A DNA stretch of 14,773 nt from Escherichia phage vB_EcoM-640R3, in the sequence record ON470613; one strand, 5' to 3'. Numbering within the stretch: the stretch's first letter is position 1; each line of letters begins with the position of its first letter. The notes beneath the pieces were generated by a model. The model saw only the letters and a program-made list of their open reading frames with translations, was not told where the DNA came from and did no database searches. The translations under genes were made by a program, and so were the position numbers. This document shows, piece after piece, positions 1-14,773 of the stretch.

Positions 1-12
1 ATGAAGCGGGCG

Positions 13-31
13 GGCGAGGCGGGGAAAGCAC
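13..31. other. cos: P2-type cos site (19-nt cohesive-end sequence GGCGAGGCGGGGAAAGCAC)
   Basis: Exact string ggcgaggcggggaaagcac at 13-31, which I recall as the P2/186 cohesive-end sequence. It lies immediately beyond the 3' end of the portal gene, as in P2 (cos-Q-P). Recalled from memory, not searched. Confidence 0.6.
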
Positions 32-173
32 TGCGCGCTGGCGGTGGTGCTGATTTTATTTTTTCAGCGTCTCAGCGCGTCGTGACGGCGCTTAGTCTGT
101 CCGTTGAGGCGTTGGTTTGCCTGCGGACTGTTTTGTGCGGTGGTGAGCGTGTGAGGGCGTGATGACGGGATGT

Positions 174-195
174 AAAAAAGCCGCCCGCAGGCGGC
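174..195 (-). terminator. Rho-independent terminator downstream of portal gene Q
   Basis: Perfect 6-bp all-GC stem GCCGCC (180-185) / GGCGGC (190-195) with a 4-nt loop, followed on the minus strand by a T6 run (A6 at 174-179 on plus). It sits directly 3' of the Q stop codon (201-203). Confidence 0.6.
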
Positions 196-200
196 GATGT

Positions 201-1249
201 TCAGCCGTTGTCAGTGTCCAGTGAGTAGTTTTTAAAGCGGATGACCTCCTGACCGAGCCAGCCGTTTATCTCGCGGATCCTGTCCTGTAGCGGGATAAGC
301 TCATTGCGGACAAAGACCTTTGCCACTTTCTCAATATCTCCCAGTGACCCGACGTTCTCCGGCTTGCCGCCCATCAACTGAAAGGGGATGCGGTGCGCGT
401 CCAGCAGGTCAGCGGCGCTGGCTTTTTTGATATTAAAAAAATCGTCCTTCGTTGCCACTTCACTGAGCGGGATAATTTTAATGCCGTCAGCTTTCCCCTG
501 CGGGGCATAGAGAAACAGATTTTTAAAGTTGTTGCGGCCTTTCGACTTAACCATGTTTTCGCGAAGCATTTCGATATCGTTGCGGTCCTGCACGGCATCG
601 GTGACGTACATGATATATCCGGCATGAGCGCCGTTTTCGTAATACTTGCGGCGGAACAGCGTGGCCGACTCATTCAGCCAGGCAGAGTTAAGGGCGCTCA
701 GATATTCTGGCAGGCCGTACAGCTCCTGATTGATATCCGGCTCCAGCAGGTGAAACACGGAGCCGGGCGTGAAAGGTGTCGGCTCGTTGAAGGACGGCAC
801 CCACCAGTAAACATCCTCCTCCACGCCACGACGGGTATATTTTGCCGGTGAGGTTTCCAGTCTGATGACCTTACCGGTGGTGCTGTAACGCTTTTCCAGA
901 AACGCATTACCGAACACCAGAAAATCCAGCACAAAGCGGCTGAAATCCTGCTGGGAAAGCCACGGATGCGGGATAAATGTTGAGGCCAGAATATTACGTT
1001 TGACGTAAATCGGTGAGCTGTGATGCACGGCAGCACGCAGGCTTTTTGCCAGACCGGTAAAGCTGACCGGTGGTTCATACCATCTGCCGTTACTGATGCA
1101 CTCGACGTAATCCAGAATGTCACGGCGGTCGAGTACCGGTACCGGCTCGCCAAAGGTGAATGCTTCCATNNNNNNNNNNNNNNNNNNGGGGCGCTGGCGG
1201 TCATTTTTTTGGCCGCAGGTTGCGGTGTTTTCCCTTTTTTCTTGCTCAT
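201..1249 (-). CDS. Q: Portal (capsid portal vertex) protein, P2 gpQ-like; interrupted by an 18-N gap
   Basis: Six-frame ORF 201..1169 (322 aa) plus the first 20 codons of ORF 698..1249 (MSKKKGKTPQPAAKKMTASA) on the other side of the N run. Start ATG at 1249-1247 overlaps the terminase stop (ATGA). Position after cos and downstream of P matches the P2 P-Q operon. The two pieces are out of frame across the Ns, so the true gap length is not 18. Confidence 0.85.
1170..1187. other. Run of 18 N (assembly gap or masked bases) inside the portal gene
   Basis: Literal n characters at 1170-1187. Flanking portal reading frames differ by a non-multiple of 3. Confidence 0.99.
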
Positions 1250-3021
1250 CAGTAAAACTCCAGAATGGTGGATGTCAGCGGGGTGCTGATACCGGCGGTG
1301 AGTGGCTCATTTAACAGGGCGTGCATGGTCGCCCAGGCGAGGTCGGCGTGGCTGGCTTCCTCGCTGCGGCTGGCCTCATACGTGGCGCTGCGTCCGCTGC
1401 TGGTCATGGTCTTGCGGATAGCCATAAACGAGCTGGTGATGTCGGTGGCGCTGACGTCATATTCCAGACAGCCACGGCGGATGACGTCTTTTGCCTTGAG
1501 CACCATTGCGGTTTTCATTTCCGGTGTGTAGCGGATATCGCGCGCGGCGGGATAGAACGAGCGCACGAGCTGGAACACGCCGACACCGAGGCCGGTGGCA
1601 TCAATACCGATGTATTCGACGTTGTATTTTTCGGTGAGTTTGCGGATGGATTCCGCCTGAGTGGCAAAGTCCATGCCTTTCCACTGGTGACGCTCAAGTA
1701 TTCTGAATTTGCCACCGGCCACCACCGGCGGTGCCAGTACCACGCATCCGGCGCTGTCGCCACGGTGTGACGGGTCGTAACCAATCCATACCGGGCGGGA
1801 GCCGAACGGATTCGCGGCAAACGGCGCATAGTCTTCCCATTCTTCCAGCGTGTCGACCATGCAGCGTTGCAGCTCCTCGAACGGGAACACCGACGCCTTG
1901 TCGTCAACAAATTCACACATGAACAGGTTTTTAAAATCGTCGGCGCTGTTTTCACGTTTGAGCTGCTCAATGTCGAACAGCGTGCAGCCGCCTTTCAGCG
2001 CGTCCTCAATGGTGACAATCTGCCGCCACTGGCCGTCTGCACAGAGAAGCCCACCGGCAAGGGCGTTATGACTGACGTCGATTTCCACGCGTTCGGCGGC
2101 GCTGGCGCGTCCCCGGTTGAACAGTTCACCCGACCAGAACGGGTAGGCGTCGTGCGCCAGCGTGGACGGGGTGGAGAAATAGGTCGAACGCAGGTGACTC
2201 TGTGAGGCCATACCTGATGCCACCTTACGCAGTACCTGAAAATTCGGGATCCAGAAAATCTCGTCGACGTACAGGTCGCCGTTATGGCTCTGCGCGGTGT
2301 TGGAGTTGGTGCCGAGAAAAATCAGTTTTGCGCCGTTATTGCCCAGGACAATCGGGTCACCGGTCAGGTCAACGTCAACCAGCCGGGCAAAGGCGATGAT
2401 GTATTCGCGGAACACATACGCCTGCGTTTTACTGGCCGACAGAAAAATCTGGTTATGACCGGTTTTCAGGGCGCGCAGCAGCGCCTCGCGGGAAAAATAA
2501 AACGTCGCGCCAATCTGGCGGGATTTCAGGATATCGCGGATGCGGTGCTCAAGCCCGGCGCGATACCAGTGCAACTGATATTCGAAAGACTGCTCAAAGA
2601 AAATCTGCTCCAGCTTTTCGATGGCCTCGTCACTGAAAAAATTCTTTTTCGGTTTGCGCCGCCCGCCTTTGTTGCGGTTAGCGACGTTCGGATTAAGGTC
2701 TGCCTCGTTGCCGGTCTGACTGTAACGGTTGACCCGTGCCAGTCGTTCAATCTGGCGTCCCAGCAGGTCAATTTCCTTGAAGTCACCGCCGGTTTTCTGC
2801 GGTTTGATGATGAGCTGGGTCAGCCGCGCTTCCAGACTCATTTCGACACGGCTGATGGGGGCAACGCTGTCCCAGCCGTCGCGCTGTTTCCAGCTCTGCA
2901 CCGTCGGGCGTTTCATCTGCAACATGGCGGCAATCTGCGGCACGGAAAATCCCTGCCAGTACAGCAGCGCCGCCTGACGACGCGGGTCGTGTAAAAGAGT
3001 GGTGTCTGTGGTGATGGTCAT
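1249..3021 (-). CDS. P: Terminase large (ATPase) subunit, P2 gpP-like
   Basis: ORF 1249..3051 (600 aa). Preferred start is the internal ATG at 3021 (MTITTDTT...), preceded by GAGG with 5-nt spacing, giving 590 aa. Divergent from O as in P2; family recalled from memory. Confidence 0.85.
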   Translation of the reverse strand: MTITTDTTLLHDPRRQAALLYWQGFSVPQIAAMLQMKRPTVQSWKQRDGWDSVAPISRVEMSLEARLTQLIIKPQKTGGDFKEIDLLGRQIERLARVNRYSQTGNEADLNPNVANRNKGGRRKPKKNFFSDEAIEKLEQIFFEQSFEYQLHWYRAGLEHRIRDILKSRQIGATFYFSREALLRALKTGHNQIFLSASKTQAYVFREYIIAFARLVDVDLTGDPIVLGNNGAKLIFLGTNSNTAQSHNGDLYVDEIFWIPNFQVLRKVASGMASQSHLRSTYFSTPSTLAHDAYPFWSGELFNRGRASAAERVEIDVSHNALAGGLLCADGQWRQIVTIEDALKGGCTLFDIEQLKRENSADDFKNLFMCEFVDDKASVFPFEELQRCMVDTLEEWEDYAPFAANPFGSRPVWIGYDPSHRGDSAGCVVLAPPVVAGGKFRILERHQWKGMDFATQAESIRKLTEKYNVEYIGIDATGLGVGVFQLVRSFYPAARDIRYTPEMKTAMVLKAKDVIRRGCLEYDVSATDITSSFMAIRKTMTSSGRSATYEASRSEEASHADLAWATMHALLNEPLTAGISTPLTSTILEFY

Positions 3022-3194
3022 GAATACCTCGCCGTGATGAATACACGGCAAGGCTACTGAGTCGCGCCCCGCGATTCGCTAAGGTGCTGTTGTGTCAGTG
3101 ATAAGCCATCCGGGACTGATGGCGGAGGATGCGCATCGTCGGGAAACTGATGCCGACATGTGACTCCTCTAATCACTATTCAGGACTCCTGACA
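3022..3194. promoter_or_regulatory. Divergent P / O intergenic region, expected site of the late promoters for the P-Q and O-N-M-L operons
   Basis: 173-bp non-coding gap between divergently oriented P and O start codons. In P2 this gap holds the Ogr-dependent late promoters. I could not find a perfect TGT-N12-ACA activator motif here (nearest is TGT-N12-CAC at 3159-3176, too close to the O start). Confidence 0.35.
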
Positions 3195-4049
3195 ATGGCA
3201 AAAAAAGTCTCAAAATTCTTTCGTATCGGCGTTGAGGGTGACACCTGTGACGGGCGTGTCATCAGTGCGCAGGATATTCAGGAAATGGCCGAAACCTTTG
3301 ACCCGCGTGTCTATGGTTGCCGCATTAACCTGGAACATCTGCGCGGCATCCTGCCTGACGGTATTTTTAAGCGTTATGGCGATGTGGCCGAACTGAAGGC
3401 CGAAAAGATTGACGACGATTCGGCGCTGAAAGGCAAATGGGCGCTGTTTGCGAAAATCACCCCGACCGATGACCTTATCGCGATGAACAAGGCCGCGCAG
3501 AAGGTCTACACCTCAATGGAAATTCAGCCGAACTTTGCCAACACCGGCAAATGTTATCTGGTGGGGCTGGCCGTCACCGATGACCCGGCAAGCCTCGGCA
3601 CGGAATACCTGGAATTCTGCCGCACGGCAAAACATAACCCTCTGAACCGCTTCAAATTAAGCCCTGAAAACCTGATTTCAGTGGCAACGCCTGTTGAGCT
3701 GGAATTTGAAGACCTGCCTGAAACCGTGTTCACCGCCCTGACCGAAAAGGTGAAATCTATTTTTGGCCGCAAACAGGCCAGCGATGACGCCCGTCTGAAT
3801 GACGTGCATGAAGCGGTGACCGCTGTTGCTGAACATGTGCAGGAAAAACTGAGCGCCACTGAGCAGCGCCTCGCTGAGATGGAAACTGCCTTTTCCGCTC
3901 TTAAGCAGGAGGTGACTGACAGGGCGGATGAAACCAGCCAGGCATTCACCAGCCTGAAAAACAGCCTCGACCACACCGAAAGTCTGACCCAGCAGCGCCG
4001 CAGCAAGGCCACCGGCGGTGGCGGTGACGCGCTGATGACGAACTGCTGA
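3195..4049 (+). CDS. O: Capsid scaffolding protein, P2 gpO-like
   Basis: ORF 3129..4049. Chosen start is ATG at 3195 (MAKKVSKFFRIGVEG...), 284 aa, preceded by AGGA. Has a coiled-coil-like C-terminus; family recalled from memory. Confidence 0.85.
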   Translation: MAKKVSKFFRIGVEGDTCDGRVISAQDIQEMAETFDPRVYGCRINLEHLRGILPDGIFKRYGDVAELKAEKIDDDSALKGKWALFAKITPTDDLIAMNKAAQKVYTSMEIQPNFANTGKCYLVGLAVTDDPASLGTEYLEFCRTAKHNPLNRFKLSPENLISVATPVELEFEDLPETVFTALTEKVKSIFGRKQASDDARLNDVHEAVTAVAEHVQEKLSATEQRLAEMETAFSALKQEVTDRADETSQAFTSLKNSLDHTESLTQQRRSKATGGGGDALMTNC

Positions 4050-4107
4050 CCGGCGTCAGTCAGTCCGGGAAAACCTTCACGATTAACCCTTAATTTCAGG
4101 AAAAACT

Positions 4108-5181
4108 ATGCGCCAGGAAACCCGCTTTAAATTTAATGCCTACCTGTCCCGTGTTGCCGAACTGAACGGCATCGACGCCGGTGATGTGTCGAAAAAATTC
4201 ACCGTTGAACCGTCGGTCACCCAGACCCTGATGAACACCATGCAGGAGTCCTCTGACTTTCTGACCCGCATCAACATTGTGCCGGTCAGCGAAATGAAAG
4301 GGGAAAAAATTGGTATTGGTGTCACCGGCTCCATCGCCAGCACCACCGACACCGCCGGTGGCACCGAGCGTCAGCCGAAGGACTTCTCGAAGCTGGCGTC
4401 AAACAAGTACGAATGCGACCAGATTAACTTCGATTTTTATATCCGCTACAAAACGCTTGACCTGTGGGCGCGTTATCAGGATTTCCAGCTCCGTGTCCGT
4501 AACGCCATTATCAAACGTCAGGCTCTTGATTTAATCATGGCCGGTTTTAACGGTGTGAAGCGTGCCGAAACCTCTGACCGCAGCAGTAACCCGATGCTGC
4601 AGGATGTGGCGGTCGGCTGGCTGCAGAAATACCGCAATGAAGCCCCGGCGCGCGTGATGAGTAAGGTCACTGACGAGGAAGGCCGCACCACCTCTGAGGT
4701 TATCCGCGTGGGTAAGGGCGGTGATTATGCCAGCCTTGATGCACTGGTGATGGATGCGACCAACAACCTGATTGAGCCGTGGTATCAGGAAGACCCTGAC
4801 CTTGTGGTGATTGTGGGGCGTCAGTTACTGGCGGACAAGTATTTCCCCATCGTTAACAAGGAGCAGGACAACAGCGAAATGCTGGCCGCTGACGTCATCA
4901 TCAGCCAGAAACGCATCGGTAACCTGCCAGCGGTACGCGTCCCGTACTTCCCGGCGGATGCGATGCTCATCACGAAGCTGGAAAACCTGTCCATCTACTA
5001 CATGGATGACAGCCATCGCCGCGTGATTGTGGAAAACCCGAAACTCGACCGCGTGGAGAACTACGAGTCAATGAACATTGATTACGTGGTGGAAGACTAC
5101 GCCGCCGGTTGTCTGGTGGAAAAAATTAAGGTCGGTGATTTCTCCACACCGGCTAAGGCGACCGCAGAGCCGGGAGCGTAA
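4108..5181 (+). CDS. N: Major capsid protein, P2 gpN-like
   Basis: 357-aa ORF (MRQETRFKFNAYLSRVAELNGIDAG...), RBS AGGA upstream, immediately after O and before M as in P2. Confidence 0.9.
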   Translation: MRQETRFKFNAYLSRVAELNGIDAGDVSKKFTVEPSVTQTLMNTMQESSDFLTRINIVPVSEMKGEKIGIGVTGSIASTTDTAGGTERQPKDFSKLASNKYECDQINFDFYIRYKTLDLWARYQDFQLRVRNAIIKRQALDLIMAGFNGVKRAETSDRSSNPMLQDVAVGWLQKYRNEAPARVMSKVTDEEGRTTSEVIRVGKGGDYASLDALVMDATNNLIEPWYQEDPDLVVIVGRQLLADKYFPIVNKEQDNSEMLAADVIISQKRIGNLPAVRVPYFPADAMLITKLENLSIYYMDDSHRRVIVENPKLDRVENYESMNIDYVVEDYAAGCLVEKIKVGDFSTPAKATAEPGA

Positions 5182-5184
5182 CCG

Positions 5185-5928
5185 ATGACGAGTCCCGCAC
5201 AGCGCCACATGATGCGGGTCTCGGCAGCGATGACCGCGCAGCGGGAAGCCGCCCCGCTGCGACATGCAACTGTCTATGAGCAGATGCTGGTTAAGCTCGC
5301 CGCAGATCAGCGCACACTGAAAGCGATTTATTCAAAAGAGCTGAAGGCCGCGAAAAAACGCGAACTGCTGCCGTTCTGGTTGCCGTGGGTGAACGGCGTG
5401 CTGGAGCAGGGCAAAGGTGCACAGGATGACATTCTGATGACGGTCATGCTGTGGCGTCTGGATACCGGCGATATTGCCGGTGCGCTGGAGATTGCCCGTT
5501 ATGCCCTGAAGTACGGTCTGACCATGCCGGGTAAACACCGCCGCACTCCGCCGTACATGTTCACCGAGGAGGTGGCGCTTGCGGCCATACGCGCTCACGC
5601 TGCCGGTGAATCCGTGGATACCCGCCTGCTGACGGAGACCCTTGAACTGACCGCCACGGCTGACATGCCTGATGAAGTGCGCGCAAAGCTGCACAAAATC
5701 ACCGGTCTGTTTCTGCGTGACGGTGGTGATGCCGCCGGTGCGCTGGCTCACCTGCAACGTGCGACCCGGCTCGACTGTCAGGCAGGCGTCAAAAAAGAGA
5801 TTGAACGACTGGAGCGGGAGCTGAAACCGAAGCCGGAGCAGCAACCCAAAGCGGCCACCCGTGCCACGCGTAAGACCCGGAGCGTGACACCGGCAAAACG
5901 TGGACGCCCGAAAAAGAAAGCCAGTTAA
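5185..5928 (+). CDS. M: Terminase small (endonuclease) subunit, P2 gpM-like
   Basis: 247-aa ORF starting 3 nt after the N stop, with a basic C-terminal tail (KRGRPKKKAS). Position matches P2 gpM. Confidence 0.85.
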   Translation: MTSPAQRHMMRVSAAMTAQREAAPLRHATVYEQMLVKLAADQRTLKAIYSKELKAAKKRELLPFWLPWVNGVLEQGKGAQDDILMTVMLWRLDTGDIAGALEIARYALKYGLTMPGKHRRTPPYMFTEEVALAAIRAHAAGESVDTRLLTETLELTATADMPDEVRAKLHKITGLFLRDGGDAAGALAHLQRATRLDCQAGVKKEIERLERELKPKPEQQPKAATRATRKTRSVTPAKRGRPKKKAS

Positions 5929-6027
5929 CAACCGAATGCGCCCCGCGCCAGGGCGGCACGCCGGTCAGTGAGGGTGAATCACCTGACACTGCACCGGCGT
6001 CCACCGCCCGACTTTTCAGAGGTAGTC

Positions 6028-6537
6028 ATGATGACGCTGATTATTCCGCGAAAGGAGGCTCCCGTGTCCGGTGAGGGTACGGTGGTCATCCCGCAACCGG
6101 CAGGCGACGAGCCGGTGATTAAAAACACGTTCTTTTTTCCCGATATCGACCCGAAGCGCGTCCGGGAACGTATGCGCCTTGAGCAGACCGTCGCCCCCGC
6201 CCGTCTGCGTGAGGCCATCAAGTCAGGCATGGCTGAAACGAATGCGGAGCTGTACGAGTACCGTGAACAGAAAATTGCCGCCGGTTTTACGCGTCTGGCG
6301 GACGTCCCGGCGGACGATATCGACGGTGAAAGCATCAAAGTTTTTTACTACGAGCGCGCCGTGTGTGCGATGGCGACCGCGTCGCTTTATGAGCGTTATC
6401 GCGGTGTGGATGCCAGTGCAAAAGGCGACAAGAAGGCCGACAGCATAGACAGCACTATTGATGAGCTGTGGCGGGATATGCGCTGGGCAGTGGCGCGTAT
6501 CCAGGACAAGCCGCGCTGCATCGTGAGTCAAATCTGA
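6028..6537 (+). CDS. L: Head completion / stabilisation protein, P2 gpL-like
   Basis: ORF 5968..6537. Chosen start is ATG at 6028 (MMTLIIPRKEAP...), 169 aa, preceded by GAGG. Its stop TGA overlaps the X start. Confidence 0.8.
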   Translation: MMTLIIPRKEAPVSGEGTVVIPQPAGDEPVIKNTFFFPDIDPKRVRERMRLEQTVAPARLREAIKSGMAETNAELYEYREQKIAAGFTRLADVPADDIDGESIKVFYYERAVCAMATASLYERYRGVDASAKGDKKADSIDSTIDELWRDMRWAVARIQDKPRCIVSQI

Positions 6538-6740
6538 TGAAGACCTTTGCGCTACAGGGCGACACGCTCGACGCCATTTGTGTCCGGTATTACGGGCGCA
6601 CTGAGGGCGTGGTTGAGACCGTGCTCGCCGCAAATTCGGGACTGGCTGAACTGGGTGCGGTGCTGCCACACGGCACCGCCGTCGAACTGCCCGACGTTCA
6701 GACCGCGCCCGTGGCTGAAACTGTCAATCTGTGGGAGTAA
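6537..6740 (+). CDS. X: Tail protein X, P2 gpX-like (LysM-like small tail protein)
   Basis: 67-aa ORF MKTFALQGDTLDAICVRYYGRTEGVVETVLAAN...LWE within six-frame ORF 6468..6740. Start ATG at 6537 overlaps the L stop. Very close to what I recall of P2 gpX. Confidence 0.85.
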   Translation: MKTFALQGDTLDAICVRYYGRTEGVVETVLAANSGLAELGAVLPHGTAVELPDVQTAPVAETVNLWE

Positions 6741-6743
6741 CGC

Positions 6744-7025
6744 ATGACAGCAGAAGAAAAAAGCGTCCTGTCGCTTTTCATGATTGGGGTGCTGATTGTT
6801 GTCGGCAAGGTGCTTGCCGGTGGTGAACCCATCACCCCGCGTCTGTTTATCGGGCGCATGTTGCTCGGTGGTTTTGTCTCGATGGTTGCCGGTGTTGTTC
6901 TGGTGCAGTTTCCTGACCTGTCACTGCCTGCGGTGTGCGGCATCGGTTCCATGCTGGGTATCGCCGGTTATCAGGTGATTGAGATTGCCATTCAGCGTCG
7001 CTTTAAGGGCAGGGGGAAACCGTAA
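6744..7025 (+). CDS. Y: Holin, P2 gpY-like
   Basis: 93-aa ORF with hydrophobic transmembrane stretches and a charged C-terminus (RRFKGRGKP). First gene of the lysis cassette, immediately upstream of the endolysin. Confidence 0.85.
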   Translation: MTAEEKSVLSLFMIGVLIVVGKVLAGGEPITPRLFIGRMLLGGFVSMVAGVVLVQFPDLSLPAVCGIGSMLGIAGYQVIEIAIQRRFKGRGKP

Positions 7026-7522
7026 TGCCGGTTATTAACACGCATCAGAATATCGCCGCCTTTCTCGACATGCTGGCCGTGTCCGAAGGGACGGCGAATC
7101 ATCCGCTGACGAAAAACCGGGGCTATGACGTGATAGTCACCGGACTGGACGGGAAGCCGGAAATTTTCACCGACTACAGTGACCACCCGTTCGCGCATGG
7201 CCGACCGGCGAAGGTGTTTAACCGTCGCGGTGAAAAGTCCACGGCCTCCGGTCGCTATCAGCAGCTTTACCTGTTCTGGCCGCACTACCGCAAACAGCTT
7301 GCCCTGCCGGATTTCAGTCCGTTGTCACAGGACAGACTCGCCATTCAGTTGATCCGCGAACGCGGTGCACTGGATGACATCCGGGCGGGACGCATTGAGT
7401 GCGCCATTTCACGCTGTCGCAATATCTGGGCGTCCCTGCCGGGTGCCGGTTACGGTCAGCGTGAGCATTCACTGGAAAAACTGGTCACCGTCTGGCGTAC
7501 CGCTGGCGGCGTACCGGCTTAA
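7025..7522 (+). CDS. K: Endolysin (lysozyme-like muramidase), P2 gpK-like
   Basis: 165-aa ORF whose ATG overlaps the Y stop (TAATG). Matches my recollection of P2 gpK. Confidence 0.85.
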   Translation: MPVINTHQNIAAFLDMLAVSEGTANHPLTKNRGYDVIVTGLDGKPEIFTDYSDHPFAHGRPAKVFNRRGEKSTASGRYQQLYLFWPHYRKQLALPDFSPLSQDRLAIQLIRERGALDDIRAGRIECAISRCRNIWASLPGAGYGQREHSLEKLVTVWRTAGGVPA

Positions 7523-7536
7523 ACGGAGTAAACACC

Positions 7537-7962
7537 ATGAAGAAATTATCCCTTTCACTGATGCTGAACGTGTCGCTGGCGCTGATGCTGGCACTGTCCC
7601 TGATTTACCCGCAGAGCGTGGCCGTCAGTTTTGTCGCTGCCTGGGCGATTCTGGCGATGATTATTTGTGTGGTTGCCGGTGGTGTCGGCGTGTATGCCAC
7701 GGAGTATGTACTTGAACGCTACGGGCGGGAGCTGCCACCGGAATCGCTGGCCGTGAAGATTGTCACGTCGCTGTTTTTGCAGTCGGTGCCGTGGTGCAGA
7801 CGGGCGGCGGCTCTGGTAGTGATGGTGGCGACGTTTATCTCGCTGGTTGCCGCCGGGTGGATTTTTACTGCGCTGATTTATCTCGTGGCGTCGCTGTTTT
7901 TCCGGCTGATACGCACGGCCTGCCGTCAGCGTCTTGAGGGGCGGGAACTATGTCAAAGCTGA
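7537..7962 (+). CDS. lysA: Lysis-timing membrane protein LysA-like
   Basis: 141-aa ORF with several hydrophobic helices, RBS GGAG 8 nt upstream. Position after K matches P2 lysA. Confidence 0.75.
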   Translation: MKKLSLSLMLNVSLALMLALSLIYPQSVAVSFVAAWAILAMIICVVAGGVGVYATEYVLERYGRELPPESLAVKIVTSLFLQSVPWCRRAAALVVMVATFISLVAAGWIFTALIYLVASLFFRLIRTACRQRLEGRELCQS

Positions 7963-8375
7963 TGATTGCACTGGTCGTGTTGTTATCGCTGGCGGTGGCG
8001 GGGCTGTTTCTGGTGAAGCATGAAAACGCCAGACTGCGCTACTCGCTGGACAGGGCGAACAGCGTCGCCAGCGGGCAGCAGACGACCATCACCATGCTGA
8101 AAAATCAGCTTCATGTTGCCCTCACCAGGGCAGACAAAAACGAGCTGGCGCAGGTGGCACTGCGTCAGGAACTGGAGAACGCCGCGAAGCGTGAAGCACA
8201 GCGCGAGAAAACCATCACGAGGTTACTGAATGAAAACGAAGATTTTCGCCGCTGGTACGGCGCTGGCCTGCCTGATGCTGTGCGCCGGTTGCACCAGCGC
8301 CCGGCCTGCGCCGACGCCAGTGATTGTCCACAACGCCTGCCCGAAAGTGAGCCTTTGCCCGATGCCGGGCAGTGA
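7950..8375 (+). CDS. lysB: Inner-membrane spanin (Rz-like), P2 LysB-like
   Basis: 141-aa ORF with an N-terminal transmembrane segment (MSKLMIALVVLLSLAVAGLFLV), a coiled-coil-like middle and a proline-rich C-terminus. Overlaps the lysA 3' end. Confidence 0.8.
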   Translation: MSKLMIALVVLLSLAVAGLFLVKHENARLRYSLDRANSVASGQQTTITMLKNQLHVALTRADKNELAQVALRQELENAAKREAQREKTITRLLNENEDFRRWYGAGLPDAVRRLHQRPACADASDCPQRLPESEPLPDAGQ

Positions 8376-8520
8376 CCCGGAGACGAACGGCGATTTAAGT
8401 GCTGATATCCGGCAGCTTGAGAACGCGCTGGCACGCTGTGCCAGCCAGGTAAAAATGATTAAACACTGTCAGGACGAAAACGATGCTCAAACCCGACAGC
8501 CTGCGCAGGGCGCTGACTGA
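8230..8520 (+). CDS. lysC: Outer-membrane lipoprotein spanin (Rz1-like), P2 LysC-like
   Basis: 96-aa ORF in the +1 frame of lysB, starting inside lysB and running past its stop into R. Signal peptide with a lipobox-like LMLCAGC|T, proline-rich mature part. GAGG RBS 7 nt upstream. Confidence 0.75.
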   Translation: MKTKIFAAGTALACLMLCAGCTSARPAPTPVIVHNACPKVSLCPMPGSDPETNGDLSADIRQLENALARCASQVKMIKHCQDENDAQTRQPAQGAD

Positions 8521-8950
8521 TGCCGTCACGGTGCTGAAAACTAACCCCGATATGCTGCGGATATTCGTGGATAACGGGAGTATTGCCTCCACACTGGCGA
8601 CGTCGCTGTCATTCGAAAAGCGTTACACGCTCAATGTGATTGTGACCGACTTTACCGGTGATTTTGACCTGCTCATTGTGCCGGTGCTGGCGTGGCTGCG
8701 GGAAAATCAGTCCGACATCATGACCACCGACGAAGGCCAGAAAAAGGGCTTCACGTTTTATGCAGACATCAACAATGACAGCAGCTTTGATATCAGCATC
8801 AGCCTGATGCTGACCGAGCGCACGCTGGTCAGTGAGGTGGACGGCGCACTGCATGTGAAGAATATCCCGGAACCCCCGCCGCCGGAGCCGGTTACCCGCC
8901 CGATGGAGCTGTATATCAATGGCGAACTGGTGAGCAAGTGGGATGAATGA
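8483..8950 (+). CDS. R: Tail completion protein, P2 gpR-like
   Basis: 155-aa ORF in the P2 gpR position, overlapping the lysC 3' end and the S start. Confidence 0.8.
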   Translation: MLKPDSLRRALTDAVTVLKTNPDMLRIFVDNGSIASTLATSLSFEKRYTLNVIVTDFTGDFDLLIVPVLAWLRENQSDIMTTDEGQKKGFTFYADINNDSSFDISISLMLTERTLVSEVDGALHVKNIPEPPPPEPVTRPMELYINGELVSKWDE

Positions 8951-9395
8951 GTTTAAGCGTTTTGAAGACCGGCTGGCCGGACTGACTGAATCGCTGTCAC
9001 CGTCAGGGCGTCGGCGGCTGAGTGCCGAACTGGCGAAACGTCTGCGGCAGAGTCAGCAGCGTCGGGTGATGGCACAGAAAGCCCCGGACGGCACACCCTA
9101 CGTGCCACGCCAGCAGCAGAGCGCCAGAAAAAAGACTGGTCGTGTTAAGCGAAAAATGTTTGCGAAACTTATCACCAATCGTTTTTTGCATATCCGCGCC
9201 AGCCCGGAGCAGGCATCAATGGAATTTTACGGCGGAAAGTCACCGAAAATCGCCAGTGTGCATCAGTTTGGTCTGTCGGAAGAAACCCGGAAAGACGGTA
9301 AGAAAATTGATTATCCGGCGCGTCCCCTGCTCGGCTTTACCGGTGAGGATGTGCAGATGATTGAAGAGATTATCCTGGCTCACCTCGACCGTTAG
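8943..9395 (+). CDS. S: Tail completion protein, P2 gpS-like
   Basis: 150-aa ORF overlapping R by 8 nt. Last gene before a 66-bp gap and V, as in P2. Confidence 0.8.
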   Translation: MNEFKRFEDRLAGLTESLSPSGRRRLSAELAKRLRQSQQRRVMAQKAPDGTPYVPRQQQSARKKTGRVKRKMFAKLITNRFLHIRASPEQASMEFYGGKSPKIASVHQFGLSEETRKDGKKIDYPARPLLGFTGEDVQMIEEIILAHLDR

Positions 9396-9427
9396 TTGTG
9401 CCATTCCTGACACCTCATCGTCACATT

Positions 9428-9449
9428 GCCGCCGGTATGACCCGGCGGC
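9428..9449 (+). terminator. GC-rich stem-loop between S and V (possible terminator or attenuator of the O-to-S operon)
   Basis: 8-bp perfect stem GCCGCCGG / CCGGCGGC with a 6-nt loop in the S-V intergenic gap. No clear downstream U-run, so intrinsic-terminator function is uncertain. P2 has an operon boundary and late promoter here. Confidence 0.3.
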
Positions 9450-9461
9450 ATCCTTCCCGTT

Positions 9462-10097
9462 ATGAACACTCTCGCAAATATTCAGGAACTCGCGCGCGCA
9501 CTGCGCAACATGATCCGCACCGGCATTATCGTCGAAACCGACCTTAATGCCGGTCGCTGCCGTGTGCAGACCGGCGGCATGTGCACCGACTGGCTTCAGT
9601 GGCTGACCTGTCGTGCCGGGCGTTCGCGCACATGGTGGGCACCTTCCGTGGGGGAACAGGTGCTGATTCTGGCCGTGGGTGGTGAACTCGACACGGCGTT
9701 CGTTCTGCCGGGGATTTATTCCGGCGATAGCCCCGCGCCGTCTGCGTCGGCGGATGCCCTGCATATCCGTTTCCCTGACGGGGCGGTGATTGAGTATGAA
9801 CCCGAAACTAGTGCACTCACGGTAAGCGGAATTAAAACGGCCAGCGTGACGGCTTCTGATTCTGTTACTGCCAGGGTGCCTGTGGTCATGGTGAAAGCAT
9901 CAACCCGCGTCACCCTGGACACACCGGAGGTGGTCTGCACCAACAAGCTGATCACCGGCACGCTGGAAGTGCAGAAGGGCGGGACGATGCGCGGCAACAT
10001 TGAACACACCGGCGGTGAACTCTCATCAAACGGTAAGGTACTGCATACCCATAAACACCCAGGAGACAGCGGCGGCACAACCGGGAGTCCTCTATGA
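9462..10097 (+). CDS. V: Baseplate central spike protein, P2 gpV-like
   Basis: 211-aa ORF with a C-terminal His/Gly-rich apex (HTHKHPGDSGGTTGSPL). First gene of the V-W-J-I-H-G block. Confidence 0.85.
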   Translation: MNTLANIQELARALRNMIRTGIIVETDLNAGRCRVQTGGMCTDWLQWLTCRAGRSRTWWAPSVGEQVLILAVGGELDTAFVLPGIYSGDSPAPSASADALHIRFPDGAVIEYEPETSALTVSGIKTASVTASDSVTARVPVVMVKASTRVTLDTPEVVCTNKLITGTLEVQKGGTMRGNIEHTGGELSSNGKVLHTHKHPGDSGGTTGSPL

Positions 10098-10441
10098 CAG
10101 CACGTTATCTCGGAATGAATCGCAGTGATGGCCTGACTGTCACTGACCTTGAGCATATCAGCCAGAGTATCGGCGATATCCTGCGCACACCGGTCGGCTC
10201 ACGGGTGATGCGTCGTGATTACGGCTCGTTGCTGGCATCAATGATTGACCAGCCGCAGACCCCGGCGCTTGAGTTGCAGATTAAGGTCGCCTGTTACATG
10301 GCGGTGCTGAAATGGGAACCCCGCGTCACCCTGTCATCTGTCACCACTGAGCGCAGTTTTGAGGGGCGAATGACGGTCACGTTAACCGGTCAGCACAACG
10401 ACACCGGCCAGCCACTTTCGTTAACCATCCCTGTGAGTTGA
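10094..10441 (+). CDS. W: Baseplate wedge protein, P2 gpW-like (T4 gp25-like)
   Basis: 115-aa ORF overlapping the V stop (ATGA-type), in the P2 gpW position. Confidence 0.85.
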   Translation: MTARYLGMNRSDGLTVTDLEHISQSIGDILRTPVGSRVMRRDYGSLLASMIDQPQTPALELQIKVACYMAVLKWEPRVTLSSVTTERSFEGRMTVTLTGQHNDTGQPLSLTIPVS

Positions 10442-10445
10442 AACC

Positions 10446-11354
10446 ATGCCGATTATCGACCTGAACCAGCTACCCGCACCGGATGTGGTCGAGGAGCTGG
10501 ACTTTGAAACCATTCTTGCCGAACGCAAGGCGACACTGATTTCCCTTTACCCGGAAGACCAGCAGGAGGCGGTCGCCCGTACCCTGACGCTGGAATCTGA
10601 GCCTCTCGTCAAACTGCTGGAGGAAAATGCTTATCGTGAGCTTATCTGGCGTCAGCGTGTGAATGAGGCCGCACGGGCGGTGATGCTGGCCTGTGCAGCC
10701 GGTAATGACCTTGATGTGATTGGTGCCAATTACAACACCACACGCCTGACTATCACCCCGGCAGATGATTCGACCATCCCGCCGACACCGGCAGTGATGG
10801 AGTCTGACACCGATTATCGTCTGCGTATTCAGCAGTCATTTGAGGGCTTAAGCGTCGCCGGGTCGGTGGGAGCCTATCAGTATCATGGTCGCAGTGCCGA
10901 CGGGCGTGTCGCGGATATCTCTGTCACCAGTCCGTCTCCGGCCTGCGTCACCATCTCCGTGCTGTCACGTGAAAATAACGGTGTCGCATCCGAAGACCTG
11001 CTGGCCGTGGTGCGTAACGCCCTGAATGGCGAGGACGTCAGACCGGTGGCCGACCGCGTGACCGTGCAGTCCGCCGCCATCGTTGAATACCAGATAAACG
11101 CCACGCTTTACCTTTACCCTGGTCCCGAAAGCGAACCCATTCGCGCTGCCGCCGTGAAAAAACTGGAAGCGTATATCACGGCACAGCACCGGCTGGGGCG
11201 CGACATCCGTCTGTCTGCCATTTATGCCGCTTTGCATGTGGAAGGCGTGCAGCGTGTCGAGCTGGCCGCACCACTGGCCGACATTGTGCTCAACAGTACG
11301 CAGGCGTCTTTCTGCACCGAATACAGCGTCGTGACCGGAGGCTCGGATGAGTGA
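10446..11354 (+). CDS. J: Baseplate assembly protein, P2 gpJ-like
   Basis: 302-aa ORF in the P2 gpJ position and size. Confidence 0.85.
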   Translation: MPIIDLNQLPAPDVVEELDFETILAERKATLISLYPEDQQEAVARTLTLESEPLVKLLEENAYRELIWRQRVNEAARAVMLACAAGNDLDVIGANYNTTRLTITPADDSTIPPTPAVMESDTDYRLRIQQSFEGLSVAGSVGAYQYHGRSADGRVADISVTSPSPACVTISVLSRENNGVASEDLLAVVRNALNGEDVRPVADRVTVQSAAIVEYQINATLYLYPGPESEPIRAAAVKKLEAYITAQHRLGRDIRLSAIYAALHVEGVQRVELAAPLADIVLNSTQASFCTEYSVVTGGSDE

Positions 11355-11958
11355 TTCGCGCCTGCTGCCGACCGGCTCATCACCGCTTGAAGTTGCCGCC
11401 GCAAAAGCCTGTGCGGAAATTGAAAAAACGCCGGTCAGTATTCGTGAACTGTGGAACCCGGATACCTGTCCGGCAAATCTGCTGTCGTGGCTGGCGTGGT
11501 CATTTTCGGTTGACCGCTGGGATGATAAGTGGCCGGAAGCGACAAAACGCGCTGTTATCCGCGATGCGTATTTCATTCACTGCCATAAGGGCACTATAGG
11601 CGCAATCCGGCGTGTGGTGGAGCCGCTCGGCTATCTGATTGAGGTGAGGGAGTGGTGGCAGCTCAACGAGGAACCGGGGACGTTCCGCATCGTTGTTGGC
11701 GTGCTTGAGCAGGGTATTACCGAGGAAATGTATCAGGAGCTGGAGCGTCTCGTTGCTGATGCAAAACCTGCAAGCCGCCATCTGACGGGACTGGCTATCA
11801 GTTTAAGTACAACCGGCAACATTTTTGCCGGTGCGGGATGCTATCACGGCGACGCCCTGACGGTTTATCCCTACACCCCGGAGGCCATTATTGTCGGAGG
11901 GGATTATTTCCCGGCCTCGGCCATTCATTTAATTGATAACCTGAGAGTAAACGCATGA
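11347..11958 (+). CDS. I: Baseplate protein, P2 gpI-like
   Basis: 203-aa ORF overlapping the J 3' end by 8 nt and the H start by 4 nt. Somewhat longer than the P2 gpI I recall (about 176 aa). Confidence 0.75.
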   Translation: MSDSRLLPTGSSPLEVAAAKACAEIEKTPVSIRELWNPDTCPANLLSWLAWSFSVDRWDDKWPEATKRAVIRDAYFIHCHKGTIGAIRRVVEPLGYLIEVREWWQLNEEPGTFRIVVGVLEQGITEEMYQELERLVADAKPASRHLTGLAISLSTTGNIFAGAGCYHGDALTVYPYTPEAIIVGGDYFPASAIHLIDNLRVNA

Positions 11959-13250
11959 CAGTGAAATACTACGCCATTCTGACTAATCAGGGCGCAGCAC
12001 GGCTGGCTAACGCGACGATGCTTGGCAGTAAGCTGAATCTGACGCAAATGGCCGTTGGTGATGCGAATGGTGTCTTGCCGACACCAGACCCGGCACAGAC
12101 AAAACTGATTAATCAGAAACGCATTGCACCGCTGAATCTTCTGAGTGTTGACCCGAACAACCAGAGCCAGATTATTGCGGAGCAAATCATCCCTGAGAAC
12201 GAGGGCGGATTCTGGATCCGTGAGATTGGGCTTTATGATGATGAAGGCGTACTCATTGCGGTGGCCAACTGCCCGGAAACGTACAAACCGCAGTTACAGG
12301 AAGGCAGTGGTCGTACCCAGACTATCCGCATGATTCTGGTTGTCACGAATATCGAAGCCATCACGCTGAAAATCGACCCGTCGGTGGTACTGGCGACCCG
12401 TAAATATGTGGATGATGAAGTCCTGGAATTAAGGCTGTATGTGGATGACCAGATGAGAAACCACATTGCCGCACAGGATCCTCATACCCAGTATGCACAG
12501 AAACATAATCCGACATTTACCGGAGAACCAAAAGCCCCGACGCCTGCCGCAGGAAATAACACCACGCGGATTGCGACCACTGAGTTTGTTCAGGCCGCTA
12601 TTACCGCTCTGATTAACGGCGCGCCAGCCACGCTGGACACACTGAAAGAAATTGCCGCAGCCATTAACAATGACCCGAAATTCAGCACCACTATTAACAA
12701 TGCGCTGTCAGGTAAGCAGCCACTGGATGAGACGCTGACTCATTTGAGCGGAAAGGATGTTGCCGGCCTTCTCGCATACCTTGGTTTGGGAGAAACGATA
12801 AATAGAGCCTCCAGAGCTATGCAGAAATCGGCTAATGGATCTGATATTTCTGATGTATCAGCCTTCCGAAATGCGCTCCAGTTAGGGACCGCTGCAACAC
12901 GAGATGTTGGAGCAGATAATGCCTCGAAGTTACTGGATTTAGACAGCTTCAGGTCAATGATGTCAGGTAATGGCTACATCTACATTCCATGCATTGCGAC
13001 GACAGGAAACCCGGTGAAACTTATGTTGCAGTGGGGAACGGTGGCAACACAAAAGGGAGCTGATGCTGGATATGCCTTACCATTTGCTTTTCCCTATGCA
13101 GGCTTGTTTGCGACCGGAAACCGTGGAACATCTGGCTACAATGCCGCGATGAATGTGCGTATTGCCAGCAGAACGCATATCAGTATTCAGAACTGGTCGC
13201 CATCCGGAGAGGGCACCGAAGATTGTTGTTTTATCGCGCTGGGGTATTAA
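11955..13250 (+). CDS. H: Tail fibre protein, P2 gpH-like constant N-terminal part fused to a variable receptor-binding C-terminal module
   Basis: 431-aa ORF. The N-terminal ~280 aa has the conserved P2 H / Mu S type tail-fibre N-terminus (...GFWIREIGLYDDEGVLIAVANCPETYKPQLQEGSGRTQTIRMILVV...). The C-terminal ~150 aa begins right after the recombination site at 12769-12794 and is AT-richer by eye. Confidence 0.85.
   Translation: MTVKYYAILTNQGAARLANATMLGSKLNLTQMAVGDANGVLPTPDPAQTKLINQKRIAPLNLLSVDPNNQSQIIAEQIIPENEGGFWIREIGLYDDEGVLIAVANCPETYKPQLQEGSGRTQTIRMILVVTNIEAITLKIDPSVVLATRKYVDDEVLELRLYVDDQMRNHIAAQDPHTQYAQKHNPTFTGEPKAPTPAAGNNTTRIATTEFVQAAITALINGAPATLDTLKEIAAAINNDPKFSTTINNALSGKQPLDETLTHLSGKDVAGLLAYLGLGETINRASRAMQKSANGSDISDVSAFRNALQLGTAATRDVGADNASKLLDLDSFRSMMSGNGYIYIPCIATTGNPVKLMLQWGTVATQKGADAGYALPFAFPYAGLFATGNRGTSGYNAAMNVRIASRTHISIQNWSPSGEGTEDCCFIALGY
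12769..12794 (+). repeat. Left crossover site of invertible tail-fibre segment (hix/gix-like 26-bp site inside H)
   Basis: TTCTCGCATACC-TT-GGTTTGGGAGAA. Its inverted partner at 14720-14745 shares 21/26 positions, including an identical 14-bp arm TTGGTTTGGGAGAA in the same codon phase (encodes LGLGE in H, VGLGE in the minus-strand ORF). Confidence 0.65.
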
Positions 13251-13252
13251 GA

Positions 13253-13669
13253 ATGAATAAATTTTATAAAGGCTCTTTCTATCCGAAAGCACTAAAAGAG
13301 GTATATATCAGCGCCGGTTCATGGCCTGAAAATGGCGTTGATGTTGATGATGAAACAATAGCAATTTACACAGGCGTAGCGCCAGAAGGCAAAACGCTGG
13401 GGGCTGATAAAAATGGTAATCCTGCATGGATTGATATCCCGCCACTCTCCGCTGAACAACAGATTATTCAGGCTGAACAGAAAAGAACGGTATTGCGTTC
13501 AATGGCTGATAAGGAAATAGTCTGGAGACAGGATGCTTTTGATGCGGAAATCGCGACGGCAGAAGAAACCGCCGCGTTGTCTGAATGGAAAAAATATCGG
13601 GTCTTACTGATGCGCGTTGATACATCAAATCCCGTCTGGCCTACGCCTCCGGGGGAGCAGGCCAATTGA
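13253..13669 (+). CDS. G: Tail fibre assembly chaperone, P2 gpG-like
   Basis: ORF 13223..13669. Chosen start is ATG at 13253 (MNKFYKG...), 138 aa, 3 nt after the H stop. C-terminus ends in the WPTPPG motif typical of tail-fibre assembly proteins. Confidence 0.8.
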   Translation: MNKFYKGSFYPKALKEVYISAGSWPENGVDVDDETIAIYTGVAPEGKTLGADKNGNPAWIDIPPLSAEQQIIQAEQKRTVLRSMADKEIVWRQDAFDAEIATAEETAALSEWKKYRVLLMRVDTSNPVWPTPPGEQAN

Positions 13670-14261
13670 TATCCGGCGCGGTGCTGGTATCAGTTACCGT
13701 CACCGCGTCAATGTAATCCAGCACGACGTTAAGCCGGGTGGTTTCTGTCTGCGTCAGTTTTCGCCCGGCCTGCAATTTCAGTTGAATCAGATTAATGGAA
13801 GCCATTGCAGTATCAATCAGTGACTGTCGCTGTGTTTCTGCCGCGCCTACTGCGGCGCTATGCTGTGCCTCAGTATCTGTCACCCATTTCTCACCATCCC
13901 ATTCATCGTATGGCGTTAACGGGGCGACAGTGGTTGTGTTTTCAGGGTAATCCCCCGGAGTGGTGATTTCTGCTGCCTCACGGGTTTCTGTGTTATAGAC
14001 TGTCTCACCCCGATGGTCCGGCACGTACTCCCACGCGGTCAGGTCGGCTGTGCGGCAAATTGCATAACCAGCCCGCCTTTCCCCGGGGGCATCAGTGCAT
14101 GAATGTGCAGGAAGGCCAACGCCCACAGCCAGATATTCGGTTGACGTGCAAAGGTATTCCCGCGTCTTATTATCGTAGCTGTGGACAACAACCTCTCCTG
14201 CAACTGTTGCCAGCCGCGATTCATTCAGCACCGCTGTAGTCATGGTTTTCTTGCTCATCAT
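13641..14261 (-). CDS. Alternative tail fibre assembly chaperone (Tfa/U'-like), minus strand
   Basis: 206-aa ORF ending in INWPAPPEA, the conserved tail-fibre-assembly C-terminal motif. Its start ATG overlaps the stop of the upstream minus-strand fibre ORF (ATGA), and its 3' end overlaps the G 3' end by 29 bp, convergent. Confidence 0.8.
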   Translation of the reverse strand: MMSKKTMTTAVLNESRLATVAGEVVVHSYDNKTREYLCTSTEYLAVGVGLPAHSCTDAPGERRAGYAICRTADLTAWEYVPDHRGETVYNTETREAAEITTPGDYPENTTTVAPLTPYDEWDGEKWVTDTEAQHSAAVGAAETQRQSLIDTAMASINLIQLKLQAGRKLTQTETTRLNVVLDYIDAVTVTDTSTAPDINWPAPPEA

Positions 14262-14773
14262 GCAGCCCTTACGATGTAGTTAAATGCAATGTTACGTGGC
14301 CTTGCATAACCCAGATACTGAATCCCCCAGGCTCCCACTGGAACGGGGTTCCAGATATGTTCTGTAGGTATACTTTTCGCTCTGAGAATATCTGAATTGG
14401 TTTCAGTTTTATCCCATCCCAGCAGGGCAATGTCGTTTACCGAAAACTGCACCACGCTGTCGGGTGATATATTGGCTTCCTGAACCAGATAAGAGCCTTT
14501 TTGCCACGACAACAACGTCCGGCTACTGTCCACTCCGCGCCCGTCATCCCAGCCACGAATAAATTCACCACGTAAATCAGGCAATATATTTGTCGGGTAA
14601 GCCTTTGCCAGTTCCGGGTATTCTTCAGCAGAAAATGCCGCCCCGTTGCATTTCAGCCAGCCTGTTGGCAGTGTGGCTGAAGGCCACGGAACAGGCACAC
14701 CAACGGGTAATACAGAGCCTTCTCCCAAACCAACGTTTATGAAAATGCAGAGATAACGGGCAAGTGGCATCAT
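14258..14773 (-). CDS. Alternative tail-fibre C-terminal receptor-binding module with phage tail-collar-like domain (Sv'-like); promoterless cassette, 5' end at or beyond the window edge
   Basis: 171-aa minus-strand ORF open to the window end. The motif LPTGWLKCNGAAFSAEEYPELAKAYP resembles the phage tail collar domain. The crossover site lies at codons 10-18, so the functional product is predicted only after inversion fuses it to the H N-terminus. Confidence 0.7.
   Translation of the reverse strand: MMPLARYLCIFINVGLGEGSVLPVGVPVPWPSATLPTGWLKCNGAAFSAEEYPELAKAYPTNILPDLRGEFIRGWDDGRGVDSSRTLLSWQKGSYLVQEANISPDSVVQFSVNDIALLGWDKTETNSDILRAKSIPTEHIWNPVPVGAWGIQYLGYARPRNIAFNYIVRAA
14720..14745 (-). repeat. 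Right crossover site of invertible tail-fibre segment (hix/gix-like)
   Basis: Plus strand reads TTCTCCCAAACC-AA-CGTTTATGAAAA; minus strand reads TTTTCATAAACG-TT-GGTTTGGGAGAA. The AAACC-AA-(C/G)GTTT core resembles the Hin/Gin/Cin/Pin site architecture as I recall it. Confidence 0.65.

Follow-up and report, generated by a model that had tools for sequence, protein, structure and literature searches.

The P segment of e14, a cryptic prophage of E. coli K-12, is arranged as stfP-tfaP / tfaE-stfE with pinE as its invertase gene. PinQ, PinR, and PinE have been reported to act in trans on the e14 repeat TTGGTTTGGGAGAAGG and invert it; 33% of e14 P segments, for which active Pin enzymes exist, are inverted, and StfE2 and StfP2 of e14 reportedly protect K-12 (PMC12529663). 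Related switches are the G segment of Mu (gixL/gixR, Gin) and the C segment of P1 (cixL/cixR, Cin). In P2-like prophages of EPEC E2348/69, an invertase and inverted repeats give rise to alternative tail-fiber C-termini (Goldberg et al. 2014, PMC4272514). Coexisting orientations at these loci were demonstrated by paired-end mapping and PCR, one of the two loci has three repeats and four variants, and read-level phase variation has been reported both in P2-like prophages and in e14 (PMC4272514).

An invertase is also encoded by a number of deposited P2-like phages, namely Peduovirus pro483, S164, MET_P1_103_31, “P2” of O157:H43 T22, Fels-2, and SEN8. No publication on the pro483 switch came up in a literature search for that name.

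Here, we analyzed a stretch of 14,773 nucleotides from Escherichia phage vB_EcoM-640R3 (record ON470613), referred to as the window, in which a first-pass annotation had proposed a Mu G-like tail-fiber switch within a P2-like tail gene block. We conclude, with a probability of about 0.88, that a P2-like prophage of the pro483 type carries here an invertible cassette for host range that belongs to the Din family (Gin/Cin/Pin type) and is homologous to e14 P, and that this particular copy is essentially locked by ISEc22. The novelty implied by the first-pass annotation does not stand, since P2-like phages with this switch have been deposited (pro483, S164, Fels-2, and others) and phase variation has been demonstrated (PMC4272514).

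Gene organization of the cassette

The window prophage follows the P2 late-gene order, Q P and O N M L X Y K lysA/B/C R S V W J I H G ... FI FII E E' T U D. A P2-like (Peduoviridae) gene order with a P2-family capsid and a GPO scaffold was found in the ORF map of the window and in strain 4/2-1, where RefSeq annotates an identical locus. Canonical P2 reads H-G-fun(Z)-FI, with fun(Z) at the place where the window prophage has tfa'-Hv'-invertase, and this is the only difference in order. A search of canonical P2 H/G at up to three mismatches found no pix-like site; P2 also lacks an invertase, in agreement with the earlier statement that it has no such switch.

Table 1. Features of the invertible cassette, in window coordinates
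Feature	Coordinates	Strand	Details
Hc, constant N-terminal part of tail-fiber gene H	11955..12780	+	codons 1–275 and first base of codon 276
Left crossover site (within H)	12769–12794	+	TTCTCGCATACC-TT-GGTTTGGGAGAA
Invertible segment	12783..14731		1949 bp if exchange is at the central TT
Hv, currently expressed variable C-terminus of H (gp53-like tip)	12783..13250	+	PF21882
tfa, G-like tail-fiber assembly chaperone of the expressed module	13253..13669	+	PF02413
tfa', alternative chaperone	13641..14261	−	PF02413; RefSeq start 14243
Hv', alternative variable fiber C-terminus (tail-collar module), now unattached to H	14258..14731	−	PF07484
Right crossover site	14720–14745	−	minus strand reads TTTTCATAAACG-TT-GGTTTGGGAGAA
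Short constant leader opening the silent-slot ORF	14734..14773	−	MMPLARYLCIFINV

The constant part Hc matches Pfam PF12571, “Phage tail-collar fibre protein, N-terminal” (aa 1–150, E = 5.8e-62). The first 753 nt of H are 96–98% identical to H of P2-like phages, and Hc is the same in flipped genomes. Between the 26-bp sites lie two convergent sets of fiber-tip and chaperone modules (Table 1). In the expressed set, Hv matches Gp53-like_C (aa 356–431, E = 1.1e-7) and tfa, annotated as “tail fiber assembly protein” (WP_001032315.1), matches Caudo_TAP (E = 9.7e-32). Hv shares 92–98% nucleotide identity with modules of the P1-like phage vB_EcoM-813R1 and of phage phi458, and this homology begins at window positions 12777–12781, within the crossover site. 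In the silent set, tfa' matches the same chaperone family (E = 2.6e-31), overlaps tfa on the opposite strand by 29 bp, and shows 76% amino acid identity to e14 TfaE and approximately 87% nucleotide identity to HK97 tfa. Hv' matches Collar (E = 2.7e-14) and has 57% amino acid identity to e14 StfE. Its leader, MMPLARYLCIFINV, aligns with the leader of e14 stfE, MPFACYFFIFINV, and is the counterpart of it; after inversion, the leader is joined to the gp53-like module in a product annotated as WP_229014653.1. The Pfam profiles bear out the tail-collar and, twice over, the tail-fiber assembly families named by the first-pass annotation, which had also recognized that the modules are arranged as Sc | Sv-U / U'-Sv', in the manner of Mu G, P1 C, and e14 P; this is supported here. 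A search of NCBIfam found no specific family for the fiber or chaperone proteins.

The layout is identical to that of e14 P, including the 29-bp tfa overlap and the position of the invertase gene. However, e14 is a lambdoid remnant, whereas the window belongs to a P2-like myovirus in which H supplies the constant part, and e14 StfP and TfaP are only 24–31% identical to the gp53-like module and its chaperone. In pro483 and other P2-like phages, the gene order I-H-tfa-tfa'(−)-collar(−)-invertase-FI is the same as in the window, whereas the cargo modules of pro483 differ, with identities of 72% over the whole of H, 33% for tfa, and 56% for the collar module. Mu and P1 belong to other phage families; in P1, moreover, cin is found on the opposite side with respect to S, and the segment is 4.2 kb long. 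The likeness to the EPEC E2348/69 loci, which come from another strain, is drawn from their published description.

Crossover sites

The two sites are in inverted orientation and alike at 21 of 26 positions. They share the 14-nt inner arm TTGGTTTGGGAGAA, a core that equals the repeat reported for e14 (PMC12529663). In a repeat search, 12766–12794 / 14720–14748 came out as the top inverted repeat of the region. At up to two mismatches, the 14-mer arm occurs exactly twice in the window, once on each strand, compared with 0.10 expected occurrences, and two matches were reached in one of 200 shuffles. On the aligned strand, both sites have TT as the central dinucleotide. Codon 276 of H (start 11955) is CTT at 12780–12782, followed by GGT TTG GGA GAA, and codon 14 of the minus-strand ORF (start 14773) is GTT at 14734–14732, followed by the same GGT TTG GGA GAA. 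These properties, namely a 26-bp inverted pair with 21/26 identity, one common 14-bp arm, and a shared codon phase, had all been reported by the first-pass annotation and are confirmed here.

Outer and inner half-sites are symmetric at 10/12 and 8/12 positions in the two 26-bp sites, and the half-sites agree at 9 to 11 of 12 positions with a consensus built from the sites of the window together with pix, cix, and gix. The alignment to known sites that had been suggested earlier gave 26/26 matches between the right site and the right pix site of e14 and 23/26 between the left sites; both 26-bp sites of pro483 are the same as those in the window. The inner half-site matches P1 cix at 10/12 and Mu gix at 8/12 positions, and the central TT is that of cix, unlike Mu, which has TC as central dinucleotide and 34-bp perfect repeats. 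Judged from these alignments, the window's crossover sites are of the pix/cix type. By homology with the annotated crossover point of P1 cixL and cixR, exchange would be expected at the central TT. The earlier claim that the crossover was resolved to the base goes beyond the data: comparison of natural flipped and unflipped copies narrows the exchange only to the 14 shared bases, 12781–12794 / 14720–14733.

Interruption of the adjoining invertase gene by ISEc22 in genomes identical to the window

The absence of a serine invertase gene nearby had been named, together with reads in one orientation only, as an observation that would speak against a switch; such a gene adjoins the right site, just outside the window. 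It is of the Gin/Pin type and begins on the plus strand 28 bp after the last base of the window (L001 11847), 68 bp from the center of the right site. With the IS removed in silico, the gene encodes 197 aa comprising PF00239 Resolvase (E = 3e-52) and PF02796 HTH_7 (E = 5e-13), which is the make-up of a small serine recombinase of approximately 185–200 aa with a resolvase domain and a C-terminal HTH. The protein matches Mu Gin (PDB 3uj3/4m6f) with E = 7e-95 and is identical to PinE at 161/184 positions (87%), to Cin at 148/186, and to Gin at 150/191 (80%); the invertases of Mu and P1 are 80–81% identical to it. Those of the P2-like phages named previously are 96–99% identical, except for Fels-2 with 86%. 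NCBIfam gave sub-threshold matches only.

In the lineage of the window, ISEc22 (2455 bp, with an 8-bp target duplication CAACAAAT) is inserted after nt 33 (codon 11) and parts codons 1–11, including the catalytic Ser9, from the rest of the invertase. The remaining annotated ORF of 200 aa reads ...RLPTNDQ compared with the native ...RVSTNDQ, so that Ser9 is lost; in genomes identical to the window, the locus has no enzyme of its own with an intact Ser9. This residue is kept (YVRVSTNDQ) in the intact allele of strain 720632. Each of the 30 genomes listed as a 100% match to the window region carries the IS in its invertase gene, and the same junction occurs in 81 genomes, which include all 30 listed exact matches. 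The window ends 106 bp before the IS position, and the exact matches suggest that its own source carries ISEc22 as well. In contrast, the invertases in the P2-like phage records examined are annotated as uninterrupted, and the interruption also sets the window lineage apart from e14. The locus is a disrupted member of the Din family rather than a non-member.

The 5' end of the invertase gene harbors the recombinational enhancer in P1, and we propose a candidate enhancer at the same place in the window locus. Nucleotides 19–90 of the invertase gene match the annotated P1 enhancer at 58/72 positions, and a Fis-like 15-mer at nt 71–85 is conserved in pin, cin, and gin. ISEc22, at nt 33/34, lies within the enhancer-homologous stretch and would fall in the presumed proximal Fis site, the Fis sites being placed by homology and spacing only.

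Orientation of the segment in natural genomes

E. coli EJN001 carries the window's prophage with 12783–14731 reverse-complemented, with 0 mismatches over 10,880 bp. Compared with strain 4/2-1, this is an exact flip, IS included, again with 0 mismatches over 10,880 bp, and every boundary within 12781–12795 / 14719–14733 fits the comparison equally well. The in-frame inversion product predicted by the first-pass annotation, with the collar module on H and tfa' downstream, is present in public genomes: in natural flipped genomes, the Hc-Hv' fusion is annotated as a 433-aa “phage tail protein” (WP_069067655.1). Inversion swaps in-frame fiber C-termini, each with its own chaperone.

Strains EBJ001 and 11899A_LBHALD are also flipped and carry the IS. 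With the invertase intact, strain 720632 (99.9% identity) is flipped and strain 600055 (99.8% identity) is unflipped. Both orientations, with the exchange inside the site core, are known from comparison between genomes. Among IS-bearing prophages, about 58 are unflipped and 3 are flipped, where the figure of 58 is partly inferred from 59 genomes at a coverage of at least 80%, of which only the top match can be IS-free and near-identical. With ISEc22 splitting the invertase and orientations at about 58:3, the switch is probably frozen for the most part, and the earlier view that this phage probably alternates between two receptor specificities does not fit these numbers or the IS in all 30 listed exact matches. 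The three flipped IS-bearing genomes show that “locked” is not absolute, and the sequences indicate that at least one inversion occurred after the insertion of ISEc22.

Candidate helper recombinases in EJN001

Inspection of the canonical positions showed that e14, Rac, and Qin are all absent from EJN001. Megablast found no second invertase, with one invertase-like place per IS-bearing chromosome; this search was made at the nucleotide level, and its reach is that of recombinases detectable by blastn. A second, weaker blastn place was rejected as a helper gene, being consistent with a pinH pseudogene remnant of roughly 170–240 nt. Next to ypjA, the EJN001 annotation lists a partial “recombinase family protein.” The only plasmid of this strain (IncX3 pNDM5) has one serine recombinase, whose 24% identity is too low for a credible Din invertase. 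As the cause of the flip, RecA-type recombination between the 14-bp repeats was judged very unlikely, although sequence alone cannot separate it from site-specific exchange.

Discussion

The sequences show both crossover sites, both sets of modules, the invertase gene, and the two orientations in otherwise identical prophages. One 26-bp site closes the constant part of H, which makes up its N-terminal two-thirds, and the inverted partner lies 1.9 kb downstream. We propose that a small serine invertase, encoded directly right of the segment, would cut both sites at the central TT and rotate the segment. Rotation would replace the gp53-like tip with the tail-collar tip, in frame, and bring the matching chaperone downstream. 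The window's copy would probably be unable to flip by itself and would be essentially locked with the gp53-like tip expressed, and its rare flipping may depend on a recombinase supplied in trans.

That the 26-bp match is merely coding sequence left over from modular exchange between fiber genes, with no site-specific inversion, is next to inconceivable, although the match does lie in coding sequence (LGLGE in both ORFs) and the same motif occurs at mosaic joints between phage families. Such a history is at odds with an exact inversion product that has no mismatches and confines the exchange to the 14-bp core, with a right site identical at 26/26 positions to one proven to recombine in e14 (PMC12529663), with the adjoining invertase gene, and with a 14-mer found twice where 0.10 occurrences are expected. 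The opposite reading, a fully autonomous and active switch that uses its own invertase to alternate freely between the two fiber tips, draws on the intact state of all cis elements inside the window, on near-identical IS-free relatives in both orientations, and on the three flipped IS-bearing genomes. It is nevertheless improbable given the IS after codon 11 in every listed 100%-identical genome, the loss of Ser9 through the change from ...RVSTNDQ to ...RLPTNDQ, and an orientation ratio of about 58:3 compared with 33% inverted e14 P segments (PMC12529663).

The cassette could also have been domesticated by the host, such that the silent-slot ORF is expressed alone and masks a surface receptor against other phages, as has been reported for StfE2 of e14, with the orientation being selected for defense rather than for virion host range. 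This ORF, a 13-aa leader followed by a variable module, starts with an ATG of its own, its leader is a homolog of the e14 stfE leader, both StfE2 and StfP2 are reported to be protective in K-12 (PMC12529663), and the prophage is decaying in the lineage, with the IS in the invertase gene and an ISEc12-associated deletion in the prophage of about 20 genomes. Domestication nonetheless seems very improbable: no sigma-70-like promoter preceded the leader in a promoter scan that extended to the IS boundary immediately to its right, the late genes both inside and downstream of the window have the intact appearance of those of a functional phage, and the module is only 57% identical to StfE. A largely locked Din-family cassette remains our preferred reading. 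As to what flips it, it is conceivable, if rather unlikely, that orphaned pix-type switches are acted upon by a phage during transient infection or by a recombinase that is unrelated or very distant. If true, host-range and defense cassettes of prophages would stay switchable as a shared “public” resource long after the loss of their own enzyme and proper enhancer.

As a bet-hedging device for phage host range, the locus is of a textbook type, and its occurrence in a P2-like prophage adds little to the switches already deposited and experimentally shown. With the natural before-and-after genomes, an inversion that had been predicted only from the sequence is validated base for base. Moreover, the knock-out of the invertase by the IS has produced naturally locked variants in both orientations, which could be used for receptor mapping of the two fiber tips or for studying cross-talk between prophage invertases. 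Judging from strain and plasmid names, the host lineage is a clinically important one of E. coli, comprising ST167-type carriers of NDM-5.

Gene content and crossover sites

The window comes from a P2-like prophage and spans its late region (Q/P, followed by O, N, M, L, X, Y, and K, the lysis genes, R, S, V, W, J, I, and H), and the RefSeq annotation of an identical locus gives the same gene order. It matches E. coli 4/2-1 at 100% identity over 11,819 bp, and the region 11955–14773 is 100% identical in at least 30 complete genomes among the matches listed. Pfam searches, proposed in the first-pass annotation for the two fibre modules, assigned them to the tail collar and gp53-like C families and both chaperones to PF02413. 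The two chaperone genes converge, and their 3′ ends share 29 bp (13641–13669).

Both predicted 26-bp crossover sites are present, in H (12769–12794) and on the minus strand (14720–14745). They match at 21 of 26 positions and share an identical 14-nt arm, which lies, as proposed, in the same codon phase in H and in the minus-strand ORF. This 14-mer occurs exactly twice in the window, once per strand (expected number, 0.10). The claim that the crossover is resolved to the base is not borne out: the data place the exchange only inside the 14-bp core, and its assignment to the central TT comes from P1 homology, through the annotated crossover points of cixL and cixR. Aligned to known sites, the pair resembles pix, cix, and gix, and the e14 repeat TTGGTTTGGGAGAAGG (PMC12529663) includes the core sequence of the window.

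Features of the switch locus and identity of its crossover sites to known sites
Feature	Coordinates	Strand	Annotation or identity
H	11955–13250	+	431 aa
H N-terminus			PF12571 (Pfam)
H C-terminus			PF21882, gp53-like C (Pfam)
Tail-fibre assembly gene, directly after H	13253–13669	+	PF02413
Second tail-fibre assembly gene	13641–14261	-	PF02413
Minus-strand ORF	14258–14773	-	171 codons; PF07484 (tail collar)
ISEc22	L001 (4/2-1 locus) 11880–14334; window-equivalent 14834 onward		Frameshifted transposase
Deletion junction with ISEc12 (IS21 family)	L007 3370–6041		E. coli strain ST167, NZ_CP093919.1
e14 pix, right site			26/26 identical
e14 pix, left site			23/26
P1 cix, inner half-site			10/12
Mu gix, inner half-site			8/12

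The invertase gene is interrupted by ISEc22

The lack of a nearby serine-invertase gene had been named, together with reads of only one orientation, as evidence against a switch. Such a gene is present: in the identical locus of 4/2-1, 28 bases beyond the window end lies a gene start encoding MLIGYVRVSTN, the opening residues of a Gin/Pin-type serine invertase. The gene is broken after codon 11 (nt 33/34) by ISEc22, a 2455-bp element of the IS66 family with the 8-bp target duplication CAACAAAT at both flanks, and 3′ of the element follow the remainder of the gene and the sheath gene FI. In silico removal of the IS restores a protein of 197 aa that contains Resolvase and HTH_7 domains. This protein matches Mu Gin crystal-structure sequences with E = 7e-95 and is identical to PinE, Cin, and Gin at 161/184, 148/186, and 150/191 positions, respectively.

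The ORF remaining after the insertion reads RLPTNDQ where the native sequence is RVSTNDQ, and the nucleophile Ser9 is therefore lost; position 9 is the residue mutated to Ala in Gin structure 3uj3. At L001 14301–14903, RefSeq lists the “recombinase family protein” WP_062914736.1 (200 aa), with a non-canonical ATC start within the right end of the IS. This protein is an invertase remnant without Ser9, and its ORF is best regarded as a pseudogene. Wild-type invertases of the Din class require an enhancer that contains two Fis sites (PMC3798978). Nucleotides 19–90 of the invertase gene match the enhancer annotated in P1 cin at 58 of 72 positions, and the IS falls within this stretch; the distal Fis-like 15-mer (nt 71–85) is conserved, and judged by spacing the IS appears to hit a putative proximal Fis site. 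Hence, the locus is without an enzyme of its own, and its enhancer is probably partly lost.

Inverted forms in natural genomes

We searched complete E. coli genomes with a query consisting of 11955–12782, the reverse complement of 12783–14731, and 14732 onward. The predicted inversion product was found in strain 720632 (99.9% identity, invertase intact) and, at 100% as far as the IS junction, in EJN001, EBJ001, and 11899A_LBHALD; the fusion gene is annotated, in flipped genomes, as a tail protein of 433 aa. The whole EJN001 locus (10,880 bp including the IS) differs from that of 4/2-1 only in the orientation of the segment (0 mismatches), and any exchange point in 12781–12794/14720–14733, but none beyond, fits this pair. 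The segment inversion predicted from the window is thus real.

Strain 600055 carries the unflipped form (99.8% identity) with an intact invertase. Its genome (NZ_CM129037.1) holds two related invertase-bearing cassettes, at 17,852–21,297 and 1,445,935–1,448,578, of which the unflipped one matches the window at 99.8% identity and the one of flipped type at 94%, and so offers a natural case in which a single invertase could serve two switches. In 11899A_LBHALD (NZ_CP130447.1), approximately 1 Mb separates the prophage halves flanking ISEc22 (2,609,363–2,612,242 and 1,620,191–1,620,728), which lie on opposite strands. This arrangement suggests that a large part of the chromosome was inverted between IS copies.

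State of the switch in the IS-bearing lineage

The ISEc22 junction is identical in 81 complete E. coli genomes, including 30 of the 30 listed exact matches to the window region. These comprise about 58 unflipped genomes (the 59 with at least 80% coverage minus the best match, 600055, the sole possible IS-free one), three flipped ones, and about 20 with a deletion that runs from replication gene A to 93 nt into the collar fragment and removes all the late genes of the window. Because ISEc12 lies at the junction of this late-gene deletion, prophage decay in the lineage is stepwise. The 58:3 ratio is consistent with a frozen switch and contrasts with e14, in which 33% of P segments are inverted (PMC12529663). 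The suggested alternation between two specificities is not supported for the copy in the window, whose invertase gene is, judged from the exact matches, interrupted.

One IS insertion cannot give both orientations, and at least one flip therefore came after it; the interest of the locus rests mainly on this flip. Invertases are well known to act in trans. The e14 segment is inverted by each of PinQ, PinR, and PinE, and the Salmonella H segment is acted on by Fin of Fels-2 (PMC12529663). In EJN001, the three prophages inspected as sources of a helper invertase (e14, Rac, and Qin) were all absent, and the broken gene was the only match by megablast. A weaker second place found by blastn fits a pinH remnant, and the sole plasmid was rejected as donor, its serine recombinase being only 24% identical. 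The donor may have been a helper prophage that was later lost, a phage infecting transiently, or a recombinase of the chromosome that has diverged. Between potC and potB, EJN001 carries an HK97-like lambdoid prophage (1,799,604–1,845,250; L010/L011) with iss and, in its side-tail-fibre region, IS remnants and a group II intron (ltrA); this prophage has no invertase.

Relation to known systems

The reading of the locus as a switch of the Mu G, P1 C, and e14 P type proved correct in kind. The e14 P region is laid out in the same way, and its tfaP/tfaE overlap (4518–4546 of e14 locus L004) is exactly 29 bp long, like that of the chaperone genes in the window. Peduovirus pro483 shares both 26-bp sites, the gene order, and an invertase of 96% identity but has other fibre modules. 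The switch is not new in kind, being known from e14, Mu, and P1 and deposited in P2-like phages; read-level data have shown that P2-like prophages undergo phase variation (PMC4272514). Canonical P2, as the first-pass annotation held, lacks such a switch: its order is H-G-terminator-fun(Z)-FI, with neither invertase nor site, and the cassette thus sits in the fun(Z) slot.

The expressed module is 92–98% identical to modules of a P1-like phage and phage phi458, and the silent module matches HK97 stf/tfa at about 87% identity. The mosaic joints in H are consistent with module exchange among phage families at the recombination site: homology to the P1-like phage and phi458 starts at 12777–12781, within the left crossover site, and homology with other P2-like H genes stops at 12707, about 60 nt upstream of that site.

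Follow-up and report, generated by a model that had tools for sequence, protein, structure and literature searches.

The question raised by the right-hand end of this stretch of DNA is whether a site-specific invertase lies just beyond it and whether the tail-fibre switch that such an enzyme would serve can still turn. The window, by which the whole analysed stretch of 14,773 nt from Escherichia phage vB_EcoM-640R3 (sequence record ON470613) is meant, had been described in advance as holding both crossover sites of an inversion system and no recombinase, with 28 bp left after the right-hand site. Both statements are borne out: an inverted-repeat search returns two arms at 12766-12794 and 14720-14748 (29 nt, 79% complementary), no recombinase is found in the window by tblastn with the reconstructed invertase described below (best E = 0.93), and positions 14746-14773 make up 28 bp. 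The features of the window on which the argument depends are as follows.

11955..13250, plus strand: tail-fibre gene, P2 H-like, 431 aa (ORF list; Pfam Phage_tail_fib 5.8e-62, Gp53-like_C 1.1e-7)
12769-12794: left 26-bp crossover site, TTCTCGCATACC-TT-GGTTTGGGAGAA, within the tail-fibre gene (inverted-repeat search)
12782..14732: invertible segment, about 1.95 kb from centre to centre (exact reversal in EJN001)
13253..13669, plus strand: tail-fibre assembly gene, 138 aa, for the currently expressed fibre tip (Pfam Caudo_TAP 9.7e-32; RefSeq annotation)
13641..14243, minus strand: alternative tail-fibre assembly gene, 200 aa (Pfam Caudo_TAP 2.4e-31; RefSeq annotation)
14258..14773, minus strand: alternative fibre C-terminal cassette, a 171-aa StfE-like ORF (ORF list; Pfam Collar 2.7e-14; homology to e14 StfE)
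14720-14745: right 26-bp crossover site, TTCTCCCAAACC-AA-CGTTTATGAAAA (inverted-repeat search; matches the e14 site)
14746-14773, plus strand: start of the site-to-invertase spacer, the first 28 nt of 55 nt

Both sites are imperfect palindromes of 26 bp with a 12-2-12 design, and since their central dinucleotides on the plus strand are complementary, TT on the left and AA on the right, they lie in inverted orientation to each other. A 14-mer common to the two, TTCTCCCAAACCAA, is found in exactly two copies in the window, one per strand, with 0.08 copies expected by chance. The left site is read through by the fibre gene, in whose frame it is translated as L-L-A-Y-L-G-L-G-E, and the right edge of the window, read directly, runs ...GAGCC TTCTCCCAAACC AA CGTTTATGAAAA TGCAGAGATAACGGGCAAGTGGCATCAT. 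The segment 14720-14773 is very probably the right recombination site of a tail-fibre inversion switch of the Pin/Gin/Cin type, together with the first half of the spacer that leads to its invertase. A simple sigma-70 consensus scan, which is a weak test, gave no promoter in the spacer between site and invertase ATG.

The sites enclose two alternative fibre C-termini and two assembly-chaperone genes arranged head to head. The tail-fibre gene, labelled “phage tail protein” in RefSeq, has a constant N-terminal part that extends to the left site and a variable C-terminal part, which falls within the invertible segment. The silent cassette on the minus strand (14258-14773) is annotated as a separate 171-aa “phage tail protein”; the ATG of this ORF is formed by the final three bases of the window and lies beyond the invertible segment. 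Over its first 19 residues, MMPLARYLCIFINVGLGEG, the ORF resembles the N-terminus of e14 StfE. Inversion joins this start to the other fibre tip, as seen in a 169-aa gp53-like ORF of strain EJN001. A chimera of this kind, starting at the last base of the window, is analogous to the e14 StfE2 chimera, which was reported to block adsorption of phage T2 (PMC12529663).

The sequence to the right of the window is provided by the reference region L001 (NZ_CP023834.1), in which the window corresponds to 1816-16574 and is 100% identical except for a run of 18 N; positions in the right flank are extrapolated from it, window x being L001 x - 1801. The full-length window is present at the same identity in 50 complete E. 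coli chromosomes, and the matches ranked next reach about 98%. In L001, a spacer of 27 nt separates the end of the window from the sequence ATG CTT ATT GGC TAT GTA CGC GTG TCA ACA AAT, which places the ATG of a Pin/Gin/Cin-type invertase gene at extrapolated position 14801, 28 nt past the last window base, and the same is found in 50/50 of the identical genomes. Codons 1-11 (extrapolated 14801-14833) spell MLIGYVRVSTN, the canonical Gin/Cin/Pin N-terminus with the catalytic Ser9.

Directly after codon 11, again in 50/50 identical genomes, the gene is cut by the 2,455-bp element ISEc22 (extrapolated 14834-17288), the count being based on the fact that the accessions matching the full window are all contained in the list obtained with the IS-junction query. 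At the split junction (extrapolated 14834), the sequence reads ...GTGTCAACAAAT (tail also ...TCAACAAAT) and continues into the IS end GTAAGCGTCGTC, where the uninterrupted gene has GACCAGAACACG. The element has the features of the IS66 family: a size of about 2.5 kb, GTAAGCG terminal inverted repeats (GTAAGCG...CGCTTAC; at greater length GTAAGCGT.../...ACGCTTAC), an 8-bp target duplication, CAACAAAT, on its flanks, and the order tnpA, tnpB, transposase, the last of these being an ISEc22-family transposase which RefSeq marks as frameshifted. The remaining 186 codons and the stop are found at extrapolated 17297-17857, some 2.46-2.5 kb from the window edge, and 59 nt separate the stop from the tail sheath gene, which begins at extrapolated 17917.

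RefSeq lists the distal part as WP_062914736.1, a “recombinase family protein” of 200 aa (L001 19056-19658, extrapolated 17255-17857) that carries no pseudogene flag. It starts within the right end of ISEc22 and is without Ser9, so that the entry is an N-terminally truncated invertase and should not count as a functional recombinase. In the genomes that bear the window, Ser9 is cut off from the rest of the catalytic domain, with which it is contiguous only in IS-free relatives and in the sequence reconstructed in silico; the invertase gene of the lineage carrying the exact window is a pseudogene. With the peptide MLIGYVRVSTN, which contains the catalytic serine, parted from the 186 residues that follow it, the cell would have no active enzyme from this gene, as far as can be judged from sequence. 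The prediction of an invertase just past the 3' edge was therefore right about the gene, which belongs to the Gin/Cin/Pin family and starts 28 nt beyond the window in the arrangement known from e14 pinE, but not about its integrity; the intact ORF of about 190 aa which the preliminary description proposed to look for within 1 kb to the right of position 14773 is absent from all 50 identical complete genomes.

The nature of the split gene becomes clear when ISEc22 and one copy of the duplication are removed in silico, which restores an ORF of 197 aa. The reconstructed protein consists of a Resolvase domain (Pfam 3e-52, residues 3-135) followed by HTH_7 (5e-13, 138-181), matches the Mu Gin structures 3uj3/4m6f with E about 1e-94, and is identical to e14 PinE at 87.8%, to P1 Cin at 81%, to Gin at 80.1% and to PinR at 37.7% of positions. 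That the reconstruction corresponds to a real gene is shown by a deposited P2-like phage whose intact 197-aa gene product is 99% identical, and by strain 600055, in which the empty site, i.e. the uninterrupted junction, is found at 100% identity. The junction of site and invertase is covered to at least 80% in 1,541 of 5,426 complete E. coli genomes. The motif Q-x-x-R-L, described as an invertase-specific surface for contact with Fis (Hin Q151, R154, L155; McLean et al. 2013, PMC3798978), is present in the reconstructed protein as Q149, R152 and L153 within E-Q-A-G-R-L-L at 148-154. In size, in the pairing of Resolvase with HTH_7, in its sites and in its predicted Fis-contact residues, the reconstructed gene has the sequence characteristics of the Din family (Gin/Cin/Pin/Hin).

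The insertion affects more than the coding sequence. In the GenBank record of P1, the Cin enhancer is annotated at nt 19-90 of cin, and the 5' ends of cin, pinE and the reconstructed gene can be aligned without gaps, with nt 19-90 being 81% identical to P1 over 72 bp. A match to the Fis consensus, GCGCAGGATGTGAGC, is found at nt 71-85 and is identical in P1. ISEc22 is inserted after nt 33, that is, inside the stretch homologous to the enhancer, at a point which, going by the hin sequence, we take to be within the first Fis site, GTGTCAACAAATGAC. In the case of the Hin enhancer, two Fis dimers 47 bp apart are required, and inversion by wild-type Hin is undetectable without Fis (PMC3798978). As the element interrupts the 72-bp stretch homologous to the P1 enhancer, the cis enhancer has probably been disabled too.

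Because the flank has been read from other genomes, it has to be asked whether the source of the window itself carries the insertion. The N run sets the source apart from the complete RefSeq genomes, and a scan of the species-representative genomes for an exact 40-mer gave no match. The IS is present in all 50 complete genomes that are identical over 14.7 kb, and the closest IMG/VR contig (L021), which differs from the window by one indel, likewise continues into the IS, of which it covers about 100 nt before it ends; from this we infer that the window's own source very probably carries the split invertase. A source genome with an intact invertase at the right site and a fully active switch would be in keeping with how common the intact arrangement is, both in the 1,541 E. 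coli genomes with at least 80% junction coverage, strain 600055 reaching 100%, and in IMG/VR, where the ten relatives with the exact 40-mer of the window end are mostly IS-free (7/10 with a readable flank). The genomes with an intact gene, however, share no more than about 96-98% identity with the window along its length, and set against the 50/50 count at 100% identity this makes an active switch in the source very unlikely.

With an IS-split invertase in the source, the preliminary description would have the fibre locked in its current orientation and the minus-strand module silent. The orientation of the segment in other genomes supports this only in part. Among the roughly 82 IS-bearing genomes, the IS is joined to a segment in the window orientation in 60, EJN001 and EBJ001 have the opposite orientation (100% over a 616-nt diagnostic query), and in 11899A_LBHALD a flipped junction is joined to the same IS in rearranged form. 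In EJN001 (L003), the part corresponding to L001 14579-16534 (window 12778-14733) is exactly reversed between flanks that are 100% identical to L001, the breakpoints fall in the 14-bp core common to both sites, and the fibre gene encodes 433 aa with the other C-terminus. Both orientations also exist among relatives with an intact gene, with 600055 and CUVET16-819 arranged as in the window and 720632, B27, L016 and LS992171 flipped. Thus, both orientations are found, with breakpoints at the sites.

These flips can be placed in time relative to the insertion. The reversed segment of EJN001 is of the identical allele, without the SNP that is seen in a flipped IS-free relative, and as one IS insertion takes place in one molecule, the existence of both orientations with the identical allele means that at least one inversion post-dates the insertion. 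The degraded invertase foreseen as a fallback applies, but “locked” is too strong a word in view of three flipped IS-bearing genomes. In all likelihood, the fibre is essentially frozen in the H orientation of the window apart from rare inversions: loss of the enzyme, probably accompanied by loss of the cis enhancer, would hold the fibre in place, with rare later inversions occurring at the same sites.

The third flipped genome has an unusual layout. In NZ_CP130447.1 (11899A_LBHALD), the flipped junction with the first ~190 nt of ISEc22 (2,611,842-2,612,371) and the 3' part of the invertase (1,620,168-1,620,728) are on opposite strands and about 1 Mb apart, which suggests a large chromosomal rearrangement via ISEc22 copies.

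It could also be argued that the switch is wholly dead and that the three flipped assemblies are artefacts, products of RecA-type recombination or the result of an imported flipped segment. This would agree with no intact Din-type invertase being detectable in EJN001 and with an enhancer that, from its sequence, is probably disrupted, and EJN001 and EBJ001, which belong to a single study, may go back to one event. Against it, the breakpoints are located exactly in the 14-bp core, which is too short for efficient homologous recombination or for confusion of an assembler, import is contradicted by the identical allele without the SNP of the flipped intact-gene relative, and the flipped junction joined to the IS is also present in 11899A_LBHALD, from a different study. 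A completely dead switch is accordingly regarded as quite unlikely.

If the segment is essentially frozen and has nevertheless been inverted on rare occasions, the recombination was presumably the work of a related serine invertase acting in trans, which has since been lost from the flipped genomes or is too divergent to detect there. A search of the flipped EJN001 genome by blastn gave no trans-acting invertase, the only other similar sequence being a 168-bp remnant of pinH. Several resident candidates were considered and rejected. PinE of e14 was dismissed as the trans enzyme because e14 is missing from strain 4/2-1, in which icd is directly followed by iraM. The only plasmid of EJN001 (IncX3 pNDM5) encodes a resolvase that is just 24% identical. 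A second chromosomal homologue, indicated by two places in blastn, turned out to be the pinH remnant adjoining ypjA, in 4/2-1 as well as in EJN001.

This remnant (168-240 bp, adjoining ypjA) is 81% identical to nt 124-263 of the invertase and is located at 2,792,164-2,792,331 in NZ_CP023834.1, at 3,399,901-3,400,068 in NZ_CP086338.1 and at 8066-8305 of the K-12 region L007. It probably explains the near-universal weak match in 4,678 of 5,426 E. coli genomes.

A different source of trans activity would be a divergent resident serine recombinase of the PinQ/PinR class, flipping the segment at low frequency in place of a lost Din-type invertase. PinQ, which is 38% identical to PinE, is reported to invert the P segment of e14 (Kirigo et al. 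2025, PMC12529663), and the repeats of that segment, TTGGTTTGGGAGAAGG and CCTTCTCCCAAACCAA, have the same 14-bp core as the sites of the window. Moreover, PinR at 37.7% identity is invisible to blastn, so that a blastn search of the genomes would miss such a gene. On the other hand, the Rac site is empty in 4/2-1 (ttcA next to uspF), a strain with the window orientation and not a flipped genome, which led to the rejection of Rac PinR as the trans enzyme, and the Qin-like prophage at potB, also considered as a source, has no serine recombinase in 4/2-1. Furthermore, pinE mutants are reported to be locked at native levels of PinQ (PMC12529663). Inversion by a recombinase of this class is thus considered unlikely, and a related Din-type invertase that was lost or escaped detection is presumed instead. 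A broader idea is that heterologous or enhancer-independent recombinases, for example PinQ/PinR-like ones, service orphan fibre switches in trans and that the host might keep such switches for a StfE2-like function; this is a speculation to which we give little credence.

As a side observation, the lambdoid prophage at potB (L004, NZ_CP023834.1 1,195,001-1,245,000; locus 34032-42601) has a side-tail-fibre region that is disrupted by a group II intron (ltrA) and by fragments of IS3/IS629. Its fibre and tfa genes are partial and the invertase is absent.

Comparison with described inversion systems shows that the closest relative is the Pin/P system of e14, and the module is an e14-type Pin/P-segment cassette within a P2-like late operon. 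This assignment follows from the right site, which is identical in 26/26 positions to the K-12 site adjoining pinE, and from the homologous spacer between site and ATG. As in e14, the invertase (87.8% aa and 85% nt identity to PinE) reads away from the segment, two fibre tips and two tfa genes face each other head to head, and the start of a StfE-like ORF is located beyond the segment. In contrast to e14, which is located at icd, the cassette here belongs to a P2-like myovirus prophage by fieF/pfkA, the invertase has a C-terminal tail that is longer by 13 residues, one fibre tip is Gp53-like and not StfP-like, and the gene is split by ISEc22.

The G segment of Mu shares with the locus an invertase that adjoins the right site and reads away from it (Gin, 80.1% aa identity, same domain pair) and the principle of changing host range by means of alternative fibre C-termini. 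It differs in the length of the segment, about 1.95 kb here vs ~3 kb in Mu (PMC12529663), in its fibre modules and in that the cis gene is inactivated here. With the C segment of P1, the locus has in common an invertase at 81% aa identity to Cin, sites of the 12-2-12 design (cixL/cixR) and an enhancer region that can be aligned without gaps; cin is, however, on the opposite side, with its 3' end at cixL, and the enhancer-homologous stretch is cut only here. Hin of Salmonella belongs to the same enzyme family, with a similar HTH (Hin DNA-binding domain 1hcr, E 9e-9) and the Q-x-x-R-L motif. The hin gene is located inside its own invertible segment and switches a promoter and not a coding-sequence cassette. 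The statement that the invertase lies directly beside the right-hand site in Mu, P1, e14 and Salmonella is thus correct for Mu and e14 but has to be amended for P1, where it is at the other end, and for Salmonella, where it is inside the segment. Intact relatives of the locus itself, namely Salmonella phage MET_P1_103_31 and E. coli 600055 and 720632, have an invertase and junction that are 99-100% identical and are found in both orientations; they are without ISEc22 and diverge by 2-3% over the rest of the window.

The locus therefore represents a degraded copy of a known Din-family architecture and no new kind of system, and our understanding of Din-family inversion is unchanged by it. The step from two hix-like sites to an adjoining invertase was sound, yet the gene is IS-split in this clinical E. 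coli lineage, and the fibre specificity of the prophage remnant is effectively fixed. The rare flipped genomes provide a small natural data point on the inversion of orphan invertible segments in trans.

The wider surroundings show that the window is the late region of a defective P2-like prophage. According to the RefSeq annotation of the identical region, a P2-like (Peduoviridae-type) gene order is present, in which portal and terminase are divergent from scaffold, capsid, small terminase, head completion, lysis, baseplate V-W-J-I, H, sheath and tube; the invertible module and the invertase come after the fibre genes and before the sheath gene. The 18 N at 1170-1187 stand for four bases (TTTC) of the otherwise identical reference. 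An apparently broken or frameshifted portal gene (~215-1249, minus strand) was rejected as an artefact of this run, which is due to masking or scaffolding and does not reflect a mutation.

Apart from the invertase, the prophage is decaying at other places, by ISEc12 in its replication gene and in the form of deletion variants. ISEc12, an IS21-family element with istA/istB, occupies L001 1-1575, about 240 bp left of the window, and is also found at 2128-5915 of L013; in L001 it truncates a P2-type replication endonuclease gene, which renders the prophage defective independently of the lesion in the invertase. In the deletion variant, seen in L013 (NZ_CP093919.1, strain ST167; 5169-6236) and in the IMG/VR contig L022, ISEc12 directly adjoins the point that corresponds to window position 14680. 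This variant has lost the 14.7-kb window region; what is left is the right site and the IS-split invertase, preceded by about 40 bp of the cassette. The deletion type apparently accounts for about 19 complete genomes (81 - 60 - 2).
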